Below, one piece after another: positions 1-64,000 of a stretch of DNA of 64,000 bases. The notes under the pieces are model-generated. The model ran no database searches. It had not been told where the DNA came from and worked only from the letters and a program-made list of their open reading frames with translations. Made by a program: the position numbers and the translations under genes. Within the stretch, counting starts at the first letter, position 1. The number at the start of each line of letters is the position of its first letter. Location of the stretch: NCBI GenBank assembly GCA_020722095.1, contig DYLM01000001.1, forward strand, positions 49,152 through 113,151, in the 5' to 3' direction. Source of the stretch: Chloroherpeton thalassium. GTDB lineage: Bacteria > Bacteroidota > Ignavibacteria > Kapaibacteriales > UBA2268.

Positions 1-1757
1 GATTCAAATTTCAACCCAACTTTGCGTAATATGTTTATTAAGTCAAGATTATCTTTTTGCGATAGGAATAGTTTTATTGATTTTGCGATTTTAGTTCCGA
101 TTTGATTAATAGATATTAATTCTTCTTCACTCATTTCTATTAACTTATCGATACTCCGTATTTCCTTTGCTATAATGTCGGCAACAAATTCACCAACATA
201 GCGAATGCCCAAACCAAATAGCACATTCTCGAAAGGTTTTTCTATGGATTTTTCTATTGCCTCAAATAAATTATTGATACTTTTCTCGCCCCAGCCATCT
301 AATTTTCTAATTTCATCTCTGTAATTTTCCAAAAAATATATATCTGATAATTTATTCATAAAACCACGAGATACAAATTCATCAATCGTTTTTTCACCAA
401 GAAATTCAATATTCATTGCATTGCGTGAAGCAAAATGCTCGATTTTCTTTCTGACTTGCCAAGGACAATTAGGGTCAATGCAATAGTATCCTGCTTCATC
501 TTCGAATTTCACTAAATTTGTTTGTAAATGGCAAGGACATTTTTTAGGAAATTCAAAAACTTTTGCTTTGGCATCTCTTTTGGCAAAATTTACTCCAACA
601 ACTTTTGGAATTATCTCCCCTCCTTTTTCCACATAAACATAATCTCCAACACGCAAATCGATTTCCTTTATGTAGTCCTCATTGTGCAGAGTTGCTCTTT
701 TTACCATTGTTTGTGCCAGATGCACGGGTTCTAACTCTGCCACAGGAGACACAATGCCTGTCCTGCCAACTTGATAGGTAATGTCAAGTAACTTTGTTTC
801 AACTTGCTCGGCTGTATATTTGTATGCTATTGCCCATTTTGGAAAGCGGCTTACTGTGCCTAACTCTTTTTGATAATTTATTGAATTTACTTTTATCACT
901 AATCCATCGATGTAAAACGGCAATTCATCTCTTTTTTGCTCCCATACTTCTATAAATTCTTTCAATTCGTTTAAATTACTTGTAGTTAAGTTGGAATTGA
1001 TGATATCAAAGCCTAATTGTTTTAAAAATTCAGTATTTTGCGATAATAAAGATAGTTGCTGATTTTCTGAAAATAAATAGTATGCTAAAAAATGCAATTC
1101 TCTTTGTGCAACTTCACTGGGATCTAATAGTTTTAATGTTCCTGAAGCAAGATTACGAGGATTTGCGTAAGTCTTTTGATTATTTGCAATTTGGCGATTA
1201 TTTATTTCAGCAAATGTATGTTTGAATATAAGTACTTCACCCCGAACTTCAATATTACTTAAATTATATCCATTAAAACTATTGAGTTCTTTTGGAATAT
1301 TTTTGATTTGTAAGGCATTCAATGTCACTTCATCTCCTACTTCGCCATCTCCACGAGTTACTGCATATTTTAATTTGCCATTTTCATAAACACAGCTTAA
1401 CGAGACTCCATCTAATTTTAATTCCACAAAATATTCTATACTTTCCACTCCCAACTGCTCCCGGTTTCTTCGGTCAAAGTCAATAATCTCTTGAAATGTA
1501 TAGGTATTAGGTAATGAAAGCATTCTTTGCTTATGCGTTATTTTTTTGAAAGTATTCACCTTATCGCTTGGAACATTTTGAGTTGGGGAACCCGCAACGA
1601 ATAAATCGGGATTTTCCTGTTCCAATCGTGTTAATTCTTTATATAATTTATCGTATTCAAAATCGCTAATAATGGAATTATGATTAACATAATATTCATA
1701 ATCATATTTTTCTATCAAGCTTCTGAGTTCTTTTATCCTTTCTTCTGCATTCATCAT
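1..1757 (-). CDS. ligA: NAD-dependent DNA ligase LigA, N-terminal ~585 aa; C-terminus runs off the window start
   Basis: Reverse-strand translation from the ATG at 1757 (complement of cat at 1755-1757) gives MMNAEERIKELRSLIEKYDYEYYVNHNSIISDFEYDKLYKELTRLEQENPDLF (LigA Ia/adenylation N-terminal pattern). Further in, around 700-800, it gives GRTGIVSPVAELEPVHLAQTMVKRAT (LigA OB-fold block). It is absent from the ORF track because no stop codon lies inside the window. The start sits 7 bp below the ptsI stop. Confidence 0.8.
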   Translation of the reverse strand, partial: MMNAEERIKELRSLIEKYDYEYYVNHNSIISDFEYDKLYKELTRLEQENPDLFVAGSPTQNVPSDKVNTFKKITHKQRMLSLPNTYTFQEIIDFDRRNREQLGVESIEYFVELKLDGVSLSCVYENGKLKYAVTRGDGEVGDEVTLNALQIKNIPKELNSFNGYNLSNIEVRGEVLIFKHTFAEINNRQIANNQKTYANPRNLASGTLKLLDPSEVAQRELHFLAYYLFSENQQLSLLSQNTEFLKQLGFDIINSNLTTSNLNELKEFIEVWEQKRDELPFYIDGLVIKVNSINYQKELGTVSRFPKWAIAYKYTAEQVETKLLDITYQVGRTGIVSPVAELEPVHLAQTMVKRATLHNEDYIKEIDLRVGDYVYVEKGGEIIPKVVGVNFAKRDAKAKVFEFPKKCPCHLQTNLVKFEDEAGYYCIDPNCPWQVRKKIEHFASRNAMNIEFLGEKTIDEFVSRGFMNKLSDIYFLENYRDEIRKLDGWGEKSINNLFEAIEKSIEKPFENVLFGLGIRYVGEFVADIIAKEIRSIDKLIEMSEEELISINQIGTKIAKSIKLFLSQKDNLDLINILRKVGLKFE

Positions 1758-1763
1758 TCAAAT

Positions 1764-3482
1764 CTAATATTTTATAAAATCATAATTTTCTTCATTGTTA
1801 ATAATTGAATTTGTGTATCGAACGGCATCTTGATAATTAATTGATAATATCTTTTGTTTAATTTCAAGATAAGAAGATGGAGCAACACTTAATTCGTTAA
1901 TTCCAAGACCAATAAAAATTTCTGTCATTTTGCTATATCGAGCAAGTTCACCACAAATTGCTACCGGAATATTGTGCTTTTTCCCAGCATTTGCTACTTG
2001 TTGAATAATCCTCAATATACTGATATGCACTTGATTGAAATATTCGGAGAGTTGCTCATTTGTTCGGTCTGCCGCTAAAACATATTGTACTAAATCATTA
2101 GTGCCAATACTGAAAAAATCAACTATTTGCGCAAATTCATCTGCAATAATTGCCGCCGCAGGTGTTTCAATCATTATACCAATAGGTAATTTATCATCAA
2201 ATTCAATACCTTTACTAATTAATTCTGCTTTTACCAAATTAATTAATTCTTTGGTTTTCCTTACTTCGCAAATGGAGGATATCATTGGGAGCATTAATTT
2301 GACATTTTTCAATTTGGAAGCCATTAAAATTGCTTTCAACTGGTTTGCAAACAATTCTTTATTTTTAAGCAAATATCTAATTCCACGCAAACCCAAAGCA
2401 GGATTTTCTTCTTTTGTTAATATATCATCAAGATATTTATCGCTTCCAAGGTCGAAAGCACGGAAAATTACTTGTTTTGGATATAATTTTTCTGCAATAT
2501 CAATGTAATTCTTAAATTGCTCTTCAACAGAAGGCAGTTTGCTATATTTCATTACAAGTGTTTCCGTACGCACCAAGCCCAACCCACCCGAATTTAACTT
2601 TATTGATTCTTCAATATCCTCATCATTATTGATATTACAGAATAAATTAACTGAATAATCATCTTTTGTTTTTGTTGGCTGATCTTTTAGGTTAAGTAAA
2701 AGTTTATGTTTTTCCTTGATTTCTGTAATTTTCTTTTTGTATAATTTTATTTCTTCTTCTGTTGGATTAATTATAATTTCCGAATCAATTGCGTTAACGA
2801 TAACTAAATCATTATTTTTAATTAATTCTGTTGCATTTGAAACTCCAATGATTGTAGGAATTTTATAAGAGCGAGCCAAAATAACAAAATGAGATGTTAT
2901 TCCACCAAGTTCTGTAATTATTGCTTTTACTTTTCTTCTTTTTAATTGAACAACTTCTATTGGCGAAATAGAATGTGCAATAACTATCGAATTATTCTCG
3001 ATTTGTTTTTGCAAATTTAAATTTTGCAGATTATTTAAAATTTTATTTTTAATATTTTCAAATTCAAAGTATTTTTCGCGAATTGCTGGTTCTTTGGCTT
3101 GCCTTAATTTAGTTTCAATTTTCAAGAATTCATTGATTACGGAATTTTCTGCATTGATTTTTTTTTCGATATTTTTATGAATTTGTCGTAAAAAAAAGTC
3201 ATCTTCGAGAATCATCATTTCTGATTTCAGTATATTTACTGTTTCCTTTTCGTTTTTTGAAACTATTTTAAGTGCATTTTTATATTCCTTTTTTACAGAT
3301 GAATAAGCATTTTTTAATCTTTGTTTTTCTACATCAATTCCAGCGAACTCGTTGGAATATTGATCGCTTAAATCATCAAAATGATCGATGATACATACCT
3401 TGCCGAATACAATTCCACTTGAAACTGATATTCCTGATAAATATCTTTCTTTAGTATTTGTTGGAGTTTGTGTTTCGCTCAT
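1764..3482 (-). CDS. ptsI: phosphoenolpyruvate-protein phosphotransferase (PTS enzyme I)
   Basis: 572 aa. Contains GGITSHFVILARSYKIPTIIGV (phospho-His region, cf. GGRTSHAAI) and a C-terminal PEP-utilizer block ...NIPVAICGELA. Overlaps ptsH by 4 bp. Confidence 0.85.
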   Translation of the reverse strand: MSETQTPTNTKERYLSGISVSSGIVFGKVCIIDHFDDLSDQYSNEFAGIDVEKQRLKNAYSSVKKEYKNALKIVSKNEKETVNILKSEMMILEDDFFLRQIHKNIEKKINAENSVINEFLKIETKLRQAKEPAIREKYFEFENIKNKILNNLQNLNLQKQIENNSIVIAHSISPIEVVQLKRRKVKAIITELGGITSHFVILARSYKIPTIIGVSNATELIKNNDLVIVNAIDSEIIINPTEEEIKLYKKKITEIKEKHKLLLNLKDQPTKTKDDYSVNLFCNINNDEDIEESIKLNSGGLGLVRTETLVMKYSKLPSVEEQFKNYIDIAEKLYPKQVIFRAFDLGSDKYLDDILTKEENPALGLRGIRYLLKNKELFANQLKAILMASKLKNVKLMLPMISSICEVRKTKELINLVKAELISKGIEFDDKLPIGIMIETPAAAIIADEFAQIVDFFSIGTNDLVQYVLAADRTNEQLSEYFNQVHISILRIIQQVANAGKKHNIPVAICGELARYSKMTEIFIGLGINELSVAPSSYLEIKQKILSINYQDAVRYTNSIINNEENYDFIKY

Positions 3483-3745
3483 AATTCACCAAAACCACTT
3501 GAAATTAAATTATACAGTTCTTCCATTGCTTCATTTTCGTCTTTACCTTCTACAGATAAAATCAATTTTGTGCCCTGACCAGCACCAAGAGTCATTACAC
3601 CTATAATACTTTTAGCATTTATACTAAACCCTTCATTTATAATGTAAATTTCGGATTTATATTTTGCTGCTGTCTTCACAATCAACGAAGCGGGACGCGT
3701 GTGGATGCCAGATCTATTTTCAACTACTACTTCTTTTTCTATCAT
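3479..3745 (-). CDS. ptsH: phosphocarrier protein HPr
   Basis: 88 aa. GIHTRPA (His15 site) and KSIIGVMTLG (Ser46 region). Confidence 0.85.
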   Translation of the reverse strand: MIEKEVVVENRSGIHTRPASLIVKTAAKYKSEIYIINEGFSINAKSIIGVMTLGAGQGTKLILSVEGKDENEAMEELYNLISSGFGEL

Positions 3746-3758
3746 AATTTTTGTATTG

Positions 3759-5030
3759 CTATTTTAATGCTCTATGACCAATATCTTTTCGGTAATATTT
3801 ATTCTCAAAGTTGATATTTGATATAGTTTCATAAATGTTGTCTAAACTTTGTTTCAAGGAATTATCCGCACTTACAATTGCCAAGACTCTTCCTCCATTT
3901 GTGACAATTTGATTATCTTTTTCTGCAGTTCCCGAATGATAAATTTTAATATTCTTGTTTTGGATCTTATCCAATCCACAAATTACATATCCCTTTTCAA
4001 ATGTTTCAGGGTAACCTTTGGAAGCCAAAATAACACAACTTGCAAACTTATTTTTAGTAATCTGTATTGCCGTTTTATCAATTTTCCCAATTGCCACAGA
4101 ATAAAGTAATCCTGCAAAATCGCCTTCAACTAATTCAAGAACAGCCTCGGTTTCGGGATCGCCAAACCTTGCATTAAACTCAACTACCTTTGAATTTCCA
4201 TTTTTATCAATCATTAAACCTGCATACAGGCAACCTTTGAATATACGATTTTCGGATTGCATTGCTAAAAGAGTGGGTTTTATGATGGTTGATTCTATTT
4301 TCTCAAGTATTTTTGCTGTCACAATTGGTGCAGGTGAATAAGCGCCCATTCCTCCTGTATTCAGTCCAGTATCGCCCTCGCCTATCCGTTTATGGTCTTG
4401 TGCTGAAGGTAAAAGTAGGTAATCGTTGCCGTCTGTTATTGCAAAAATACTTGCCTCTTCCCCTTCCATAAATTCTTCAACAACAATTTTGAAACCAGCA
4501 TCTGCAAATTTTCCAGAAAAATAATCATTAATCGTAACTTCAAATTCATTTATGTCATTACAAATGGCAACTCCTTTGCCTGCGGCAAGTCCGTCTGCTT
4601 TCACTACAATTGGGAAACCCAAGGAATTTGCAAATTCATTTATTTCTTCAATTGAATCAGTTTTGGAAAATGACCTAAAGCGTGCAGTCGGAATTCCATA
4701 CTTTTGCATTAAAGTTTTGGAAAATACTTTTGAAGATTCAATTTCAGTGGCTAATTTACTGGGACCAAATGCTGCGATATTTTGTTGCTCTAAATAGTCA
4801 GTAATTCCCTCGGCAAGAGGCTGTTCGGGACCAATCACAACTAAATCAATTTGATTATCCTTGCAAAAAACAGAAATTTCTTCGAAATTCATTGAAAGCA
4901 AGTTGGTCTTTTGTGCAATTTGAAAAATACCAGGATTTCCGGGAAATGCCCAAATGATATTATTTGATGATTTGAATTTGTTTATTATTGCATGCTCTCT
5001 TGCACCGCTACCAATTACAAGTATATTCAT
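3759..5030 (-). CDS. purD: phosphoribosylamine-glycine ligase
   Basis: 423 aa. N-terminus MNILVIGSGAREHAI matches the PurD signature; ATP-grasp core. Confidence 0.85.
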   Translation of the reverse strand: MNILVIGSGAREHAIINKFKSSNNIIWAFPGNPGIFQIAQKTNLLSMNFEEISVFCKDNQIDLVVIGPEQPLAEGITDYLEQQNIAAFGPSKLATEIESSKVFSKTLMQKYGIPTARFRSFSKTDSIEEINEFANSLGFPIVVKADGLAAGKGVAICNDINEFEVTINDYFSGKFADAGFKIVVEEFMEGEEASIFAITDGNDYLLLPSAQDHKRIGEGDTGLNTGGMGAYSPAPIVTAKILEKIESTIIKPTLLAMQSENRIFKGCLYAGLMIDKNGNSKVVEFNARFGDPETEAVLELVEGDFAGLLYSVAIGKIDKTAIQITKNKFASCVILASKGYPETFEKGYVICGLDKIQNKNIKIYHSGTAEKDNQIVTNGGRVLAIVSADNSLKQSLDNIYETISNINFENKYYRKDIGHRALK

Positions 5031-5162
5031 ATTTAATCCAATTAAGAAACAATAGACGAATAATATTCGTAAAGAACTTTTAATTATAAATAAAAATTAA
5101 AAAAACAAAGTTAAAATTTTTCAATTAATTATTAGTCTTTATAACAAAAATAATTCAAAAAT

Positions 5163-5948
5163 ATGAAATTTAAACTAATTATTATTACATCAATCTTAAT
5201 AGTTGTTTTTTCAACTATTAATCTCTTATCAAATACGATTTTTCAAGCAAATGAATATCTTGAATATGAAGTCTCATATTTTGGTATAAAATTAGGCACA
5301 ATAACTGTGAAAACCTTAGAACCCGAAAAAGTAAATAACCAACTCTTGTACAAAGCCTCCGCTTTGATGCAATCAGCCAAAGGTATTCCATTTATCTCAT
5401 TGTATACTGAATTCAATACTTGGATGGACGAGAGCTTGGCTTACTCACATAAATTTGTAGGAAATGTTAAAACTTCGGATGGATGGGACTACAATAAGAT
5501 ATTGTTTGATTATAAAAAAAATAAAATTTACAATAAGCACTGGCTTAATGATAGTATGATTACCAATGATGTATTCGATAATAATCAGAAAGTTAATGAT
5601 GGTTATTCATTATTTTTTTATGCTCGTCAATTTGCAAATTTGAACAAGAACATCATTGTTCCTACTTTTATTGATAAAGTTTATAAAACAAAAATTAATT
5701 TCACAGATAGAATTGAACCTGCTGAAATTGATGCAATTCCTTATCCCGTAAGAACTAAATATCTTGATGGAAAAGCAGAATGGGAAGGAATCTACGGTTT
5801 GTCAGGCAAGTTCAAAGGCTGGTTCTCTGATGACGAAGCTCGAATTCCAATCGTTGCTTATATGAATGTTTATGTTGGCAAAGTAGTGATTGAATTAAAG
5901 AAATGGAAGCGTGAAGGTTGGACTCCACCCAAGTATATTAAAAAATAA
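5163..5948 (+). CDS. secreted DUF3108-like protein
   Basis: 261 aa with an N-terminal signal peptide. The YEVSYFGIKLGTITVK block resembles the DUF3108 family. Confidence 0.45.
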   Translation: MKFKLIIITSILIVVFSTINLLSNTIFQANEYLEYEVSYFGIKLGTITVKTLEPEKVNNQLLYKASALMQSAKGIPFISLYTEFNTWMDESLAYSHKFVGNVKTSDGWDYNKILFDYKKNKIYNKHWLNDSMITNDVFDNNQKVNDGYSLFFYARQFANLNKNIIVPTFIDKVYKTKINFTDRIEPAEIDAIPYPVRTKYLDGKAEWEGIYGLSGKFKGWFSDDEARIPIVAYMNVYVGKVVIELKKWKREGWTPPKYIKK

Positions 5949-6011
5949 TTTTTTAGATTTTTTAAAGTTTATACGCTTATTTGTAATTTTGTATAATAAT
6001 AAATTTGAACT

Positions 6012-6293
6012 ATGGATAAAGACCAAATTCAGAAAATCGCATCACTTGCTCACTTGAACTTTAATGACTCGGAATTAGAGCAATTTACTGAACAATTCAA
6101 CAAGATTCTGGGTTATATTTCATCAATCGATAAATTAGATATTGCTGATTTAGAACCACTTACACGCCCAAGTGAAGAACAGAATAATTTACGAAGTGAT
6201 TCAATTAAACCATCTATAAATAAAGAAGATGCCTTACTAAATGCTCCCCAAAAGAATGAAGTTTTTTTTAAAGTTCCAAAAGTATTGGAATAA
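6012..6293 (+). CDS. gatC: Asp-tRNA(Asn)/Glu-tRNA(Gln) amidotransferase subunit C
   Basis: 93 aa. Pattern IxKIAxLAxLxxxxxELExFxxQxxxILxYxxxxxxLD is typical of GatC. Confidence 0.8.
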   Translation: MDKDQIQKIASLAHLNFNDSELEQFTEQFNKILGYISSIDKLDIADLEPLTRPSEEQNNLRSDSIKPSINKEDALLNAPQKNEVFFKVPKVLE

Positions 6294-6317
6294 CAGATTT
6301 CTTAAAAAATACAGATT

Positions 6318-7076
6318 TTGATGAAAACTATTGCCATTATTCCTGCAAGATTGAATTCCACTCGATTGCCACGCAAACTATTAGCAAAACTTGGCGATAA
6401 GTATATTTTCCAGCTTGTTTACGAAAAGGTTTCGCCAGTAAGTCAGATTGCAAATACTTTAATCGCAACCGATAGCGAAGAGATTATGGCAATTTGCAAA
6501 GATTTAGGTTTTAATGCCACTTTAACTCCCGATAATTTCCAAAGTGGCACAGATAGAATTTGGTATGCTTACCAACAGATAAATGAAATATATGATTTAA
6601 TTTTAAATGTTCAAGGTGATGAACCATTTATAAGCGAAGATTTGTTAAGTGATTTCCTTAAATACCTTGATAATAATGTGTTTGATGTTGGAACAATTAT
6701 ATCTTCAAACATTACAACAAACGAAATTACTGACCCAAATGTTGTAAAAGTTATCTGCGATTCAAGTAATTATGCAATGTATTTCTCACGTTCTCCGATT
6801 CCCTTCATTCGAGATAAAAATGAATTTGAGAATGCCGATATTTCTAAATTGAATTTGTATTACAAGCATATTGGAATATATGCTTACAAACCAGAAGCAT
6901 TAAAGTTATTTGCTGAATTGCCTCAATCTCCACTTGAAAAATTAGAAAAATTAGAACAACTACGATTATTACAAAATGGAAGTAAATATTTGTGCTTCCA
7001 AACTAATCAAGAACTTTTATCTATTGATACTGCTCAAGATTTAGCGGAAGCACAATTAAGATTTAACCGATTGTAA
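6318..7076 (+). CDS. kdsB: 3-deoxy-manno-octulosonate cytidylyltransferase (CMP-Kdo synthetase)
   Basis: 252 aa. IIPARLNSTRLPRK N-terminal motif. Confidence 0.85.
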   Translation: MMKTIAIIPARLNSTRLPRKLLAKLGDKYIFQLVYEKVSPVSQIANTLIATDSEEIMAICKDLGFNATLTPDNFQSGTDRIWYAYQQINEIYDLILNVQGDEPFISEDLLSDFLKYLDNNVFDVGTIISSNITTNEITDPNVVKVICDSSNYAMYFSRSPIPFIRDKNEFENADISKLNLYYKHIGIYAYKPEALKLFAELPQSPLEKLEKLEQLRLLQNGSKYLCFQTNQELLSIDTAQDLAEAQLRFNRL

Positions 7077-7091
7077 TTACCGATAAATTAT

Positions 7092-9476
7092 TTATTTTTC
7101 TAATATTGAATTGTCAAATTCTGTTTTACATTCTGGACATTTAATAAATTTATCCCATTCACCTTCGGAATTTTTCCTAAAATGATATTCCAAATATGGA
7201 TTATTGCAATTCGGACAAGCGTGATTAATTGGTTCATAATTAGTTAAGTAATCACATTTTGGATAATTTGAGCAAGACCAAAACTTCTTTTTTGTTTTGG
7301 GGGAATATCTTTCAACTAAATGACCTTCATTACATTTTGGACATTTGACATTTGAAGTAAGTGGCAAAATTCCCTTACAATTTGGATAATCAACGCAACC
7401 CAAGAATTTACCATATCTACCTTCTCGTAAATACATTGGTTTTCCGCAAATAGGACAAACTGCACCTGGATAAATTTCTGGTTGCTTTTTCTCTTTTTCC
7501 TCATTGTTTTTTGGAAGAGGTTTGGTGAATTTGCAAGTTGGATAATTTGAACAACCTAAAAATCTACCTTTTCTGCTAACTTTGATTGTTAGCGTGCCAC
7601 CGCATTCTGGGCATATTGTTTCAGAATTTGTCGTAGGGTCGGTTTGGGCATCATTCAGAGTTTTCGAGAAAGGTTCATAGAACTCATTAACTGTTTGCAA
7701 ATAAGTTTTATCGCCTTCAGCAATTTCATCAAGTTCTTCTTCCATTTTGGAAGTGAAATTAACATTAAAAATTGAATCAAAACTTGCAACTAAAATATCA
7801 TTTACATCAAATCCAAGTTGAGTAGGACGGAATGATTTTTTCTCCAACTCCACATATTTACGGTCTGATAAAGTAGAAACAATCGTTGCATAAGTGCTTG
7901 GACGTCCAATTCCTAATTCATCTAAAATTTTAATTAAACTTGCTTGTGTAAATCGTGCAGGTGGTTTAGTTCCTGCTTGTTTAGAGGTTGCAGAAGTCAG
8001 TGAAAGTTTTTTGCCAACTTCAATTCCTTTTGGGAGAATAATTTCTTTGTCTTCATCGTCATTTGTTGCATTTTCGTCCTTTTCGTCTTCTGCTTCCGTA
8101 TAAATTTTCATATATCCATCAAATTTTACAACCGAACCAGTGGCTCTAAAAATAAATCCATTCGATGAAATCTCCACAACAGTCTGTTCTAAAATTGCAT
8201 TGCTCATTTGTGATGCAACAAATCTAAAATAAATCAACTGATAAAGTGCCATTTCGTCTTTTGTGAGCGACTTCTTCAATTCTTTTAAGTCATATTGAAC
8301 ATTTGTTGGACGAATTGCTTCGTGAGCATCTTGCATATTTTTTGATTTTGATTCATAAGTATTTGGTGTTTTTGGTAAATAGTTTTCACCATAATTGGTG
8401 GATACATATTCACGGACGCTTTTTATTGCATCATCACTTACTCTAACTGAATCGGTTCTCATATATGTAATCAAACCGACAAGTTCATCATTGCCAATAT
8501 TTACACCTTCGTATAATTTTTGAGCAATTTGCATTGTTTTCTTATTAGTAAATCCTAATTGTTTGGCTGCTTCTTGTTGCAATGTACTTGTTGTAAAAGG
8601 TGCATTAGGTCGGCGAACAACATCTTTGGTTTGTTTCTTTGTTATTTCGTATTCTTGAATTTGCTTAATTTGAGCAAGTAAGTTATCGGCTTGCTCTTTG
8701 TTTTTTATAAAATGTAATTTGGATATTTGATTCTTTATTTTTTTAGTTTCTTCAGGGGTATTTCCTTTGGCTGAACCACTTGGCTTTTGAATTAACTTAT
8801 TTTCAAATGCAACTAATAGTGTAGGCAATTTACTTATACTCGGACATTTAAAATCTGCAAAAATATTCCAATATTCAATAGATTCAAAACCTAAAATTTC
8901 TCGTTCCCGCTCGCAAATCAATCGTAATGCAACAGATTGCACTCGTCCTGCACTTAATGCTTCACTTGTTTTTCCTATCATTTTGTTTGACAAAAATGGA
9001 GAAACTTGGAAACCAATAATTCTATCCATCACTCGGCGGGCTTGTTGGCTCATAAATAAATTATGATCAATATCTCTTGCACTTGTAATACCTTTGTTAA
9101 TTCCACTTTTAGTTATCTCGTTAAAAATAACGCGTTTGATTTTATTATTTACTGGGGTAATTTCATCTGCTAAATGGTATGCAATGGCTTCACCTTCGCG
9201 GTCGGGGTCGGTAGCGATTAGCACATCTCCACTTTCTTTTGCAATATCCTTTAATTCTTTAATTACTTTTGCTTTACCTTTTATAACTTCATACTTTGGT
9301 TGGAAATTATTGTCTAAATCAATACCAAGGCTATAGTTCGGTAAGTCTTTAATATGTCCAATAGATGATTTGACAATATAATTATTGCCAAGATATTTAT
9401 TTATTGTTTTTGCTTTTGCAGGCGATTCTACTACTACCAATGTTTTTAATTGGCTTTTGGCTGATGATTTGCTCAT
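7092..9476 (-). CDS. topA: DNA topoisomerase I
   Basis: 794 aa. Toprim N-terminus TLVVVESPAKAKTI, plus four C-terminal C4 zinc ribbons (CPECGG...C..YP.C repeated). Confidence 0.9.
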   Translation of the reverse strand: MSKSSAKSQLKTLVVVESPAKAKTINKYLGNNYIVKSSIGHIKDLPNYSLGIDLDNNFQPKYEVIKGKAKVIKELKDIAKESGDVLIATDPDREGEAIAYHLADEITPVNNKIKRVIFNEITKSGINKGITSARDIDHNLFMSQQARRVMDRIIGFQVSPFLSNKMIGKTSEALSAGRVQSVALRLICEREREILGFESIEYWNIFADFKCPSISKLPTLLVAFENKLIQKPSGSAKGNTPEETKKIKNQISKLHFIKNKEQADNLLAQIKQIQEYEITKKQTKDVVRRPNAPFTTSTLQQEAAKQLGFTNKKTMQIAQKLYEGVNIGNDELVGLITYMRTDSVRVSDDAIKSVREYVSTNYGENYLPKTPNTYESKSKNMQDAHEAIRPTNVQYDLKELKKSLTKDEMALYQLIYFRFVASQMSNAILEQTVVEISSNGFIFRATGSVVKFDGYMKIYTEAEDEKDENATNDDEDKEIILPKGIEVGKKLSLTSATSKQAGTKPPARFTQASLIKILDELGIGRPSTYATIVSTLSDRKYVELEKKSFRPTQLGFDVNDILVASFDSIFNVNFTSKMEEELDEIAEGDKTYLQTVNEFYEPFSKTLNDAQTDPTTNSETICPECGGTLTIKVSRKGRFLGCSNYPTCKFTKPLPKNNEEKEKKQPEIYPGAVCPICGKPMYLREGRYGKFLGCVDYPNCKGILPLTSNVKCPKCNEGHLVERYSPKTKKKFWSCSNYPKCDYLTNYEPINHACPNCNNPYLEYHFRKNSEGEWDKFIKCPECKTEFDNSILEK

Positions 9477-9546
9477 AAAAATGTGAAATTTATTTTTAGA
9501 TAAAAAACAAAATTAAAACAAATTTGTAAATAAATTGGTTTTTAGA

Positions 9547-11031
9547 TTAAAAGACGCTTTCTTCTTCAAAATCTTGATAGTTGTTTTCGTAACTTGGATA
9601 ATCCACTTCATCGTTACTTTCAATTCTTTCATCTAAATTATCTACTTCTTGCGATTCATTCATTCCGATTGCTGCATTTTCGAACCTTGCATAATTCTTA
9701 ATGAAGGCTAATCTTGCTGTTCCAGTCGGTCCATTTCTTTGTTTTCCAACAATTACCTCTGCCATATTCAATGTGGAATATTTCTTTTCTTTGTCAAAGA
9801 ATTGTATTCCAAAATATTCTGGACGATGGACAAACATAACCACATCGGCATCTTGCTCTATCGAGCCCGACTCACGCAAATCTGAAAGCATTGGTCTTTT
9901 GTCGGGACGTTTCTCCACATCACGATTAAGCTGTGATAATGCCACTACTGGTATATCCAATTCTTTTGCTAATTGCTTGAGAGAACGAGAAATCATAGAT
10001 ATTTCACGCTCACGTGATTCTGCTTTGTGAGAGCTAATTAATTGCAAGTAATCAATAAAAATTGCTCTAATTCCATTTTCGGTCTTCATTCGACGAGCTT
10101 TTGCCCTAATTTCCATCACAGTCAAAGCGGCACTATCATCAATATAAATTGGTAATTCTGCTATCACGCCCAAACTCTCTACAATTCTACTATCATCTTC
10201 GTTGGAAATAATCCCTTTAGTAATTTTGTGCTGATCTATCTTTGCTTCGGAACTTATCAAACGCGTTACTAATTGATGCGCACTCATTTCAAGCGAAAAA
10301 AATGCTACGGGCATTCTTGAGTGAAGAGCAATATTCCTTGCTATAGACATTGCTAATGCTGTCTTCCCCATAGATGGACGCGCTGCGATTATTATCAAAT
10401 CAGATTTATGCAATCCGCCAAGCAAATGGTCTAAATCATAAAAGTGCGTAAGAACATTTTCTTGATTATTCAAATCTCCTTTTCGGATATTTTTGATTAT
10501 TGTATATGTTTCTCTTGATAATGACTTCAAACTAAGATATGATTTTTTCAATCTTTTCTCGGCAATAGAGAAGATTTTAGCTTCAGCACTATCTATTTGC
10601 TCTAATGCATCAGAGGTTTCGTTTCTTGCATTTTCAATTATACTTTCTGATGTCTCAATCAAACTTCTTTTGATAAACTTTTCAGTTACAATTTTTGCAT
10701 AATCATCAAAATTGGAAGAATTGGCTACATAATTGGTTAATTCTACTAAATATCGGGAACCTCCAATATCTTCCAACTGATTACGAGAGGATAAATATTC
10801 GGAAACTGTTAATGGGTCAGCAGCCTGATTTTTCTCGTAAAGGCTCATTATTGCTTGATAAATTTGCTTATTTCCCATATTGTAAAAAGCATCTTTATCT
10901 AACATTTCAATTGCTCGAGAAATGTTTTTGTTGGAAATTAGCATTGCCCCAAGCAGTGCTTTCTCGGCATCTTCGGAATGTGGCATAGTTTTAAATTCAA
11001 AGTCGCTCATATTTTTGGATAATTCTGTCAA
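9547..11031 (-). CDS. dnaB: replicative DNA helicase DnaB
   Basis: 494 aa. Walker A ARPSMGKTALAMSIA and the DnaB C-terminal RecA-like domain. No intein. Confidence 0.9.
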   Translation of the reverse strand: MTELSKNMSDFEFKTMPHSEDAEKALLGAMLISNKNISRAIEMLDKDAFYNMGNKQIYQAIMSLYEKNQAADPLTVSEYLSSRNQLEDIGGSRYLVELTNYVANSSNFDDYAKIVTEKFIKRSLIETSESIIENARNETSDALEQIDSAEAKIFSIAEKRLKKSYLSLKSLSRETYTIIKNIRKGDLNNQENVLTHFYDLDHLLGGLHKSDLIIIAARPSMGKTALAMSIARNIALHSRMPVAFFSLEMSAHQLVTRLISSEAKIDQHKITKGIISNEDDSRIVESLGVIAELPIYIDDSAALTVMEIRAKARRMKTENGIRAIFIDYLQLISSHKAESREREISMISRSLKQLAKELDIPVVALSQLNRDVEKRPDKRPMLSDLRESGSIEQDADVVMFVHRPEYFGIQFFDKEKKYSTLNMAEVIVGKQRNGPTGTARLAFIKNYARFENAAIGMNESQEVDNLDERIESNDEVDYPSYENNYQDFEEESVF

Positions 11032-11147
11032 TATTGAAACAAATAATAATGCAAATTATCTCAAATTTCAAAAATTGAATTGTATTTTTGATAACTTTTA
11101 CTTTTCCACATATTTTGCACACAAAAATTCACAAGCAATCAAGTATA

Positions 11148-11433
11148 GAGGCTGTCTCATAAGTAAGATTTTACAAAACAATTTCCATCAATCAAGATAT
11201 TGCTTGAGGGTATTACATAACATCGAAAAACCTTATCCTCATTATTAACCTTAGTAGAAATAATTCCCATTTTTACACACCAAACCTTATAACCTTATTA
11301 AATTATTAAAATTAGGAAATAAGGTTATTGGTTTAGTTTGGTTCATTTCTTTCTACTAAGGTTAATAATGAGGATAAGGTTTTAAAATGTTTTTTTTAAT
11401 AATTTGCAAAAAATCAACTTACGAGACAGCCTC
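11148..11433. mobile_element. MITE-like element copy 1 (286 bp). Terminal inverted repeats GAGGCTGTCTCATAAGT / ACTTACGAGACAGCCTC. Contains two inverted copies of a CTACTAAGGTTAATAATGAGGATAAGGTTT module.
   Basis: Termini seen directly in the sequence. Internal 32-bp inverted repeat at 11229-11262 versus 11354-11386. Shares the AAATAAGGTTATTGGTTTAGTTTGGTTCATT module with the copies at 16445-16500 and 53546-53600. Confidence 0.7.
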
Positions 11434-11459
11434 TCTTGAATGGAGTTATTTTACACCTT

Positions 11460-13574
11460 TCATTCAACTACTACAAATTTCAATATTTGTGTCGAGCCAT
11501 TCTGATTGAATTTGACAAAGTAATTTCCTTTTGGATAATTAGATGTTTCTAATTGGAAAAAGTAATTACTATTTTGTAAATTAGGTTCAATTTTTGAAAA
11601 ATAGACATTTCCCAATATATCAACTACCTCAATATTGGCTTTACCAAATGTGATATTATCAAATTCAAAGTTGACAATTCCACCAAGTTCAACTGGATTG
11701 GGATATGCTGAATTTAATTTGCTATTCTTTTCATTTGAATTAATCGACATTAAATTGGAATTAACCGAACATATCAATTTGTTGGTATTTACTTTAATTG
11801 AATCAGGGCGATAATCTAATTCAAAAGTAAATTCTTGCTCTCGTTTATCCATTTTTAATATTTTTGGTTCGGTAGTTGAATCTTTATAAACCAAGAACTC
11901 TATTGGAGTTATGAAAACTTCGGGAATATTTGTTCCTTCTTGAACTTGTTTAATATCAATTTTAATTTCAAATTTATCCCCAATATCATAAGTAGAAGTG
12001 TGTACATCAAAAATTGGATGACCAGCTTTGAGTATCCATTGTTCAAAAAAAGCATCGTAATCAATTAAATCACTTGGAACATTTTCCTTGAAGAAATTCA
12101 TAAAATCAACTGTCTCTATGCTTGTAAATTTATAATTATCCAACATTGCACGCAGAGCAGGGAAAAACACATCATCACCAAGAAATTCTCGTAACATATT
12201 ATAAACCCAACTTGCTTTATTATATTCTAATAAATATATTGGATTAGAAAAAATACTGTTTGTTGGTTCGCCGTAAATTGATAAATTATGTAATACCGGA
12301 TTATTATAATATCTACTTATTACATTATTCATATAAGCATAATATGAATCTTTATTTGTGTAGGACTCAACCCAAATTGCTTCGCTCCAAGTAGCCCCAC
12401 CTTCATTAATCCAAATATCAAACCAAGTGGCACAAGTAATCAAATCACCAAGCCATTGATGGGCAAGTTCGTGTGCAATGCCAGTTTCCGACCATCCACG
12501 CAACCAACTTCTATTTATCGATGTCATAGTTTGATGCTCCATTCCCCCGAAACTAAATGGTTGAATTGCAACCATTCCATATTTTTCGTAAGGATATTCT
12601 CCGTAGAGTGCAGAGTATGTTCTCATCATTTTTGATACATTTCTAAATGCATATTCAGCATTATATGCACCGCCGTCTGTTGTGTCGCTCGTCCAATCAT
12701 CTTCCCAAACATAATATTCAATTGGAATTTGTACCCCAACTTCGCTAACTTTTTGATAGAATGATTGATGATAACTAAATTTTGATGCATTCACAACCAT
12801 CAAGTAAGTAGTCATTGGATATTGAGATTTGAAGGAAAAGATAGTGCTATCTCTGTCACTATGTGATTCTAATAAAGTGCCATTCGATGCAACATTAAAC
12901 CCTTTTGGCACACTTACTGTCATATCAACATAAGCCTTATCGTAAGGAGAATCATTACAAGGCACCCAATAGCGAGCATCTTCTGGTTCGCTCATTGTAT
13001 AGGCTAATCTTTCCAAAGTAAAAATTGAGTCACGTTTAGGTGGCGCACCTTGCTCAACATATAAACCTTTATCAAATAAATAAAAACCTCTATTGCTTTT
13101 GCCTACATAGGAATAGTAAATTTGTATTTCAGCAGTATCGCCTTTTAACTTATAATTAGGGAATTTCACATTAAATATATCTTGAATTTGAAGTACTTCT
13201 AACTTTTGATTATTTGATACATCAATAACGGAATCAATTAAAATATCTATTGCATCAAAAACTACTGACAGAGTTTTTACTGTATCTATCACAAGTTTAA
13301 CCTTATTATATCCCCAGTAATATCTTGCATCACCAGTAGATGTAGTCCTACTTAATGGATTAGTCCAATCCATAAAAATCGAATAACTTATCACATCATA
13401 AGATCTTTTTTGAACAACTGATTGTACATTTTGCAACTTTAATTGATTTTTGTAGTGGGAGCAAGTATGTTTAAACTCAAATTGCTCACCTGGAATCATA
13501 TAACTTGGTATTTCAGCAGTCAAATTAGAACTTACTGAAATAAAAAATACGATAAAAAAAGAAAGAATTTTCAT
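11460..13574 (-). CDS. secreted M1-family zinc aminopeptidase with a T9SS C-terminal sorting domain
   Basis: 704 aa with a signal peptide. GGMEHQ exopeptidase motif; HELAHQWLGD ... E zinc site (HEXXH-X18-E); C-terminal ~80 aa YPNPVELGG...ILKFVVVE resembles the Por/T9SS CTD. Confidence 0.8.
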   Translation of the reverse strand: MKILSFFIVFFISVSSNLTAEIPSYMIPGEQFEFKHTCSHYKNQLKLQNVQSVVQKRSYDVISYSIFMDWTNPLSRTTSTGDARYYWGYNKVKLVIDTVKTLSVVFDAIDILIDSVIDVSNNQKLEVLQIQDIFNVKFPNYKLKGDTAEIQIYYSYVGKSNRGFYLFDKGLYVEQGAPPKRDSIFTLERLAYTMSEPEDARYWVPCNDSPYDKAYVDMTVSVPKGFNVASNGTLLESHSDRDSTIFSFKSQYPMTTYLMVVNASKFSYHQSFYQKVSEVGVQIPIEYYVWEDDWTSDTTDGGAYNAEYAFRNVSKMMRTYSALYGEYPYEKYGMVAIQPFSFGGMEHQTMTSINRSWLRGWSETGIAHELAHQWLGDLITCATWFDIWINEGGATWSEAIWVESYTNKDSYYAYMNNVISRYYNNPVLHNLSIYGEPTNSIFSNPIYLLEYNKASWVYNMLREFLGDDVFFPALRAMLDNYKFTSIETVDFMNFFKENVPSDLIDYDAFFEQWILKAGHPIFDVHTSTYDIGDKFEIKIDIKQVQEGTNIPEVFITPIEFLVYKDSTTEPKILKMDKREQEFTFELDYRPDSIKVNTNKLICSVNSNLMSINSNEKNSKLNSAYPNPVELGGIVNFEFDNITFGKANIEVVDILGNVYFSKIEPNLQNSNYFFQLETSNYPKGNYFVKFNQNGSTQILKFVVVE

Positions 13575-13616
13575 TTTGTTCCTATTGTTTATTCAAAATT
13601 AAGAATTATTAAGTTA

Positions 13617-15620
13617 TTAAGAACTACGTCCGAATTGTCTGTCCAAATTTAGTATGCTCAAATCCAATACAATTGGTCTGCCGTGAGGGCAATTATATGG
13701 ATTTTGACATTTAAATAAGTCAATTACCAGATGCTTCATTTTTTCGTGCGAAAGTGGTTCGCCTGTTTTAATTGCAGCTTTGCAGCTCATTGTTGCAATC
13801 ACTTTCTCTCGACCAATTATTTGTGATACTTTATATTTTGTTTGGTATTCTTCAATAATTTTCTTGAAAATATATTCTTCTTTGCCCAATTCGATATCTT
13901 CAGGAATAGATTTAACAACAATTTTATTTGGCTGAATCATTTCAAATTGAAAGCCAACTTCGCGGATTTCATCAGCAATTTCCTGTACTACAACTATTTC
14001 GCTTGGGTTTAGCTCAAATGAATTCTCAAAAAGTAAATCTTTACTTAAATGATACTTTACATTTTCTAATTTTTTCTCAAAAATTACTCTTTCGTGGGCA
14101 TTATGTTGGTCTACGAGCAAGATTCTATCTCGCAAATGTACAATTATATATTTATTAAAAATTTGCCAATATTCAGCATTTTCTAATTGAGCAAATAGTT
14201 CATCACTTTGTTGAATTTTAGCATTATTTTCCGTGAATAGATTTGTTTTATCGGTTAAATTATTTTCATTAGAAGCAAAAGATTGGCTGATTTCGGGTTT
14301 AATTAAGTTTTGATATGCTTGTGGAGAAAATTGAGATTGACTTTGTTGTGCTGAATAAGTTTGATAATTTTTATAATTTTCGTAATTATTGAAATTTTTA
14401 TTTTGATATGAATTATTTCCTTTATCAAAGTTAGAATAATTGGCTCGGTTTGGCTGAAATTGATTGCTATTCGGAAAATTATCAACATTTGGTTTGTCAG
14501 CAAACACTTCTCCTGTTACTTGATTTACCAATAGATAGTCGCCTTTTTCATCTTTATATCTAACAAAAGGCTGTTGGATACTATTATTTTCAACATCTAA
14601 TTTATTTGTCAAATTATATTTTTCTAATGTTTCAACAATAGATTTCCGCAGAGTATTATAAACATAATTTTCATTATCAAATTTTACTTCATTTTTCTGC
14701 GGGTGAATATTTACATCAATTTTTTCTGGATCAATTGTTAGATTTATTAAATATACAGGTTTATGATTTTTTTCGAGCAAATTATCATAAGCAGAAAAAA
14801 TAGCATAAGAAAGATTTCTTGATTCTATTGGACGGCGATTGACAAACAAAAACTGACCTGAAGTAGAAGGACGAGCCAACTCTGGTAAAGCAATAAATCC
14901 TTCAACTTTCATAAGTTCATTTTGATAAAACAAATCCATAAAACCTGCTTGGAATGAATTCCCTAATAACTGAATTGTTCGGTTTTTCCAATCAGTTGGG
15001 TGAACGTCAAAAATCAAGCTATCATCACTATAAAATGTAATTCTTTTATCATTATGAATTAATGCAAACCTCATCAAAGTATCGCTGGTGTGGCGAATTT
15101 CAGTAAGTTTGGATTTCATAAACTTTTTGCGTGCTGGAACATTATAGAACAGGTTGCGAACAAATATCTGCGTGCCTTGCGATAAATTCATTGGTTCGAT
15201 GCTTGGTTCTTTAAGCGGCTCAGAAATTAATTTCCATCCTAATTCATCATTTTGATTTTTTGAACGAATTTCAATATCAGCAACTGAAGAAATTGATGCT
15301 AAGGCTTCGCCACGGAATCCAAAAGTCAATATTTTTTCTAAATCTTCTTGAGTTTTTATCTTGGAAGTGGCGTGTCGGCGGATAGAAAGCATTATATCAT
15401 CGCGACTCATTCCTTGCCCATTATCAAAAACACTAATCAGCTTCTTCCCACCATCTTGGATAATAACAGTAATTTCGGTAGCCCCAGCATCAAGTGAGTT
15501 CTCCACTAATTCCTTCACAACAGATTCTGGACGTTGCACAACTTCGCCCGCTGCAATTTGATTTGCAATAAATTCAGGAAGAATTATTATCTTATTAGTG
15601 TTATTTTGATTAATTTGCAT
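13617..15620 (-). CDS. mutL: DNA mismatch repair protein MutL
   Basis: 667 aa. N-terminal GHKL ATPase IAAGEVVQRPESVVKELVENSLDAG; C-terminal dimerisation domain. Confidence 0.9.
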   Translation of the reverse strand: MQINQNNTNKIIILPEFIANQIAAGEVVQRPESVVKELVENSLDAGATEITVIIQDGGKKLISVFDNGQGMSRDDIMLSIRRHATSKIKTQEDLEKILTFGFRGEALASISSVADIEIRSKNQNDELGWKLISEPLKEPSIEPMNLSQGTQIFVRNLFYNVPARKKFMKSKLTEIRHTSDTLMRFALIHNDKRITFYSDDSLIFDVHPTDWKNRTIQLLGNSFQAGFMDLFYQNELMKVEGFIALPELARPSTSGQFLFVNRRPIESRNLSYAIFSAYDNLLEKNHKPVYLINLTIDPEKIDVNIHPQKNEVKFDNENYVYNTLRKSIVETLEKYNLTNKLDVENNSIQQPFVRYKDEKGDYLLVNQVTGEVFADKPNVDNFPNSNQFQPNRANYSNFDKGNNSYQNKNFNNYENYKNYQTYSAQQSQSQFSPQAYQNLIKPEISQSFASNENNLTDKTNLFTENNAKIQQSDELFAQLENAEYWQIFNKYIIVHLRDRILLVDQHNAHERVIFEKKLENVKYHLSKDLLFENSFELNPSEIVVVQEIADEIREVGFQFEMIQPNKIVVKSIPEDIELGKEEYIFKKIIEEYQTKYKVSQIIGREKVIATMSCKAAIKTGEPLSHEKMKHLVIDLFKCQNPYNCPHGRPIVLDLSILNLDRQFGRSS

Positions 15621-15677
15621 AGTTCAATTAGACGAAAAAAGCATATTTATTTGTGAAATCAAACAAATTTAATTTAT

Positions 15678-16178
15678 ATGGAAACAAAATACTTTATTAA
15701 TCTCACTACTGGAATTGAAGCTCTCGAGGATTTACATTTTTTTGACAAGAAAGAACTCAACTTTGTTAGAATTCAGTCAAGCCATTGCGAAGCGAGTGCT
15801 TACGAAGAGATTTTGCTTGGATTAGATGCAAACTTTTTAATGTATTTAGCGTTGGGATATACTTGTGTTGTTGTAGATTATGGAGCCCAAAGCCATACTT
15901 CCAAAGCCAGCCGACTGGGGATGGAGTGGATTAGATTTTTTCTGAATAGATTATGGTTGAATAAACGTATCCGTCCCAAAGTGCATCAAGTGGATTTGCA
16001 AGAGATATTTTATGAACAATATACACTTGTTAGCAAGAAAACAAAAAACAAATTAAAGTATTTTAGGAAATTCATTAAAACAGATAGCATAAGATTAATA
16101 TCGCTAACAAAATCCACAATGATAGATGGGCATAATGAAAAATACATAAAAATCCTTGATAATTTTCTTAATACTTAG
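15678..16178 (+). CDS. hypothetical protein, no recognisable domain
   Basis: 166-aa ORF divergent from mutL. A MITE starts 10 bp past its stop. Confidence 0.4.
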   Translation: METKYFINLTTGIEALEDLHFFDKKELNFVRIQSSHCEASAYEEILLGLDANFLMYLALGYTCVVVDYGAQSHTSKASRLGMEWIRFFLNRLWLNKRIRPKVHQVDLQEIFYEQYTLVSKKTKNKLKYFRKFIKTDSIRLISLTKSTMIDGHNEKYIKILDNFLNT

Positions 16179-16187
16179 TTTTATATT

Positions 16188-16562
16188 GAAGCTGTCTCAT
16201 AAGTCAGCTTTGCAGTCATTCCAACGAAAGTGGGAATCCAATGTTTATTTGAAAATTTGAGAATGGTTTAACAATAGCCCACGAATTCATTCGTGGGTAA
16301 ATTTTAAAGTAAACCTTCGGAAGGTTAAAAAGAATTTTTTATGCGCAGAGCAAGCTCTTCCACTACAGATTTTACCTAACACCTAACGCCCAACACACCC
16401 AAAATCAATATACCTTATAACCTTATTTAACTGGTAAATTACGAAATAAGGTTATTGGTTTAATTTGGTTCATTTTTTTCTACTAAGGTTATTAGGTTCA
16501 ATAAGGTTTTAAAATGTTTTTATTTAATATTTTCCAAAAAGTCAACTTTTGATACAGCCTCC
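16188..16562. mobile_element. MITE-like element copy 2 (375 bp) with degenerate terminal inverted repeats (GAAGCTGTCTCATAAGTC / GTCAACTTTTGATACAGCCTCC)
   Basis: Internal GUCAUUCCAACGAAAGUGGGAAUCC GNRA hairpin; 20-bp palindrome CCCACGAATTCATTCGTGGG; AACCTTCGGAAGGTT palindrome; AAATAAGGTTATTGGTTTAATTTGGTTCATT module. Confidence 0.6.
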
Positions 16563-16590
16563 TAATGACAAAAAAGCAGAAATATGAAAA

Positions 16591-16668
16591 CCTCCCCCGC
16601 CATAAATGGCACCCCCTCTACGAGGGGGAATATTGCTAAATCCTCCTCTTTGAGGAGGTTAGGGGGAG
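16591..16668. repeat. GC-rich nested-hairpin module (CCCCCTC-TAC-GAGGGGG and CCTCCTC-TTT-GAGGAGG inside an outer CCTCCCCC...GGGGGAG stem)
   Basis: Stems seen directly. Related modules sit inside the elements at 23599-23643 and 25055-25100. Confidence 0.6.
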
Positions 16669-16802
16669 TAAATACTTCTAAATTCTCATTTTCTTTTCAG
16701 TGAAAACGAAGTTTTCATAATGACCTCGCAATGAGTAATTTCTTCACGAGCTTTTTCAATTTCTTATTAAAGATTTAGAACAAAGTAGATATAATTCATA
16801 GA

Positions 16803-16842
16803 ATAAAAAAACCTGATTAATGTATTAAAAATTAATCAGGTT
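16803..16842 (-). terminator. rho-independent terminator downstream of the RRM gene
   Basis: Perfect 12-bp stem AACCTGATTAAT/ATTAATCAGGTT, followed on the minus strand by a 7-8 U run. Confidence 0.6.
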
Positions 16843-16891
16843 TAGAAAAAAGAAATGTGATATTTTATAGTATCAAATTTTTAGTACTTTG

Positions 16892-17167
16892 TTAATAATT
16901 TCTTCTGCGATTAAAATTATTCTTAGGCCTCATTTCTTGGGCTTCGCTTACATTTAGCTTTCTTCCCATAAATTCAGTATCATTTAATTCCTGAATTGCT
17001 TTATTGGCAGCTTCATCACTCATTTCAACAAAACCAAATCCACGAGATCTACCTGTTTCTCTGTCGGTAATTATTCTTAATGATTGAGTTTCCCCAATTT
17101 CGTTAAATTTTGAAGCTAATTCTTCTTCGGTTACGCTATGCGGGATGTTCCCTACGTATAATTTCAT
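16892..17167 (-). CDS. RNA-binding protein with an RNA recognition motif (Rbp-like)
   Basis: 91 aa. RNP-2 LYVGNI, RNP-1 RGFGFVEM, basic C-terminal tail. Confidence 0.85.
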   Translation of the reverse strand: MKLYVGNIPHSVTEEELASKFNEIGETQSLRIITDRETGRSRGFGFVEMSDEAANKAIQELNDTEFMGRKLNVSEAQEMRPKNNFNRRRNY

Positions 17168-17502
17168 AAAAATCCTATAATATTTACTAATTTGAAAACT
17201 TCGTAGTTTTCATAATACAATATTACGCAATTTTTAGTTAATCTTGCGAATTTTTTATATTTTTTTTAAAAATAATGTCTATTTTCCTTAAGTTCAATCA
17301 TTTTTTATCGAATTTTTGGGTAGAGCTTAATAATTTCTAAAAACATCAATTATTTATTGATTGGTTAGATAAGAATAAAAATTGCTATAATCAGATTGAA
17401 ATTTTATCGGGTTAATCTTTTAAGAAAATATCAAAGTTATCTAACATTTTTGGCATTATTATTGATTGTTTTAGAATATCAAACATTATTACGAAAGCAT
17501 AA

Positions 17503-18813
17503 TTGAAAATGATAAATACAACTGAACAAATAGTTAAAGTGCTTCAACGATTTCCAAGTTCATTAGAATTAGAGGAAATTAAAGAGAATGTAATCTTGGA
17601 TTTATTTGATAAGTTCCCATTTGGAATTGTCCTCAATCGCCTTATTTACGATAGTTATAATCAACTCATAGATTTAGAAGTTGTTTTTGTTAATAAATTA
17701 TTTGCCGACCTGTATTCTATTCCTATTGATGTAATTACAAATAAGCGTGTTTCAAAATTATTCGGAGAGTATCCCGAATTAAAGAGAGATATGTCGCTAA
17801 TTATCAGAATTAATTCTACCTCGCCAACTTTTACTTACGATAGGAATTTTGCTGATAAAGACAAATGGTTCCAAATCTCAACAAATAAAATAAGTGAAAC
17901 ATTAATGACAATTACTATTGTTGATGTTTCAGACAGCAAAAAAATGCAATTATCATTTGCAGATATAATTCATAATTTGGAGGAGCAATTAGTAACAAGA
18001 ACTACTGCATTGCAAGATACAATCGATTCGCTTCATTTAGAGATTGCCGAAAAGAAAATCGCCGAAGAAGAATTATTAAATACAAAAGAAGAGTTAAGAG
18101 TACTTCTTGCAAATGAAAAAACTCTCCGAGAAATGGAAGATAAATTCCTTAATATTCTTACCGTTGAATTTCGAGATCCTTTAACAGTATTAAGAACTTC
18201 AATTGACTTATTAAGAGTAATTAATTTATCAACCGACAAAAATCAAGTTGAAGATGTATTTATTAGGATGGAAGACTCCATCAAAAAATTGGTTGATGCA
18301 ATGGAAAATGTGCATCTAATTTCGGAAAAAGATATAAAATATGATGTTTTATATGAAGAATTTGAATTGATAGAAGTTATTGAACTGGTTATTGAAGAAG
18401 TACGAGTTCAAGATGAGTTTCGTCATAAATTACTTTTTTCAAAGCCACTTGAATATTTCGTTTTCAATAGTGATAAATTTTTATTACAAGCAATTTTAAG
18501 AGTTCTTCTGGGCAATGCTTGCCAGTATTCTGATGCGGATACTGAAGTTATTACAGAATTAACTATCTCTAAAAATTCGGTTATTATCTCAATTGAAGAT
18601 TTTGGTATTGGAATACCAAATAATGAACTCCCCCTAATTTTTGAACCACTTTACCGTGGTTCAAATGCAAACACATTTTATGGTAGTGGTGTTGGATTAT
18701 CTATAGTTAAAAAATACTCTCAGATGTTGGATGCCGAAATTCATGTAATCTCGAAAGAAAATACTGGGAGCAAATTTATTATTTCAATTCCACGTTATAA
18801 ATCAAATAACTAA
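17503..18813 (+). CDS. cytoplasmic histidine-kinase-like protein (HATPase_c intact, H-box apparently degenerate)
   Basis: 436 aa with no transmembrane segment. N-box LLGNACQYS, G1 DFGIGIP, G2 GSGVGLSIV. In the dimerisation/H-box the sequence is LTVEFRDPL where SHELRTPL is expected. Confidence 0.6.
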   Translation: MKMINTTEQIVKVLQRFPSSLELEEIKENVILDLFDKFPFGIVLNRLIYDSYNQLIDLEVVFVNKLFADLYSIPIDVITNKRVSKLFGEYPELKRDMSLIIRINSTSPTFTYDRNFADKDKWFQISTNKISETLMTITIVDVSDSKKMQLSFADIIHNLEEQLVTRTTALQDTIDSLHLEIAEKKIAEEELLNTKEELRVLLANEKTLREMEDKFLNILTVEFRDPLTVLRTSIDLLRVINLSTDKNQVEDVFIRMEDSIKKLVDAMENVHLISEKDIKYDVLYEEFELIEVIELVIEEVRVQDEFRHKLLFSKPLEYFVFNSDKFLLQAILRVLLGNACQYSDADTEVITELTISKNSVIISIEDFGIGIPNNELPLIFEPLYRGSNANTFYGSGVGLSIVKKYSQMLDAEIHVISKENTGSKFIISIPRYKSNN

Positions 18814-18896
18814 TAAAAAACTCCTGCAGTCATAGACATACAGGAGCCAATTAAGGAGAAAATATTATAAAAATAATATTCGTATTTTAAGTTAGA

Positions 18897-20195
18897 TTAT
18901 ACCCAACCACGCATTTTAACTGCTTCGGCAACTCTTGATATTGCAATCATATAAGCAGCATCTCTCATATAAACATTTCTTTCTTTAGATAAATTATAAA
19001 CAGCGTGGAAAGCTGCAGTCATTTTAGCATCTAATTTTTCTAATACTTCTTCTTTTGTCCAGAAATAGTTCATATTGCATTGAACTTGTTCGAAGTAAGA
19101 AGTAGTAACGCCACCAGCATTAGCTAAGAAGTCTGGAATATCTAAAATTCCACGGGCTTTTATTACTTCGTCAGCATCTGGAGTTGTTGGGCCATTTGCA
19201 CCTTCTACGATGATTTTAACGCTAGGTTTAATCAAATTAACTGTATCTTTTGTAATTTGATTTTCGATAGCAGCAGGAACTAAAATGTCAACATCTTGTT
19301 GAATCCAAGCATTACCATCTAAAATTTCAAAACCGAGTTCCTTTGCTTTTGCTTTGTCGATTTCACCAAATTTATTTGTAATTGTGATTAATTCTGCAAA
19401 AGTAATACCAGATAATTTACGATAAGTATAAGATTTCTTATCTTCGTGATCCCAGCAAGAAACAGCAATAGCTTTTCCACCTAATTTAGTATATTGGTCA
19501 ACTGCATATTGGCTAACATTACCAAATCCTTGGAAGGCAGCAGTAGTTTTTGTAATGTCAATACCCAACACTTTGCAAGCTTCGCGAACAGTGTACATCA
19601 CACCATAGCCAGTTGCTTCGGTTCTACCCAATGATCCACCAACGCCAAGAGGTTTTCCAGTAATGAAACCTGGAGCTTTAGCACCAGTTATTTTTTCGTA
19701 TTCATCTAACATCCAAATCATATGTTGTCCCGTAGTCATCACATCTGGCGCTGGAACGTCTTGATTTGGACCAACATTGCGAACTATTTGGCGAATCCAA
19801 CCGCGAGCGATTGCTTCTTGTTCTCTCATCGACAAATTATGTGGGTCACAAATAACTCCACCTTTACCACCACCCAATGGAATATCAACAACAGCAGTTT
19901 TCCAAGTCATCCACATTGCTAATGCACGAACTGTATCAACAGTTTCTTGTGGATGGAAGCGGATACCGCCTTTAGCAGGTCCGCGTGCGTCATTGTGTTG
20001 TATACGGAAACCTTTAAATACTTTGTAAGATCCGTCATCCATTCTGACGGGAATGTTAAAATGATATTCGCGATCTGGACTGCGAAGGAAGTCACGGGTT
20101 GCTTGATCTAAATTAAGCTTTTCTGCAACTGCATCAAATTGTTGCAGTGCCATATTGAACGGATTGAATGAACTGTCAGCCATTTTATTCCTCAA
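18897..20195 (-). CDS. gdhA: glutamate dehydrogenase
   Basis: 432 aa. PLGGGKGGVICDP signature. Confidence 0.9.
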   Translation of the reverse strand: MRNKMADSSFNPFNMALQQFDAVAEKLNLDQATRDFLRSPDREYHFNIPVRMDDGSYKVFKGFRIQHNDARGPAKGGIRFHPQETVDTVRALAMWMTWKTAVVDIPLGGGKGGVICDPHNLSMREQEAIARGWIRQIVRNVGPNQDVPAPDVMTTGQHMIWMLDEYEKITGAKAPGFITGKPLGVGGSLGRTEATGYGVMYTVREACKVLGIDITKTTAAFQGFGNVSQYAVDQYTKLGGKAIAVSCWDHEDKKSYTYRKLSGITFAELITITNKFGEIDKAKAKELGFEILDGNAWIQQDVDILVPAAIENQITKDTVNLIKPSVKIIVEGANGPTTPDADEVIKARGILDIPDFLANAGGVTTSYFEQVQCNMNYFWTKEEVLEKLDAKMTAAFHAVYNLSKERNVYMRDAAYMIAISRVAEAVKMRGWV

Positions 20196-20390
20196 ATTCT
20201 TTAAATTTTAAAATTTCTAAAAATGTATTTGAAAATTGAATTATTTTCAAATACAAAATTAAACAAAATATTCGAATTTAGTATTATAAAAAAGGAAAAA
20301 ATATCGCTTATATTAATAAAGATTAATTTGTTTATTTCATCAGAATTGCTTATTTTGAACTTTTTAAATTCTTAAAAACCTTTAATTTTT

Positions 20391-23300
20391 ATGAAAACAA
20401 ATTTTCTTGAAATATTCAAACAAACTGACGAAATCTTCCGCTCTTATGATTATACTTTTGATGAAAAAGTTAGGAAAACTCAAAATATTTTTCATAGCTA
20501 CTTTACGTTTATAAAAAGTGTACGTATTATTTTAGACCAAAAAAGCTACGAAACCGATAATTTTTCTGAAACAAGAGATAAAGTGATTAAAACAGCTATT
20601 ATTTCTAATGTTGTATTAGGTATTATCGAAGTTTTCTATGATTCTAATTACAGTATGGATTTTAATAAAGAGGAATTCGAATTCTTTTTTGGACTATTTG
20701 TGGATAAAATTGCCAATTTTGTTTTTATAAATAAATTAGAAAAAACACTTAGAGATATTGAGCAAGAAAAGCGAAATTTAGAAATAAATCATAGAACAAA
20801 ATATGCAATAGTTCTTGATTTACTAAGAAACACTGATAGAAATCTTTACACTATCATTACTCGTAAAATGCTGAATTTCCTATTAATTAAAGGTATTCCC
20901 GAATCAAATTTATATTTTGAAAAACTCGGCACTCGCCTTGATGAAATGACCGATGTAACAAGCGAAATCAATCGTCCATCTAAGAAGCAAGTGCTTGAAC
21001 AAATTTTCTATTTATCTAATGATATTTTCAAATTAGCAGAAAAATACTTGAACGAAGACTTTATTGTCACCCAAATTCATCGTTGGGTAAATGATGAAAA
21101 TGCTAAGCATGTTACCAAAACTCTAAACGATCCCAATACTTCACTCTTCGATATTGGCGAGGCAATTCGTAGATTTTATAAGATGAACCCGGTAGATTCT
21201 AAAGATTCATCTGCTCAATCAATTGGAATGGTTGTATCATTGGTAAGAAGGTTTTTCTCGGAACAATTAGAATTTATTGATATTGCAAAAAATATTTTTA
21301 CAATCAAAGATTTTTATGAATTATTGCCGAGCATAATTTTTGCTTCAGAAAGTTATGGCACAATTGGTGGCAAAGGTTCCGGGATATTATTAGCAGCAAA
21401 AATTATTGAGAAAGAGAAAGAAAATCATCCAATTCTCAAGTCAATAAAAATTCCACGAACTTGGTTCATTCCTTCTGATGGGGAAAATAATTTTATTTAT
21501 TATAATAATTTGGAAGATGTTATTGAACAAAAATATCGCTCATTAGATGAAATTCGCAAAGAATATCCTTACACAATGCAGGTTTTTAAGAATTCACAGT
21601 TTCCAGATGAAGTTATTAACGGATTATCAAGAGTATTAGATGAAATTGGGGATAATCCAATCGTTATTAGAAGTTCCAGTTTATTAGAAGATAGAATGGG
21701 CACTGCATTTGCTGGTAAGTACAAAAGCCTCTTTGTGGCAAACCAAGGCACAAAACAAGAAAAATTAGATGCAATTTTAGATGCAGTAGCAGAAGTCTAC
21801 GCTTCCGTCTTCTCGCCTGATCCAATTAGTTACCGAAAGGAGAAAGGATTTCTTGATTTTAACGAAGGAATGGGAATAATTATTCAAGAAGTTGTTGGAG
21901 TGCGAGCGGGCGATTATTATTTCCCTGCTTTTGCTGGCGTGGGTTTCTCTAACAATGAATTTCGTTGGAGTCCTCGTATTAAACGCGAAGATGGACTTTT
22001 GCGATTAGTTCCGGGATTAGGCACGCGAGCGGTAGATAGAATTGGCAATGACTTCCCAATTTTGATTGCACCTGGTCAGATGAATTTAAGAATTAATCAA
22101 AATTTAAAAGATGCCATTACTTACTCTCCAAGATATATTGATGTTATTAATTTAAAAACAAATACGTTTGAAACTATTTCAATTAAAGATTTGATTAAAA
22201 ATGCTGGTAATCAATTCCCTCTTTTAAATGAAATATTTTCAATAATTGAAGATCACAATATAAAATCTCCAATTGGTCTGGGAATTGACACTAAAAAAGA
22301 CGAAATTATCGTTACATTCAACAATTTAATTACTCGTACTCCATATATTAAGCAATTAAAAGAACTTCTCGAAGTGCTAAAAGAGAATTTTGGACTTCCT
22401 GTTGATATTGAATTTGCTTGCGATGGCAAGAATTTATATCTTCTGCAATGTCGCCAGCAAAGTGCATTTGACTCTGAATTTACTGCATCAGTTATTCCAG
22501 AGAATATTCATAGAGAAAGAACTATTTTTAAAGCACAAAAACATATATCAAACGGAAAAATTCCTGATATTGCTTACATAGTTTATGTTGATCCTGATAA
22601 TTATACAAATGCAAAATCTATCCAAGAATTGGAAGAAACAGCCCGAGCAGTCGGGAGACTCAATCAAACTTTACCCAAACGCAGCTTCATATTAATTGGT
22701 CCAGGAAGATGGGGCACTCGTGATGATATTAGATTGGGAGTGAAAATCTCTTACTCAGATATTAATAATACTGCAATGTTAGTTGAAGTTGCAAAATCCA
22801 AAGGTTCATACACACCTGAATTATCCTTTGGAACTCACTTTTTCCAAGACTTGGTGGAAAGCCAGATTTACTATTTGCCACTTTATCCAGATAAAGAGGA
22901 GACAATGTTCAATTATGAATTTTTCAATAATGCAAATAATACTTTAGAAAGATTTGTTCCTGAATATTCACATATTTCGCACATCTTAAAAGTTATTAAT
23001 GTTCGTGAAGAAGCTAATGGAAGTATTCTAAGAATATTGGCAAATTCAGAGGAAGAAAAAGCAATAGCATTTTTAAGTAAAATTGATGGGAAAATTGAAA
23101 CAGTTGATTCAGATATTTCCAAACCTAATGTTTCGGAAGCTCAAAGCTGGAGATTGAGAATGGCAGAGGCTTTCGCAAATTCCATTGATATTGAAAAATA
23201 TCAAATCAAAGGAATTTACTTGGCTGGTTCAGTGTTTAAATCTCAAGCACGGCCAGATTCCGACATTGACATTTTTGTACATATTAATGATGAATCTCCT

Positions 23301-23492
23301 TTTAGAAAAGAGTTTATTGATTGGTGCAATGGTTGGAACTCTGCATTAGTTAATATTAATTTTAATCGTTCTGGATATAAAATGGAAAAAATATTAGATG
23401 TTTCTGTTTTTGATGATGAGGAATTAAATCAAAATCAATTCTATCAAGATATAATCAATCCAACAAAATATAAATCCAAGAAATTAAGATAA
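20391..23492 (+). CDS. multidomain protein: unknown N-terminal ~300 aa, then a PEP-synthase/pyruvate-phosphate-dikinase-type ATP-binding domain (PPDK_N-like), then a C-terminal minimal nucleotidyltransferase
   Basis: 1033 aa. GTIGGKGSGILLAAKI (cf. GGKGANLAEM); PIVIRSSSLLEDRMGTAFAGKYKS (cf. VAVRSSATAEDLPxASFAGQ); VDIEFACDGKNLYLLQCRQ (end of PPDK_N); C-terminal GIYLAGSVFKSQARPDSDIDIFVHI (GS...DxD pol-beta-type nucleotidyltransferase). No TSH phospho-His swivel and no PEP-utilizer barrel. Confidence 0.6.
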   Translation: MKTNFLEIFKQTDEIFRSYDYTFDEKVRKTQNIFHSYFTFIKSVRIILDQKSYETDNFSETRDKVIKTAIISNVVLGIIEVFYDSNYSMDFNKEEFEFFFGLFVDKIANFVFINKLEKTLRDIEQEKRNLEINHRTKYAIVLDLLRNTDRNLYTIITRKMLNFLLIKGIPESNLYFEKLGTRLDEMTDVTSEINRPSKKQVLEQIFYLSNDIFKLAEKYLNEDFIVTQIHRWVNDENAKHVTKTLNDPNTSLFDIGEAIRRFYKMNPVDSKDSSAQSIGMVVSLVRRFFSEQLEFIDIAKNIFTIKDFYELLPSIIFASESYGTIGGKGSGILLAAKIIEKEKENHPILKSIKIPRTWFIPSDGENNFIYYNNLEDVIEQKYRSLDEIRKEYPYTMQVFKNSQFPDEVINGLSRVLDEIGDNPIVIRSSSLLEDRMGTAFAGKYKSLFVANQGTKQEKLDAILDAVAEVYASVFSPDPISYRKEKGFLDFNEGMGIIIQEVVGVRAGDYYFPAFAGVGFSNNEFRWSPRIKREDGLLRLVPGLGTRAVDRIGNDFPILIAPGQMNLRINQNLKDAITYSPRYIDVINLKTNTFETISIKDLIKNAGNQFPLLNEIFSIIEDHNIKSPIGLGIDTKKDEIIVTFNNLITRTPYIKQLKELLEVLKENFGLPVDIEFACDGKNLYLLQCRQQSAFDSEFTASVIPENIHRERTIFKAQKHISNGKIPDIAYIVYVDPDNYTNAKSIQELEETARAVGRLNQTLPKRSFILIGPGRWGTRDDIRLGVKISYSDINNTAMLVEVAKSKGSYTPELSFGTHFFQDLVESQIYYLPLYPDKEETMFNYEFFNNANNTLERFVPEYSHISHILKVINVREEANGSILRILANSEEEKAIAFLSKIDGKIETVDSDISKPNVSEAQSWRLRMAEAFANSIDIEKYQIKGIYLAGSVFKSQARPDSDIDIFVHINDESPFRKEFIDWCNGWNSALVNINFNRSGYKMEKILDVSVFDDEELNQNQFYQDIINPTKYKSKKLR

Positions 23493-23536
23493 TAATAAGT
23501 ATTGGAACTTTGGTAAATATTCCCATTCTCGTAGGA

Positions 23537-23788
23537 GGTTGTCTCATAAGTCCCAGATATTTCAAAATTGTCATTCCCGTGAAAACGGTAATTTATATCC
23601 TCCCCCTTAATCCCCCTCAAAGAGGGGGAATACAAGGGGGAGGTTCTTATAAAAATATTCAAATTTGTAGTGAGGTTATATCATAAGTCAATTAAATGCA
23701 ACTTATAACATTAAGAATAAGGAATTACGGAGAATTCAAAAGAACTTAGTAGAGCATACATCCTTGTTTGCTAACTTATGAGACAACC
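23537..23788. mobile_element. MITE-like element, left copy of an inverted pair (252 bp; terminal inverted repeats GGTTGTCTCATAAGT / ACTTATGAGACAACC)
   Basis: Perfect 15-bp termini. Internal GUCAUUCCCGUGAAAACGG hairpin remnant and the nested GC hairpin CCTCCCCCTTAATCCCCCTCAAAGAGGGGGAATACAAGGGGGAGG (23599-23643). About 95% identical to the reverse complement of 24911-25160. Confidence 0.75.
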
Positions 23789-23827
23789 TGTTATTTAATT
23801 CTCATTATTTTAGCACAGATAAAGTTC

Positions 23828-23854
23828 ATCTCAAAGATGAGATCTTTTTTTTTT
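23828..23854 (+). terminator. candidate rho-independent terminator (ATCTCA-AAGA-TGAGAT followed by T10)
   Basis: 6-bp stem followed by a 10-T run, downstream of the 1033-aa gene and the left MITE. Confidence 0.4.
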
Positions 23855-23915
23855 ATAAACCTTTTTTTTGATAATTATAATAAAGAATTATTATTCCAGA
23901 TGTGGCACATCTAAA

Positions 23916-23946
23916 TTGACAAAAATATATGTTAAGCCTCTATAAT
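23916..23946 (+). promoter_or_regulatory. sigma70-like TTGACA-N19-TATAAT, immediately preceded by the 15-bp palindrome AGATGTGGCACATCT (23898-23912)
   Basis: Seen in sequence only. It would drive transcription antisense to the cyclophilin gene. In an AT-rich genome this could be chance. Confidence 0.2.
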
Positions 23947-24039
23947 ATAACATTATAGCTCATAAATACGGCGGAAAGGCTCTGTGAAATGTATTTTTTA
24001 CTCTTGTCATCGTATTTTTATCTTCAAACACATTTTTAC

Positions 24040-24067
24040 AAAAAAAAATCCCCGCTTTCGTCGGGGA
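24040..24067 (-). terminator. rho-independent terminator of the cyclophilin gene
   Basis: GC stem TCCCCG/CGGGGA with a 7-nt loop, followed on the minus strand by a 9-U run. Lies about 130 bp downstream of the stop at 24200. Confidence 0.55.
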
Positions 24068-24199
24068 TTAATAATGTATGATTCAATAATAAAAAAACCT
24101 TCCTAATGGTTCAGGAAAAATTCAACACTATGCTTAAGCATAGGGTTGATGGGAGAAACTAAACTTTCGGAAGGTTGTAATATTTTTTTTAAATTAATT

Positions 24200-24814
24200 T
24201 TACTTTAATTTAACTATCTTCATTTCGATTTTTTCTAATGGATTATCGCGTGCATCTCGTGGTGAATTAACGATTTTATCAACAACTTCCATTCCTGAAT
24301 TAACTTGACCAAATATAGAATATTGTCCATCAAGCCATTTGGCATCAGCAACACAGATAAAGAATTGTGATGATGCCGAGTTTGGATCTTGGGAACGGGC
24401 TGCTGAGATAATTCCTCTTTTATGCTCTAATTTGCTAAATTCAGCAGGAACGCGCTTTTGGTCGGGTCTTCCCATTCCCCATTTGTCTTTGGGTTCTGAC
24501 TTGGAATTAGGATCGCCACCTTGAATCATAAAGTTAGGAATAACTCTATGGAATGCCGTACCATCATAAAACTTGATAGCAACTAAACTATCAAAATTTG
24601 CTACATGTTTTGGAGCAACATCGGGAAACAATTCAATTTGAATTTTTCCAAGTTCATTTGCACCTTGAGTACAAGTAATTTCATATTTTGGATTATTGGT
24701 CACTTTTTTAGCCTCATTTTTTTTAGGGTCGCTAAAGCCATTAGTTGTAATCATAATAAATATGGCAATAAACACTGCTACAATAGCAACTGGTGTGATA
24801 ATTTTTTTATTCAT
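24200..24814 (-). CDS. ppiB: membrane-anchored cyclophilin-type peptidyl-prolyl cis-trans isomerase
   Basis: 204 aa. N-terminal transmembrane/signal segment; FHRVIPNFMIQGGD cyclophilin signature. Confidence 0.85.
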   Translation of the reverse strand: MNKKIITPVAIVAVFIAIFIMITTNGFSDPKKNEAKKVTNNPKYEITCTQGANELGKIQIELFPDVAPKHVANFDSLVAIKFYDGTAFHRVIPNFMIQGGDPNSKSEPKDKWGMGRPDQKRVPAEFSKLEHKRGIISAARSQDPNSASSQFFICVADAKWLDGQYSIFGQVNSGMEVVDKIVNSPRDARDNPLEKIEMKIVKLK

Positions 24815-24910
24815 AATTTTCCTTTTTTTTGTATTAAGTCGTTTTCTACTAAAATTTATTGAAAAGAAAGTGATTTATTATTAAAAAGGTCATAAATCTA
24901 CTCTTCCTCA

Positions 24911-25160
24911 TTTGTCTCATAAGTTAGCAAACAAGGATGTATGCTCTACTAAGTTCTTTTGAATTCTCCGTAATTCCTTATTCTTAATGTTATAAGTTGC
25001 ATTTAATTGACTTATGATATAACCTCACTACAAATTTGAATATTTTTATAAGAACCTCCCCCTTTATATTTCCCTCTTTGAGGGGGATTAAGGGGGAGGA
25101 TATAAATTACCGTTTTCACAGGTATGACAATTTTGAAATATCTGGGACTTATGAGACAAC
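24911..25160. mobile_element. MITE-like element, right copy of the inverted pair (reverse complement of 23537-23788, ~95% identity)
   Basis: Direct comparison of the two copies finds only two short mismatch patches (GTCATACCTGTG vs GTCATTCCCGTG; AGAGGGAAATATAAAGGGGG vs AGAGGGGGAATACAAGGGGG). Confidence 0.75.
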
Positions 25161-25261
25161 CTCTTTTGTCTCAGAACTTTCCTAAGGTTTCAAACCTTCG
25201 GAAGGTTAAAATTCCTCCCAACGTCCAACACCTTCATAACATTATCAAATTATCTAATTTT

Positions 25262-26299
25262 CTATTTGATTTCCCAAGAATCAATTCCTCTCATCAATTT
25301 CTCAACATCGCCTTCGCCAAGTGTAGCTACTGTATCTTCGATTTGTTTGTTGACTAATTCATCGTAAGCAGGCTTATTAACATCAAGGAACACACCAAAA
25401 GGTCTTGGCAAATCATTATCATACGACATCGAGGAAATCATTTGAGCAAGTGCTAAGTTCTTCTCGTTATGGATAATCAATTTATCTTTATTTTCATCGT
25501 TTAATTCTACTTCGGTTGGAGCAAAATTATCAATCAAAATACCTTTTTCTTTGTTCTTACCAAATACAAGTGGCTTGCCATCTTCAATGAAGACTGCATT
25601 TTCATCCATATAATGCTTATCGGTCCATTTATCAAATACGCCATCAGTGAAAATCACACAATTTGAGTAAATTTCAATATAAGCAATACCTTTATGCTCG
25701 GCTGCTCTTTTCATCACATAAGCTAAGTGCTTAGGATTGCTGTAAGTAGTGCGTGCTACAAAAGTTGCACCACTACCTAAAGCCAAAGCAACAGGATTGA
25801 ACGGATAATCAATCACGCCAAAAGGCGAAGATTTAGTTTTTGCACCAACTTGTGATGTAGGAGAATACTGTCCTTTAGTCATTGAGTAGATTTGATTATT
25901 CAACATCAAAATCTTCAAATCCATATTTCTACGGATAGCGTGAATAAAGTGATTACCACCAATTGCCATTGCATCGCCATCACCAGTAATAACCCAAACG
26001 GACAAATCAGGATTAGCAATTTTGATACCCGAAGCCACTGGCAATGCTCTACCGTGCAATGTGTGGAATCCATAAGTATTCATATAATATGGGAAACGGC
26101 TCGAGCAACCGATACCCGATACAACACAGAATTTCTCGCGTGGAATGCCAAGAGTAGGCATTAATTTCTGCAATTGAGCCAAAACTGAATAGTCTCCACA
26201 TCCAGCACACCAACGAACATCAATTGGAGTTTTAAAATCTTTTGCAGTCAATTCAACTGTAGGAATTTTATTTATATTTGAATTATCTATCATTGTCAT
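25262..26299 (-). CDS. korB: 2-oxoglutarate/2-oxoacid:ferredoxin oxidoreductase beta subunit (TPP-binding)
   Basis: 345 aa. CAGCGDYSV ... GDGD TPP motif. Confidence 0.85.
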   Translation of the reverse strand: MTMIDNSNINKIPTVELTAKDFKTPIDVRWCAGCGDYSVLAQLQKLMPTLGIPREKFCVVSGIGCSSRFPYYMNTYGFHTLHGRALPVASGIKIANPDLSVWVITGDGDAMAIGGNHFIHAIRRNMDLKILMLNNQIYSMTKGQYSPTSQVGAKTKSSPFGVIDYPFNPVALALGSGATFVARTTYSNPKHLAYVMKRAAEHKGIAYIEIYSNCVIFTDGVFDKWTDKHYMDENAVFIEDGKPLVFGKNKEKGILIDNFAPTEVELNDENKDKLIIHNEKNLALAQMISSMSYDNDLPRPFGVFLDVNKPAYDELVNKQIEDTVATLGEGDVEKLMRGIDSWEIK

Positions 26300-26303
26300 T
26301 TTA

Positions 26304-28175
26304 TTATTCCTTGTTTAATAATTTAACTAATTCAGTTTCGATTTCTATTGCTGTGAAAGGTTTGCCATGCAATTTGCTGTATGTTATCACATCTCGCAAG
26401 TAATTAGATTTAATTAAAGTGCTTAATTGTCCTAAATTCATTTCTGGAATGAAAATTCTTTTGAATTTTGATAAAATCTCGCCCAGATTTGCGGGGAATG
26501 GATTTAACCAACGCAAATGAACAAATGATAATTTTTCGCCATTTGCAACTAATTTATCAAAAGTATTTTTAATTGCTCCATAAGATGAACCCCAACCGAT
26601 AATCAATAAATCGCCTGATTGTTCGCCTTCAATAACTGCATCTGGTACTTCATTAACAACTCTTGCAACTTTGTCGGCTCTTAATCCACACATTAATTGG
26701 TGATTATAAGGTTCTTGAGTAACCAAACCAGTAATATTTTCTTTTTCCAATCCACCAATTTGGTGCTCAAATCCTTTCATACCTGGAATTGCCCAAGGAC
26801 GAGCTAAAGTATTTTCATCTCTTGAATAAGGGTGGAAAGTTTCTGGATTGTCGGCATATTTAAAATCAAATTCTGGTAATTCTTCCATTGAAGGAACTCG
26901 CCAAGGTTCTGTACCTTGTGCTAAATAACCATCAGTTAATACAATAACAGGAGTCATATATTTTAAAGCAACTTGCGAAGCTTCGTAGCAAGCATAGAAG
27001 CAATCGTTTGCACTTTTTGCAGCAATAATTGGCATTGGAGCTTCGCCGTGGCGACCGTACATTGCCATTAATAAATCACTTTGCTCTGGTTTAGTTGGCA
27101 TTCCAGTACTTGGACCTGCTCTCTGAACATCCACAACCACCAAAGGTAATTCCATCATAACAGCCAAACCCATAGCTTCTACTTTCAACGAAAGTCCAGG
27201 ACCAGATGTAGTTGTACAAGCTAAATTCCCCGCAAATGATGCTCCGATGGCTGATGCAATACCAGCAATTTCGTCTTCGGCTTGGAGGATTTTAACTCCA
27301 TATTGTTTATAACCAGATAAGTGATGTAAAATTTCCGTAGCAGGAGTGATTGGATAAGAACCCAAATATAAAGGCAGATTTGCTTTTTTTGCAGCGGCAA
27401 CTAATCCCAACGCAGCGGCTTCATTTCCAGTAATATTTCTATAAAAGCCTGGTTCGGGTTTAGCATTAGGAATGCTATAATGGAATGTAAATTCAGGTGA
27501 ATTTTTTGCATATTCATAGCCCGCTTTCAAAGCACGAACATTTGACTCGTAAATTTCGATTTTTTTGCCAAATTTTTTGTTCAACCATTTGATTGAATAA
27601 TCCATTGGTTGATTAAATAGCCAGTATGCTACGCCTAATGCAAAAAAGTTTTTAGTTCTTTCCACTTGATTAACAGTTAAGTTCAAATCCTTTACAGCTT
27701 CCTTCATAATATCAGATACACCAATTCCGTGCACTGTATATTTGGATAAAGAGCCATCTTCCAAAGGATTTGATTCATATTTTGCTAAAGTGAGATTTTT
27801 TTGACCAAAACCATCAGCATTAGCAACAATAATTGCACCATCACGTAAATTTGGAATATTTACTTTAAGTGAAGCTGCGTTCATAGCAAATAGAACATCA
27901 ATTTTATCGCCCATAGTGTTCATTTTCTTTGAACCAAAATGGACTTGATAAGCGCTAACACCATAAAGAGTGCCAACTGGTGGACGAATTTCTGATGGAT
28001 AATCGGGAAAAGTATTTACATCTGTTCCGATGATACCAGCGTTATTCGAAAAAAGATTACCTGTGATTTGCATACCATCGCCAGAGTCTCCAGCGAAACG
28101 TATGGTCAAATCATTTGCGATTTCAATGCGTTTTTCCATAACAAAATTTAAAAAATACAAAAAATATATTTTCAA
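26304..28175 (-). CDS. korA: 2-oxoglutarate/2-oxoacid:ferredoxin oxidoreductase alpha subunit
   Basis: 623 aa. Pyruvate-flavodoxin/ferredoxin oxidoreductase domains; adjacent to and co-oriented with korB. Confidence 0.85.
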   Translation of the reverse strand: MKIYFLYFLNFVMEKRIEIANDLTIRFAGDSGDGMQITGNLFSNNAGIIGTDVNTFPDYPSEIRPPVGTLYGVSAYQVHFGSKKMNTMGDKIDVLFAMNAASLKVNIPNLRDGAIIVANADGFGQKNLTLAKYESNPLEDGSLSKYTVHGIGVSDIMKEAVKDLNLTVNQVERTKNFFALGVAYWLFNQPMDYSIKWLNKKFGKKIEIYESNVRALKAGYEYAKNSPEFTFHYSIPNAKPEPGFYRNITGNEAAALGLVAAAKKANLPLYLGSYPITPATEILHHLSGYKQYGVKILQAEDEIAGIASAIGASFAGNLACTTTSGPGLSLKVEAMGLAVMMELPLVVVDVQRAGPSTGMPTKPEQSDLLMAMYGRHGEAPMPIIAAKSANDCFYACYEASQVALKYMTPVIVLTDGYLAQGTEPWRVPSMEELPEFDFKYADNPETFHPYSRDENTLARPWAIPGMKGFEHQIGGLEKENITGLVTQEPYNHQLMCGLRADKVARVVNEVPDAVIEGEQSGDLLIIGWGSSYGAIKNTFDKLVANGEKLSFVHLRWLNPFPANLGEILSKFKRIFIPEMNLGQLSTLIKSNYLRDVITYSKLHGKPFTAIEIETELVKLLNKE

Positions 28176-28322
28176 AATTATGAAAAAAAAACGTGCTTTT
28201 GTTAATATTTTATGAAAATTGTATAATTTTATTTTAGACTTAATTACTATAAAAAGTTAAAACTTATCATAATTTTACCTATTATGAATAATAATTAATT
28301 TAAAAAATATTTTAAATTTTTC

Positions 28323-28502
28323 TTATTTAAACAACTTATTTTGTATTAAAGATTTTAAAGGAATAGCAATTAACAATGCCAATCCTCCCAAAATAAGCCA
28401 AAATACGACAGTGAATGTAATACTAATTAGCCAAAAGAAAATACGAATTGCAAACACACCGACTATAATTGCAATTGCCCAACTGAATATTGTTTTAAAC
28501 AT
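28323..28502 (-). CDS. small (59-aa) two-transmembrane-helix membrane protein, hypothetical
   Basis: Manual translation of the minus strand gives MFKTIFSWAIAIIVGVFAIRIFFWLISITFTVVFWLILGGLALLIAIPLKSLIQNKLFK. It lies between dnaE and korA and falls below the 60-aa cutoff of the ORF track. Confidence 0.35.
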   Translation of the reverse strand: MFKTIFSWAIAIIVGVFAIRIFFWLISITFTVVFWLILGGLALLIAIPLKSLIQNKLFK

Positions 28503-28511
28503 AATGTACCT

Positions 28512-31500
28512 CTACATTGTTAAATATTGATAGTTCTTGAAACAAGAAAGTTTTTTTAGTTCATTCATCTTGTTCAAGTTTATTTTATTATCATACGAAA
28601 TAAACTGATTAAAAGTTTTATTTTGTGAATTATCCAAACTAATTATTAACTTATAATTTCCTGTTGAATCAATTTCTAAAGTATCGCGAATTATTAACAA
28701 ATCTTCATTTGTTAATTTTGTTTCGTCCAAATTAATTACTATTCCAGAAGTGAATCTTTCTACTGTCTCGATAAAACTATATGCTTCGCTTACAACGATT
28801 TTAATTGAACTTTCGTCTGAAACATCTACTTTTCCAAAAACAGTTATTGTGGAGCTTTCTATCAATAAATGTTCAAACTTTGCATAAGCCTCACTCCAGA
28901 AAATACATTCAATTTTTCCGTAAAAATCTTCTACTATTGCAAAAGCAATCATTCTATTTTGCTTATCTCGCCTTGTGCGAACACTTGAAATAAGTCCGCA
29001 AAATCGAGTTTCGTTAGGTATTGAATCCACTTTTTCGAATTCTTCATCACTCATTTTAAATTTCGAGATTGTAGTATTCGAAAAAGATTTCACAATTTCA
29101 GAAAATTCTTTTAGTGGATGACCCGAAACATAGAAATTCAATACATCTTTCTCGTGGTCTAATCTTTCCCGCTCGCTCCATTCCTTTACATTTGGCAATT
29201 TAGGTTCAATGGCGGATTCTTGCTTGCCCATTGCAGCAAATAAATCTGTCATTCCTTCATTTTTTGATTGGGATTTTGCAAAATTTAACACATTATCAAT
29301 GGATTCAAACAATGCTCTACGCTTATTTCCCGATACAGAATCGAAAGCACCAGCAAAGATTAATCCTTCCAGAACTCTTCGATTTATATGTTTAGAATCA
29401 GTTCGTTTCACAAAATCAATGTAACTTTCGAATGGCTTCTCGCTCCTAACTTCCACAATATGCTCCACTGGTTTCACTCCAATTCCCTTTACTGCTGCCA
29501 ACCCGAAATAAATTGTATTACCTTTTACAGTAAATGCTGCTTCGGATTTATTTATGTCTGGAGGCAAAAGTTCAATTCCAAATGTTTTTGCTTCGTCAAT
29601 CAATTCAACAATAGTTTCTTGGCTATTTAATTCAGCAGTCATATTTGCCGCTAAAAATTCTGCAGGATAATGTGCCTTTAAATATGCAGTTTGGAATGCA
29701 ATATAAGAATAAACATACGAGTGAGATTTATTGAATCCGTAATCAGCAAACTTTTCAATTAATTCAAAAATTTCTAATGCAGTTTTTTGGTCGACTCCAT
29801 TAGATTTTGCCCCTTCCATAAACTTGGGTTTCATTTTATCAATTTCTGCTTTCTGTTTTTTACCCATAGCCCGCCTTAATATATCTGCTTCGCCAAGACT
29901 GAAATTAGCGATTCTTTGAACAAGTTGCATCACTTGCTCTTGATAAACGATAATGCCATAAGTGTTTTTCAACACACTTTCCATCAGAGGATGTAAATAT
30001 GTTATTTGTTGTTTGCCCAATTTTCTATCAATGAAACTTGGTATATTAGACATAGGACCTGGGCGATAAAGTGCATTCATCGCTGTTAAATCTTCAAGTG
30101 ATTGCGGTTTTAACTTTCTTAAGTATTCTTGCATTCCATTAGATTCAAACTGAAATACTGCTAAAGTTTTGCCTTCGCCTATTAAATCATAAGTTTTTTG
30201 GTCTTTTAAATCAACTTTGTCTATATCAACATCAATTCCTTTGTTTTTCTTAATTAATACAAGTGCTCTCTCAATAATGGATAATGTTCGCAAACCCAAA
30301 AAGTCCATTTTGATAACCCCCGCATCTTCCAAAAAATTCATTGTATATTGTGTTGCAATCGATACAGAATCGCCTGTTGCTTTGGTATTTTGAATAATCG
30401 GCACATAATCTATTGTATCGGTTGGGGTGATTACTACTCCAGCAGCGTGAGTGCCAATACTCCGATTTTTATCTTCTAAAATTAAAGAAAATTCAATTAA
30501 TTTTTTGATCTTTTCATCATTAGATTCTTTAACATATTTCAAGTCAGCAAGATTCATAGCATCTTTTAACTTCATCACTTTACCGAATTGAACGGGAATT
30601 TTAGCAGTCATTCTGTTAATTTCACTTAATGGGATGTTAAGAACTCTACCCACATCTTTAAGAACCATACGGCTTGAAAGCCTACCAAAAGTAGCAATTT
30701 GAGCCACTGATGAACTTCCATACTTCTCTTGACAATATTGAATCACTTGTTCTCGCTTTTCATCATCAAAATCAATATCAATATCGGGCATTGAAACTCT
30801 TTCGGGATTCAAAAACCTTTCAAATAGCAAATTACCTTCCAATGGATCCAAGCCTGTTATATCGAGTGCATAAGCAATGATACTTCCCGCAGCAGAGCCA
30901 CGCCCAGGTCCAACGCGTATTCCTCGCTTGCGAGAAGCACTTATAAAATCTTGCACAACTAAAAAGTAATTAGCAAATCCCATTTTTTTGATAATGCCAA
31001 GTTCATATTCCACTCTTTGTTTGATTTCATCGGTGATAACAGAATATTTTCTATTAATTCCTTTCCATACAATTTCCTCAAGATATTCATCAAAATTTGT
31101 TTTGTCAGATTCTTTTGGAATTGAAAAATCAGGCATATTAATTGGGAAACTTATCTTTAAATTACATTTATCTGCAATTTCCACTGTATTGGAAATTGCT
31201 TCGGGATATTCCTTAAACAAGGCTTTCATCTCTTCGGTACTTCGGAAATAAAATTCATCAGTCTTATAACGAAGTTTTGTAATATCCACTTGATCTGCAT
31301 TTGAAGAATTTGTGTCTTTAATCAATAGGAATAAGTTATGAGCCAAAGCGTGCTCTTTCTTCATATAGTGAATATCATTTGTAGCAATCATCTTAATTCC
31401 CAGTTCTTTGGCAATTTTGGGAACTTGATCTAAAATGATTTTATCTTCGATATAATTATGATCCTGCAATTCCAAATAAAAATCATCACCGAATAAATCC

Positions 31501-32000
31501 CGATAATATCTTGATTCGGCAACTGCTCTTTCGTAATTCCCATCAACTAAATGAGCAGAGACTACTCCACCAAGGCAAGCGCTTGCAACAATTAGCCCAT
31601 CTTTATATTTTTCCAGCAATTCTTTATCTATTCTTGGACGATAATAAAAACCTTCTGTGTGGGCATAACTCGTTAGTTTAACAAGATTTTTATAGCCTGT
31701 AACATCTTTGGCTAAAAGTAGGAGATGGAAGTAATTGCGTCTTCCCTCATTTTTTTTGGTTTGGATTCGGTCGAACCTGCTTCCGTTAGCAATATAAGCC
31801 TCCATACCAAAGAGTGGTTTGACGCCATTAGTTTTGGCAACTTTCTGAAATTCCATCAACCCAAACATTACTCCGTGATCAGTCAAGGCTATTGCACTCA
31901 TTCCATCTTGGGCTGCGGCTTTCACAAGTTCTTCGGGAGTTGCAATAGCATCAAGAATTGAGTAATGCGAGTGATTATGTAAATGTATAAATTCCGACAT
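28512..32000 (-). CDS. dnaE: DNA polymerase III alpha subunit
   Basis: 1162 aa. PHP domain N-terminus MSEFIHLHNHSHYSILDA. Confidence 0.95.
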   Translation of the reverse strand: MSEFIHLHNHSHYSILDAIATPEELVKAAAQDGMSAIALTDHGVMFGLMEFQKVAKTNGVKPLFGMEAYIANGSRFDRIQTKKNEGRRNYFHLLLLAKDVTGYKNLVKLTSYAHTEGFYYRPRIDKELLEKYKDGLIVASACLGGVVSAHLVDGNYERAVAESRYYRDLFGDDFYLELQDHNYIEDKIILDQVPKIAKELGIKMIATNDIHYMKKEHALAHNLFLLIKDTNSSNADQVDITKLRYKTDEFYFRSTEEMKALFKEYPEAISNTVEIADKCNLKISFPINMPDFSIPKESDKTNFDEYLEEIVWKGINRKYSVITDEIKQRVEYELGIIKKMGFANYFLVVQDFISASRKRGIRVGPGRGSAAGSIIAYALDITGLDPLEGNLLFERFLNPERVSMPDIDIDFDDEKREQVIQYCQEKYGSSSVAQIATFGRLSSRMVLKDVGRVLNIPLSEINRMTAKIPVQFGKVMKLKDAMNLADLKYVKESNDEKIKKLIEFSLILEDKNRSIGTHAAGVVITPTDTIDYVPIIQNTKATGDSVSIATQYTMNFLEDAGVIKMDFLGLRTLSIIERALVLIKKNKGIDVDIDKVDLKDQKTYDLIGEGKTLAVFQFESNGMQEYLRKLKPQSLEDLTAMNALYRPGPMSNIPSFIDRKLGKQQITYLHPLMESVLKNTYGIIVYQEQVMQLVQRIANFSLGEADILRRAMGKKQKAEIDKMKPKFMEGAKSNGVDQKTALEIFELIEKFADYGFNKSHSYVYSYIAFQTAYLKAHYPAEFLAANMTAELNSQETIVELIDEAKTFGIELLPPDINKSEAAFTVKGNTIYFGLAAVKGIGVKPVEHIVEVRSEKPFESYIDFVKRTDSKHINRRVLEGLIFAGAFDSVSGNKRRALFESIDNVLNFAKSQSKNEGMTDLFAAMGKQESAIEPKLPNVKEWSERERLDHEKDVLNFYVSGHPLKEFSEIVKSFSNTTISKFKMSDEEFEKVDSIPNETRFCGLISSVRTRRDKQNRMIAFAIVEDFYGKIECIFWSEAYAKFEHLLIESSTITVFGKVDVSDESSIKIVVSEAYSFIETVERFTSGIVINLDETKLTNEDLLIIRDTLEIDSTGNYKLIISLDNSQNKTFNQFISYDNKINLNKMNELKKLSCFKNYQYLTM

Positions 32001-32126
32001 TTTCGTTTTTGTTCAATTTTAAAAAACTAAAATAAAAAAACAAAAAATATAATAGATAATTTATTTTTCCACATTAATTTTGTAAGTTGAATTTTATTCA
32101 ATTTAACTAATTAAAAAAACGAGAAT

Positions 32127-33233
32127 TTGAAGAGAATATTAATAATATCCGGTGACACTTCTGGCGATATGCACGTTTCCAAAATTATGGCAAATCTTAA
32201 AGCAAGATTTGATGATATTGAATTTATCGGAATTGGCGGAGAGAATATGATTGCCCAAGGCTTACATAGTTTGGTAGATTTTTCCGAAATTGCTGTAATG
32301 GGTTTTTGGGAAGTAATAAAGAAACTAAACTTATTCCTAAAACTCAAAAAAGAAATAAAGAATATAATTGAAAACTCAAAAATTGATTTATTCTTGCCCG
32401 TAGATTATCCCGGATTTAATTTAGAAATTGCCAAAATAGCCAAACAAAACAATGTGCCTATTGTTTGGTTTATTGCACCACAATTATGGGCTTGGGGCAA
32501 GGACAGAGCAAAGAAATTGCAGAATAATTTAGATAAATTACTTTGTGTTTTACCATTTGAAGAAGCATTTTTTCAAAACTATAATATTGATACAAAATAT
32601 GCAGGTCATCCTTTAATCGAGAGTATTGGCTATGACTTTATCCCCAAAACTTTTGATGAAAGGGAGGATAAAATACTACTGATGCCCGGCAGTCGCAAGC
32701 AAGAAATTAATATGCACTTGCCTACTATTTTGGATTGGGCGAAAGATTTTAAACAGAATAATTCAAAGTATGATTTGGTATTTGCTTTGCCAAATCATAT
32801 CAAGCCATTTGTTATTGAACATTACCCCAAAATCCAAAATTATGAGATTTCTAATAATTCACAAGAATTGATGAAAAAAGTAAAATTTGGAATTATAAAG
32901 TCAGGAACTGCTAATTTGGAAGCAACTTTGCTTGGCTTGCCTTTCATTATGTTCTATAAAACATCGCATTTCAATTATTATGTTGGAAAAGGAATGGTAA
33001 ATGTTGATTATTTCTCAATAACCAATATTTTAGCCAATAAGCAAGTAATACCCGAACTTATTCAATATGATTTCAACAAGAATAATATCAATGATGCTAC
33101 TGATAAGTTGATTAATAATAGAGAAATTTATAGCAAAACACAAGCAGATTTTATTGAAATAAAACAACTTTTGACTGACAAAAAGGCTTCTTATTTTGTG
33201 GCTGATGAAATTATTAAATTTTTAAGTAAGTGA
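32127..33233 (+). CDS. lpxB: lipid-A-disaccharide synthase
   Basis: 368 aa. MKRILIISGDTSGDMH N-terminus. Confidence 0.85.
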   Translation: MKRILIISGDTSGDMHVSKIMANLKARFDDIEFIGIGGENMIAQGLHSLVDFSEIAVMGFWEVIKKLNLFLKLKKEIKNIIENSKIDLFLPVDYPGFNLEIAKIAKQNNVPIVWFIAPQLWAWGKDRAKKLQNNLDKLLCVLPFEEAFFQNYNIDTKYAGHPLIESIGYDFIPKTFDEREDKILLMPGSRKQEINMHLPTILDWAKDFKQNNSKYDLVFALPNHIKPFVIEHYPKIQNYEISNNSQELMKKVKFGIIKSGTANLEATLLGLPFIMFYKTSHFNYYVGKGMVNVDYFSITNILANKQVIPELIQYDFNKNNINDATDKLINNREIYSKTQADFIEIKQLLTDKKASYFVADEIIKFLSK

Positions 33234-33817
33234 TGAAGAAAAAGGAAATTCTGGGCAAAATCGCAGTCTGGTTATTGAATTTTGTAAGTAAAACTTGGAG
33301 ATATAAATTCACGGGCACTCTGCCAACAAGTCCGAGCATTATCATTTTTTGGCACGAGTCATTATTAGCAAGTTGGAAGTTTTTATCTAAATTCAAACCA
33401 ATTGCTGTTGTAAGCCCGAGTAAAGATGGCGAATTGCTAACAAAATTGCTGGCAAAATGGGATTATAAATTTATTCGTGGATCATCGGATAAACAAAGCA
33501 AACAAGTTATGCAAGATATTCAAGAAATGGCAAAAGAAAATATTGTGACCATCACTCCCGATGGTCCAAGAGGACCAAAACGCAAGCTAAAAGCAGGTGC
33601 TGTAGTTGCTGCGTATCGCTCCCAAGTTCCAATGCAATTTGCTACTATTAGTTGCAAGTATATGTTTATATTCAAAAAAAGTTGGGATAATTTTCAAATT
33701 CCTTTGCCTTTTTCAAAAATTTTTATTAATTTAAGTTCTCCGATTTCGATAAATGCAAATTCGGAAAGAACAGATATTGATTATATTATTCAAAACATTG
33801 AAAGTAAAATGCAATGA
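33230..33817 (+). CDS. DUF374 / lysophospholipid-acyltransferase-like protein
   Basis: 195 aa. Overlaps lpxB and lpxK by 4 bp on each side, suggesting a translationally coupled operon. Confidence 0.6.
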   Translation: MMKKKEILGKIAVWLLNFVSKTWRYKFTGTLPTSPSIIIFWHESLLASWKFLSKFKPIAVVSPSKDGELLTKLLAKWDYKFIRGSSDKQSKQVMQDIQEMAKENIVTITPDGPRGPKRKLKAGAVVAAYRSQVPMQFATISCKYMFIFKKSWDNFQIPLPFSKIFINLSSPISINANSERTDIDYIIQNIESKMQ

Positions 33818-34845
33818 TTGAAAGACTTACAAATATTCTTTGGCAAGCAGGAGTTTCGGTAAGAAATTCACGATTTGACAAAGCGGATACTTATATGATT
33901 GATGAGCTTCCAACAATCAAGGAAAAATATTTCAAAGTTCAAGCAGATGCATTTGTAATTAGTATTGGCAATATTTCTATGGGAGGAGTTGGTAAAACAC
34001 CTTTTATTATTACTTTGATTAATGAGTTTTTAAATGACCAAAATTATAAAATTGCTGTTATAACAAAAGGATACAAACGAAAAATCAAGAAGAATCTGAT
34101 TATTACAAATGAAACGATTGAGAATTACACTATTGATGAATACGGTGATGAGCCATATTATGTTCATCAAATTTGCCAAGTTCCTGTGGCAGTTACTTTC
34201 AAAAAATACGAAGGGTTATATTTACTACAAAAGGAAATTAACCCTGATATTGTTGTAATTGATGATGGCTTCCAACATCGCTGGATTGAACGCGATTTAG
34301 ACATTGTTATTCTTGATGAATATTCTATTAATCAAAAATATTTTCCTCCTTTCGGTAGAATGAGAGAATCGTTATTAGCCTTGAAAAGAGCGGATATCAT
34401 CTTGATACCTGATTATCTTGAACGTCACTCAAGAATTCAGGAATTTGGATATAAATTTATTAGATTTAATATTATTTCCAAATACCCTGAATTAATTGTT
34501 AATGGTTCCGAAACTCAAACTGACAAATTTTATGCCTTCTCTGGCATTGCTAATCCTGAAAGATTTATCAACACCTTAACTAATCATAATCTGAAAATTA
34601 TCAATCAAAAATTCTATTCTGACCATCAAAATTACACAATCCAAGATGTAAATTATCTAATAAATTTTGCAAAGAAAAATCAATGCAATTTAATAACTAC
34701 TGAAAAAGACTATGTTAAATTAATACAATTTGAAGGCAACTTTCTTGCTGAGAAAATTAATTTGTTTGTTCAAAAAATTCATTTTAATATTATTGACAAA
34801 CATTTACTTTACAATTTTTTAAATCAAAAAATTAAAACATTATGA
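33814..34845 (+). CDS. lpxK: tetraacyldisaccharide 4'-kinase
   Basis: 343 aa. P-loop GNISMGGVGKTP. Confidence 0.85.
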   Translation: MIERLTNILWQAGVSVRNSRFDKADTYMIDELPTIKEKYFKVQADAFVISIGNISMGGVGKTPFIITLINEFLNDQNYKIAVITKGYKRKIKKNLIITNETIENYTIDEYGDEPYYVHQICQVPVAVTFKKYEGLYLLQKEINPDIVVIDDGFQHRWIERDLDIVILDEYSINQKYFPPFGRMRESLLALKRADIILIPDYLERHSRIQEFGYKFIRFNIISKYPELIVNGSETQTDKFYAFSGIANPERFINTLTNHNLKIINQKFYSDHQNYTIQDVNYLINFAKKNQCNLITTEKDYVKLIQFEGNFLAEKINLFVQKIHFNIIDKHLLYNFLNQKIKTL

Positions 34846-35639
34846 AACTTATATTCAAAACGATACTTGCATTATTGGCAATTATAATTTTTTCTTCTTG
34901 CCAATCCGAAAAATCTACCCATCTAACAATTGGAATATCTAAAGTAATTGGTGGGGCAGGTTATTTGCAATATACAACCTGGTTAAAAAGTTTAGATTCA
35001 ACATTGGAAATTGTGAATTTTTACGGACTTTCGTTGGATAGTGCCAGCAAACTATTAGAAAAGTGCGATGGATTGTTGCTATCTGGGGGGCCAGATGTGC
35101 ATCCAAATTTTTATGGGAAACCCGAATACGACTCGCTTTGCGAAATTGATAATTATCGTGACACTTTGGAATTTGCATTGATAAAATCTGCATTGGATAA
35201 AAAAATGCCTATTTTGGGAATTTGCAGAGGATTTCAAATACTTAATGTGGCACTCGGTGGTCAACTCTATGCTGATATTCCAACTCAATTAAGTCAAAGC
35301 GTTAATCATAGATGTGAAAACAAAGATAGTTGCCTTCACAAAATTAGCTTTATCGCTTTTGATGACAATTTTGATTTTATGAAGAAGCATTTAAATAATA
35401 TAATAGTAAATAGCAATCACCACCAAGGTGTTAGTTATCTCGCTAAAGAACTGCAACCACTTGCAATAAGCGATGATGGATTGATTGAGGCTTTCTCTTG
35501 GAAAAATCAAACCGATAAGTCATTTATGATAGCAGTGCAATGGCATCCAGAAAGATTATCCAAGATTAACCCATATTTGTCGGATAGTTTGGGTATTCGT
35601 TTCTTGAATGCTTCAAAAATATTCAAAGAATCAAAATGA
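34842..35639 (+). CDS. class I glutamine amidotransferase-like / gamma-glutamyl hydrolase (peptidase C26 family) lipoprotein
   Basis: 265 aa. Lipobox IIFSSCQ; catalytic GICRGFQ; His near WHPE. Confidence 0.7.
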   Translation: MKLIFKTILALLAIIIFSSCQSEKSTHLTIGISKVIGGAGYLQYTTWLKSLDSTLEIVNFYGLSLDSASKLLEKCDGLLLSGGPDVHPNFYGKPEYDSLCEIDNYRDTLEFALIKSALDKKMPILGICRGFQILNVALGGQLYADIPTQLSQSVNHRCENKDSCLHKISFIAFDDNFDFMKKHLNNIIVNSNHHQGVSYLAKELQPLAISDDGLIEAFSWKNQTDKSFMIAVQWHPERLSKINPYLSDSLGIRFLNASKIFKESK

Positions 35640-35683
35640 AACAAATTCATTTTCGTTTTATTTTATAGAAAAAAATTATTATT

Positions 35684-36307
35684 ATGAATTTGAAAAATAA
35701 AATTTTATTCACAACCGCATTTGTTGTTGTATTTTCCCTGATTTTTTCTGCTTGTTCGGTTATTGAAACCGCTACAAATCTACAGAAATTAAAATTCAAG
35801 ATTTCGGGCGTTAATGATTTCAGATTAATGAATGTATCTTTATCAGGCAAAACAAGCATCTCCGATTTAAGTTGGAGCGATGCCTTAAAACTGAAAGATT
35901 TATTAACATTTAAATCATTTCCAGTTTCTTTTGTGCTGAATTTAGATGCACTAAATCCAAATGATGGAAAAACAACCCCAATTAAAAGTGATGCAACCAT
36001 AACAGGAATGGAATGGAGGCTGCTGATTGATGATGTGCAAACTATTTCGGGTAATATAAACTCCCCTATTTCGATTCCCTCTACTGGACAATCAATTACA
36101 ATACCAATTAAAATGGAATTAGATTTATACAAATTCTTTTCAGATAGAAATTATGATAAATTGATTGATCTTGCTCTTGCTCTTGGAGGTATGAACAAAG
36201 ATTTAACGAGAGTTAAATTGGATATTCGCCCAACTGTAAAAACAATGTTTGGCAATATTACATATCCAGGTTGGATTACTGCTGTGAACAAAACATATTC
36301 TAATTAA
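35684..36307 (+). CDS. hypothetical lipoprotein
   Basis: 207 aa. Signal peptide plus lipobox FSACS. Confidence 0.5.
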   Translation: MNLKNKILFTTAFVVVFSLIFSACSVIETATNLQKLKFKISGVNDFRLMNVSLSGKTSISDLSWSDALKLKDLLTFKSFPVSFVLNLDALNPNDGKTTPIKSDATITGMEWRLLIDDVQTISGNINSPISIPSTGQSITIPIKMELDLYKFFSDRNYDKLIDLALALGGMNKDLTRVKLDIRPTVKTMFGNITYPGWITAVNKTYSN

Positions 36308-36326
36308 TCGAGGCTTGCACTAAAAA

Positions 36327-37361
36327 ATGGAGATTGGTTTATGTCTGTTCTTTGCTTCAATCGCTCTTTTCCTTGCGTTTATTTCGGGGGTACTTACTTC
36401 TCTTACTAAAGAAGAAATCAACGTTTTAAACGAAATTAATCTCGATAAAGGAAAGAAAATTCAAAAGATTTATTCTCAATTTGACAAAGACATTAATGAG
36501 TTTCAACTTTTTGAATTTCTTTTTGCTTCTTTTTCGATTGCTTCCGCTTTAATATTTATTTTAAATACTTTCCGTGGTTATTATATTGAATATTATTTCA
36601 CTTTACTTGCTGTTTTGATTTATTATTTTTTTCATCATATTTTATTTGCTTATGGCGAAAAGAAATCAAACAAATATATTATGAAATTTGTTAATCCTAT
36701 TCACTTTATCTTGATTCTTACAACTCCATTTGTGATTTTAATCAATAAATTATCCCAAAGCATCAAAGGCAAAACTGATGAAGAAGAACAAATCAACGAA
36801 ATTGTTGAAATGTTCGAATCAGCACGAGACGAAGGTGCTCTTGATGATGGTGAATATAGATTACTTAAGAACATTATGAATTTTTCTGATGTTCTCGTAA
36901 TGGATGTAATGACCCCAAGAACCGTGATTTTTAGTTGCCCCGCCAACGAAACAATTCAAAATGTGATTAACAACCCTGGATTGCAGACTTATTCACGTTT
37001 TCCAATTTGGGAAGGCGAAAATTTAGATGGTAAAATTGCTGGTTATGTTATGACTAAGGACGTGTTCAAAGCGGCATTAACAAATCAAATAGATTTACCA
37101 TTAAAAGCATTTGCTCGTGATATTTACATTATCCCCGAAACAGCCTCGCTCAATGTTGCATTAGAAAAATTCCTAAAACGCAGACAACATATTTTTGTGG
37201 CTGTTGATGAATACGGCGGTGTAAGCGGATTAATAACTATGGAAGATGTGATGGAAACAATACTTGGTGCTGAAATTATGGATGAAGCGGATAAGGTACA
37301 GGATTTACGAAAACTTGCTTCCGAAAAACGAGACCAAAGAATAAGTCAATATGATAGATAA
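36327..37361 (+). CDS. CNNM/DUF21 transmembrane domain plus CBS-pair protein (CorC/HlyC-type ion-transport mediator)
   Basis: 344 aa. N-terminal multi-transmembrane domain followed by tandem CBS domains. Confidence 0.75.
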   Translation: MEIGLCLFFASIALFLAFISGVLTSLTKEEINVLNEINLDKGKKIQKIYSQFDKDINEFQLFEFLFASFSIASALIFILNTFRGYYIEYYFTLLAVLIYYFFHHILFAYGEKKSNKYIMKFVNPIHFILILTTPFVILINKLSQSIKGKTDEEEQINEIVEMFESARDEGALDDGEYRLLKNIMNFSDVLVMDVMTPRTVIFSCPANETIQNVINNPGLQTYSRFPIWEGENLDGKIAGYVMTKDVFKAALTNQIDLPLKAFARDIYIIPETASLNVALEKFLKRRQHIFVAVDEYGGVSGLITMEDVMETILGAEIMDEADKVQDLRKLASEKRDQRISQYDR

Positions 37362-37448
37362 AAAAATGTAAATTATGGAACAATTTACTTGTTAATTTAA
37401 TTTTTTTTCGTAATTTTGTATTCTAATTTTTAGATGTTCTAAAATAAT

Positions 37449-37525
37449 CGAAGCGTAGCGCAGCCCGGTAGCGCATCTGGTTTGGGACCAGAGGGCCGGA
37501 GGTTCGAATCCTCTCGCTTCGACCA
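37449..37525 (+). tRNA. tRNA-Pro (anticodon UGG)
   Basis: Manual fold: acceptor CGAAGCG/CGCUUCG; D arm GCGC-AGCCCGGUA-GCGC; anticodon arm UCUGG-UUUGGGA-CCAGA; T arm GGAGG-UUCGAAU-CCUCU; discriminator A plus an encoded CCA. Confidence 0.85.
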
Positions 37526-37659
37526 TTTCTTAAATTTTCCGATATTTTCTTTAACTATTTGTATAAATCATAATAATTTTTTATTTATTATCAAAAGTAA
37601 ATTACTATTTTTGTATTAATTATTCTTTAATAAAATAACAAAATAAAAGGACAAAAAAA

Positions 37660-38868
37660 ATGTCTGAAATCAAAAAAATTGGAATTATCACTTCTGGTGG
37701 TGATTGTGGTGGATTGAATGCTGTAATTATTGGAGCAGCACGAATGGCAAATCATCTGGGAATAGAAGCAACACTCATACCTAATGGTTATGCTGGTTTA
37801 TATAATTTGGATAAGTTAGATTTAGTAACTATTGATACGGTCCGTGCCGACAAAATTCATTCGGGTATTGCTGGCTCGGAAGCTGGACACTCCCGCGTAA
37901 AAATTAGCAAAATTAAGGATCCAAATAAATACGATAAAATTAAAGCAGGATTAAAGAAACACGGTATTGATGGATTAGTTATCGCTGGTGGAGATGATAC
38001 TGGTTCGGTTGTGGTTGATTTATCCAAACAAGGCATCAAGTGCGTTCACGTTCCCAAAACAATGGATTTAGACCTTCAAACTTATTCTGTGGGTGGCGAT
38101 TCCACAATTAATAGAATTTCCAAATTTACTGATGAATTAAGAACAACAGGCATTACACACAATCGTGCTTTAATAATTGAAGTATTTGGTAGATATGCTG
38201 GACATACTGCTTTTCGTGGTGGTTTAGGAGCAGATGCAGATGCAATTCTTATTCCTGAAGTTGAAGTAGATTACAAAGTACTTTACGAACATTTCAAAGA
38301 AAAATATATCGAAAGATTAGTTTCCAGCGATGTGAAAGGTGCTACTTATATTATTGTTGCTGCCGAAGGACTCAAGAATAAAGACGGACAATACTTTACT
38401 GATGATGCTGGACAAGATTCGTTTGGTCATCAGAAATTATCTGGTGTTGGAAAATTTATCCGTAGGCAATTAGAAGGCTATATGCAAAAGGATCCTATTT
38501 GGCAAGAAGTTCTGAAGAACGAAGGAATTTTTGTTGAAGGAATTTATGAATATCCAGAAATTCGCGAAGTATCTCTTGGGCATTTAGTTCGTGCAGGAGC
38601 AACAAGTTCTTATGATGTTACTTTTGGCAAGCAAACAGGCGGAGCAGGTGTATATTTGATGAATAATGGGATTTTTGGGGTTACTGTTGTGGGGGTTGAA
38701 TCATCGGAAATCACATATATTTCTACTGAAGAAGCAATCAAACAAAGATATGTAGATTTAGACGAAATCTCATTCCACGAAGCAATGGGAGTTTGTTTCG
38801 GTCGCGATCCAATAGAATATAATGTATCATTCAAGGAACATCAAGGCAAAATCCACAGGTATATGTAA
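37660..38868 (+). CDS. pfp: 6-phosphofructokinase, predicted pyrophosphate-dependent
   Basis: 402 aa. IAGGDDTG (Asp where ATP-PFKs have Gly, cf. GGDGS) and PKTMDLD (Lys as in PPi-PFK PKTIDND). Confidence 0.75.
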   Translation: MSEIKKIGIITSGGDCGGLNAVIIGAARMANHLGIEATLIPNGYAGLYNLDKLDLVTIDTVRADKIHSGIAGSEAGHSRVKISKIKDPNKYDKIKAGLKKHGIDGLVIAGGDDTGSVVVDLSKQGIKCVHVPKTMDLDLQTYSVGGDSTINRISKFTDELRTTGITHNRALIIEVFGRYAGHTAFRGGLGADADAILIPEVEVDYKVLYEHFKEKYIERLVSSDVKGATYIIVAAEGLKNKDGQYFTDDAGQDSFGHQKLSGVGKFIRRQLEGYMQKDPIWQEVLKNEGIFVEGIYEYPEIREVSLGHLVRAGATSSYDVTFGKQTGGAGVYLMNNGIFGVTVVGVESSEITYISTEEAIKQRYVDLDEISFHEAMGVCFGRDPIEYNVSFKEHQGKIHRYM

Positions 38869-39007
38869 TAAGTCGAAGTTTTTCTTGTAATACTAAAAAA
38901 ACAAGAATTTTTTATCAATCAACTTTTTTCTAATTTATTGTTAAGTGCTCTCCTGCCAAAAGTTGAATAAAAAAAGTGATATTGTTTACTTCAGTTATTC
39001 GAATAAG

Positions 39008-39136
39008 AGGCTGTCTCATAAGTCAGTTTTTCTGTCATTCCCACGAAAGTGGGAATCTATAAATCCGCTCTGGCAGTGGATCCCCGTTTGCACGGGAATG
39101 ACACTTGTGAAATATTTTGGACTTATGAGACAGCCT
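39008..39136. mobile_element. minimal MITE-like element (129 bp) with perfect 17-bp terminal inverted repeats AGGCTGTCTCATAAGTC
   Basis: Two internal GNRA hairpins in opposite orientation: GUCAUUCCCACGAAAGUGGGAAUC and GAUCCCCGUUUGCACGGGAAUGAC. Confidence 0.75.
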
Positions 39137-39331
39137 CTTAGTTTATTCAGGTAATTAAAAATAAGTTCGTCAGTAATATTTATCACTCAACACTCAACAC
39201 CCAAATAATGTTCAGATTAAACTATAAATTTTAATTTGAATTATTTGCTATATTTTCCAACAATTCAAAATAGGTTTAGAAATATTAGTTAATTTTGTAA
39301 ATTATTTGTATTCCAAATTGGAAAGAGAATT

Positions 39332-40531
39332 ATGTTAAAAAAAATTATTCCAGCTGACAGAACAGCTAATGTAACTTATGCAATTAGAGATATCATTGTA
39401 TTGGCTGACCAAGTGAAAAAAACCGGCAAGTCAATGTATTATTTAAATATTGGCGATCCAAATGTTTATGATTTTTCCACTCCACCCGAAATTATTGAGA
39501 CTATTCATCAAGCAATGCTTGACAATAAAAATGGTTATGCTTCCTCGATTGGAGAAACTTTTGCCACCGATGCTATCGCTCGCGATGCGTCTGCAAAAGG
39601 TATTCGCAATATTCAAACCATTTTCGTCACTTCGGGAGCAAGCGAAGCAATTGAAATTTGCTTGTCCGCACTTGTAAATGAGGGTGAAAATTTTCTGATG
39701 CCTACCCCAGGTTATCCACTTTATACTGCCATACAAAGCAAGTATGGAATGGAACCAAATCCATATTACTTATATGAAAGCAAGGGTTGGCAACCAGATA
39801 TCGAAGATATTAAATCCAAAATAAATAGCAAGACCAAAGCCATTGTATTGATAAATCCTAATAATCCAACAGGTTCAATAACCGATGCAGAAACATTGAA
39901 GCAAGTTATTGAATTAGCAGTAGAACATAATTTAGTAATTTTTGCAGATGAAATTTATGATAAATTACTATTGAATAATAGCAAATTAGTTTCAATTGCA
40001 TCGCTGAACGATCAAGTTCCTATGATAACTTTTTCTGGATTATCCAAGAATTTCTTGGCACCGGGTTTCCGTATTGGTTGGGGTGTGATGAGTGGTAATT
40101 TTGATTACTTGCAAGATTATTTAGAGGCAGTTCATAAATTACTACGAGCAAGAGTTTCGGCAAATCACCCATTGCAATATGCGATTCCTACAGCATTAGA
40201 CGGCAAAAAAGAACATTTGAAGGAAGTAATTGCAAAATTAGAAAGAAGAAGAAACATAGTAATGGACAAAATTGCAAATATTGATGGAATTAATCTTGTG
40301 CCACCGATGGGTGCTTTTTATGCGTTTCCATCGATTGATGTGGAAGATGACAACCATTTCTGTATGAATTTATTGCAAGAAACGGGAGTTGTAGTTGTAC
40401 CGGGGACTGGATTTGGTCAGAAACCAGGAAGCCATCATTTTAGAATAGTGATTTTGCCAACAGAAGATGTACTCGATAGTGCATTCAAGCTAATTGGCGA
40501 ATATTATTGTTATTATAAAACAAAATTCTAA
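39332..40531 (+). CDS. PLP-dependent aminotransferase, class I (alanine/aspartate aminotransferase-like)
   Basis: 399 aa. SGLSKNFLAPGFRIGW PLP-lysine region. Confidence 0.75.
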   Translation: MLKKIIPADRTANVTYAIRDIIVLADQVKKTGKSMYYLNIGDPNVYDFSTPPEIIETIHQAMLDNKNGYASSIGETFATDAIARDASAKGIRNIQTIFVTSGASEAIEICLSALVNEGENFLMPTPGYPLYTAIQSKYGMEPNPYYLYESKGWQPDIEDIKSKINSKTKAIVLINPNNPTGSITDAETLKQVIELAVEHNLVIFADEIYDKLLLNNSKLVSIASLNDQVPMITFSGLSKNFLAPGFRIGWGVMSGNFDYLQDYLEAVHKLLRARVSANHPLQYAIPTALDGKKEHLKEVIAKLERRRNIVMDKIANIDGINLVPPMGAFYAFPSIDVEDDNHFCMNLLQETGVVVVPGTGFGQKPGSHHFRIVILPTEDVLDSAFKLIGEYYCYYKTKF

Positions 40532-40560
40532 TAATTCAAATTATAAATATAAAAGAATAG

Positions 40561-41403
40561 ATGATGATTGCCCAAAAAGTCTATGAATTTTTTGTAAGAT
40601 TCAGAGATTATATTGTTTATACTTTATTAGTCGTAATATCACTTAGTTTAATTTCGCTGGGTGATTTTTCGTCTATTGGCGGGATGAGAGCATCAATCGT
40701 GGCAATTTTGGGTTTTATAAATGATAAAATTTTTATTTTTCCTAATGTTTCTGCTTTGCAAAAAGAAAATCAAATTTTACGTGAACTGAATATTGAATTA
40801 TCCAATGAAGTAACTGAAAATTATTTAGCCGAAAAAGAAAATAAACAATTAAGAAAATTATTAAATTTGAAAACAGACACTACAGCAAACTACGAATTTG
40901 CTGATGTAGTTGGAGTGGAAAAAATAGGAAACAAAAACTTCCTCTTAATCAACAAAGGAGCCGAGCAAGGTTTGAAATTTGGTATGTCTGTAAGGACAGA
41001 TGCAGGGCTAATTGGCACAATAGCCGCAGCAAGCAATGGATATTCGATTATCGAAACAATTTACAATGCCGATGTTCATATTTCTGTTTCATTAACATCT
41101 TCAAATACCAAGGGAATTCTTTCTTGGGATGGGGTGCAAGATTTAGTGATTGATAATATTCCTAAAACTCTAACTATTGAGAAGAACGAAGAAGTAATTA
41201 CATCAAATTTTAGTAGCAGATTTCCGGCTGATATTCCAATTGGACGAGTAAAAAGTATTGAAATTCCCAAAAGTTCTCTATTCTTTAGAATTGTTGTCAA
41301 GCCTTATTCATATTTTAGCCAAGTTCAGCAAGTGATTATTATCAAGGAACTACCCGACACAAACAAAGTAAATTTAATCAATCAATACTTTAAATTCAAT
41401 TAG
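40561..41403 (+). CDS. mreC: rod shape-determining protein MreC
   Basis: 280 aa. N-terminal transmembrane segment, coiled coil, C-terminal beta domain with GLIGTI. Confidence 0.65.
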   Translation: MMIAQKVYEFFVRFRDYIVYTLLVVISLSLISLGDFSSIGGMRASIVAILGFINDKIFIFPNVSALQKENQILRELNIELSNEVTENYLAEKENKQLRKLLNLKTDTTANYEFADVVGVEKIGNKNFLLINKGAEQGLKFGMSVRTDAGLIGTIAAASNGYSIIETIYNADVHISVSLTSSNTKGILSWDGVQDLVIDNIPKTLTIEKNEEVITSNFSSRFPADIPIGRVKSIEIPKSSLFFRIVVKPYSYFSQVQQVIIIKELPDTNKVNLINQYFKFN

Positions 41404-41408
41404 AGAAA

Positions 41409-41930
41409 ATGGTTTATCTACCTAAAATCAATTTTAGAAGAAATAAAAAGCAAATTGCATTGTTTTATAGTGCGATTTTAATCATATTAATTTTTCTTCA
41501 ATTAACTTTATTACCACTAATTGTAATTTATGAATCGCAACCTAATTTATTGAATTTATTGGCGATATTGATAGTGCTACGAGAAGGAAAGTTGATTGGC
41601 TTTCTTGCAGCATTTATAATCGGTATAATTTTTGATATTCTCACACTTCAAGTAGTGGGGGTGAGTTCTTTTGCATTTTTAGTAAGTGCTTTAATTGCAA
41701 GTTTTTTCTATCGCCAAGGCAAAGAAGAATTAGTCTTGGGTAGTTATAAATTTATTTTCATCGTTTTTATCAGTATTTTAGCATCAAATTTAATACAAAA
41801 TATATTTTATGTTCGTCTTACACAAGTGGATTTTTGGTTAATATTTATTTTCAAATGGTTAGGAAGCACAGTTTACACAACATTTATAGCACTTATACCA
41901 TATTATATAACATTTAAAAAGCGGCATTAA
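41409..41930 (+). CDS. mreD: rod shape-determining protein MreD
   Basis: 173-aa polytopic membrane protein immediately after mreC. Confidence 0.55.
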   Translation: MVYLPKINFRRNKKQIALFYSAILIILIFLQLTLLPLIVIYESQPNLLNLLAILIVLREGKLIGFLAAFIIGIIFDILTLQVVGVSSFAFLVSALIASFFYRQGKEELVLGSYKFIFIVFISILASNLIQNIFYVRLTQVDFWLIFIFKWLGSTVYTTFIALIPYYITFKKRH

Positions 41931-44900
41931 TGTATTTATCTAAATTAGAAATTATAGGATTTAAATCATTTGCAGACAAAACTACGCTTACGTTTCACGA
42001 TGGACTTTCCGCCATTGTTGGGCCTAATGGTTCGGGTAAAACAAACTTTGTAGATGCAATTAGGTGGGTTTTGGGTGAGCAAAAGACTTCAATTTTACGT
42101 TCAGAATCAATGGAAAATGTTATTTTCAATGGTTCAAAAAATCGCAAACCGCTCGGGCTATCCGAAGTGTCGATAACAATAATGAATAATAAAAAGATAT
42201 TGCCAACCGATTACGATGAAATTAATATTTCGCGAAGATTATTCAAAGATGGCGAAAGCCAATATCTCATCAATAAAGTTCCAGCACGATTAAAAGACAT
42301 AAATAACTTGTTTATGGACACTGGTCTTGGTGCTGATTCGTATTCGGTAATAGAATTGAAAATGATTGAAAATATTCTGAATGGCAACACAAACGAAAGA
42401 CGAGAGATTTTTGAAGAAGCCTCGGGCATCAAGAAGTTCAAATTAAATAAAAAAGATGCTACCAAGAAATTGCATAATGTAGAATTGGATATTGAAAGAA
42501 TTAACGACATTATCACCGAAGTTCAGAAAAATGTCAATTCGCTTTCCCGTCAAGCCGCCAAAACAAAACGATATAATACACTTATCAATGAATTAAAGGA
42601 AATTGAAGTTAACTTCTTTATTTACGAGATTTTGATTGGTCAATACAATTTGGAACAGAAGAATGTCTCCTACTTAAATCTTTCTAAAAATTTAGAAATT
42701 GGAGAAAATGAAGTTAAGAGTATAGAACAATTTCAATTAGAACTCAAAGATAAATATAATAAAACAGATGAGGAATTTCAAGAATTAACAAAACAGGAAA
42801 TTTCCACCAATAATGCACTTTCTAATTTAAATAATGATTTGAAATTGAACGAAGAAAAATCAATCAATCTTAAATCATTAAATAGTAGTTTGGTAAATGA
42901 AATTGCTGATTCTGACAAATATATAGAAAGAAATTCAACAAATATCGAGAATTTGAAGAAAGAATTTGTTGAACTGAAACTCAATATTGAAGAAAAAAGC
43001 AATGCTCTTAATGAACTTAAAACAACCGGAGCCAAGATCAGAGAAATATATCTTGATAAACAAAAGCAATTAGATTTATCAACCCAAAAAATAAAGGACT
43101 TAAATCAACAAAAGAGTTTTATCAATTCGAGCATTGCAAAATCAAAAAATTTGATTGACAGATTAAAAATTAGAATTAATGAAGAGCAAAACAAGTTAAA
43201 TCAATTAAACAAGCAAATATTTGATAATACAACTAATAAAGATACTCTTAAAATTGATTTTAATGAGTTAGAAAAAATAATTGTAGAGAAGAAAAACAAT
43301 CTTGCAAATTTAATTGAACTAAAATCTCAAAGCGAAAAATTAATTGAAGATTATCGGCACACAGAACTTGAATTACGAAATTTGTTGAATCAAAAGCAAA
43401 CGGAGAAGAATTTTTTAGAAAATATTGCAATAAGTGATAATACTATCAAAACTCTATTAAATAGCAAAACTTGGTCGCCAAAAGCAGAAAAACTATTGCT
43501 TGGTGAGATCATTAACATTGATGAAAAATTCAATAAAGCAATAACTATTGCAATGGAAAATGTTTTGTCATCGTTTTTGATTGAAGATACCCGTGACATT
43601 AATTCTGCTATCAGCGATTTGAGATTGAACAAACAAGGCTGGGCAAATTTTGCAATTAATCTGAACAAGCTGCAATTAGACAAAAAAGAAATTACGAAAT
43701 TGAATTCAGAAGGAATTCTTGGATGGTTGAGTGAATTAATTTCAACAAACGATAAATACAAGCAATTAATAGAAAATTTGTCTGCGAATATTCTTGTTGT
43801 GGATAATTTTGACAATGCAATTAAAATTATGGTTAATCCCGAAAGTAAAAATTTTGGGATTGAAAAAATTGTAACACTTGATGGTATTCTTATAGATAAA
43901 AGTGGTTTGGTGCGTGGCGGTGGCGAAGCGGCAACTTATAAATCAATAATGATTGGTCGTAGAAATAAGATTCAACTTCTCAACGAACAAATCGACAAAA
44001 TTAAACAAGAATTAATAAATATTCAAGAAAAATTAAAGACAGAACAGAATAAAATTTGGCAATTTGCTATTCCTGACAAAGAATCCGAAGTTAAGCAATT
44101 GGAGAATAAATTCAATACAATTCGTCAAGAAATTTTGCGACTTGAAAATAAAATTGAATTCACAAATAATAGCAAACAAGCAACCGAAAATAATTTAAAT
44201 CTGATAAATGCTGAATTAGCCGAAAAGTTGAATGAAGAAACAACTGGATTTGACGAGATAAGTTCAATAGATGAGAATTTGGTTCAATTATTAAATCAAC
44301 AAAATTTACATCAAAATGATTTTAATCAAGTTAAATTGCAGTTAGAAAATAATCAGAAGGAATTACGAAATCTCGAAATTGAAATAGCAAGGCAAAACGA
44401 AAGACAGAAACATACCGAAAGCGAAATAAACAAGTTAATTGCTTTAACCGAAAATGCAAAAAAACAATTAATTTACAAGCAAAATGATTTGGAAAAGAAC
44501 AAATTAGTGCTGGAGCAACTATCGGAAAATCATTCAAAATTTGAAAACAACATTTCAACTATTAAAAATGATTTATTACTGATTATTGAACAAAAGAATA
44601 TTAAGCAACAAGAAAGAAAAAATCTACAAGAGCAATTAACACAATACGAAATAACATTAGATACTGCAAGAAAGCAATATCAAAAAATATTGAATGATAT
44701 TCATTCAATTGAAATTGAATTGACTTCGATTAAAACTAAACTTCAGAGTGTAATTGAGCAATCAAACGAGCAATACCAGATTGATATTTTATCAACTATA
44801 CAAGAAAAACAAGTAACTTTAGAACACTTCACAGATTTTGATAGTGCTGAAGAAAAGAATAAGATTCATCAACATAAAGAAAAAATCTCAAGTTTGGGTA

Positions 44901-45496
44901 ATGTTAATTTCCAGGCATTGGAAGACTACGAAGAGCAAAAGAAACGATTGGACTTTTTGCTAACACAAATGAATGATTTGCAGAAATCTCGCGAAACATT
45001 AAATGAAACAATTGCTGAAATTAACAAAGTTGCCATTGAAAAATTCACCACAACTTTTGAGCAAGTAAAAACTAATTTCAAGAATCTGTTTAAAGTATTA
45101 TTTGGCGAGGAAGCAGAAGCAGATTTAGCTTTAGATGGGGATTCAGTGCTTGATTCCGATGTTATTATCACAGCAAAACCACCATTCAAAAAGCCAGCAT
45201 CAATCGATTCGCTATCGGCAGGAGAAAAAACTCTAACTGCTATTGCACTATTATTTTCGATTTATCTTGTTAAACCAAGTCCTTTCTGTATTTTGGACGA
45301 AGTTGATGCCCCGCTTGATGATTCGAATATCAATAAATTCATTACTTTAATTAAGAAGTTCAGCAATGACAAGCAAATTCAGTTTATTTTGATTACCCAC
45401 AATAAAAAAACAATGGAAGCCGCTGACTTATTGTATGGTTTAACAATGGAAGAAGAAGGCGTGACAAAAATAGTTTCGGTAAAACTTGAAAAATGA
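41930..45496 (+). CDS. smc: chromosome segregation protein SMC
   Basis: 1188 aa. Walker A GPNGSGKTN; long coiled coils; C-terminal LSGGEK-like SAGEKTL and Walker B ILDEVDAPLD. Confidence 0.9.
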   Translation: MYLSKLEIIGFKSFADKTTLTFHDGLSAIVGPNGSGKTNFVDAIRWVLGEQKTSILRSESMENVIFNGSKNRKPLGLSEVSITIMNNKKILPTDYDEINISRRLFKDGESQYLINKVPARLKDINNLFMDTGLGADSYSVIELKMIENILNGNTNERREIFEEASGIKKFKLNKKDATKKLHNVELDIERINDIITEVQKNVNSLSRQAAKTKRYNTLINELKEIEVNFFIYEILIGQYNLEQKNVSYLNLSKNLEIGENEVKSIEQFQLELKDKYNKTDEEFQELTKQEISTNNALSNLNNDLKLNEEKSINLKSLNSSLVNEIADSDKYIERNSTNIENLKKEFVELKLNIEEKSNALNELKTTGAKIREIYLDKQKQLDLSTQKIKDLNQQKSFINSSIAKSKNLIDRLKIRINEEQNKLNQLNKQIFDNTTNKDTLKIDFNELEKIIVEKKNNLANLIELKSQSEKLIEDYRHTELELRNLLNQKQTEKNFLENIAISDNTIKTLLNSKTWSPKAEKLLLGEIINIDEKFNKAITIAMENVLSSFLIEDTRDINSAISDLRLNKQGWANFAINLNKLQLDKKEITKLNSEGILGWLSELISTNDKYKQLIENLSANILVVDNFDNAIKIMVNPESKNFGIEKIVTLDGILIDKSGLVRGGGEAATYKSIMIGRRNKIQLLNEQIDKIKQELINIQEKLKTEQNKIWQFAIPDKESEVKQLENKFNTIRQEILRLENKIEFTNNSKQATENNLNLINAELAEKLNEETTGFDEISSIDENLVQLLNQQNLHQNDFNQVKLQLENNQKELRNLEIEIARQNERQKHTESEINKLIALTENAKKQLIYKQNDLEKNKLVLEQLSENHSKFENNISTIKNDLLLIIEQKNIKQQERKNLQEQLTQYEITLDTARKQYQKILNDIHSIEIELTSIKTKLQSVIEQSNEQYQIDILSTIQEKQVTLEHFTDFDSAEEKNKIHQHKEKISSLGNVNFQALEDYEEQKKRLDFLLTQMNDLQKSRETLNETIAEINKVAIEKFTTTFEQVKTNFKNLFKVLFGEEAEADLALDGDSVLDSDVIITAKPPFKKPASIDSLSAGEKTLTAIALLFSIYLVKPSPFCILDEVDAPLDDSNINKFITLIKKFSNDKQIQFILITHNKKTMEAADLLYGLTMEEEGVTKIVSVKLEK

Positions 45497-46578
45497 TTAA
45501 TTTTGAAAAAAGAGGAATATATATGTTAAGAAAACATTTCAAACTAATTGCTATCTTACTAATTCTATTAGTAAATACATCTACTTTTTTGGCTGCAGAT
45601 AAATTTGCTACCAAAATTACAAATTCAACAGACAATTCTGTAACTCTACAACTAACAAATGATGGCTCTGCTATTAATTTGTATATTGCTGAATTTAATA
45701 CAGAAATGGTGCAACCAAATTTATCAGAAAAAAAATTATCAAATAAAATTGATGCTTCCAAAATTGATTTTAAGAAAAATCAAAGTATGGAATTAGGTAA
45801 ATTTAGTGATAAGTCTTTTAGTTTAACTTTGGAAGGCTTGCCAGCACAAACAAAATTTGCTCTTTTTGCATACAAAAAAGGTGGTGCAAAATCAGAATTA
45901 GTTAGCAAGATACCATTCTTTACACTTGCCCCCGAACCTAAAAAACAAGTTTCTGCAATTGCATTTTCCAATGTAACCGAATCCTCAATTAAAGTACTTT
46001 TTGCACAAGGCACAGGTGAAGGTAGAATAGTTATTGCAAGTAAAGATAAAAACATAACTAAACCCGAAGATGGCAAAACATACATCGCAAATCAAAAATT
46101 TGGCAGTGCTGATTCCAAAATTGGTAATGGTTTTGTAGTTGCAAATTTAAAAGGCAAGCAAAGTTCTGTTGAACTAAAAGATCTAATCTTTGGCACTTAT
46201 TATTTCCAAGTATTTGAATACAATGGCAATGGAGATTTTATTAACTATAATTTGAACGAAGGGAACGGAAATCCGCGTTCAAAGGAATTGAAATTAAAAA
46301 CACCGCAAGTAAAAGAGCCGACAAGAATTACCGAGACAAGTTTTATTGCAAATTGGGAAAAAGTTGAGGGTGCTACTTCTTATGTAATTGACATTGCAAC
46401 GGATGCAAAATTTGTGGATATTGATGAAATTTACAATAACTTGGATGTTGGAGATATCGATTCAATGGATATAGTTGATTTGAAAAGTGGTAAAGAATAT
46501 TATTTTAGAATAAAGGCAATTAAGCCAGGCAATCAAAGTAATTATTCTGAAACCCAAATTATAAAATTGAATAAATAA
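45493..46578 (+). CDS. secreted protein with Fn3-like repeats
   Basis: 361 aa. The likely true start is the second Met at 45523 (signal peptide MLRKHFKLIAILLILLV). The C-terminal half has two Fn3-like modules (..TETSFIANWEKVEGATSYVIDIA..GKEYYFRIKA). Confidence 0.55.
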   Translation: MINFEKRGIYMLRKHFKLIAILLILLVNTSTFLAADKFATKITNSTDNSVTLQLTNDGSAINLYIAEFNTEMVQPNLSEKKLSNKIDASKIDFKKNQSMELGKFSDKSFSLTLEGLPAQTKFALFAYKKGGAKSELVSKIPFFTLAPEPKKQVSAIAFSNVTESSIKVLFAQGTGEGRIVIASKDKNITKPEDGKTYIANQKFGSADSKIGNGFVVANLKGKQSSVELKDLIFGTYYFQVFEYNGNGDFINYNLNEGNGNPRSKELKLKTPQVKEPTRITETSFIANWEKVEGATSYVIDIATDAKFVDIDEIYNNLDVGDIDSMDIVDLKSGKEYYFRIKAIKPGNQSNYSETQIIKLNK

Positions 46579-46588
46579 AGGTATTCTT

Positions 46589-47119
46589 ATGAAACACATT
46601 AATATATATATCAAGGTTTCTTTGGTAATCTTAATTAGTTTTTTCTTGGGTTGCAAAGAAAAAGTAATCGAGCCTGATGCTATGCCAATGACCGTAGATA
46701 AATTGTTAGAAACACCGGGCTACACTTGGGTAAACGAAGTGTTAGCCACATATCAGCCCGATACTGCAATTTTCAATCAAATCAAAGAATTAATTGACAC
46801 AAATAGACATAAATTTGTTATATTTGCTCGTGCATCTTGTTCTTGCCCGGGCGAGAAAAAAACATTTGCAGAAACAATAAAGATATTACGAGATTTGAAT
46901 TTTCCAGTATCAAAGTATGAGATTTATGCAATGAGTGCAAGAACAAACAACAATCCTTATTCCAATATTGTTAATCTCAATCAAATTCCCGAAATTGTTG
47001 TTTTCAAGGACGAAGTACCAATTTATTATATGAGCGATACTTTAGACCAAACAATAAAATTTGAAAAAACTTATCCAATCACAGCAGAGCAATTAATATT
47101 GGAAGCATTGAAGAAATAA
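46589..47119 (+). CDS. hypothetical lipoprotein
   Basis: 176 aa. Lipobox FFLGCKE. Confidence 0.5.
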   Translation: MKHINIYIKVSLVILISFFLGCKEKVIEPDAMPMTVDKLLETPGYTWVNEVLATYQPDTAIFNQIKELIDTNRHKFVIFARASCSCPGEKKTFAETIKILRDLNFPVSKYEIYAMSARTNNNPYSNIVNLNQIPEIVVFKDEVPIYYMSDTLDQTIKFEKTYPITAEQLILEALKK

Positions 47120-47146
47120 AAATTTTTTTAAGAGTAAAAATCAAAA

Positions 47147-47178
47147 AGGCTAACAAATTAATGTTAGTCTATTTTTTT
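47147..47178. terminator. bidirectional rho-independent terminator between convergent genes
   Basis: 9-bp stem AGGCTAACA/TGTTAGTCT (one G-U pair) flanked by an A-run on the left and a T-run on the right. It overlaps the stop codon of the minus-strand lptF/G gene. Confidence 0.5.
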
Positions 47179-48561
47179 ACTTGCTGTTTTTTTAAGTGGT
47201 AAAATTGCTGCAATATTGAAAGTTTCGAAATTAACTCGGATAATTAGAAAAATTGCAAATACAGAGATAACTATATTTCCCAGCCACATTCCTAAAACTG
47301 GACTAAGGAAATTTCTATCAGCCAACTTCTCACCACTCATTAAAAATATCCAGTAAAAAATATAGAAGCCTAAACTGAATATTGCACTCACCCCGAAATT
47401 ACCTCTGCGAATAACAATTCCCAGAGGAGCACCGATAAGCACAAATATTAAGCAAGCCAAAGGAATAGAATATTTCTTTTGGATTTCAACAATGTATTGA
47501 TTTTTTCTTTTTTGTGTTGTTTCAATCATATTTGTAGTTGCAAGTAACGAACTATGCAAGAAATCTGCTTGTAATTCGGCATTTCTTAGTGCATTTGCTT
47601 TAAGTTTTGTTATTGAATCTTTCAGTTTAAAATCAAATTTTGAATTTCCTTGATAAGTTGTTTTCCCTTTTATAAGAAAATTATAGTTTGATTTAACAAT
47701 GTCAAGAAATTCGTTTTTCCTAAGGTTCAATGTAGTATCCAGACCCGCCACAAGTTTTTCCATATCGTTAATGTTCAATTCACGGTCACCTCGTGAAAGC
47801 ACATCTGCAGCTGTCCTTTTGAAAGCAAAATCCTCAACAGGAATTTTCACAATTAATTTGGAAAAATTAATAATGCGATAATCTTTTTGATTTGAAGCAA
47901 AAGATTGATGAATTTCGCCATTGTAAAGCGATAGAATCATTTTATCAAAATTAGAGTTAGGACGAATAAAACCACTATCTGCATTTATAATATTCTGTGT
48001 GTTGATTTTGGAATTATCAAAAATCGTCAATGAAAGCATAGTTCCAGTTGTTGGGTCAATTTTCCGGGCAAGAATAGTATATCCATTTAACTGCGAAGAA
48101 AATTGCCCTCCTTCTAAAGCAAAAGTAGGTTTCTTGCGAGTAATGTCGGACATCAGAACTTTTGCTTGATGATTCGATTCGGGTAAAATATAATTATTAA
48201 ACCAATACACAAAACCCGTTAGAACTATGCCCCAAAAAATAACGGGACGAATCATATATGCAAGACTACCACCGCTGGATTTGATTATTGCTACTTCTGA
48301 ATTTGAAGACAAATTCCCAAAAGTCATTAAAGTTGAAAACAAAACGCCCATTGGAATTGCAAGCACCAACATCCAAGCTAACTGATATGTAATTACTTGC
48401 ATTATTATCCAAATACTCAAACCTTTTCCCAGAAATCTATCTAAATAGTTAATCAAAAATTGCATTAAAAATAAGAACATAATCAATGCAGTTCCAAATA
48501 AAAATGGAGCAATGTGTTGCTTGATTATATAACGGTGTAGAATGTTGTTAAAACTAAACAT
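47164..48561 (-). CDS. LptF/LptG-family (YjgP/YjgQ) lipopolysaccharide export permease
   Basis: 465 aa with six transmembrane helices and a central periplasmic domain. Confidence 0.75.
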   Translation of the reverse strand: MFSFNNILHRYIIKQHIAPFLFGTALIMFLFLMQFLINYLDRFLGKGLSIWIIMQVITYQLAWMLVLAIPMGVLFSTLMTFGNLSSNSEVAIIKSSGGSLAYMIRPVIFWGIVLTGFVYWFNNYILPESNHQAKVLMSDITRKKPTFALEGGQFSSQLNGYTILARKIDPTTGTMLSLTIFDNSKINTQNIINADSGFIRPNSNFDKMILSLYNGEIHQSFASNQKDYRIINFSKLIVKIPVEDFAFKRTAADVLSRGDRELNINDMEKLVAGLDTTLNLRKNEFLDIVKSNYNFLIKGKTTYQGNSKFDFKLKDSITKLKANALRNAELQADFLHSSLLATTNMIETTQKRKNQYIVEIQKKYSIPLACLIFVLIGAPLGIVIRRGNFGVSAIFSLGFYIFYWIFLMSGEKLADRNFLSPVLGMWLGNIVISVFAIFLIIRVNFETFNIAAILPLKKTASKKID

Positions 48562-48595
48562 TTTGATTAACTAATTGAATAAGATTATTGAAAGA

Positions 48596-49915
48596 TTATC
48601 GGTTATTGCCATATTGATATTTGTCTGAAACCATTGATGGAGAGAGCAATTTAAAATCACCAAATCCATTATTATCAACAAAAATAAATTCCTTACCATT
48701 GGAATACAACCACCTTTCATATTGACGATTAGAGTTATAATAATCTTGTCTTTTCTCAATAGATGCGGGCTTGCCATAAACGATATACACAATTCCCATA
48801 TCAGTTTGCCAACCTTGTGCATAAGAACGGAACTTGGAATTAGCATATTCAACTCTTTCGTAATATTCTTCGAAAGCCTCGTTTCGCTCTGTATTAGGCG
48901 TTGGGTCTAATTCGTCCCAGAATTCGCGGAAGCGATTTAACTTTACTTCATAGCTTGGAGCATCTTCGATATATGAAAGTTGGGCATTTGTAGCAACAAA
49001 TCTCATTTGTTCAATCGCTAAATCTAAATTTTCAATAATTGTTCCAGATAAAGTAGGGATATACGAAATTGTCCTTTGCGAAACAGCAAGATATTCACTC
49101 TCGGAAGCTACTGCATCATTTGACTTCTGCAAAGCGATAATTTTAAGAAAATAACTTCCAATTTTCAAATTATTTAGTTTGTTGATTTTAATATAATTTT
49201 GGTTTGTTCCTTTCGGGATTAATTTTGTAATCCGTGAGCTTTGTTCAATAATTTTATCGCCATCTAATATTTGGTAAATAAAATCAATTGAATCGGATTC
49301 TCGCTGATTGTATACTTCGAAAAATACGAAAAAGCCATCTTCGAGATTTGAAATATTGTCGGATAAATATGGCGTAATACTTGCAGAATTATCTGAATCA
49401 AAAATGGAACTAACAAGCAAAAGACCGCTAAGTGAAAAAGGAAATTTATTATAATCTATAACTGAAATCTCACGGGATTTTTCTAACTTCAAGTGCGAAA
49501 TCATATCCTCGATAATTAGTGAGATTTTGTATTCACCCGAAGTTAAATATAATTGATAGAAAGATGCATCAAATTCAGCATTTGCTCCTTTACTTTCTTC
49601 ATAAGTTGAACTTGTAATATATCTATCAGATGATTTAGATTGAGCCAAATTACCATATTTATCATAACAATTTATACTTACTTGATAGTGAGCTGCATAA
49701 ACATTTGATTCATTTCTCACGAAAGTTACAATTTGATTGGGAACAGCTAATAAAATATCTACTCTTGCTTCATCAATATTTTCCACATTGTCAGCTTTGA
49801 AGACAATAGCATCAAAGTAAAATTTCGGAGAATTAGTCTCTAAATTTTCTGCAATAATTAATCTGCTACTTAAAATAAATAAGACTAAAAAAATGTGTGT
49901 TATTTTTATTTTCAT
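48596..49915 (-). CDS. GWxTD domain-containing secreted protein
   Basis: 439 aa. Signal peptide; C-terminal GWQTDMGIVYIVYGKP motif. Confidence 0.75.
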   Translation of the reverse strand: MKIKITHIFLVLFILSSRLIIAENLETNSPKFYFDAIVFKADNVENIDEARVDILLAVPNQIVTFVRNESNVYAAHYQVSINCYDKYGNLAQSKSSDRYITSSTYEESKGANAEFDASFYQLYLTSGEYKISLIIEDMISHLKLEKSREISVIDYNKFPFSLSGLLLVSSIFDSDNSASITPYLSDNISNLEDGFFVFFEVYNQRESDSIDFIYQILDGDKIIEQSSRITKLIPKGTNQNYIKINKLNNLKIGSYFLKIIALQKSNDAVASESEYLAVSQRTISYIPTLSGTIIENLDLAIEQMRFVATNAQLSYIEDAPSYEVKLNRFREFWDELDPTPNTERNEAFEEYYERVEYANSKFRSYAQGWQTDMGIVYIVYGKPASIEKRQDYYNSNRQYERWLYSNGKEFIFVDNNGFGDFKLLSPSMVSDKYQYGNNR

Positions 49916-50241
49916 AATTTCTTTTTTTACAAAATTAACAAAAAGAATAATTATTCAATTTTTTTTATTAAATTGTGTTTTGAAAATGATGATATTTGAA
50001 AATTTATTTTAGTATGATTGTAAATTGAATCTTTTTTGGTAATTTAGAAATATATTAAATTTAAATTTATTCTAATCGTCAAAAAAAATAAATTTTAGTA
50101 TAAATTAATTGTAAAATTGATTAATAATCTTTATAAAATAATCATCAATTTGTGTGAGACTATTATAAGATACAGTTAAACGATAAAATTTGAACTAAAT
50201 TTAATTCTTAAATTTTTTTTAAATTAATTCTAAAAAAAGTT

Positions 50242-50454
50242 ATGGAAACATTAAAAAATATATTCAATTTCTACAAGGAAGGTTTTAATAATCTTTCGGG
50301 GGTTGGTAAAAAACTTTGGTTAATAATCTTTATCAAACTCTTTGTGATGTTTGCTATCCTAAAGATTTTCTTTTTTCAAGATTTTTTATCGTCCAAAGCC
50401 GATACTCCACAAGAAAAAGCAAACTATGTTATAGATAAATTAACTAATTTTTAG
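50242..50454 (+). CDS. small cyd-associated membrane protein (DUF4492-like)
   Basis: 70 aa with one transmembrane helix, immediately upstream of cydA. This arrangement is seen in Bacteroidetes. Confidence 0.5.
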   Translation: METLKNIFNFYKEGFNNLSGVGKKLWLIIFIKLFVMFAILKIFFFQDFLSSKADTPQEKANYVIDKLTNF

Positions 50455-50462
50455 AGGTATTT

Positions 50463-52016
50463 ATGGGAAATATTGACTTCTCCTTAGTGGATTGGTCGAG
50501 AGCACAATTCGCTCTTACAGCAATGTACCACTGGATTTTTGTTCCTCTTACTCTTGGACTTTCTTTCATCTTAGCGATAATGGAATCCATTTACGTAAAG
50601 ACTGGAAATCCTGAATGGAAGGACACGACGAAGTTTTGGATGACTATTTTTGGAATAAACTTTGCAATTGGTGTTGCAACAGGTATTATTCTTGAATTTG
50701 AATTTGGCACAAACTGGTCAAATTATTCTTGGTTTGTGGGCGACATTTTCGGCGCACCACTTGCTATCGAAGGTATAATGGCATTCTTTATGGAATCCAC
50801 CTTTATTGCAGTTATGTTCTTCGGCTGGAATAAAGTTAGCAAAAAGTTCCATTTGGTTTCAACTTGGTTAGTAGCGATTGGCTCTAACTTATCTGCTCTT
50901 TGGATTTTGGTAGCTAATGGCTGGATGCAATTACCAGGCGGTACTAAATTCAATCCCGACACAGCTCGCAACGAAATGATTGACTTCTGGTCAGTTTTAT
51001 TCTCGCCAGTTGCAATTAACAAATTCTTACATACTGTAACTTCTGCTTATGTGTTAGCAGCTATTGTAGTGATTGGAATAAGTGCATATTATTTACTAAA
51101 AAGCAAGCATTCATTATTTGCAAAGAAAAGTATTGTTGTTGCTGCTGTTTTCGGTTTAATTTCTTCCTTATACCTTATTACAACTGGTGATGGTTCTGCA
51201 AAGCAAGTTGCTAAATATCAACCAATGAAATTGGCAGTTATGGAAGGTTTATACGAAGGTTCAGAAGGTGCTCCTTTGCAAGCAATTGGCGTGTTAGTAG
51301 ATGCCCCAACAGACAAAAATCCAAACCAAAAAGAAGTAAAAATGAATATTGCTCTTCCTGGTGGATTATCTTTCCTTTCATTTGGTGATTTCAATGCTTT
51401 CGTTCCTGGCATCAACGACTTACTTTATGGTAATTCAAAATACGGGATTGAACCATATCAAGATAAAATTGCTAAAGGAAAATTAGCAATTGATGCTTTG
51501 AGAAATTATCGCTTAGCTAAAAAAGCAGGAAATGAAGATGAAGCAAAACAACACTTGGCAGTTTTGAATGCAAATTACAAGTACTTTGGTTACGGATTCT
51601 ATTCTGGTCGTAGTGAACAAGAACTTGTTCCAGATGTACCACTTGTATTTTATGCATTCCATATAATGGTCGGTTTAGGTTCATATTTTGTAGTTTTCTT
51701 TATCTTAATGTTATTCTTAACAATGAAGAATAAAATACAAGACAATAGAATAATATTGATTTTGGCTGTTTTAACACTTCCATTGGCTTTTGTTGCTCAA
51801 CAAGCAGGCTGGATTGTTGCCGAAGTTGGTCGTCAACCTTGGGTTATTCAAAACTTAATGCCAACAATTGCAGCTGTGTCTCAAATCAGTTCTACTAATG
51901 TGATGATTACATTTGGTTTATTCTTGCTTGTTTTCACTGCTTTACTTATTGCTGAATTGAAAATTATTTTTGCTCAAATCAAAAAAGGTCCTGAAGCTCA
52001 TTCAGGTAATAATTAA
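50463..52016 (+). CDS. cydA: cytochrome bd ubiquinol oxidase subunit I
   Basis: 517 aa. Characteristic N-terminal helices and Q-loop. Confidence 0.9.
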   Translation: MGNIDFSLVDWSRAQFALTAMYHWIFVPLTLGLSFILAIMESIYVKTGNPEWKDTTKFWMTIFGINFAIGVATGIILEFEFGTNWSNYSWFVGDIFGAPLAIEGIMAFFMESTFIAVMFFGWNKVSKKFHLVSTWLVAIGSNLSALWILVANGWMQLPGGTKFNPDTARNEMIDFWSVLFSPVAINKFLHTVTSAYVLAAIVVIGISAYYLLKSKHSLFAKKSIVVAAVFGLISSLYLITTGDGSAKQVAKYQPMKLAVMEGLYEGSEGAPLQAIGVLVDAPTDKNPNQKEVKMNIALPGGLSFLSFGDFNAFVPGINDLLYGNSKYGIEPYQDKIAKGKLAIDALRNYRLAKKAGNEDEAKQHLAVLNANYKYFGYGFYSGRSEQELVPDVPLVFYAFHIMVGLGSYFVVFFILMLFLTMKNKIQDNRIILILAVLTLPLAFVAQQAGWIVAEVGRQPWVIQNLMPTIAAVSQISSTNVMITFGLFLLVFTALLIAELKIIFAQIKKGPEAHSGNN

Positions 52017-52036
52017 TTTTAGGGAGGATTATAATT

Positions 52037-53218
52037 ATGTTTGAAAATTTACCTTTAATCGCACTTCAACAATATTGGTGGGTCATTGTATCAGTATTGG
52101 GCGCTTTATTAGTTTTCTTATTATTTGTGCAAGGCGGACAAACAATGCTCGGCGTTCTTAGCCGCGATTCCTCCGAAAAAACAATGTTAGTTAATTCTAT
52201 TGGAAGAAAATGGGATTTAACATTTACCACTTTGGTTACTTTTGGTGGTGCTTTCTTTGCATCCTTCCCATTATTTTATTCCACCAGTTTCGGTGGTGCA
52301 TATTGGGTGTGGATGGCAATACTATTTGCATTCATTATCCAAGCAGTTTCTTACGAATATAGAACAAAAGCAAGCAATTTCTTAGGACAAGGCACTTATG
52401 AAATTTTTCTGTTCTTAAATGGTTTATTAGGAACAATACTTCTGGGAGCTGCGGTTTCCACTTTCTTCACTGGTTCACAATTCTTAGTTGATAAAATGAA
52501 CTTAGTAACTCTTGATTCTGGTAATATGCCTGTGATATCATCTTGGCAAACTCCATTCCACGGCTTGGAAGCAGTTTGGACATTGGAACATTTAGCTTTC
52601 TTGCAGAATATTGCTCTTGGGTTGGCAGTATTTTTCTTAGCTCGCATTAATGCAAATTTATATTTTATCAACAATATTAACGATTCTCAAATTGAGAAAA
52701 GAAGTAGAAGAGTATTAAAAACTAATACAATTTTCTTCTTAATTTTCTTCTTATTCTGGGTAATTAGATTGATGTTCCTTGATGGTTTTGCAGTTAATCC
52801 CGAAACAAAAGAAGTGTTTATGGAAAGCAATAAATACCTAAACAACTTACTACAAATGCCTTTAGTTCTCGTTTTATTCTTGCTTGGCGTTGTTTCAGTT
52901 CTTTTTGGTATATTCAAAGGTTTATTCACAACTGCTAAAAATGGGATTTGGTTCTCAGGATTAGGTACAGTTTTAACTGTATTAGCATTATTCTTCTTAG
53001 CTGGATTTAACAATACTGCTTACTATCCCTCTACTTACGACTTGCAAAGTTCGCTTACAATTGAAAACAGCTCTTCCAGCCACTTTACATTGACTGCAAT
53101 GAGTTATGTTTCTATATTAGTTCCATTTGTTTTGGCATATATTTTCTATGCTTGGCGCTCAATGGATAAGAAAAAGATTGATAGAAATGAAGTTGAATCA
53201 GATCCACATTTATATTAA
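52037..53218 (+). CDS. cydB: cytochrome bd ubiquinol oxidase subunit II
   Basis: 393 aa, polytopic, directly after cydA. Confidence 0.85.
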   Translation: MFENLPLIALQQYWWVIVSVLGALLVFLLFVQGGQTMLGVLSRDSSEKTMLVNSIGRKWDLTFTTLVTFGGAFFASFPLFYSTSFGGAYWVWMAILFAFIIQAVSYEYRTKASNFLGQGTYEIFLFLNGLLGTILLGAAVSTFFTGSQFLVDKMNLVTLDSGNMPVISSWQTPFHGLEAVWTLEHLAFLQNIALGLAVFFLARINANLYFINNINDSQIEKRSRRVLKTNTIFFLIFFLFWVIRLMFLDGFAVNPETKEVFMESNKYLNNLLQMPLVLVLFLLGVVSVLFGIFKGLFTTAKNGIWFSGLGTVLTVLALFFLAGFNNTAYYPSTYDLQSSLTIENSSSSHFTLTAMSYVSILVPFVLAYIFYAWRSMDKKKIDRNEVESDPHLY

Positions 53219-53236
53219 TAATAAGGAAAAAAAACT

Positions 53237-53344
53237 ATGACAAGATTAGTAATAGAATTGTTTACTTGGCCCGTACTTATTTATGTAAGTAAATTAGCCG
53301 TTGACTTTTTCATAAAGAAATTTGAGAAAAACGTTACAGAATAA
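53237..53344 (+). CDS. cydX-like 35-aa single-transmembrane mini-protein (putative)
   Basis: ATG 18 bp after the cydB stop, preceded by AAGGAAAAAAAACT. Translates to MTRLVIELFTWPVLIYVSKLAVDFFIKKFEKNVTE. Followed by a strong terminator. Confidence 0.4.
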   Translation: MTRLVIELFTWPVLIYVSKLAVDFFIKKFEKNVTE

Positions 53345-53370
53345 TTTCTCAATAAAATGAATCAATATAA

Positions 53371-53405
53371 ATGGCTGCTCAAAAAAATGAGTAGCCATTT
53401 TTTTG
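53371..53405 (+). terminator. rho-independent terminator of the cyd operon
   Basis: 11-bp stem ATGGCTGCTCA/TGAGTAGCCAT (one G-U pair), A6 loop, T7 tail. Confidence 0.75.
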
Positions 53406-53451
53406 TTAATCAGTTGAATTAAAATCAATTTGAAAATTTGAAATTATAGGG

Positions 53452-53763
53452 TTGTCATTCCCGTGCAAACGGGAATCCAGTGAAGCAAGATGAGGCTCTC
53501 TCATAAGCTAATTTTTTAAACATTTTAAAACCTTATTTAACCTACCAACCTTAGTAGAAAGCAATGAACCAAACCAAACCAATAACCTTATTTCCTAATT
53601 TTTTTAATTAAATATGTTAATAAGGTTTTGTGTGTAAAAATTGAAATTATTTCTACTAAGGTTAATAATGAAAATAAGGTTTTTCGATGTTATGTAATTC
53701 CCACAAACCATATCTTGATTGATGGAAATTGTTTTGTAAAAGCTGACTTATGAGACAGTCTCT
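53452..53763. mobile_element. MITE-like element copy (about 310 bp)
   Basis: GUCAUUCCCGUGCAAACGGGAAUCC GNRA hairpin at the left end. Termini GAGGCTCTCTCATAAG / GACTTATGAGACAGTCTC. Inverted internal CTACTAAGGTT...AATAAGGTTTT modules. Contains AAATAAGGTTATTGGTTTGGTTTGGTTCATTGC in reverse orientation. Confidence 0.65.
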
Positions 53764-53981
53764 TGGGGGTTTTATTCTTATTCTATATTTGGGTAGAGCA
53801 AGATATACCACTACAAGATAGAGGAAGTATTATTTATTAGAACCTACCCCTAACCCCGCCTGTACCGACATGCAGGGATCAGTGAAGGAGAAAAATTATT
53901 ATTAATAATAAAAAAAATGTCCGACATTTTAAAATATCGGACATCTAAAGGCAAATTGTTGTTTATCTAAATATTATTAAG

Positions 53982-56189
53982 TTATAACAAAGGAGCTAAT
54001 ATTAAAGATACGATAGACATAAGTTTAATTAAGATATTGATTGATGGACCTGAAGTATCTTTGAAAGGATCGCCTACTGTATCGCCAACAACTGCAGCTT
54101 TGTGAGGATCGGATTTTTTATAATATGTTTTACCATCAATAGTTATACCTGCCTCAATCATTTTCTTAGCATTATCCCAAGCGCCGCCAGCATTAGCTTG
54201 GAAAATAGCCATCAATACGCCAGATGCAGTAACCCCAGCAAGCATTCCACCCAAAGCTTCTTTGCCAAAGATAGGAATAAAACCAATGATTACTGGAGTA
54301 ATTACAGCTAATAAACCTGGAACAACCATTTCACGAATAGCGGATTTGGTTGAAATCTCAACACATTTTTCGTATTCAGCCTTTCCTTCAGCTTTATGGA
54401 ATTCAACTACATCTTCATTACTCCATTCTTCCATTTCCTTGCCATCATATTTCTTTATTAAATTTAAAGAATTTCGAAGTTCAGGAATAGAATTGAATTG
54501 GCGACGAACTTCTTCAATCATACTTTTAGCAGCACGACCAACAGCACTCATAGAAAGCGATGAGAAAACAAATGGAAGCAATGCACCAATGAATAAACCG
54601 GCCATTACATTAGCTTTTGAAATATCAATAGTAGGAATATGAGCTGCGGTCATATAAGCACCAAATAGAGCAAGAGCAGTTAAAGCAGCCGAAGCTATCG
54701 CAAAGCCTTTACCGATAGCAGCAGTAGAATTGCCAACAGCATCTAATTTATCAGTTCTTTCTCGCACTTCTTTTGGAAGTTCACTCATCTCAGCAATACC
54801 GCCAGCATTATCTGAAATAGGGCCATAAGCATCAACTGCAAGTTGAATACCAGTTGTTGCAAGCATACCTACTGCTGCAATAGCAATACCGTACAAACCA
54901 GCAAAGTGGAAAGCCCCGATAATAGCAAAAGCAATTAAGATAATTGGAATAGCAGTAGACATCATACCAATACTTAGACCTGCGATAATGTTTGTTGCAG
55001 GACCGGTAAGAGATTGTTCAACGATTTTGCGAACTGGAGATTTGCCGAAACCAGTATAATATTCAGTGATAATACCAATTAAAACTCCCGCAAGCAAACC
55101 AAATACTGTCGCCAAGAAAATTCCCCAAGAATAAACAGTATAAGTAGTTGAATATAATGGATCAGTGAATACAAATTGTTTTGGCAAAGCCCAATCAATG
55201 ATAAAGTAAGAAGCCACGAGCATTAAGAATGCAGCAATAAACGTACCGAAGTTCAATGCAGACTGGGGGTTGCCTCCTTCTTTTACTCTAACAAAGAATG
55301 TTCCAAAAATGGAGAAGATAATACCTGCACCAGCCAATAATAGAGGTAAAATAATAGCAGATAAACCACCAAAAGGAGTGGAAGTAAACTCAGGAATAGC
55401 TAAGAATGAAGCACCGAGAACCATAGTAGAGATAATTGAACCAACGTAAGATTCGAACAAATCTGCACCCATACCAGCAACATCACCGACATTGTCGCCA
55501 ACATTATCAGCAATAGTAGCAGGATTGAGTGGATGGTCTTCGGGAATGCCGGCTTCTACTTTACCAACCAAATCTGCACCAACATCAGCGGCTTTAGTGT
55601 AAATACCACCGCCAACACGAGCAAAAAGAGCGATAGAAGATGCACCAAAGGAAAATCCAGTTATAACAGTAATTACAGTATTAACAATATGAGGATCGTT
55701 AGGATTATTTAATAATCCGAACAAAGAAGCGTAAATCAAGAAAAGCAAGCCAATACCTAAAACACCAAGACCAACAACTCCCATACCCATAACGGAACCG
55801 CCGTTGAAAGCAACCATAAGAGCTTGATTAAGACTTGTGCGTGCAGCAGCTGTAGTACGAACATTTGCTTTGGTAGCAACTTTCATTCCGATAAAACCTG
55901 CCAACCCCGAGGCAATAGCACCAACAATAAAAGAGACACCTACCAAGTAGGAAGAATCAGTAGCAGTAGAGCCTTGTATCATCAGTAATATTGCAACAAC
56001 TACTACGAAGATTGCGATTACTTGATACTCTGCTTTAAGGAATGCCATTGCACCTTTGGAAATATAAGACGCAATATTTTTCATTTTGTCATTTCCTGGA
56101 TCTTGTTTGGAAATCCAAGCACTCCGTAAATATGTGAACAGCAATGCAATTAAACCAAGTACTGGAATAATTATCAAATAAGTAAACAT
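53982..56189 (-). CDS. hppA: membrane-bound H+/Na+-translocating pyrophosphatase
   Basis: 735 aa. [15 protein letters not shown] and DNVGDNVGD motifs. Confidence 0.9.
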
Positions 56190-56607
56190 TAAAACTCCTA
56201 TAAATTAATTTATTTATTTTTGATTATTATATGTAAAATTCTACTCAAAAATAACTATTTTTTTAGTTTAAAATAATAAAGAGAACAAAATTAATAAATT
56301 TTGGAAAAATATTCAATATAAAGTTGACTATTTTGATAATTCTTTTAATTTGAATACATTTAATTAATTATTTTCCTTGTTATTTGTAATTATACCAAAC
56401 CCAATACGTCTAAAAATAGTACTGTTTCAATCTTAATGCAATGAATATTGCGGTGGGTGAATTTTGTGTTGAATAGTTTTTCAAATTGTATTGTTTAATA
56501 AATTTTTCTACAAATTTACTTTTCAACTCTATCAGTCAATTTTTTCATTTTTTTGTAATTTTGACTTTTTTAAAATCAAAATCTTTTTCATATTTTTCAA
56601 TTAATCA

Positions 56608-57540
56608 ATGTATAATCAAAAATACCTGAATAAAATTACTTTAGGCGATTCACTCGAGTTAATCAAAAAATTAGATGAAAATTCAATTGACCTTGTGCTT
56701 ACCGATCCTCCCTATTTTTTGGATAAAATGGATAATAATTGGAAAGATGAAAAAGTTGCTGATGCTCGTAATCAAGCAGCAGTAAAGTCTCTTCCTTCGG
56801 GAATGGTATTTAACAAAAAACAAGGTTTGGAATTTTATAATTGGTTCAAGCAAATTTCTGCAGAATTATTAAGAGTGCTTAAGCCTGGAGCATTTTTCTT
56901 TTCATTTTCCAGTCCACGATTATACCATAGATTAGTTTCTGCAATAGATGATGCAGGATTTGAAATTAGAGATAATTTTATCTGGCTATATACTTTAAAT
57001 CAACCTAAAGCAATGAGTTTAAATCATTTTATTGATAAAATGGCAATTTCTGAGGGTGAAAAAGATGCTTTAAAAGACCAGTTTAAAGGTTGGAAAACTC
57101 CGCAAATTAAAAGTTGCTACGAACCAATTGTTATGGCACAAAAGCCAGTTGACGGAACTTTTTTGAATACTTTTATTGAATATGGAACAGGTCTTATCAA
57201 TACAGAAGTGAAGGTTGGGCAAAATATGTTTCCCACAAATGTAATGACAATTGAAAACATCAATGAAATCATAGACAAGTATTTTCTGATAAATAAGCCT
57301 AATAAAACCGAAAAGGGGGACATTAATCATCACAAAACAGTAAAACCAGTTGCTTTATGCGAGCATATCATAAAATTGACTTGTTTTAAAAAAGATGCAG
57401 TAGTATTAGATCCATTCGTTGGTAGTGGCACTACTGCAGTTGCAGCAAAATCGCTTGGAGTAAATTTCATTGGAATTGATATAAACCCAGAATACATAGA
57501 AATAGCAGAAAATAGATTGTCAAAAACAAGTACATTTTAA
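56608..57540 (+). CDS. beta-class DNA methyltransferase (N6-adenine or N4-cytosine), orphan
   Basis: 310 aa. Motif IV LVLTDPPYF precedes motif I VLDPFVGSGTT (beta-class order). No restriction endonuclease gene nearby. Confidence 0.8.
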   Translation: MYNQKYLNKITLGDSLELIKKLDENSIDLVLTDPPYFLDKMDNNWKDEKVADARNQAAVKSLPSGMVFNKKQGLEFYNWFKQISAELLRVLKPGAFFFSFSSPRLYHRLVSAIDDAGFEIRDNFIWLYTLNQPKAMSLNHFIDKMAISEGEKDALKDQFKGWKTPQIKSCYEPIVMAQKPVDGTFLNTFIEYGTGLINTEVKVGQNMFPTNVMTIENINEIIDKYFLINKPNKTEKGDINHHKTVKPVALCEHIIKLTCFKKDAVVLDPFVGSGTTAVAAKSLGVNFIGIDINPEYIEIAENRLSKTSTF

Positions 57541-57549
57541 ATAATCAAA

Positions 57550-58692
57550 ATGCAGATTAAGAAAATACATATTGAGCAATTTAGAAACCACAAGAATTCG
57601 ATTCTAACGCCTGATAATTTAATTAATATAATTTATGGTGCAAATGGCTCGGGCAAGACAAGCATTTTGGAGGCAATTACGATTGCAACCATCATCAAAC
57701 CATTTACAAATGTTGCAGATTTGAGTTTAGTTAATGTAAATTCTCAAAATTATGGAATTAAGATTGATTTTATTAATCATCTCAATTTGGATTATTCAAT
57801 AGAAATTAAATACGATAAAGTTTCCAAAAAAGAAATCAAAAATTCTTATGAAGATAATCCAAGAGCAAAGGACATAATTGGCATTGTGCCGGTGGTATTT
57901 TTATCACCAGATTTGAAAATTATCACATCGGGAACTCCCGAAAATAGGCGTGATTTTATCGACAGAATATTATCCCAAAGTTCTAAACTTTATGTTGAAG
58001 ATTTAATCAATTTCAAGAAAGTGCTAAAGCAAAGAAATTCTATTTTAACAAATTACAAAAGAAACGGCATTTTTGATAAAGACACTTTTCAAATTTACAC
58101 TGATTTATTTATAGAATTATCAGTTAAAATAATTCAGCGGAGAAGTAAGTTTATTATGGAATTTGACCCAATTTTCCAAAAATATTATTCAAAAATAACC
58201 AATCACAAAGAAAATGTTTCATTAGAGTATTTAATGAATAATAAAAATGAACTTGATAATTTTGATACAAATGAAATAAAAGATTATTTGGAGAATAAAT
58301 CTATGAATTTATATTTAGCGGAATTAGCTCGAGGTACTACCCTATTCGGTCCACAGAAAGATGAGATTTTGATACAATTAAATCAAGGGAATGCTCGCGA
58401 TTGGGCATCGCAAGGACAACACAAATCACTGCTAATTTCGCTTAAACTTGCAGAATTTGATTATTTGCTTAATTTTACTAACGAAACGCCAATTATATTG
58501 CTTGATGATATTTTTTCGGAACTTGACGATAATCGTTCTGAACTTGTTTTGGATACAATAATTGAAAAGCAAGCACAAACTTTTGTAACTTTGACAAATC
58601 CAAATTTATGGAAAAAAGATTTTAGTATTATCAAAGAAACAAAATTTTTCAAAGTACAAAATGGAGAAATTACTGATGGCAGAGATGATTAA
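57550..58692 (+). CDS. recF: DNA replication and repair protein RecF
   Basis: 380 aa. Walker A GANGSGKTSILEAI. Confidence 0.85.
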   Translation: MQIKKIHIEQFRNHKNSILTPDNLINIIYGANGSGKTSILEAITIATIIKPFTNVADLSLVNVNSQNYGIKIDFINHLNLDYSIEIKYDKVSKKEIKNSYEDNPRAKDIIGIVPVVFLSPDLKIITSGTPENRRDFIDRILSQSSKLYVEDLINFKKVLKQRNSILTNYKRNGIFDKDTFQIYTDLFIELSVKIIQRRSKFIMEFDPIFQKYYSKITNHKENVSLEYLMNNKNELDNFDTNEIKDYLENKSMNLYLAELARGTTLFGPQKDEILIQLNQGNARDWASQGQHKSLLISLKLAEFDYLLNFTNETPIILLDDIFSELDDNRSELVLDTIIEKQAQTFVTLTNPNLWKKDFSIIKETKFFKVQNGEITDGRDD

Positions 58693-58951
58693 CATAATTT
58701 CAAGTTTATTCCATCGCATTGGTCGAGACGATATTGTAATCAAATATCGAGTAATTAAAATTCTGAAGGAAATACTCCCCGAAAACATTAATTCCAAAAT
58801 TGAAGTTAAAGCATTTGCCAATGGAAAATTGAGGTTGAAATCTTCACATTCATTATGGGCTTCGGAAATCAGAACCAACAAATCTGCCATTATAAAAACA
58901 TTAAACGAAAAACTTGGCAGAGAAATTATCAAAGATATTTCGGTAAGATAG
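58661..58951 (+). CDS. DUF721 (DciA-like) protein
   Basis: 96 aa. Conserved recF-DUF721-gyrB position. Confidence 0.65.
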   Translation: MEKLLMAEMINIISSLFHRIGRDDIVIKYRVIKILKEILPENINSKIEVKAFANGKLRLKSSHSLWASEIRTNKSAIIKTLNEKLGREIIKDISVR

Positions 58952-59062
58952 TTATACTCAAAGTTAATTAACAAAATGAATATCAAAATCCTAACAAAGT
59001 ATTAACATTTCAAGGTTTTAAGATAAAAATTTCGTAATTTTGTAAATATAAAAAATAAAATT

Positions 59063-61093
59063 ATGTCAGAAGAAACAACAAAAAATCAAAGTTTAGCAGA
59101 TAGTTATAACGAAGATAGTATAAAGATTTTAGAGGGTCTGGAAGCCGTTAGGAAAAGACCTGCAATGTATATCGGCGATATTGGCGAAAGAGGTCTCCAT
59201 CACCTAATCCAAGAGGTTGTGGATAACTCGATTGATGAAGCTCTCGCGGGATATTGCAAAAATATTACAGTTACTTTGCACAAAGATGGCTCTTGTTCTG
59301 TGCAAGATGACGGACGTGGAATACCAACAGGACCGCACCCTGTTAAGAAAATTTCCACATTAGAAGTGGTGATGTGCACTCTTCACGCTGGTGGAAAGTT
59401 TGATAAGTCAAGTTATAAAGTTTCGGGTGGTTTGCACGGAGTGGGTGTATCTTGCGTTAATGCTCTATCAGTAGAAACAGAAGTAACTGTATTCCGTGAT
59501 GGAAGTATATTCAAACAAAGATATCACGAAGGAAAGCCAGTTGCTCCGGTTGAAAATGTTGGGAACACTAGAAAAACTGGTACATTAACTCGTTTCTATC
59601 CAGACCCAACTATTTTCAAGACCACTACTTTCAAATTTGCTAAAGTTAGCGAAAGATTAAGAGAATTAGCTTTTCTAAATTCAAATGTTACTATTAAACT
59701 TATTGATGAAAGGGAAAATAAAGAAGAAAAATTCCATTACGAAGGTGGTTTAGTAGATTTTATAAATTATATCGAAGTATCAGCTAATACTTACACCAAA
59801 CCAATAAGCATTACTGGCTGGGGCAAGTCTGATGTTGGAGCGGATATCCAAGTTGATGTTTGTTTGCAATATAATGATGGCTATAGCGAGAACGTTCTTT
59901 CTTATGTAAATAATATCAATACAATTGAAGGTGGAACGCACGTAACTGGATTTAGGGCTGCATTAACTCGCACTTTGAATAGTTATGCAAGCGAGAAAAT
60001 GCCGAATAATAAAGTTAAAGTCAATTTAACGGGAGATGATTTTCGAGAAGGTTTGATAGCAATCATTTCAGTTAAAGTCCCTGAACCACAATTTGAAGGT
60101 CAAACCAAGACAAAGTTAGGGAATGGCGATGTTGAAGGTGTGGTAAGGACTATAGTTGCTGAAAAATTAGATGATTATTTAGAGCATAATCCTATTGAAG
60201 CACGCAAAATTATCGAGAAAGCAGCAATGGCTGCCGAAGCAAGAATTAAAGCACGCCAAGCAAGAGAACTTGTGAGACGGAAAAATGCGTTGGAAAACAC
60301 AACTTTGCCAGGTAAATTAGCTGATTGTTCAATTAGCAATGCAGAAGAAACTGAAGTGTTCATAGTTGAGGGAGATTCTGCTGGGGGCTCTGCTAAACAA
60401 GGCAGAGATAGAAGATTCCAAGCAATATTGCCATTAAAAGGTAAGATTTTGAATGTTATTAAAGCCCGCGAACACAAAATTTTAGAAAACGAAGAAATTC
60501 GCACAATAATTCAAGCAATAGGAACAGGTTTTGGGCAAGAAGCAGATGTATCAAAATTGAGATATGGAAAAATTATCTTAATGGCTGATGCTGATGTTGA
60601 TGGTGCTCATATCCAGACATTGCTTCTAACTTTATTCTATACTTTTATGCGAGATATAATTGTAGAAGGACATTTATACCTTGCTCAACCACCTTTATAC
60701 AAAATAAAAAAAGGTAAGAAAGAAATTTATGCATTTGATGAGAAAGAAAGAGATGAAATAATACTATCATTTCAAAAAACTGACCCAAAAGCCAAAATTA
60801 TTTTATCTGAAGATTATGAAGGAGTTTCGAGTGAAGTTTCGGAAGAAACCGAACAATCCGAAATTAATATGAACGGAATAACAATTTCTCGCTTCAAAGG
60901 TTTAGGTGAAATGAATCCAGAACAACTTTGGGAAACAACAATGAACCCCGAAACTCGAACACTTTTACAAGTTGGAATAGGTGAAGCAGCAGAATCTGCT
61001 CGAGTTTTCCAAATGTTGATGGGTGATAAAGTTGAACCTCGCCGAGAATTTATAGAGCAAAATGCTATTTATGTAAAAAATTTAGATGCGTAG
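59063..61093 (+). CDS. gyrB: DNA gyrase subunit B
   Basis: 676 aa. GHKL ATPase, Toprim EGDSAGG, C-terminal tail. Confidence 0.9.
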   Translation: MSEETTKNQSLADSYNEDSIKILEGLEAVRKRPAMYIGDIGERGLHHLIQEVVDNSIDEALAGYCKNITVTLHKDGSCSVQDDGRGIPTGPHPVKKISTLEVVMCTLHAGGKFDKSSYKVSGGLHGVGVSCVNALSVETEVTVFRDGSIFKQRYHEGKPVAPVENVGNTRKTGTLTRFYPDPTIFKTTTFKFAKVSERLRELAFLNSNVTIKLIDERENKEEKFHYEGGLVDFINYIEVSANTYTKPISITGWGKSDVGADIQVDVCLQYNDGYSENVLSYVNNINTIEGGTHVTGFRAALTRTLNSYASEKMPNNKVKVNLTGDDFREGLIAIISVKVPEPQFEGQTKTKLGNGDVEGVVRTIVAEKLDDYLEHNPIEARKIIEKAAMAAEARIKARQARELVRRKNALENTTLPGKLADCSISNAEETEVFIVEGDSAGGSAKQGRDRRFQAILPLKGKILNVIKAREHKILENEEIRTIIQAIGTGFGQEADVSKLRYGKIILMADADVDGAHIQTLLLTLFYTFMRDIIVEGHLYLAQPPLYKIKKGKKEIYAFDEKERDEIILSFQKTDPKAKIILSEDYEGVSSEVSEETEQSEINMNGITISRFKGLGEMNPEQLWETTMNPETRTLLQVGIGEAAESARVFQMLMGDKVEPRREFIEQNAIYVKNLDA

Positions 61094-62447
61094 TCATCGT
61101 AAATATATGAATAAAAAAACATTGTTAATTTTATTTTTTGCTTTCTTTCAGAATTTTATTCTGTATTCTCAATTAAAAAATGATACTAATTGGGAAAATC
61201 AAGCACAGATTTTTATAAAAAAATTCTACGACAAGGATTTTGAGTATTGTTATTCACAATTTGATGAAAGTGTAAAGAAATCCTTTTCACTTGATTTGTT
61301 TAAGCAAGCCTATAGCCAATTAGAATTTGGAAGTGGACCGATGGTAAGTATCGGTAAAACTAAATTAGTTGAACAAAAAGGCTATTTTATTACAGGGACT
61401 GAAGTTAAGCACAAGAAGAACGAATTAATAATCGAAATTACTTATGGTAAAAATGGTAAAATCTTTGGATTCTTTTTCAAACCACCGAAGTCAAAATCAA
61501 ATGATAATTACAAAGCACCGACTTATGTAAAAAAGTCAAATTTCCAATCTGACTCAATTACATTTGGCGAAAAATACAAATTAGATGGTATTTTAACTTA
61601 TCCTAAAACAGGTAACACATTTCCGTTGATAATATTAGTTCACGGTTCTGGTCCAAACGACCTTGACGAAACAATTGGACCAAACAAACCTTTCAAAGAT
61701 ATTGCAGAAGGTTTATCATCAAACGGCATTGCTGTATTTAGATACAATAAAAGAACATTGAAATATGGCGAAGAATTATCAAAATATGACTCACTGACAT
61801 TAGAAGATGAGACAATTCAAGATGCAATTTTTGCATTTAATAAACTTTCAAATCATCAAAAAATTGATAAAAGTCAAATATATATTTTAGGTCATAGTCT
61901 GGGCGGCTTTGCAATTCCTCAAATAGCAAAATCAACTTCCACAGCGGCGGGTTACATTATTCTTGCTGGGTCAAATCAACCTTTGGAACAGAAAATACTT
62001 GAGCAATACGAATACATCAGTAATTTAAAAAATAATCAAGGAATTACCAAAGAAATTCTCGCTGTTATTAAGCAACAAGTTGAAAGAGTATCAAAGAACA
62101 ATTTTGATTTAAATACTCCAAAGGATAGTCTTCCTTTTGGAGCAAGCCCACTATATTGGAAATACTTAAATGATTACAAACCATTAGAAGAAATTAAGAA
62201 AATTCAAAATAAAATATTAGTTTTACAAGGCGAGCGAGATTACCAAGTTACTGTTGCAGAATTTAACAATTGGAAATCTGCATTAAGCAACAATACAAAA
62301 GCAAGTTTTATACTTTATCCTGAATTAAATCATTTATTTATGGAAGGAGAAGGAAAAGGAAAAGCAACACCCGAAGAATATTCCAAACCAAGCAATGTCT
62401 CCGAAAAAGTCATTAACGATATTTTGCAATGGGTAAAAAGTAATTAA
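61086..62447 (+). CDS. secreted alpha/beta-hydrolase (serine hydrolase, S9/dienelactone-hydrolase-like)
   Basis: 453 aa. Nucleophile elbow GHSLGG. The probable true start is at 61107 (MNKKTLLILFF signal peptide). Confidence 0.7.
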   Translation: MRSHRKYMNKKTLLILFFAFFQNFILYSQLKNDTNWENQAQIFIKKFYDKDFEYCYSQFDESVKKSFSLDLFKQAYSQLEFGSGPMVSIGKTKLVEQKGYFITGTEVKHKKNELIIEITYGKNGKIFGFFFKPPKSKSNDNYKAPTYVKKSNFQSDSITFGEKYKLDGILTYPKTGNTFPLIILVHGSGPNDLDETIGPNKPFKDIAEGLSSNGIAVFRYNKRTLKYGEELSKYDSLTLEDETIQDAIFAFNKLSNHQKIDKSQIYILGHSLGGFAIPQIAKSTSTAAGYIILAGSNQPLEQKILEQYEYISNLKNNQGITKEILAVIKQQVERVSKNNFDLNTPKDSLPFGASPLYWKYLNDYKPLEEIKKIQNKILVLQGERDYQVTVAEFNNWKSALSNNTKASFILYPELNHLFMEGEGKGKATPEEYSKPSNVSEKVINDILQWVKSN

Positions 62448-62514
62448 CAATTACTTAACAATACTTTTGATTAAAATTAACAATTTACAGATAATTTAGT
62501 ATTTATAAAAATAT

Positions 62515-63237
62515 ATGTTAGAAATTAAAAGACCAGAAGTGTTTACACAAACCAACCAAAAAAATATCGTCATTATTGATGATGAACCAGATATAGTGGA
62601 ATTAGTTTCCCTACATCTAAATAAAGCAGGATATCGTGTTCGCTCGTTCGAGAACGGCACTTCAGCATTGGATTATATTCAAGTTAATCCACCAGATATG
62701 ATATTGTTAGACTTGATGTTGCCGGATTACGACGGTCTGGAACTATGCAAAATGCTAAAGAAAGATGAGAAATACGGACAAATCCCAGTTATAATGCTTA
62801 CGGCACGCAACGAGGAAATGGATAAAGTATTAGGTTTGGAAATTGGAGCTGATGATTATATCACCAAGCCATTTTCGCCTCGAGAAATGTTAGCAAGAAT
62901 AAAAGCAGTATTAAGAAGAGATGATAAAATTGCCAAATCAAATTTGATTGAAATTGGCAATATTTTAGAAATTGATCTCCAAAAATATGAAGTATTTCTA
63001 AATAAACAGAAAATTGATTTAACAACTACAGAATTTAAAATACTCCGTCTTTTATCCGAAAAGAAAGGTTGGGTTTATTCTCGCGAAAGTATTTTGGAAT
63101 TTCTGGGCGTACAAGAAAAAGGTGTTTTGGATAGAACAGTTGATGTCCACATCAAGAATTTACGTGAAAAACTTGGAGATGCTTCAAAATTCATCAAGAA
63201 TATTCGTGGTGTAGGATATAAAATTGAAGAAAGCTAA
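62515..63237 (+). CDS. OmpR/PhoB-family response regulator
   Basis: 240 aa. Receiver domain (IVIIDDEPD...LDLMLPD) plus a winged-helix output domain. Confidence 0.85.
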   Translation: MLEIKRPEVFTQTNQKNIVIIDDEPDIVELVSLHLNKAGYRVRSFENGTSALDYIQVNPPDMILLDLMLPDYDGLELCKMLKKDEKYGQIPVIMLTARNEEMDKVLGLEIGADDYITKPFSPREMLARIKAVLRRDDKIAKSNLIEIGNILEIDLQKYEVFLNKQKIDLTTTEFKILRLLSEKKGWVYSRESILEFLGVQEKGVLDRTVDVHIKNLREKLGDASKFIKNIRGVGYKIEES

Positions 63238-63255
63238 TCACCTCACACCAGAATT

Positions 63256-64000
63256 ATGAAGCACATATTTTTTAGATTGTTTTTTGGTTTTTTAATACTA
63301 ATTGCAGTATTTTCTTCAGCATTTATTTATTATAATTTCAACACTACTAAGCAGCATTATTTAGAAAGTTTTAGAAATGACTTACAAAATCTCAATATAA
63401 CTATATCCGAGAATATCCAAACATTATTAATTAAAAAAGATACAACTACCTTAGTTAATACTATTCAAAAAATCGGCAAATCTTTAGAAATAAGAATCAC
63501 TATCATAGGTATTGATGGTGTAGTTATTGCCGATTCTAAAGCAAATCCGAAGAAAATGGATAATCACCTAAAGCGACCAGAGGTAATTCAGTCACTTTCT
63601 AATGGAACTGGTTCATCATTAAGATATAGCAAGACTACTAAAGATGAAATGCTCTATGTATCCTCCAAAATAAGTTATAATGGCAAGATTATTGGATTTG
63701 TTAGAACAAGTTATTTTTTATATCATATTGATGCACTCTATGGCAAACTTAGTAAAGATTCGATAAATATTTTGATTATTATTGGATTGTTATTACTAAT
63801 TGGTACATATTTTCTTGCATTATCAATAACTAAGCCTCTAAAAACTATATCACAAGCTGTTGAACAAGTATCTAATGGCAACTTCAAAACTCGAATTCAA
63901 CTAAAATCTAACAATGAATTTGCTACTCTTGCCAAGAATTTCAACGATATGGCTGCTAAGTTGGAATCATTTATCTTTGAAATAGAACGACAGAATAATG
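63256..64000 (+). CDS. sensor histidine kinase, N-terminal part only (PhoR-like; continues beyond the window)
   Basis: Translation from the ATG at 63256 gives MKHIFFRLFFGFLILIAVF (transmembrane helix 1), a periplasmic domain, a second transmembrane helix (ILIIIGLLLLIGTYFLAL), and a HAMP domain (LKTISQAVEQVSNGNFKTRIQLKSNNEFATLAKNFNDMAAKLE). Confidence 0.7.
   Translation, partial: MKHIFFRLFFGFLILIAVFSSAFIYYNFNTTKQHYLESFRNDLQNLNITISENIQTLLIKKDTTTLVNTIQKIGKSLEIRITIIGIDGVVIADSKANPKKMDNHLKRPEVIQSLSNGTGSSLRYSKTTKDEMLYVSSKISYNGKIIGFVRTSYFLYHIDALYGKLSKDSINILIIIGLLLLIGTYFLALSITKPLKTISQAVEQVSNGNFKTRIQLKSNNEFATLAKNFNDMAAKLESFIFEIERQNN

Follow-up and report, generated by a model that had tools for sequence, protein, structure and literature searches.

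The Correia elements and the NIME/dRS3 arrays of Neisseria are intergenic, hairpin-forming miniature elements that are mosaics of small repeats. Correia elements carry a TA duplication, and their terminal repeats are unrelated to those described here. REP sequences and BIMEs are 20–40-nt imperfect palindromes tied to a single-copy Y1 (RAYT) transposase gene. Non-coding miniature transposons (MITEs) derived from the IS1182 family are known from Methanosarcina acetivorans, where ISMac2 is the partner; these MITEs are 160–169 bp long, and one family has DR = 0 (PMC3852290). In staphylococci, the IS1182-family elements IS1272 and TnSha1 target hairpins, often terminators, just downstream of genes; part of the stem is lost on insertion, no duplication arises, and the same target can be struck repeatedly (PMC5678879, PMC4923244). 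Such hairpin replacement is documented for staphylococcal IS1272, but not for the Bacteroidota/Ignavibacteriota clade considered below, nor for any MITE.

The elements reported here lie in a 64,000-nucleotide stretch of DNA, hereafter the window. They share the core of their terminal repeat, (A)GAGGCTGTCTCATAAGT, with ISMsp1 (Microscilla sp. PRE1 plasmid pSD15), ISBf3 and ISBce1. These three insertion sequences (IS) are autonomous, 1.75–1.86 kb long, and encode a DDE transposase of ~500–550 aa, whereas the window elements are short, non-coding and have unrelated interiors. The transposase of IS1272 is only ~36% identical to that of the ISMsp1-type clade. The ISMac2-partnered MITEs resemble the window elements in being short, multi-copy and non-coding, with terminal repeats matching an IS1182-family IS, but they are archaeal, have other termini, and no mosaic or nested structure has been described for them.

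The window, which stems from an uncultured member of the FCB group, has 32% G+C and carries housekeeping genes, including dnaB, mutL and the genes for cyclophilin, 2-oxoacid:ferredoxin oxidoreductase, PFK, cytochrome bd and H+-PPase, as well as a gene for an M1 peptidase with a type-IX secretion tail. A protein 100% identical to the window cyclophilin is present in JGI metagenome 3300000227. Beyond the 90%-identity cluster to which this cyclophilin belongs, no homologue exceeds 76% identity, and those that carry a name are labelled Kapabacteria, Ignavibacteriae or Bacteroidota.

Searching the window for GGCTGTCTCATAAGT with up to two mismatches gave 11 matches against 0.09 expected, and none of 100 shuffles reached 11. 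The matches form inverted pairs that bound six intergenic elements, the exception being a truncated terminus of copy 4. The 12-nt core GAGGCTGTCTCA, again with up to two mismatches, matched 14 times against 1.5 expected; 11 of these matches are bounds of the six elements, while the left end of copy 4, which is the twelfth terminus, is truncated and does not reach the threshold. The terminal inverted repeat, (TAA)GAGGCTGTCTCATAAGT(C), spans ~17–21 nt, and in copy 5 the two ends match perfectly over 21 nt. The terminal repeat can also be written (AA)GAGGCTGTCTCA(T/A)AAGT. An earlier note on this DNA had described a family of at least six copies with terminal inverted repeats in common. The shared repeats and all six loci stand, one end of copy 4 being truncated, but the boundaries of copies 2–6 had to be shifted and only those of copy 1 are unchanged (Table 1). 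Copy 6 had been placed from 53452; its true start is 53492, and a separate small hairpin had been included. The variable size was correctly seen, and the range of 129–375 bp becomes 131–374 bp with the corrected boundaries.

Table 1. Elements, internal inverted repeat and small hairpins, in window coordinates
Feature	Position	Strand	Description
Copy 1	11148–11433	+	Type A, 286 bp; terminal repeats 11148–11164 and 11417–11433
Copy 2	16188–16561	+	374-bp mosaic; terminal repeats 16188–16204 and 16545–16561
Copy 3	23535–23790	+	Type B, 256 bp
Copy 4	24912–25163	-	Type B; intact terminus 25147–25163; cyclophilin-side terminus truncated (TTGTCTCATAAGT, 24912–24924)
Copy 5	39007–39137	+	Type C, 131 bp
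Copy 6	53492–53762	-	Type A; reverse complement of copy 1
Solo small hairpin GTCATTCCCGTGCAAACGGGAAT	53452–53476		Outside the terminal repeat of copy 6, no part of copy 6
Internal inverted repeat of copy 1	11219–11263 / 11347–11391		Arms of 45 nt, 91% complementary
Hairpin ATTCCC-N8-GGGAAT	16218, 23573, 39037, 39080; 53457		First four inside elements; last outside
Hairpin CCCCTC-N3-GAGGGG	23613, 25071; 16613		First two inside elements; last outside
Hairpin AACCTTCGGAAGGTT	16312; 24162, 25193		First inside an element; last two outside

All six copies are intergenic and each adjoins at least one gene 3' end, at distances of 9–273 nt, as the earlier observation that they abut gene ends had it. 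The flanking genes are convergent for three copies and divergent for none. Copy 1 follows the stop of the M1-peptidase gene by 26 nt and precedes dnaB by 116 nt, and copy 2 starts 9 nt past the stop of a gene for a 166-aa protein. Copy 3 is 42 nt downstream of the gene for a 1033-aa protein with a PPDK_N domain, and the cyclophilin gene points its 3' end towards it. Copy 4 lies 98 nt downstream of the TPP-enzyme gene stop, copy 5 138 nt downstream of the PFK gene, and copy 6 between the convergent cytochrome bd-II and H+-PPase genes. The 1033-aa protein (20391–23492) joins PPDK_N (PEP/pyruvate-binding) to a C-terminal nucleotidyltransferase (NTP_transf_2/Polbeta), an uncommon architecture that the sister species shares.

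Copies 3 and 4 stand on either side of the cyclophilin gene (24200–24814, minus strand) and, with their intact termini facing outward, make up a 1,629-bp unit (23535–25163) that looks like a composite transposon. A composite transposon importing this gene was considered and rejected: the cyclophilin gene was not brought in by copies 3 and 4, because it adjoins the same TPP-enzyme gene in relatives without the elements.

No transposase was detected in the window; tblastn with an IS1182 transposase gave a single weak match (E = 7.8), in line with the earlier statement that the cognate IS is absent here and with the copies not being parts of full IS elements. None of the six elements contains a Pfam-bearing ORF. 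The cognate transposase was not found in ~80 kb of the source genome, made up of the window and two contigs (L223 and L225). The elements are below ~600 bp, non-coding and multi-copy, have terminal inverted repeats that match those of an autonomous IS, and show evidence of movement. The one MITE feature that they lack is a classical short target-site duplication, which is common but not general among MITEs and which the parent family lacks as well. The six repeats are thus real MITEs and add a further case to a type of mobile DNA that is already known.

Three types of interior, A, B and C, are found among the six copies. Type A comprises copies 1 and 6 and the right half of copy 2; copy 1 is 89% identical to the reverse complement of copy 6 over 246 nt. 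Type B comprises copies 3 and 4, which are 97% identical over 252 nt and lie in opposite orientation. Type C is represented by copy 5 and by the left 51–57 nt of copies 2, 3 and 4. Copy 5 consists of a terminal repeat, the hairpin ATTCCC-N8-GGGAAT, a spacer, an inverted hairpin and a second terminal repeat. The left 51 nt of copy 2 are type C, with the terminal repeat and the ATTCC hairpin, and its right ~150 nt are type A-like. The internal inverted repeat that had been noted in copy 1 is present, although its arms are 45 nt long rather than 32 bp, and this module is shared with copy 6 and with the right half of copy 2. Predicted folds are very stable compared with those of shuffled sequences, at −106 kcal/mol for copy 1 (z = −14), −88 kcal/mol for copy 3 (z = −8) and −67 kcal/mol for copy 5 (z = −9). 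The elements thus fold into long hairpins, which the earlier note had suggested for copy 1.

The smaller modules have a different status. The earlier note had regarded them as reusable parts of the family, but each of the three hairpins listed in Table 1 also occurs outside the elements. These hairpins are small repeats in their own right, clustered with the MITEs, and do not represent building blocks peculiar to the family. The hairpin GTCATTCC(C)-N8-(G)GGAAT(GAC), found inside and outside the window elements, is also present in elements of other phyla (L009, L033, L043, L050 and L095). In the stem of the ATTCCC-type hairpin, the variants CCCAC/GTGGG and CCCGT/ACGGG differ by compensatory changes. 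G/C-rich nested palindromes, CCTCCCCC...CCCCCTC-N3-GAGGGGG...GGGGGAGG, share the same intergenic regions (16590–16670, 23598–23645, 25055–25100 and 53840–53860), as do short direct repeats of the CAACACC type (16380–16400, 25215–25235 and 39196–39215). The small inner hairpins, ATTCCC-N8-GGGAAT among them, could be REP-like. A REP/BIME identity does not suit the large elements, whose terminal repeats of 17–21 nt are identical to IS1182 ends. The inner hairpin ATTCCC-N8-GGGAAT also appears to fit the consensus of Neisseria dRS3, a resemblance that may be coincidental.

The stability of the folds raises the possibility that the elements are selected structured RNAs or bidirectional terminators whose resemblance to IS ends is secondary. 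Their position just downstream of genes and the paired substitutions in the inner hairpins across copies would fit this explanation. However, only a tRNA was returned by Rfam at gathering score over the whole window, and interiors are unrelated between lineages and have been replaced within one site over a short evolutionary distance. A clear U-tract after the stem is missing in most window copies. Promoter and terminator scans around copies 3, 4 and 5 gave nothing beyond chance and did not call the elements terminators. Presence and absence at orthologous sites further speak against an essential role. We regard selection as RNAs or terminators as highly improbable; secondary terminator activity of the MITEs may nevertheless occur.

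The termini had not been recognized previously, and in the literature the terminus string matched nothing but unrelated primers from eukaryotes. A scan of a collection holding one genome per species used the pattern GAGGYTGTCTCATAAGT, which matched at at least 117 loci, so that the termini do recur elsewhere. The matches listed were mostly Saprospiraceae, Ignavibacteria/Kapabacteria, Chlorobiota, Chitinophagales, Cytophagales and Marinilabiliaceae MAGs, and some were from Chloroflexota and Acidobacteriota. Roughly a hundred matches are expected by chance in this collection, and lone matches therefore carry little meaning. At ~60 loci among the matches listed, an inverted partner was located 49–426 bp away, with interiors that are mutually unrelated. 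A transposase was nearby at only two of the at least 117 loci, again among the matches listed.

Clustering of the ORFs just inside the termini revealed one recurrent protein with a transposase signature, 495–531 aa long, with the Pfam domains DUF772, DDE_Tnp_1 and DDE_Tnp_1_6. Against NF033551, the NCBIfam IS1182 model (cutoff 270), the proteins of loci L075 and L099 scored 429 and 468 bits, respectively. L075, from Belliella pelovolcani, is a 1,827-bp IS bounded by GAGGCTGTCTCAAAAAGT and ACTTATGAGACAGCCTC, encodes a 495-aa transposase and has the same 18-nt end as the window elements. The terminus match at L099 was discarded as an IS end, as it is a simple terminator-like hairpin beside an IS. 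With the transposase, 80 metagenome relatives were fetched, 66 loci of which were evaluable for their ends; the core motif was inverted at both ends in 58 of the 66. The IS in these relatives have a median length of 1,800 bp (range 1,637–1,942) and, like L075, show the IS1182 layout of a single ORF in ~1.3–1.95 kb with terminal inverted repeats. Gut IS copies that are 99% identical and have different flanks fixed the ends as AAGAGGCTGTCTC...GAGACAGCCTCTT. A scan of annotated plasmids gave the ends AGAAGAGGCTGTCTCAAAAG and AGAAGAGGCCGTCTCAAAAG for ISMsp1, AAAGAGGTTGTCCCAAAAG for ISBce1 and GAGGTTGTGTCA for ISBf3.

Given L075, the metagenome relatives and the named elements, the formerly unrecognized termini are the hallmark of a large IS1182-family clade, and judged by their sequence they are the terminal inverted repeats of its ISMsp1-like members. 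These matches uphold the earlier reading of the copies as non-autonomous MITE-like elements whose cognate IS lies elsewhere. One difference is seen at position 13 of the terminal repeat, which is mostly T in the window elements and A in the ISMsp1 group. Most full-length IS have CAAAAG where the window elements have CATAAG, and the T variant occurs only in some IS ends (the right end of L075, L164 and L197).

Many full-length members of the IS1182 family have ends that are themselves hairpins followed by a T-run, with the terminal repeat, a short loop, an inverted copy and TTTT in succession. Examples are ISBf3 (L228, 289–340 and 2100–2149), L182/L184 (1331–1360) and the ends of L123, L176, L186 and L197. 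Such ends resemble a terminator that faces outward or inward, or else an imitation of the target hairpin. An element much like those of Algoriphagus (L049, 3891–4009; L074, 6387–6525) is carried by a contig assigned to Limnohabitans (Betaproteobacteria; L117, 2618–2736); this contig may be mis-binned Cytophagales DNA.

The junctions were analyzed in 72 short and 53 full-length elements. Duplications of 2–9 nt at offsets 0–3 were absent, also after A/T runs had been stripped, and none was seen at the six window copies; the 2–9-bp target-site duplications expected from the earlier note showed no excess. Full-length IS are flanked by A at −1/−2 and T at +1/+2 in 43–49 of 53 cases. Flank-to-flank complementarity exceeded that of all 500 shuffled pairings, nine short elements have perfect inverted-repeat extensions of at least 6 nt (0.41 expected), and one gut IS sits in a perfect 26-nt palindrome. 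In other genomes, half of the elements lie within 28 nt of a gene 3' end (the median distance), and the elements are enriched in convergent intergenic regions (19/52 vs 51/287, Fisher P = 0.0045). The lack of duplication, the palindromic flanks and the location at gene 3' ends agree with a parent family of the IS1272 type, which the elements also resemble in that one site holds different variants. The palindromy of the flanks could alternatively reflect lineage-specific terminal repeats that are longer than the conserved core.

The same flanks bear on whether the motif belongs to the transposon at all. The palindrome GAGGCTGTCTCA...TGAGACAGCCTC could be a dispersed REP- or terminator-like target hairpin that IS1182 and other inserts have split, much as IS1397 does in BIMEs. 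Simple insert-free hairpins with A-run and T-run flanks exist (L099 3889–3935, L092 and L064), the A and T preferences next to full-length IS are as this would predict, and the family is known for hairpin targeting. Nevertheless, the motif travels with transposases of only 36–58% identity, on Bacteroidota plasmids, in Bacillus, and in gut, soil and marine metagenomes, and a passive chromosomal target would not conserve 12–17 nt across phyla. ISMsp1, ISBf3 and ISBce1, clade members named in ISfinder, end in the motif, and no other enzyme, such as a RAYT, turned up beside it. A passive target is therefore very unlikely, and we treat the motif as the end of the mobile element.

Comparison with related genomes shows that the elements occupy different positions. 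The copies are confirmed by another assembly of the organism (L208/L225, 99.9% identical), which contributes a seventh of ~131 bp (L225, 18823–18953). This seventh copy lies ~7 kb outside the left end of the window and is flanked by the convergent genes for OsmC and DapB. Relatives at ~85–91% nucleotide identity were reached via 90%-identity protein clusters. Copy 5 is 93% identical to an element between a TPP-enzyme gene and a cyclophilin gene (L205, 3186–3318) and 88% identical to one beside the gene for the 166-aa protein in a sister MAG (L221, 2819–2949). The type C unit thus lies at three different, non-orthologous loci in three related genomes, and a type C element is also found in Ignavibacteriaceae MAGs.

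Two sites document changes in place. The copy 4 site is empty in L199–L204, where ~23 nt of a 73-bp intergenic region are unaligned against 396 in the window; it holds a type C element in L205 and a type B element in the window, which shares its right junction with L205. The empty site in the sister species also lacks ~100 nt of neighboring sequence, and the junction is not clean. The site orthologous to copy 2 is occupied in the sister species by a simple type C element of 131 bp that ends on the right in the same unusual terminus, GATACAGCCTCC. Compared with it, copy 2 has exchanged ~80 nt of interior for ~300 nt of other repeats, and the window has gained ~160 nt beyond the right end.

These comparisons also bear on the explanation that the copies are remnants of full-length IS1182 insertions, deleted in situ, and not short units that transpose. 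Both termini are kept and full-length relatives exist in other genomes, as such remnants would require. The interiors, however, have no similarity to IS interiors, and the recurrence of the 131-bp type C unit at 88–93% identity in the three genomes and in Ignavibacteriaceae is at odds with deletion in situ. The identity of copies 3 and 4, and of copies 1 and 6, likewise implies copying of a short unit. In-situ deletion is accordingly extremely improbable, and transposition of the short units as MITEs accounts better for their distribution.

The window and the sister species GCA_020720105.1 cease to be collinear at 11127 and 11457, within ~20–25 nt of copy 1. Other ends of collinearity lie at 38868 (the PFK stop codon, ~140 nt before copy 5) and at ~24161, ~370 nt from copy 3 (comparisons with L217, L221, L199 and L209). 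The 14.7-kb block from cyclophilin to PFK has different neighbors in the sister species. Rearrangement by recombination between copies is suggested at these synteny breaks. Metagenome contigs of the organism end inside or at the elements (L001, window 23690–25064; the start of L223, near 53760), and the elements fragment short-read assemblies of the genome.

The observations comprise a repeat family with IS1182-type termini, no coding capacity, no duplications, palindromic flanks, a location at gene 3' ends and different loci in relatives. We consider it very probable that the six elements are non-autonomous MITEs of an ISMsp1-type IS1182 IS, moved in trans and inserting into hairpins without duplication. 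Weighing against this reading are the negative search for a cognate transposase in ~80 kb of the genome, the unclean junction at the empty copy 4 site, the CAAAAG of most full-length IS and the low identity of the IS1272 transposase to that of the clade. They would retain only the ~17–21-nt terminal inverted repeats that the DDE transposase of the family is presumed to recognize, and a transposase encoded elsewhere would move them in trans. Insertion would take place in hairpin-forming DNA, typically the terminator just downstream of a gene. By analogy with IS1272, part of the target stem would be removed and no target-site duplication made, which would leave palindromic remnants in the flanks and elements beside gene 3' ends. 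Repeated insertion at the same sites would then produce nested, mosaic elements of differing length. Sites may be hit repeatedly, and mosaics may become nested, because the elements form long hairpins themselves and are surrounded by further small hairpin repeats.

A bolder reading is that these are the first MITEs to spread by hairpin-replacing transposition of the IS1272 type in several phyla, with terminator hairpins and one another as their targets. We advance it tentatively, as possible though not the likelier outcome. The phyla concerned may be Bacteroidota, Ignavibacteriota/Chlorobiota and, apparently, Chloroflexota and Acidobacteriota. If true, mosaics nested within one another would accumulate downstream of genes, and the elements would give rise to genome rearrangements; three of the six copies lie at synteny breaks with the sister species.

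In terms of annotation, the results assign an unannotated, assembly-breaking repeat family of uncultured FCB-group genomes to a specific IS family, and provide a simple 12–17-nt signature, GAGGCTGTCTCA(W)AAG, by which the IS and the miniature elements derived from it can be annotated. In terms of mechanism, the missing duplication, palindromic flanks and terminator-side position would, by analogy, widen the unusual hairpin targeting of IS1272 to take in a distant clade as well as non-autonomous elements, with a bearing on how terminator regions evolve. In terms of genome structure, the element sites coincide with rearrangement breakpoints and with fragmented metagenome assemblies in these genomes. 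Beyond these three aspects, the elements are ordinary mobile DNA.

Follow-up and report, generated by a model that had tools for sequence, protein, structure and literature searches.

Gene and Domain Organization of the Locus

In the studied 64-kb window, i.e., the whole stretch of 64,000 nucleotides of Chloroherpeton thalassium DNA that was analyzed, a gene encoding a 1033-aa multidomain protein lies next to a divergently transcribed glutamate dehydrogenase (GDH) gene, gdh (Table 1). The gene for the 1033-aa protein is apparently single-copy and chromosomal. More than 1600 homologs, many of them full length, were retrieved by the search, and relatives are encoded in at least 569 species-level genomes; thus, the reading frame is no chance ORF, and its product is a member of a large, unstudied bacterial family. 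The source names of the homologs include "pyruvate, water dikinase" and "pyruvate, phosphate dikinase," and other database names in the family are "PEP synthase" and "PEP/pyruvate-binding domain-containing protein." An Rfam search of the entire window returned a single tRNA and nothing else.

Table 1. Features of the gdh locus and domains of the 1033-aa protein (positions counted from the first nucleotide of the window)
Feature	Residues	Position	Strand	Basis
Glutamate dehydrogenase gene, 432 aa, hexameric ~420-aa class		18897..20195	-	Pfam
AT-rich divergent intergenic region between gdh and the gene for the 1033-aa protein, 195 bp		20196..20390	.	ORF coordinates
ORF of the 1033-aa multidomain protein		20391..23492	+	ATG start, stop codon included; full-length homologs with 43-94% identity
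Sensor-like α/β domain, two helices and four strands	1-85	20391..20645	+	Secondary structure, pLDDT 80-91
Long helix, then all-helical domain	93-132, 137-315	20667..21335	+	Predicted structure, alignment
PPDK_N-type ATP-grasp nucleotide-binding domain	324-696	21360..22478	+	Pfam, Foldseek, conservation columns
Domain X, α/β domain	697-900	22479..23090	+	Sub-model pLDDT 89.1, pTM 0.89
Minimal MNT-type (Pol-β superfamily) nucleotidyltransferase	914-1033	23130..23489	+	Pfam, Foldseek, conservation

A sequence-only reading of this DNA could not assign the architecture to a named family, and the searches agree: every NCBIfam match of the 1033-aa protein is far under its cut-off, and the matches in a search of PDB sequences (E~1e-5 at best) cover the ATP-grasp region alone. 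No paper describing this architecture or a gdh-PPDK_N operon was found in the literature. The combination of ATP-grasp, domain X, and nucleotidyltransferase lies outside any curated family, solved structure, or paper found.

The same reading had described the N-terminal ~300 aa as free of motifs, which holds for the 1033-aa sequence itself, but not for its relatives, where a sensor-like domain with a conserved KELNCLY motif stands ahead of the helical domain. According to alignments and a motif census, aa 1-85 are a sequence-degenerate version of the "ERAKELNCLY" domain of most relatives, and the predicted fold is still modeled confidently despite this degeneracy. Some fragments of the sensor-like domain are named "GAF domain-containing protein" by NCBI, which is a weak hint; a homolog search with this domain returned short same-family fragments only, two of them with such names, and no new architecture. 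The helical region (aa 93-315) has no Pfam match and includes the family-invariant residues D149, K159, N194, P196, W232, L284, R286, and K300.

ATP-Grasp and Nucleotidyltransferase Domains

The fusion of a PPDK_N-type ATP-binding domain with a minimal nucleotidyltransferase, which the sequence-only reading had proposed, was confirmed by profile searches and by structure prediction (AlphaFold2 mean pLDDT 83.2), both domain calls being backed by Foldseek. The PF01326 (PPDK_N) profile matches aa 324-696 with E=1.4e-53 and 182.8 bits over profile positions 3-315 of 328. The GGKGSG motif (aa 326-331), two further PPDK_N motifs, and GS-x10-DSDID are located as claimed; IRSSSLLEDRMGTAFAGKYKS occupies aa 426-446 and DIEFACDGKNLYLLQ aa 672-686. 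Residues K328, R427, E433, D434, D672, E674, Q686, and R688 are invariant in all 107 aligned sequences, and by its sequence the ATP-grasp is catalytically intact. The top Foldseek match of this domain in PDB is the Listeria rifampin phosphotransferase (RPH; 5hv3, E=4.6e-14), its nearest solved relative, in line with the resemblance pointed out earlier; the isolated RPH ATP-binding domain 5hv6 gives a target-normalized TM of 0.71, and the next matches are PEP synthase (2ols, E=4e-10) and PPDK (1dik, E=8e-7).

The nucleotidyltransferase, tethered by a disordered linker (aa 900-912), is matched by PF01909 (NTP_transf_2) at aa 935-975 (E=5.5e-6, 27.1 bits, gathering cut-off 21), and PF18765 (Polbeta) scores 26.7 bits, marginally below its 26.9 cut-off. 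Foldseek aligns the C-terminus with the minimal nucleotidyltransferase 2rff (E=1.6e-3) and, more weakly, with the MNT antitoxins 8xeo, 8xeh, and 7bxo (E between 0.02 and 0.07; target-normalized TM 0.6 for 8xeo and 8xeh and 0.4-0.5 for 7bxo). Its signature consists of G946-S947, ten residues, and then D958-I-D960; together with D1003, these glycine, serine, and aspartate residues are the candidate catalytic residues, and as far as the sequence tells they are intact in the 1033-aa protein. G946 is conserved, D958 is present in 104 of 104 sequences, position 960 is Asp in 100 and Asn in 4, and D1003 is kept in 102, so that more than 93% of the aligned sequences retain the triad. Asn replaces D960 in four close relatives and in one fusion protein, and the domain is missing altogether from three members of the family; therefore, the nucleotidyltransferase is not universally required.

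Domain X

The ~200 aa that join the ATP-grasp and the nucleotidyltransferase are not a linker but the region of highest conservation in the family. A glycine-rich loop, GPGRWGTR (aa 770-777), follows a β-strand in the model of domain X, and SFGTHFFQDLVE (aa 812-823) places His816 at the N-terminus of a helix in the models. Two motifs, GPGRWG(S/T)R and SFGTHFF, are family-invariant, residues R773, W774, E799, H816, D820, and E823 are found in 107 of 107 sequences, and G[ST]HFF in each of 120 homologs. Domain X always comes after this class of PPDK_N and also occurs in two paralogous classes, the "mid" and response-regulator proteins considered below; the spacing from the ATP-grasp to GxGRWG and on to G[ST]HFF is constant across the three paralog classes. 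Domain X is an obligate conserved partner of the ATP-grasp. A homolog search with the mid-type domain X gave same-family short fragments only, with no new architecture or informative name.

In the swivel domains of the PPDK family, the catalytic histidine is located at the N-terminus of a helix. His816 is a candidate either for accepting a phosphoryl group or for binding phosphate, and the phospho-His role of domain X would be one of analogy rather than homology, since no similarity to the swivel domain was detected by Pfam, HMM, or Foldseek searches. Domain X has no Pfam match, its profile found nothing among PDB sequences, and a Foldseek search of PDB with the sub-model gave nothing significant (best E=0.12) and returned no swivel domains. 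The assignment of domain X as a divergent PF00391 phospho-His domain was dropped after these negative results (E<=1 for Pfam). The canonical TSH-type swivel motif is absent from all sequences collected, and the 1033-aa protein contains no TSH string at any position. Hence, of the earlier statement that the protein lacks a phospho-His domain, the part concerning canonical PF00391 and TSH stands, but aa 697-900 constitute a separate conserved domain with an invariant histidine.

Conserved Association with Glutamate Dehydrogenase

The product of the neighboring gdh gene matches ELFV_dehydrog_N (E=5e-54) and ELFV_dehydrog (E=1e-71) in Pfam, and its closest solved structure is the Pyrococcus furiosus GDH 1gtm (E=7e-132). 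A GDH ortholog (54-89% identity) is encoded directly upstream of the counterpart of the 1033-aa protein in 66 of 80 species-level loci; 75 of the 80 are informative, with 1.5 kb or more of sequence upstream, which gives 66/75 from more than 10 phyla. This tight multi-phylum linkage bears out the conservation of the neighborhood, whose examination the sequence-only reading had suggested. According to the record titles, the loci come from Ignavibacteria, Kapabacteria, Calditrichia, Acidobacteriota, Zixibacteria, Gemmatimonadota, Myxococcota, Planctomycetota, Cloacimonadota, Spirochaetes, and others. The neighboring GDH is of the housekeeping type and 60-75% identical across phyla. The two genes are co-directional in 62 loci and divergent in 4, the latter being the arrangement of the window. 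Alignment of the divergent intergenic region with those of four other divergent loci revealed no conserved motif, and a sigma-70 scan gave no excess over the shuffled expectation.

The usual operon order is gdh, the gene for the ~580-aa "mid" protein (a paralogous ATP-grasp with domain X), the gene for the 1033-aa protein counterpart, and a metallophosphoesterase gene. The gap between gdh and the next gene is 13-200 bp in the loci examined, the genes for mid and the 1033-aa protein counterpart overlap by 4 bp, and natural fusions of the two products are 1625-1654 aa long. The metallophosphoesterase, for which no close solved structure was found, is encoded directly 3' of the counterpart gene in 34 loci, nearly always with mid present. 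Both mid and the metallophosphoesterase are absent from the window and from close relatives, so that the lineage of the window has the minimal pair only, GDH and the 1033-aa protein. No further pathway enzyme was found as a conserved neighbor besides GDH, the paralogous module, and the phosphoesterase, and the loci without gdh have no alternative conserved neighbor.

The third paralog class combines a response-regulator receiver, DUF5752, PPDK_N, and domain X. In several loci its genes adjoin a second GDH paralog (loci L005 and L072) or sit a few kilobases from it, this paralog being 31-36% identical; therefore, the ATP-grasp and domain X module pairs repeatedly with GDH genes. The sensor-like domain and the nucleotidyltransferase are both missing from many related proteins of ~765-880 aa, and Pfam searches of ten shorter or longer relatives detected PPDK_N alone. 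The 1033-aa protein has both the motif spacing and the adjacent gdh gene that characterize the proposed family of GDH-linked ATP-grasp and domain X proteins.

Proposed Function and Alternative Explanations

Since the members of its family are nearly always encoded beside GDH, the 1033-aa protein probably controls this enzyme in an undescribed way, the tie between the two being drawn from synteny only. We tentatively favor, at somewhat less than even confidence, a role as a signal-controlled, ATP-driven covalent modifier of GDH, the protein being the core of a widespread, uncharacterized system with a functional tie to this enzyme. In such a scheme, the sensor-like N-terminal domain and the helical domain would gate the PPDK-type ATP-grasp, which would load a phosphoryl or pyrophosphoryl group from ATP onto domain X. 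By analogy with swivel domains, the acceptor would most likely be His816 of the invariant G-T-H-F-F, with the phosphate bound by the glycine-rich GPGRWG(S/T)R loop, and the phosphoryl group would then be handed from domain X to the target. The tethered MNT-type nucleotidyltransferase may attach a nucleotidyl (AMP) group to the target. The likeliest target would be the GDH encoded next door, subject to a covalent on/off switch of the GlnE, PSRP, or AceK kind. In the full system, mid would work alongside the 1033-aa protein, and the metallophosphoesterase would strip off the modification. Because the window and close relatives lack mid and the metallophosphoesterase, locally encoded proteins could not complete a reversible cycle there.

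The earlier suggestion of a dual phospho- and nucleotidyl-transferase acting on a protein or a small molecule is plausible in both of its forms. The small-molecule form is, in our estimate, an unlikely alternative to the modification of GDH: the ATP-grasp and domain X would phosphorylate, and the nucleotidyltransferase would perhaps nucleotidylate, a metabolite linked to the GDH reaction, such as 2-oxoglutarate (which, like pyruvate, is a 2-oxo acid), glutamate, or a signaling nucleotide, with domain X as a substrate-binding or acceptor domain and the metallophosphoesterase hydrolyzing the product. To our knowledge, the phosphorylation substrates of all PPDK_N enzymes characterized so far (PEP synthase, PPDK, rifampin phosphotransferase, PigC/RedH, phenylphosphate synthase, AcvAB, CreHI) are small molecules or glucans and in no case proteins, which argues against protein modification. 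The 2-oxo acid made by GDH is chemically analogous to pyruvate, consecutive pathway steps often share operons, and the modeled glycine-rich loop and helix-N-terminal histidine of domain X resemble a phosphate or ligand pocket. However, Pfam detects neither a TIM barrel nor another recognizable substrate domain, the conserved neighbors are a housekeeping-type GDH, the paralogous module, and the phosphoesterase rather than more pathway enzymes, no fitting metabolite is known, and the input domains (the sensor-like N-terminus and the receiver of the paralog) are typical of regulators, not of pathway enzymes.

A rather improbable alternative is a non-covalent regulator that binds GDH, senses the adenylate or metabolite state via its ATP-grasp, nucleotidyltransferase, and sensor-like domains, and modulates GDH allosterically, its own catalysis being limited to autophosphorylation or to ATP hydrolysis as a switch or timer. 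Control of a bacterial GDH by an accessory protein has a precedent in Thermus, where an AMP-binding APRT homolog acts allosterically (PMC12301742). The D960N variants and the members without the nucleotidyltransferase indicate that its chemistry is dispensable in some lineages, and the two-gene minimal form has no eraser enzyme. The 107/107 conservation of the ATP-grasp catalytic residues and of the domain X Arg and His argues instead for true phosphoryl transfer, and the presence of a metallophosphoesterase in the full form points to a covalent product that can be hydrolyzed.

It is very improbable that the protein is a defense or toxin-antitoxin-related MNT module whose nucleotidyltransferase acts like that of type VII (HEPN-MNT) systems and whose ATP-grasp is accessory: the nucleotidyltransferase fold resembles MNT antitoxins and there are weak matches to MntA and to PADLOC PDC-S09, but the MntA score is 24 bits against an NCBIfam cut-off of 60 (NF047752), PADLOC is silent on the remainder of the protein, and the surroundings are of the housekeeping kind, with stable cross-phylum gdh synteny. 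No HEPN gene was found in the window or in related loci, as the sequence-only reading had remarked for the vicinity. The PADLOC scan for defense systems yielded weak generic nucleotidyltransferase and phosphoesterase matches only. Finally, the chance of a true PEP synthase or PPDK of central carbon metabolism, which many database names of homologs imply and the sequence-only reading had rejected, is negligible, as this identity is refuted by the absence of PF00391 and PF02896 (Pfam, E<=1) and by NCBIfam equivalog scores of 12-64 bits against cut-offs of 456-883.

A bolder extension of the modification of GDH, possible and yet doubtful, would make the 1033-aa protein the signature of an unrecognized multi-phylum system of post-translational GDH control, in which a phosphoryl and/or AMP mark would be placed on GDH when a metabolite is sensed and erased by a dedicated metallophosphoesterase; the protein itself would be a truncated PPDK-type dikinase of a new class, with domain X as a novel phospho-acceptor (His816) and a tethered MNT. 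In bacteria whose amino acid catabolism or ammonium assimilation depends on GDH, such a system would do for this enzyme what the GlnE switch does for glutamine synthetase.

Carbon and nitrogen metabolism meet at GDH, whose regulation in bacteria is poorly understood beyond a few model organisms. This applies especially to the lineages carrying this family, largely uncultured peptide fermenters (Ignavibacteria/Kapabacteria, Calditrichia, Acidobacteriota, Zixibacteria, and others). The conserved operon, which comprises two to four genes and occurs in hundreds of species, is a concrete, testable candidate for dedicated GDH control. Whether or not GDH is the target, coupling of a PPDK-type ATP-grasp to a 200-aa domain not described before, in which a His/Arg site is invariant, would widen the mechanisms of the dikinase superfamily, and thousands of entries named "PEP synthase," "pyruvate phosphate dikinase," or "PEP/pyruvate-binding domain-containing protein" would need correction.

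Comparison with Known Systems

RPH (Listeria 5hv1, 5hv6, and 5fbs) is the best match of the ATP-grasp in both sequence and fold, with the Mg/ATP-binding D-x-E and Q-x-R aligned. The rifampin-binding domain of RPH and its canonical swivel His domain at the C-terminus are both missing from the 1033-aa protein, which instead carries domain X, the sensor-like and helical N-terminus, and the nucleotidyltransferase; the RPH family NF041857 scores 37.8 bits against a cut-off of 999, and only the ATP-grasp aligns. With PEP synthase and PPDK, the protein shares a PPDK_N ATP-grasp with complete nucleotide-binding residues and, as in PEP synthase, a domain with an invariant helix-N-terminal histidine directly after the ATP-grasp, at the position of the swivel domain, but the PF00391 swivel domain (G-G-x-T-S-H) and the PF02896 TIM barrel are absent.

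In split dikinases (phenylphosphate synthase type), a PPDK_N module without canonical His and substrate domains of its own can be an active kinase, and the PPDK_N subunit phosphorylates a histidine of another polypeptide (bioRxiv 10.1101/2022.04.28.489975). The full system here similarly has two polypeptides, mid and the counterpart of the 1033-aa protein. In split dikinases, the partner supplies the canonical histidine in a central domain like that of PEP synthase, whereas PPDK_N and domain X are present in both polypeptides here, and the neighboring genes, in the window and in the 80 loci, include none for a PF00391 protein.

The putative control of GDH by a dedicated accessory protein has a precedent in the Thermus thermophilus complex of GDH and an APRT homolog (PMC12301742), and inactivation of mammalian GDH through AMPylation by SelO is one for the proposed modification (PMC12375108). 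Both regulators belong to protein families unrelated to the 1033-aa protein, and no such operon has been described for them.

The nucleotidyltransferase resembles MNT/MntA of HEPN-MNT systems in its fold, G[ST]-x10-D-x-D signature, and third Asp, but it is joined to an enzyme of ~900 aa instead of standing alone, lacks a HEPN partner, and resides in a housekeeping context. MntA AMPylates a protein substrate. In its proposed logic, the system would be analogous to GlnE/GlnD, PSRP/PDRP, and AceK, i.e., a nucleotidyl- or phospho-transferase covalently switching a central enzyme of nitrogen or carbon metabolism; GlnE and GlnD share with the 1033-aa protein only the Pol-β nucleotidyltransferase superfamily, and the target here would be GDH. 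PSRP is encoded beside its target, ppsA.

Architecture of the window protein

The 1033-aa window protein comes from a large family, linked to glutamate dehydrogenase (GDH) and so far uncharacterised, in which a PPDK-type ATP-grasp is combined with a conserved domain of a novel kind and with a minimal nucleotidyltransferase (MNT). The sequence-only reading had proposed a fusion of the first and last of these modules, which was borne out by Pfam (PPDK_N, aa 324-696, E=1.4e-53; NTP_transf_2 core, aa 935-975, 27.1 bits against a cut-off of 21), by an AlphaFold2 model (built from a 107-sequence alignment, mean pLDDT 83.2), and by Foldseek; all motifs that it quoted were found where it had placed them. 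The top Foldseek match of the ATP-grasp in the PDB was Listeria rifampin phosphotransferase (RPH; 5hv3, E=4.6e-14), followed by PEP synthase and PPDK, with a TM-score of 0.71, normalised to the target, for the isolated RPH ATP-binding domain 5hv6. For the C-terminal ~120 aa the matches were to minimal nucleotidyltransferases and, less strongly, to MNT antitoxins (2rff, 8xeo, 8xeh, 7bxo). A PDB sequence search with the window protein gave the same ATP-grasp similarities only, and NCBIfam yielded a sub-threshold MntA match and partial ATP-grasp matches only, to PEP synthase, PigC/RedH, and RPH, 10- to 40-fold under their cut-offs. Pfam gave no match, even at E<=1, to the PEP-utilizers swivel domain or to the PEP-utilizers_C TIM barrel. 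A true PEP synthase or PPDK is refuted by the absence of these two domains.

Residues K328, R427, D672/E674, and Q686/R688 of the ATP-grasp are invariant in the 107-sequence alignment; from an RPH alignment and general knowledge, we take them to be the ATP/Mg binders of PPDK-family enzymes. The ATP-grasp is predicted to be of the dikinase type and catalytically intact. The first domain has the motif ERAKELNCLY in most relatives; the window protein itself and the clade closest to it (P0001-P0013) have lost the motif, yet the fold of this domain is still modelled (pLDDT 80-91). Since some fragments of the N-terminal α/β domain carry the NCBI label GAF, it is named here, as a weak label, a putative sensor-like domain. 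The nucleotidyltransferase triad is kept in more than 93% of the aligned sequences, and three family members lack the domain. Substitution of the second Asp of D-x-D by Asn (D960N, SDIN) was found in four close relatives (P0007-P0010, a clade ~66% identical to the window protein) and in P0055; in some close relatives the nucleotidyltransferase may have lost its catalytic activity, with the rest of the protein conserved.

Features of the window protein, the window, and related loci
Feature	Location	Basis
Small α/β domain	aa 1-85	homolog alignment + model
Long helix	aa 93-132	homolog alignment + model
All-helical domain, several invariant residues	aa 137-315	homolog alignment + model
ATP-grasp	aa 324-696	homolog alignment + model
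Domain X	aa 697-900	homolog alignment + model
Disordered linker	aa 900-912	homolog alignment + model
Nucleotidyltransferase	aa 914-1033	homolog alignment + model
Target gene	window 20391-23492 (+)	
gdh	window 18897-20195 (-)	
166-aa ORF	window 15678-16178 (+)	
RRM-type RNA-binding protein gene	window 16892-17167 (-)	
HATPase_c gene	window 17503-18813 (+)	
AT-rich region	window 23493-24199	
Terminator-like hairpin	window 24069-24047 (-)	
2-oxoacid:ferredoxin oxidoreductase	window 25262-28175 (-)	
Hybrid kinase gene	L001/L002 2401-6063	
Third-class paralog, second GDH paralog	L005 12089-15040 (-) and 15485-16837 (+)	
Further loci with third paralog class	L025, L053, L072, L076, L077, L085	

A conserved domain adjoining the ATP-grasp

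Domain X is the best-conserved part of the family. Its motifs GPGRWG(S/T)R and LSFGTHFF(Q)DL(V)E vary hardly at all, and the residues R773, W774, E799, H816, D820, and E823 occur in all sequences (107/107). Modelled separately (pLDDT 89.1, pTM 0.89), it forms an α/β fold with a Gly-rich loop after a β-strand and His816 at a helix N-terminus. That a canonical phospho-His domain is lacking had also been read from the sequence, and the searches agree: domain X has no Pfam match and no PDB sequence match with the family profile, and Foldseek against the PDB gave nothing significant (best E=0.12), swivel domains not being among the matches listed. On these grounds, the canonical phospho-His domain is absent, and an obligate, novel, His-bearing domain fills the same position after the ATP-grasp.

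Family size, distribution, and variants

A 90%-clustered collection contained more than 1600 homologs, and an exhaustive HMMER search through 1.84 billion 50%-cluster representatives retrieved 778 at E<=1e-30. Relatives are encoded by at least 569 species-level GTDB genomes, nearly all of them MAGs; Ignavibacterium, Melioribacter, and Calditrichia MAGs are among the carriers. Record titles name Ignavibacteria/Kapabacteria, Calditrichia, several Acidobacteriota classes, Zixibacteria, Gemmatimonadota, Myxococcota, Planctomycetota, Cloacimonadota, Fermentibacteria, Spirochaetes, Eisenbacteria, and Chloroflexota. For several MAG records the taxonomic label seems unreliable: three loci titled 'uncultured Hyphomicrobiales' (L010, L011, and L013) carry Kapabacteria/Ignavibacteria-like genes with 49-50% identity to the target, and the G+C content of L011 and L013 is 32-36%.

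Among the variant architectures are ~915-aa forms that lack the sensor-like domain, forms that lack the nucleotidyltransferase, ~590-aa and ~765-880-aa forms consisting of PPDK_N and domain X only, with or without N-termini of no recognised type, and 1484-1654-aa proteins with two PPDK_N + domain X modules. Many of the ~765-880-aa relatives (e.g., P0373, P0377, P0416, P0423, and P0431) lack the nucleotidyltransferase, and their 190-310-aa N-termini have no Pfam match. Since the variants differ in the sensor-like domain and the nucleotidyltransferase, the invariant core of the family is the ATP-grasp plus domain X; the nucleotidyltransferase is characteristic of the ~1050-aa class, which includes the window protein.

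Genomic context and operon partners

In the window, the target gene and gdh are divergent across 195 bp. The encoded GDH is of the hexameric type by Pfam, its closest structure being Pyrococcus GDH (1gtm, E=7e-132). The same pairing occurs in the first homolog loci examined (64, 51, and 43% protein identity). A tblastn search with the window GDH detected an ortholog (54-89% identity) directly upstream of the target gene in 66 of 80 species-level loci, 75 of which extend upstream by 1.5 kb or more; the two genes are co-directional in 62 cases and divergent in 4. In the loci without gdh, the neighbours are unrelated. Because the synteny with gdh is too tight and too widespread for chance, a functional link to GDH is well supported and very probable.

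The commonest gene order is gdh (~428 aa), mid, a ~1055-aa target-type gene, and a ~290-aa Metallophos gene. The mid gene (51 loci) encodes a ~580-aa paralog consisting of PPDK_N and its own type of domain X (GYGRWGSSD ... SQGSHFFHN), and overlaps the target-type gene by 4 bp. The Metallophos gene, usually convergent and abutting the target 3' end, is present in 34 of 67 loci with at least 1 kb of downstream sequence, almost always alongside mid. Proteins of 1625-1654 aa are natural mid-target fusions (P0051, P0055, P0068-P0070, P0077, P0088, P0100; P0362, P0364), which provide Rosetta-stone evidence that mid and the target would act as one complex. Both mid and the metallophosphoesterase are absent from the 64 kb of the window; the minimal form, gdh plus target, is found in the window, in 16 co-directional loci, and in 3 divergent loci. 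A third paralog class (984 aa) comprises a response-regulator receiver, DUF5752, PPDK_N, and domain X (GFGRWG/GSHFF). As it adjoins a second GDH paralog (31-36% identical) in L005 and L072, and lies within a few kb of one in other loci, there is more than one pairing of ATP-grasp + domain X modules with GDH genes.

Other neighbours were recorded in the window. A two-subunit 2-oxoacid:ferredoxin oxidoreductase (POR + POR_N + PFOR_II, 623 aa; TPP_enzyme_C, 345 aa) lies 1.8 kb downstream of the target gene and, together with GDH, would form a catabolic route from glutamate via 2-oxoglutarate to succinyl-CoA; it does not recur as a neighbour in the other loci examined. Beyond gdh, on the side away from the target gene, is a histidine-kinase-like HATPase_c gene (436 aa), and in the locus of the 64%-identical relative the same position is held by a hybrid kinase of 1220 aa (PAS/HisKA/HATPase/receiver), with CheR and CheB ahead of it. 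This may point to a signalling link with the gdh locus that is specific to the lineage. The 700-bp AT-rich region downstream of the target gene has no ORF longer than 72 aa and no Rfam match; a terminator-like hairpin follows the cyclophilin gene. The 166-aa ORF between mutL and the RRM-type RNA-binding protein gene has no Pfam match.

Proposed function

In its anatomy the protein matches a regulated enzyme of phosphoryl transfer: the features are input domains (sensor-like N-terminus in the target, receiver in the paralog), an intact ATP-grasp, an obligate adjoining domain whose His/Arg pocket is invariant, a tethered MNT-type nucleotidyltransferase, and a co-occurring phosphoesterase. MNT-type nucleotidyltransferases are a class known for protein AMPylation. 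In split dikinases, a PPDK_N module can phosphorylate a His residue of a separate protein chain (bioRxiv 10.1101/2022.04.28.489975), Thermus GDH is under the control of dedicated accessory proteins (PMC12301742), and AMPylation inactivates mammalian GDH (PMC12375108). From this anatomy and these precedents we tentatively propose that the target protein may modify GDH covalently, in an ATP-driven and sensor-gated manner, a reading that we hold as possible rather than probable. GDH would be phosphorylated via His816 and/or AMPylated via the nucleotidyltransferase, and in the full system the metallophosphoesterase would serve as the eraser of the modification; it is the phospho-His role of His816, GDH as the substrate, and the metallophosphoesterase as eraser that we infer. 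If true, the model would describe a new regulatory system, which we consider somewhat doubtful.

An unlikely alternative is that the protein acts as a small-molecule dikinase/nucleotidyltransferase on a GDH-linked metabolite, in line with the substrates of the PPDK_N enzymes characterised so far, which to our knowledge are all small molecules or glucans. A non-covalent, nucleotide-sensing partner of GDH is still more improbable. A toxin-antitoxin or defence-type MNT module can practically be dismissed, given the absence of HEPN and the housekeeping context.

Comparison with known systems

Neither the architecture nor the gdh operon is described by the Pfam, NCBIfam, and PADLOC models, solved structures, or literature searched. 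The window protein is most alike to the PPDK, PEP synthase, and RPH dikinases in its ATP-grasp and to the MNT nucleotidyltransferases at its C-terminus, but differs from them in having no swivel domain, TIM barrel, rifampin-binding domain, or HEPN partner and in scoring below the curated cut-offs. Although homology is absent, the proposed regulatory logic would be similar to that of GlnE and glutamine synthetase, PSRP and PEP synthase, and AceK and isocitrate dehydrogenase.

Follow-up and report, generated by a model that had tools for sequence, protein, structure and literature searches.

Inverted short repeats flanking a cyclophilin gene are probably IS1182-type MITEs

The inverted repeat on either side of a cyclophilin-type PPIase gene in the 64-kb stretch of DNA analysed here (the window) is real but ordinary. 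In the explanation that we consider likely, its two arms, copies A and B, are MITEs, i.e., non-autonomous and non-coding derivatives of IS1182-family insertion sequences, and they recently occupied the two sites in an orientation that is incidental. A function of the pair as a gene-flipping switch is not supported.

Structure of the repeat and its family in the window

Copies A and B are reverse complements over 252 nt (arms 23535-23786 and 24912-25163) with 97% identity and 1125 nt between them, in agreement with the inverted pair of approximately 250 bp described in a first-pass annotation of this DNA. The two short patches of difference described there were also found, as the alignment places all eight mismatches in two clusters within the outer 137 nt, while identity is 100% over the inner 115 nt, and a perfectly matching inner stretch spans 153 nt. 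Both copies have intact outer ends (in copy B, the korB side), which are inverted relative to each other and identical for 40 nt or more. Copy A (256 nt, 23535-23790, plus strand) starts 43 nt past the stop codon of a gene for a 1033-aa protein and extends from the left end GAGGTTGTCTCATAAGT (23535-23551) to the right end ACTTATGAGACAACCT (23774-23789), with a perfect terminal inverted repeat (TIR) of 16 nt, AGGTTGTCTCATAAGT. Copy B (252 nt, 24912-25163, minus strand) is located 99 nt past the korB stop codon, and its inner, PPIase-side end reads ATTTGTCTCATAAGT and is cut short at ...ACTTATGAGACAA, with the final 3-5 terminal bases absent or altered. The perfect 15-bp TIRs previously ascribed to each copy are not confirmed for copy B.

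Both copies contain an additional internal left end, GGTTATATCATAAGT (at 23674 and 25010), and the A/B unit is a composite, with a left end that occurs twice and a single right end, in which an outer 137-nt module is combined with a complete inner 115-nt MITE. In copy A, the outer module (23535-23671, plus strand) begins with the left end and approximately 57 nt that are homologous to another family member, E5 (89%; 85-89% for the A/B unit), followed by a GC-rich compound hairpin (23599-23643, plus strand; CCTCCCCCTT..CCCCCTC AAA GAGGGGG..AAGGGGGAGG, then TTCTTAT). The inner module (23672-23790, plus strand; 115-119 nt) has its own left end, GAGGTTATATCATAAGT, and shares its right end with copy A. 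The predicted folds are stable for copy A as a whole (-84.3 kcal/mol, z = -7.5) and for its GC-rich hairpin (-35.4 kcal/mol, z = -4.7), which is terminator-like for transcription arriving from the 1033-aa gene. The corresponding values are -66.9 kcal/mol (z = -5.2) for copy B and -27.0 kcal/mol (z = -3.2) for its hairpin (25055-25099, minus strand), in which the second mismatch cluster weakens the stem. Adjoining the outer end of copy B is a stretch of debris (25164-25207, minus strand) with a degenerate right-end-like sequence, AAGTTCTGAGACAAAA, and a small palindromic module, AACCTTCCGAAGGTT. This palindrome could be read as a duplicated PPIase terminator beside korB, left behind by a past inversion; that reading was ruled out because AACCTTCCGAAGGTT is a dispersed module found again at 24162 and within the family member E2 (at 16312).

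Independent assemblies rule out an assembly artefact: each copy carries the variant patches that distinguish it and adjoins its expected neighbour, copy A the flank of the 1033-aa gene in GCA_975418485.1, and copy B the korB flank both there and in a JGI metagenome. Neither copy encodes a protein, as the overlapping mechanical ORFs of 58-77 aa gave no significant Pfam match. A search of Rfam at gathering thresholds identified only a tRNA (37449-37522), and with E-values up to 1 the region 23300-25400 yielded sub-threshold chance matches alone. Further copies of the A/B subtype were sought in metagenomes, using the outer end and the inner-module junction as queries, and no match was obtained, the collection evidently being without the short contigs of this organism, and a literature search with the terminus sequence returned only unrelated eukaryotic primer matches.

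The window contains at least six family members of 133-376 nt that have the common terminus GAGG(C/T)TGTCTCATAAGT; 16 terminus matches (1.64 expected by chance) were grouped into six elements. Besides A and B, these are E1 (288 nt, 11147-11434), which lies 26 nt past a stop codon, E2 (376 nt, 16187-16562), 9 nt past a stop codon, E5 (133 nt, 39006-39138), which represents the basic type, and E6 (273 nt, 53491-53763), which is 89% identical to E1 in inverted orientation. All six are located 9-273 nt downstream of a stop codon.

Affiliation with IS1182 and mode of insertion

The earlier assignment of the copies to MITEs agrees with their size (within 50-500 bp) and TIRs, the lack of a transposase, their multiple copies, and the termini that they share with autonomous IS1182 elements. 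Full-length elements with the same termini include L079 (1.8 kb, with a 514-aa transposase), L103, ISMsp1, and ISBf3, and the transposases of autonomous elements with these ends scored 436 and 468 bits against the NCBIfam model NF033551, “IS1182 family transposase” (cut-off 270 bits; domains DUF772, DDE_Tnp_1, and DDE_Tnp_1_6). No IS1182 transposase gene was found within the 64-kb window by tblastn. In a scan of species-representative genomes, 64 of the 117 terminus-bearing loci had the form of a short inverted pair (64-422 nt), and the carriers belong to the Bacteroidota, Ignavibacteriota, Chlorobiota, Chloroflexota, Acidobacteriota, and others. ISMsp1 (Microscilla pSD15) and ISBf3 (Bacteroides fragilis pBFY46) are autonomous IS1182-family elements of Bacteroidota. 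The TIRs of ISMsp1 (GAGGCTGTCTCAAAAGG and GAGGCCGTCTCAAAAGT) and the sequence at both ends of ISBf3 (GAGGTTGTGTCAAAACG) match the window consensus, although elements of this type are 1.7-1.85 kb long with a transposase of 510-550 aa, whereas those in the window (133-376 nt) encode nothing.

The terminus includes CTGTCTC, which occurs in the end of Tn5 as well. A relationship with IS4/Tn5 suggested by this common motif was dropped because the autonomous partners belong to the IS1182 family. Correia elements, RUP, BOX, and ERIC are small structured intergenic repeats with hairpins that can affect transcript ends, and repeats of the Correia and REP types usually have a defined target duplication (e.g., TA for Correia elements). 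The window elements resemble these groups, by general description and not by sequence comparison, in being small, highly structured, intergenic, and hairpin-bearing, but the groups differ in their termini, in having other or no known transposase partners, and in their usually defined target duplications. The IS1182-derived MITEs of Methanosarcina acetivorans, whose partner is ISMac2, are 160-169 bp long, and their direct repeats measure 0 or 4 bp (PMC3852290). As described, they are likewise short and non-autonomous, with IS1182-type inverted repeats and the same pattern of direct repeats; they belong to a different domain of life, whereas the family represented in the window is found in many bacterial phyla and is modular and composite.

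No consistent target-site duplication was found among 61 elements, of which three have 4-bp direct repeats (0.48 expected) and none has 8-bp direct repeats. Palindromic flanks of at least 6 nt were observed for 8 of the 61 (0.33 expected; maximum of three in 1000 shuffles), and in three cases (L023, L084, and L013) a split hairpin is accompanied by a 4-bp loop duplication. Since the remaining 53 copies have no flank palindrome, the support for hairpin targeting comes from the statistics of the whole set and not from each copy; the preference known from IS1182 elements is seen across the family and not for A or B individually. The IS1182-family element IS1272 of staphylococci produces no target-site duplication, replaces inverted-repeat structures 3' of genes, and generates tandem left-end duplications (PMC5678879). 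The missing duplication is accordingly known behaviour of the IS1272 type, which helps to narrow down the family without speaking against a MITE. The window family is further similar to IS1272 in its sites immediately 3' of genes, in its inverted-repeat or hairpin targets, and in its extra left-end copies: IS1272L has a tandem left inverted repeat, a left end occurs twice in the A/B unit, and tandem ends are present in L034, L113, and L136. Unlike the elements here, IS1272 is autonomous, and for the window family the stem-loop-replacing mode is suggested by statistics and one lost hairpin, GGGCAGAGCTTGCTCTGCCC, a GC hairpin that two relatives have 3' of the 1033-aa gene and that the window lacks. 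The end sequence of the window family was not found in L139, a staphylococcal IS1182-family copy.

Taken together as the probable course of events, an IS1182-type DDE transposase acting in trans would recognise the 17-nt terminus. By analogy with IS1272, the element would insert at, or replace, hairpins just 3' of genes, usually without target duplication, and this may also be how copies A and B came to their sites. The composite unit would have reached, very recently, two terminator-proximal intergenic sites flanking the PPIase gene, one 3' of the gene for the 1033-aa, PPDK-like protein and the other within the formerly tight korB-PPIase junction. The inverted orientation of the copies would be incidental, and the PPIase gene would never have left its ancestral orientation. 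Two observations do not fit easily: the truncated inner end of copy B is not expected from clean transposition, and L125, which has no copy B, also has no counterpart of approximately 40 nt of adjacent flank and so provides no clean empty site. On the other side, L134 and L135 stop 83 nt past the 1033-aa gene and give no clean empty-site comparison there.

Gene order and alternative explanations

The PPIase gene (24200-24814, minus strand; 204 aa) is located downstream of korAB and encodes a cyclophilin domain (PF00160, E = 4.6e-51) with an N-terminal hydrophobic segment, which bears out its previous description as membrane-anchored. The terminator assigned to it also holds, in the form of an intrinsic-terminator-like hairpin with a T-run 3' of the gene (24047-24069, minus strand). 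The genes within approximately 10 kb encode DnaB, an M1 peptidase, MutL, an RRM protein, a histidine kinase, GDH, the PPDK-like protein, the PPIase, KorAB, DnaE, LpxB, and LpxK.

Gene order was compared with the relatives L123, L124, L125-L128, L130, and L131. In all of these, korA, korB, and the PPIase gene are co-directional, with the PPIase gene directly 3' of korAB, and the orientation in the window is therefore the ancestral one. The spacers corresponding to the korB-PPIase junction are 12-73 nt in element-free relatives. Whether or not an element is present, the 50 nt that precede the PPIase start codon are conserved, and these together with approximately 40-110 nt downstream of the gene can be aligned with the relatives. 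The neighbouring genes downstream differ in every relative. A relative with 83-88% identity, represented by two loci from the same sample (L131 and L136), carries a member of another subfamily at both sites or close to them. In L131, an E5-type element (93% identical to E5 of the window) lies at this position between korB and the PPIase gene, and its flank towards the PPIase gene is also the same; in L136, an E5-type element and a solo left end lie 3' of the 1033-aa gene.

The near-identity of A and B is accounted for by either recent re-occupation of the sites or gene conversion, and the first-pass annotation had fairly read the 97% identity with two clustered differences in the same terms. 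The presence of another subfamily member at both sites, or close to them, in L131 and L136 makes it possible that older residents were converted or remodelled in situ. Under such concerted evolution, which we judge unlikely, both sites would have carried older family members for a long time, as in this relative, and the 97% identity would result from conversion between copies only 1.1 kb apart in inverted orientation. The homology of the first 57 nt to the E5 type is in line with this idea, and the differences between A and B are clustered twice and not scattered, a pattern that patchy conversion or templated mutation typically leaves. However, turning a 133-nt resident into the 252-nt composite needs two-sided homology, and all that could provide it is a stretch of approximately 57 nt at 85-89% together with a 17-nt end. 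In addition, copy A is not at the exact nucleotide position of the L136 element. Moreover, the two loci are non-adjacent in this relative, so conversion driven by proximity could have acted only once a rearrangement had taken place in the window lineage alone. We favour transposition as the source of the near-identity.

The first-pass annotation had proposed that the pair serves as a substrate for RecA-dependent inversion, by which the 1.1-kb cassette would expose the PPIase gene to read-through either from korBA or from the 1033-aa gene. The repeat is long enough for RecA-dependent recombination (252 nt at 97%, with the 153-nt perfect stretch), and the varying neighbours 3' of the PPIase gene indicate a rearrangement-prone region. 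Nevertheless, we regard such a switch as very improbable. The window shows the ancestral orientation, and the suggested search of related genomes for both orientations returned the co-directional arrangement in every case. No assembly contains the other orientation, but this counts for little, since contigs built from short reads end within the repeats. This applies to every contig with the exact PPIase, KorB, or 1033-aa protein, and the window alone spans the repeats. No recombinase gene is present within about 10 kb. An orientation-dependent promoter or coding junction, as in an inverton, was not seen; with the sigma-70 consensus alone scanned, the region has seven promoter-like matches, not above chance (10.0 +/- 3.1 in shuffled sequences). 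The TTGACA-N19-TATAAT motif (23916-23946) and the palindrome AGATGTGGCACATCT (23898-23912) reported earlier do exist, but the 19-nt spacing is non-canonical. Transcription arriving from either flank meets the strong GC hairpin of a copy, and the conserved upstream sequence suggests that the PPIase gene has its own promoter; from the conserved 50 nt and the stable hairpins, read-in from the flanks is not obviously what drives this gene. The first-pass annotation had itself set against its proposal the case of a pair that is two of hundreds of randomly oriented copies with no read evidence of inversion. The findings come close to this case, as the 64 kb contain at least six dispersed copies, A and B included, and all are located 3' of genes.

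The non-coding spacer between copy A and the 3' region of the PPIase gene (23791-24085), which contains the TTGACA-N19-TATAAT motif and the palindrome, has no counterpart in any of the relatives compared. A search for a small gene or sRNA in this spacer found only ORFs of at most 48 aa, and the one scanned (23768-23914, 48 aa) had no Pfam match.

It is extremely improbable that A, B, and the PPIase gene form a composite transposon, a 1.63-kb mobile unit with the PPIase gene as cargo: IS1272 forms such transposons (TnSha1 and TnSha2, as cited in PMC5678879) and both outer left ends are intact and inverted, but the idea was rejected as contradicted by the korAB synteny, since the PPIase gene has its ancestral position immediately 3' of korB and alignable flanks in relatives at 71-90% identity, and the exact PPIase protein was found at this locus only.

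Site succession and significance

A further possibility, which we consider doubtful and rather improbable, is that terminator-proximal sites are repeatedly re-occupied by newer family members through hairpin-replacing transposition. As a resident MITE is itself a large hairpin and the elements target hairpins, the resident would become a preferred target. If so, E5-type residents such as those at or close to both sites in the relative would have been replaced by one newer composite in the window lineage. The composite may also have captured a terminator-like hairpin of the host; the GC hairpin of copy A resembles the native hairpin 3' of the 1033-aa gene in the relative L134 at 20 of 25 positions. 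The composite would then act as a mobile terminator that stands in for the native ones of the 1033-aa gene and of korAB.

The direct importance of the locus is modest. A probable MITE splits the ancestral korAB-PPIase junction, the elements occupy former positions of native terminators, and the locus marks a break point of short-read assemblies; the pair reveals no new regulatory mechanism. At the level of the family, a widespread short repeat with GAGGCTGTCTCATAAGT ends, found in many phyla, is tied to IS1182 elements of the ISMsp1 and ISBf3 type, and the hairpin-associated, duplication-free insertion pattern of IS1272 is extended to elements that are likely non-autonomous. This connection aids the annotation of repeats in metagenome-assembled genomes of Bacteroidota, Ignavibacteriota, and Chlorobiota.

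Structure of the inverted pair

The segments at 23535-23786 (copy A, adjoining the gene for a 1033-aa PPDK-like protein) and 24912-25163 (copy B, adjoining korB) are reverse complements over 252 nt with 97% identity and are separated by 1125 nt. The eight mismatches form two clusters (CATTCCCGTG in A and CATACCTGTG in B; GAGGGGGAATACAAGG in A and GAGGGAAATATAAAGG in B), both located in hairpin arms within the outer 137 nt; A and B do not differ over the inner 115 nt. The near-identical inverted pair described in the first-pass annotation is therefore real, with its differences confined to two clusters. The perfect 15-bp terminal inverted repeat ascribed to each copy was found in A, at 16 nt (AGGTTGTCTCATAAGT), but not in B, where the PPIase-side end (...ACTTATGAGACAA) runs directly into ATGAGG and the terminal CCT(C) is lost.

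Besides its two ends, each copy contains a third end-like sequence, of left-end type (GAGGTTATATCATAAGT), in its interior at 137 nt from the outer end, and a degenerate extra end lies beside copy B. The unit is a composite in which a left end and approximately 57 nt similar to another element of the window (E5) are followed by a compound hairpin rich in GC (-35.4 kcal/mol in A and -27.0 in B) and, after this, by an entire 115-nt MITE that has a left end of its own and shares its right end with the unit. An assembly artefact is ruled out by separate contigs linking each copy, with its own variants, to its own flank: in the MAG GCA_975418485.1, one contig spans the 1033-aa gene and copy A with the variants of A and a second spans korB and copy B with the variants of B, and a JGI contig also joins korB to copy B with the variants of B.

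The MITE family and its IS1182-type ends

The terminus matches 16 sites in the window with up to three mismatches (1.64 expected), which group into six elements with the consensus end (A)GAGGCTGTCTCATAAGT: E1 (11147-11434, 288 nt), E2 (16187-16562, 376 nt), A (23535-23790, 256 nt), B (24912-25163, 252 nt), E5 (39006-39138, 133 nt), and E6 (53491-53763, 273 nt). One internal core is common to E1, E2, and E6; a different one links E5 with the outer portion of A/B. A stop codon is located 9-273 nt upstream of all six elements. A hairpin module, GTCATTCCCGTG(c)AAACGGGAAT, occurs inside or beside the MITEs at 23570-23592, 25106-25128, 39080-39102, and 53454-53476 (four matches, zero expected), the last being solo, just outside E6; in its ATTCCC-N8-GGGAAT form it may be similar to the dRS3 repeat of Neisseria. 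The short palindrome AACCTTCCGAAGGTT occurs dispersed at 16312-16326 (in E2), 24162-24176 (downstream of the PPIase gene), and 25193-25207 (between korB and copy B), with seven strand-matches against 0.09 expected, and is part of the PPIase terminator region in the related locus L125.

A scan for GAGGYTGTCTCATAAGT across one genome per species (596 Gb) yielded at least 117 loci, where by our own estimate chance hits for a 17-mer would be on the order of 100. At 64 of the loci listed, the terminus is present in two inverted copies at a short distance of 64-422 nt, in Saprospiraceae, Chitinophagales, Cytophagales, Bacteroidales, Ignavibacteria, Kapabacteria, Chlorobi, Chloroflexota, Acidobacteriota, and a few Proteobacteria. 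The short elements bounded by GAGGCTGTCTCATAAGT among these matches have unrelated interiors and discrete size classes of ~105, 115, 135, and 154 nt (e.g., L017 2441-2597, L047 3926-4067, L061 270-400, and L084 7310-7470, on genome contigs of loci L006-L122). No description of a cross-phylum MITE superfamily with GAGGCTGTCTCATAAGT ends was found in the literature searched.

Two loci among the matches listed, L079 and L103, contain full-length elements. The L079 element (Belliella) is 1.8 kb long with the ends GAGGCTGTCTCAAAAAGT and GAGGCTGTCTCATAAGT and encodes a 514-aa transposase, to which the 532-aa transposase of L103 is 53-54% identical. Both have a DUF772 + DDE_Tnp_1 + DDE_Tnp_1_6 architecture, and NCBIfam NF033551 ("IS1182 family transposase", cut-off 270) gives them 436 and 468 bits. 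A plasmid search identified the same ends in ISMsp1 (GAGGCTGTCTCAAAAGG and GAGGCCGTCTCAAAAGT) and ISBf3 (GAGGTTGTGTCAAAACG at either end). On the basis of the ends common to these four elements, the window elements can be assigned to MITEs derived from IS1182-family insertion sequences, and the earlier MITE call was correct. There is no transposase homologue within the 64-kb window.

The cyclophilin gene and its locus in relatives

The enclosed gene (24200-24814, minus strand) encodes a cyclophilin (PF00160, E = 4.6e-51) that carries a hydrophobic anchor at its N terminus, and a terminator-like hairpin with a T-run is located at 24069-24047, as expected for the membrane-anchored PPIase with its own terminator that had been proposed. 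korA, korB, and the PPIase gene are co-directional in all relatives examined, which indicates that the orientation in the window is ancestral and that copy B lies within a former operon junction. The korB-PPIase spacer is 12-36 nt in L123 and L124 (71-74% PPIase protein identity), 73 nt and without an element in L125-L128 and L130 (~90% nucleotide identity), and 320 nt in L131 (88% nucleotide identity), where an E5-type element 93% identical to E5 occupies the position of copy B and has the same flank on the PPIase side. Conservation of the 50 nt preceding the PPIase start codon does not depend on whether an element is present, and the neighbour downstream of the gene differs in every relative. 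The closest assembled relative, GCA_020720105.1 (L125, L134, L054, L087, and L102; ~90% nucleotide identity), was submitted under the name "Chloroherpeton thalassium", a label that looks loose; the window has a G+C content of only 32%, and its best named protein hits are MAGs of Kapabacteria, Ignavibacteria, and Bacteroidota.

Homology of the PPIase downstream region to relatives stops at about 24161-24085, and the segment 23791-24085 has no counterpart in any sequence compared and no credible ORF. Alignment of 24085-24181 to L125 6638-6680 and L131 4026-4067 shows that an insertion of ~55-60 nt in the window interrupts what is, in L125, the hairpin region 3' of the PPIase gene; the insertion contains the palindrome TCAACCCTATGCTTAAGCATAGTGTTGA, which also directly follows the PPIase stop codon in L131. 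Just past copy A, at 23826-23855 (plus strand), an AT-rich 7-bp hairpin (TCATCTC AAA GATGAGA) precedes a T10 run; it folds no more stably than shuffled sequence (z = -0.23) and may originally have terminated the 1033-aa gene, from which the MITE now separates it. The 1033-aa protein itself (20391-23492, plus strand) is conserved and combines PPDK_N (PEP/pyruvate-binding) with a C-terminal nucleotidyltransferase domain; homologues of ~50% identity, some of ~1630 aa, occur widely across Kapabacteria, Ignavibacteria, and Bacteroidota.

Insertion mode and origin of the pair

IS1272, a member of the IS1182 family, generates no target duplication. It targets and replaces inverted-repeat structures, often immediately 3' of genes, and gives rise to left ends duplicated in tandem; alternative pathways have been proposed in which either the loop or the entire stem-loop becomes duplicated (PMC5678879). 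In Methanosarcina, IS1182-derived MITEs are listed with direct repeats of 0 or 4 bp (PMC3852290). The window-type elements resemble IS1272 in lacking a regular target duplication, in an excess of palindromic flanks, and in having extra ends. Among 61 short elements, flanking direct repeats of 4 bp occur in three (0.48 expected) and of 8 bp in none, and flank complementarity is far commoner than for randomly paired flanks, with complementary runs of at least 6 nt in 8 of 61 (0.33 expected; maximum of 3 in 1000 shuffles). The element interrupts a hairpin in L023, L084, and L013, with the 4-nt loop duplicated on either side, and extra ends, tandem or solo, are present in L034, L113, and L136. In L136, from the same sample as L131, an E5-type element lies downstream of the 1033-aa gene and is followed by a solo left end resembling the internal end of A/B; in this organism the PPIase and 1033-aa loci are not adjacent. 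The L136 element (8700-8880) is enclosed by 8-9-nt direct repeats (ATATATTC) and the solo end (GAGGTTGTTTCAGAAGTCAATTA) follows at once, an arrangement that could reflect duplication of flank plus left end in tandem, by analogy with IS1272L. We infer hairpin targeting at sites A and B as well; the one direct hint is that two relatives have, 3' of the 1033-aa gene, a GC hairpin (GGGCAGAGCTTGCTCTGCCC) that the window lacks.

The evidence best supports two recent arrivals of a composite MITE whose inverted arrangement is incidental: one IS1182-type unit would have inserted twice, at two terminator-proximal sites beside a housekeeping gene, and the copies differ by two clustered changes and the terminal truncation of B. 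Gene conversion between older residents could also yield near-identical copies but is rated lower than transposition, because a 133-nt resident offers only short, imperfect homology for its conversion into a 252-nt composite. Inversion across the 252-nt repeat is physically possible, yet nothing found points to its occurrence or to a regulatory role. The invertible cassette with promoter swapping that had been envisaged is opposed by the ancestral orientation, the lack of a recombinase gene within ~10 kb of the pair, and promoter matches at chance: the annotated TTGACA-N19-TATAAT (23916-23946) and adjacent palindrome (23898-23912) exist, but the region contains 7 sigma-70-like matches against 10.0 ± 3.1 in shuffles. 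The opposite orientation appears in no contig of the locus, which is weak evidence since all short-read contigs end inside the repeats, and metagenome scans gave no match to the subtype-specific A/B sequence. A composite transposon carrying the PPIase gene is contradicted by the korA-korB-PPIase synteny of relatives.

The pair is thus a real but ordinary feature, an IS1182-family MITE. Its GC hairpin may, weakly, derive from a host hairpin, since 20 of 25 positions match a hairpin in L134 (a score reached by 0 of 500 shuffles). More speculatively, hairpin-targeting elements may preferentially replace resident MITEs, leading to a "succession" at fixed sites.

Follow-up and report, generated by a model that had tools for sequence, protein, structure and literature searches.

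The locus lies in a stretch of 64,000 nucleotides that was analysed as a whole (henceforth the window), between two genes of the + strand that encode a phosphofructokinase (pfk, 37660-38868) and an aminotransferase (39332-40531). The intergenic element starts 137 nt after pfk and ends 193 nt before the next same-strand gene (Table 1). It is bounded by a perfect inverted repeat, and reading of the sequence shows that this repeat extends over 21 bp (TAAGAGGCTGTCTCATAAGTC at 39004-39024, with the reverse complement at 39120-39140) rather than over the 17 bp given in the first-pass annotation. The two opposed hairpins that had been described inside the repeat are present at 39034-39057 (+) and 39079-39102 (-), where they face outward, but the strings typed for them double one G. 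In the proper register, hairpin 1 reads GTCATTCCCAC-GAAA-GTGGGAATC, and the loop of hairpin 2, previously given as CAAA, is GCAA. Hairpin 1 folds as DNA with -7.5 kcal/mol (z -4.5) and scores 43.8 bits on covariance model R1. When the whole element is folded as one strand, the termini pair and close a long stem, with -36.7 kcal/mol for DNA and -67.2 kcal/mol for RNA (z about -9.2 to -9.3).

Contigs of the MAG GCA_975418485.1 and of the JGI metagenome 3300000227 match the window at 99.9% identity, and the insertion is present in all three public contigs that encode the identical PFK protein. No gene is called in this intergenic spacer on the near-identical contigs. The mechanical ORF of 69 aa at 38945-39154, which had been called an artefact of the element, is indeed one and should stay unannotated as a gene. 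The named relatives nearest to the PFK protein belong to Kapabacteria, Ignavibacteriales and Bacteroidota. An empty insertion site was not found: relatives whose PFK is 83-86% identical have other neighbour genes, as the gene order downstream of pfk is not conserved among them. BLAST of the element against plasmids returned no match.

Table 1. Parts of the element at 39004-39140, further hairpin copies, and miniature inverted-repeat elements (MITEs) in the window.
Feature	Position	Strand	Remarks
Left terminal inverted repeat, TAAGAGGCTGTCTCATAAGTC	39004-39024	+	IS1182-family-type end; complements 39120-39140 over 21 bp
Left linker, AGTTTTTCT, 9 nt, end module B	39025-39033	+	First 48 bp (repeat, linker, hairpin) 92% identical to left end of the element at 16186-16563 (listed below as 16188-16561)
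Hairpin 1, NTS-type Ssn-related motif, GTC + ATTCCCAC-GAAA-GTGGGAAT + C	39034-39057	+	Perfect 8-bp stem
Spacer between hairpins, 21 nt	39058-39078		Folds into its own small hairpin
Hairpin 2, Ssn-related motif, GTCATTCCCGT-GCAA-ACGGGGATC	39079-39102	-	Exact fit to the published SRM degenerate pattern; R1 39.7 bits; one T·G in stem
Right linker, 17 nt, end module A, CCAAAATATTTCACAAGT type	39103-39119	-	Right ~55 bp share 86-89% identity with left ends of the 23535 and 25163 elements; also aligns with L111 (another MAG)
Right terminal inverted repeat	39120-39140	-	21-bp complement of left repeat
Mechanical 69-aa ORF, not a gene	38945-39154	+	ORF scan only
Hairpin copy	16215-16238	+	One A·G mismatch
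Hairpin copy	23570-23593	+	One C·T mismatch; 3' flank T replaces C
Hairpin copy	25106-25129	-	Decayed
Hairpin copy just outside the next MITE (53492-53762)	53454-53477	+	Perfect stem; R1 45.8 bits
MITE without hairpin	11148-11433	+	Same termini; aligns with 53492-53762 at 91% identity (217 bp)
MITE, 374 bp, one hairpin (16215-16238)	16188-16561	+	Terminus matches
MITE, 256 bp, one hairpin (23570-23593)	23535-23790	+	Terminus matches
MITE, inverted copy of 23535-23790, 97% identical, decayed hairpin 25106-25129	24912-25163	-	Terminus matches
MITE, two hairpins	39007-39137		Terminus matches
MITE without internal hairpin	53492-53762		Terminus matches

Further copies of the hairpin are present at all four of the sites that had been named for it at first pass (Table 1). 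The loop at 23570, once read as AAAA, is GAAA. The 64 kb thus hold six copies, all of them intergenic. A covariance model of the hairpin gives these copies 17-46 bits and their reverse strands about 9-10 bits, and the string ATTCCC-N8-GGGAAT occurs twice in the window against 0.00 expected. The trinucleotide GTC precedes the hairpin in all six copies and a C follows it in four; the 3' flanks include CCAG, CTAT and CCAC, and a T-run is absent. The stem contains mismatches in three of the six, which may mean that the copies are decaying and no longer used.

The window hairpin, GTCATTCCC-N8-GGGAATC, is the Ssn-related motif of the Neisseria NTS/dRS3 type. In Neisseria, the Neisseria Transformation Sequence (NTS) CGTCATTCCCGCGMAVGCGGGAATCYRG contains dRS3 (ATTCCC-N8-GGGAAT), and the study that defines this sequence also gives a degenerate Ssn-related motif, the SRM (PMC11893778; Nat Commun 2025). 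The motif is bound and cut, solely as single-stranded DNA, by the 94-aa GIY-YIG protein SsnA; cleavage depends on the three bases upstream of the palindrome and binding on the C that follows it. Binding and cutting by Ssn were demonstrated for the Neisseria and Wolbachia homologues, and ssn genes are flanked by such hairpins across phyla (PMC11893778). The copies in the window share with SRM/NTS/dRS3 the core ATTCCC-N8-GGGAAT, the 5' GTC, the 3' C(YRG) and a loop of the G-M-A-V type, and they are likewise multi-copy and intergenic. The SRM pattern is fitted exactly at 53453(+) and 39103(-), while the remaining four copies are off it at one to three positions, the one at 39033(+) at a single S position (the A in CCCACG). 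They differ from the published motif in their inner stem pairs, G-T/A-C or A-C/G-T where the motif has G-C/G-C, and in their host, an FCB-group MAG with 31% G+C and with its closest named relatives among Kapabacteria and Ignavibacteriales.

A metagenome scan with GTCATTCCC-N8-GGGAATC, in which the inner 8 nt were left free, yielded at least 120 loci with at least 156 exact matches. The NTS 3' flank CAG follows 87 of the 156 matches listed, and 313 of 326 inner stem cells in the matches listed are complementary, with the pair types GC/GC, GT/AC, AC/GT and GA/TC. An exact Neisseria NTS is found in a locus of Dehalococcoidia (L089). Hairpin doublets among the loci listed face outward in 44 cases versus inward in 9, and the gaps of the outward doublets are mostly 17-35 nt, a range into which the element's 21-nt gap falls. 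Outward-facing pairs elsewhere also bracket a small gene: ORFs of about 95 aa of the GIY-YIG type (Pfam PF01541) lie between the two hairpins in five loci (L134, L170, L175, L195 and L217), and the same arrangement surrounds a GIY-YIG gene in an Ignavibacteriales MAG (L242). In a further locus (L128), the upstream hairpin is a 24-mer identical to 39034-39057 and lies 12 nt before a GIY-YIG ORF, which brings the hairpin-bracketed genes of this type to seven loci. Neither regex nor tblastn searches detected a GIY-YIG (ssn) gene within the 64-kb window. A PDB search with an Ssn-like ORF gave spurious WD40 matches alone.

The hairpin is under structural constraint. This was assessed on 76 distinct copies, taken from the window and from genomes and metagenomes, that had been picked by their outer stem and had to show at least 6/8 Watson-Crick pairs. 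In these, 96.1% of stem cells pair (17-54% in slid controls), and changes on both sides are seen at seven of the eight stem pairs, a value reached by 0 of 500 shuffles. The compensatory exchange between CCCAC/GTGGG and CCCGT/ACGGG, pointed out at first pass, is real. It had been taken as a sign of selection on RNA structure, with the hairpin acting in transcripts as a GNRA-tetraloop RNA that stabilises 3' ends, resembles a terminator or binds a protein. Apart from the covariation itself, several observations suit such a role: the loops of all six window copies are GAAA or GCAA, five of the six are sense to the upstream gene, the RNA fold of the whole element is very stable, and the same hairpin lies within a detected small RNA of Francisella, FtrB, whose family consensus (RF02748) contains it as GuCauuCcCGCGuAGGCGgGaauC. 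RNA copies of the hairpin can exist. The stem covariation, however, suits a hairpin of single-stranded DNA as well as one of RNA, and GNA- and GNRA-type loops also make unusually stable DNA mini-hairpins.

Several properties of the family speak against the RNA reading. The loops, which are kept within GNRA in the window, are GAAA (85), GAAG (37), GCAG (34), GCAA (12), GGAA (10), GTAG (7) and others among the matches listed. The family loop is G-N-A-N, and about one third of these copies have a base other than A at position 4. Loops beyond GNRA and a lack of covariation had both been named in advance as evidence against selection on RNA; the former are what the family displays, and the latter is contradicted by the seven covarying pairs. 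G·U is usually tolerated in RNA helices, but the stem mismatches in copies among the matches listed comprise 25 G·T versus 28 A·C, with no excess of G·T. Despite the strong asymmetry of the motif, its orientation to neighbouring ORFs, from crude ORF calls around the 92 singleton copies listed, is random, with 26 sense and 27 antisense copies downstream of genes and 24 and 29, respectively, upstream. Moreover, since the two hairpins of the element are opposed, a single transcript would carry just one GNRA loop. The hairpins are not intrinsic terminators because the stems lack a T-run, and the terminator scan found a single weak, off-register site (39091-39109). SsnA is reported not to interact with motif-carrying RNA (PMC11893778), and deletion of ftrB in Francisella had no growth, stress or virulence phenotype.

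Searches of Rfam at gathering thresholds yielded one tRNA only in the window. FtrB aligned with the element via the shared hairpin, but it scores 24.4 bits where 66 is the gathering threshold, and no other part of the model is matched; membership in this family was rejected. At relaxed thresholds, a CRISPR direct repeat (15.8 bits) and eukaryotic RNA families (miRNA, snoRNA/scaRNA) appeared as chance matches and were discarded. RNA-level selection on the hairpin is not supported, and we regard a transcript-level function as unlikely. Compensatory stems and GNRA-looking loops in repeated intergenic hairpins should be taken with caution, as they are insufficient signs of an RNA element because single-stranded-DNA hairpin repeats produce the same signal. 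DNA and RNA hairpins can be separated by the loop spectrum of the family, by the ratio of G·T and A·C mismatches and by orientation to neighbouring genes.

The terminal repeat of the element forms a second repeat family. With up to three mismatches allowed, it has 13 matches in the window versus 0.02 expected, and these define six MITEs (Table 1) that are short (131-374 bp) and non-coding, with conserved ends and mosaic interiors. All six are intergenic, though about 88% of the window is coding. Those at 23535 and 24912 are inverted copies on either side of a cyclophilin gene. The element at 39004-39140 is itself a composite of two end modules, module B, which it has in common with the element at 16188, and module A, in common with 23535 and 25163. 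No consistent direct repeat that could represent a target-site duplication was seen at the six MITEs, with a 2-bp TA possible at two of them; in published examples of the IS1182 family, the duplication is 4 bp long or missing.

The element's termini, GAGGCTGTCTCATAAGT, match the ends of autonomous insertion sequences of the IS1182 family, including ISMsp1. The same 17-mer terminus ends autonomous IS1182-family elements in four loci (L085, L112, L240, which is ISMsp1, and L241), where GAGGCTGTC(T/C)(C/G)A(A/T)AAG(T/G) flanks on either side a transposase gene with a match to NF033551. ISMsp1-like IS1182 elements have the termini GAGGCTGTCTCA(T/A)AAGT, as found here, and the same ends are carried by ISMsp1 on the Microscilla plasmid pSD15 and by an annotated IS1182 element of Bernardetia. 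L085, L112 and L066 have the terminus some 80-160 bp ahead of IS1182 transposase genes, two of whose products score 436 and 468 bits on the NCBIfam model NF033551 (IS1182 family). A scan for the terminus in one genome per species gave at least 116 loci, mostly from Saprospiraceae, Ignavibacteria, Chlorobi and Kapabacteria, with some from Chloroflexota, among the matches listed. About 55 of the loci listed (Saprospiraceae, Ignavibacteria, Chlorobi, Kapabacteria, Chloroflexota) have the termini as inverted pairs, 30-430 bp from each other and with unrelated sequence in between. The complete layout of repeat, hairpin, spacer, hairpin and repeat is found over 130 bp in an Ignavibacteriaceae MAG (L035), and likewise in L111. 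By regex and tblastn, no IS1182 transposase was detected within the 64-kb window, and at the 116 terminus loci listed neither GIY-YIG genes nor IS1182 transposase genes were detected beyond the IS copies in L085, L112 and L066. A literature search with the terminal-repeat sequence returned nothing relevant.

MITEs derived from IS1182 elements have already been described, for example the ISMac2-derived ones of Methanosarcina (PMC3852290). The elements in the window resemble these in their size of 130-380 bp, in having no coding capacity, in being present in several copies and in their unrelated interiors. They differ in their interiors, which are put together from small hairpin modules as mosaics and do not derive from a transposase gene by deletion, in that no target-site duplication is recognisable, and in that no autonomous partner lies within the window.

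The two repeat families, terminus and hairpin, have independent distributions, yet they are joined physically where both occur. The hairpin model matches 8 of 100 loci picked by the terminus, which come from Chloroflexota/Dehalococcoidia, one Ignavibacteriaceae MAG and one MAG labelled Chloroherpeton, with none from Saprospiraceae or Bacteroidota. Among the 120 loci listed that were picked by the hairpin, a terminus hardly ever occurs close by, and the hairpin is missing from autonomous IS1182 copies that have these termini. Where the two are joined, the hairpin lies 9-18 nt inward of the terminus in the window's lineage and about 30-100 nt in Dehalococcoidia.

These distributions bear on the possibility that the element is a plain MITE whose subterminal hairpins are binding sites for a transposase or a host factor and have nothing to do with Ssn. 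In favour of it, the hairpins lie 9-18 nt inside the termini in the four hairpin-bearing MITEs of the window and in L035, L056, L094 and L111, with repeat, linker and hairpin co-inherited as modules. Nevertheless, two of the six window MITEs (11148-11433 and 53492-53762) are free of hairpins, and the MITE next to the hairpin at 53454 does not enclose it. The proposal of a plain MITE is further weakened because the distributions of hairpin and terminus are independent, and it appears improbable. The simplest reading of the joint occurrence is that hairpin doublets of the Ssn-related type were captured into MITE end modules, which then recombined.

A role of the element as an exapted insulator or terminator, in which the 21-bp terminal stem or a cruciform separates transcription of pfk from that of the aminotransferase gene, is very unlikely. 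Its place between two same-strand genes and its very stable fold would fit this role, and short Bacteroidota versions of the termini resemble bidirectional terminators built from an A-tract, a stem and a T-tract. The right terminus, however, is followed by CTTAGTTTATTC, which has no T-run, the terminal stem was uncalled by the terminator scan, and the sister copies occur in convergent, divergent and tandem gene contexts alike. REPs typically carry a GTAG-type 5' tetranucleotide, whereas the conserved 5' flank here is GTC. Scarcely credible, and rejected for the wrong type of enzyme, is a doublet of the REPIN type that a RAYT (IS200/IS605-like Y1) transposase would mobilise: the two systems are alike in their inverted hairpin doublets with a short spacer and in being gene-less derivatives of a hairpin-flanked enzyme unit, an analogy also drawn by the authors of PMC11893778, but the motif is unrelated, the enzyme bracketed by hairpins of the present type is a GIY-YIG nuclease, and no Y1 transposase is found among the 120 loci listed.

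We conclude, with a probability of roughly 70%, that 39004-39140 is a chimeric piece of non-coding mobile DNA, an IS1182-type MITE that carries a doublet of Ssn hairpins. The identities of both layers, the IS1182-type ends and the Ssn hairpin, rest on tool results, and the element is most likely debris of mobile DNA rather than a structured RNA. The view that it is not simply a DNA-level transposon end is right in so far as the hairpin is distinct from the terminal repeat, but the element as a whole belongs to mobile DNA at the DNA level. Both components are of known kinds and their combination is a modest extension.

For the chimeric element, the following mechanism can be proposed. The 21-bp termini form a shell of ISMsp1-like IS1182 ends, which would be recognised by an IS1182 DDE transposase encoded elsewhere, and the interior consists of two subterminal end modules with one outward-facing Ssn-related motif hairpin each. 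The core may be viewed as a gene-less hairpin doublet because its outward arrangement is the same as that around GIY-YIG ssn genes elsewhere. By analogy with the Neisseria and Wolbachia homologues, the hairpins would act in single-stranded DNA, where the palindrome folds and where GTC upstream and C downstream provide polarity, and a small GIY-YIG Ssn nuclease would bind the hairpin and nick just upstream of it. The covariation would then reflect the requirement for a DNA hairpin, and an effect on the pfk transcript as a structured 3' region would be incidental, if there is any. As the window has neither a transposase nor an ssn gene, we infer both the mobilisation in trans by an IS1182 transposase and the recognition by Ssn in this organism.

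A functional coupling between the end of a DDE transposon and the site of a GIY-YIG single-stranded-DNA nuclease, such that IS1182-type MITEs spread Ssn sites or that Ssn nicking drives MITE excision or recombination, is a tentative and rather unlikely extension of the chimeric reading. MITEs could be vehicles for Ssn sites because distant lineages, at least two of them (Ignavibacteriota/Chlorobiota-like MAGs and Chloroflexota/Dehalococcoidia), have the hairpins at a fixed short distance inside IS1182-type ends. If true, this coupling would address how NTS-type repeats multiply, a question raised in PMC11893778.

Our findings extend the Ssn/NTS hairpin system to a bioreactor organism resembling Ignavibacteria or Kapabacteria, and indicate that its hairpins can form part of the end modules of IS1182-type MITEs. 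The copies analysed here differ from the published SRM/NTS/dRS3 repeats in being integrated in such ends. The hairpin and the MITE belong to distinct repeat families in Neisseria: Correia elements are MITEs of about 100-150 bp with terminal inverted repeats, and the intergenic mosaics known as NIMEs mix dRS3/NTS hairpins with other short repeats. The window element was not assigned to the Correia elements, to which its terminal repeats are unrelated. It resembles the NIMEs as an intergenic mosaic with dRS3/NTS-type hairpins, albeit in a very different phylum, and departs from the situation in Neisseria in that the hairpin belongs to the MITE end modules. A hairpin doublet inside a MITE is also found in Dehalococcoidia, there with a different terminus.

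The end hairpins of the IS1182 elements have a terminator-like design. In autonomous elements, namely the copy at locus L112, ISMsp1 of Microscilla pSD15 (L240) and a Bernardetia IS1182 element (L241), every end pairs with a nearby partial copy of itself to form a hairpin of A-tract, stem and T-tract, and these paired ends look like intrinsic terminators. Many of the Bacteroidota matches are solo versions of 30-50 bp (AAAAAGAGGCTGTCTCATAAGTAGGCAGCCTCTTTTT), which look like bidirectional terminators. How a genuine intrinsic terminator appears in this genome is exemplified by the one downstream of the cyclophilin gene.

Coordinates of hairpins, terminator and gene (loci in their own coordinates, others in window positions)
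Feature	Location	Strand	Details
Terminator-like end hairpin	L112 3899-3930		IS1182 end + partial copy
Terminator-like end hairpins	L240 384-420 and 2090-2124		IS1182 ends + partial copies
Terminator-like end hairpins	L241 410-450 and 2165-2202		IS1182 ends + partial copies
Cyclophilin (peptidyl-prolyl isomerase) gene	24200-24814	-	flanked on both sides by MITEs 23535-23786 and 24912-25163
Intrinsic terminator, ordinary type	24046-24068	-	AATCCCCGACGAAAGCGGGGATT then T-run; downstream of cyclophilin gene
Weak hairpin-model match	56084-56119	+	20 bits; GTCATTTCC...GGAAATCCAAG, loop 11 nt

The two MITEs flanking the cyclophilin gene are 252-bp copies, inverted to each other and 97% identical, a layout that resembles a composite transposon. 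Both carry a G/C-run hairpin module, CCCCCTCAAAGAGGGGG (window 23596-23640), and Saprospiraceae MITEs with the same termini (L080, L005) contain similar internal modules. MITEs 11148-11433, 16188-16561 and 53492-53762 have in common a long module that is palindromic internally (ACCTTATAACCTTATT ... AATAAGGTTATTGG); the first and last of these elements lie in opposite orientation with 91% identity over 217 bp. The 20-nt mini-hairpin AAACCTTCGGAAGGTTAAAA, with one copy within the 16188 element (16311-16330) and another outside all elements (25192-25211), is a further small repeat module.

An exact Neisseria-type NTS doublet was seen within a MITE of a Dehalococcoidia MAG (L089, 3398-3540), whose terminal repeat, CTAGGTTGTGTTG, differs from the IS1182-type termini of the window MITEs. 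Hairpin doublets therefore occur inside MITEs of at least two families. The NTS-type hairpin is also contained in the consensus of Rfam RF02748 (FtrB, a Francisella sRNA family), which aligned to window 39020-39117, and FtrB may be a transcribed Ssn-motif repeat. The weak hairpin-model match lies inside the 5' part of an ORF on the minus strand (53982-56189), where it may be a chance occurrence or a decayed hairpin copy within the gene.
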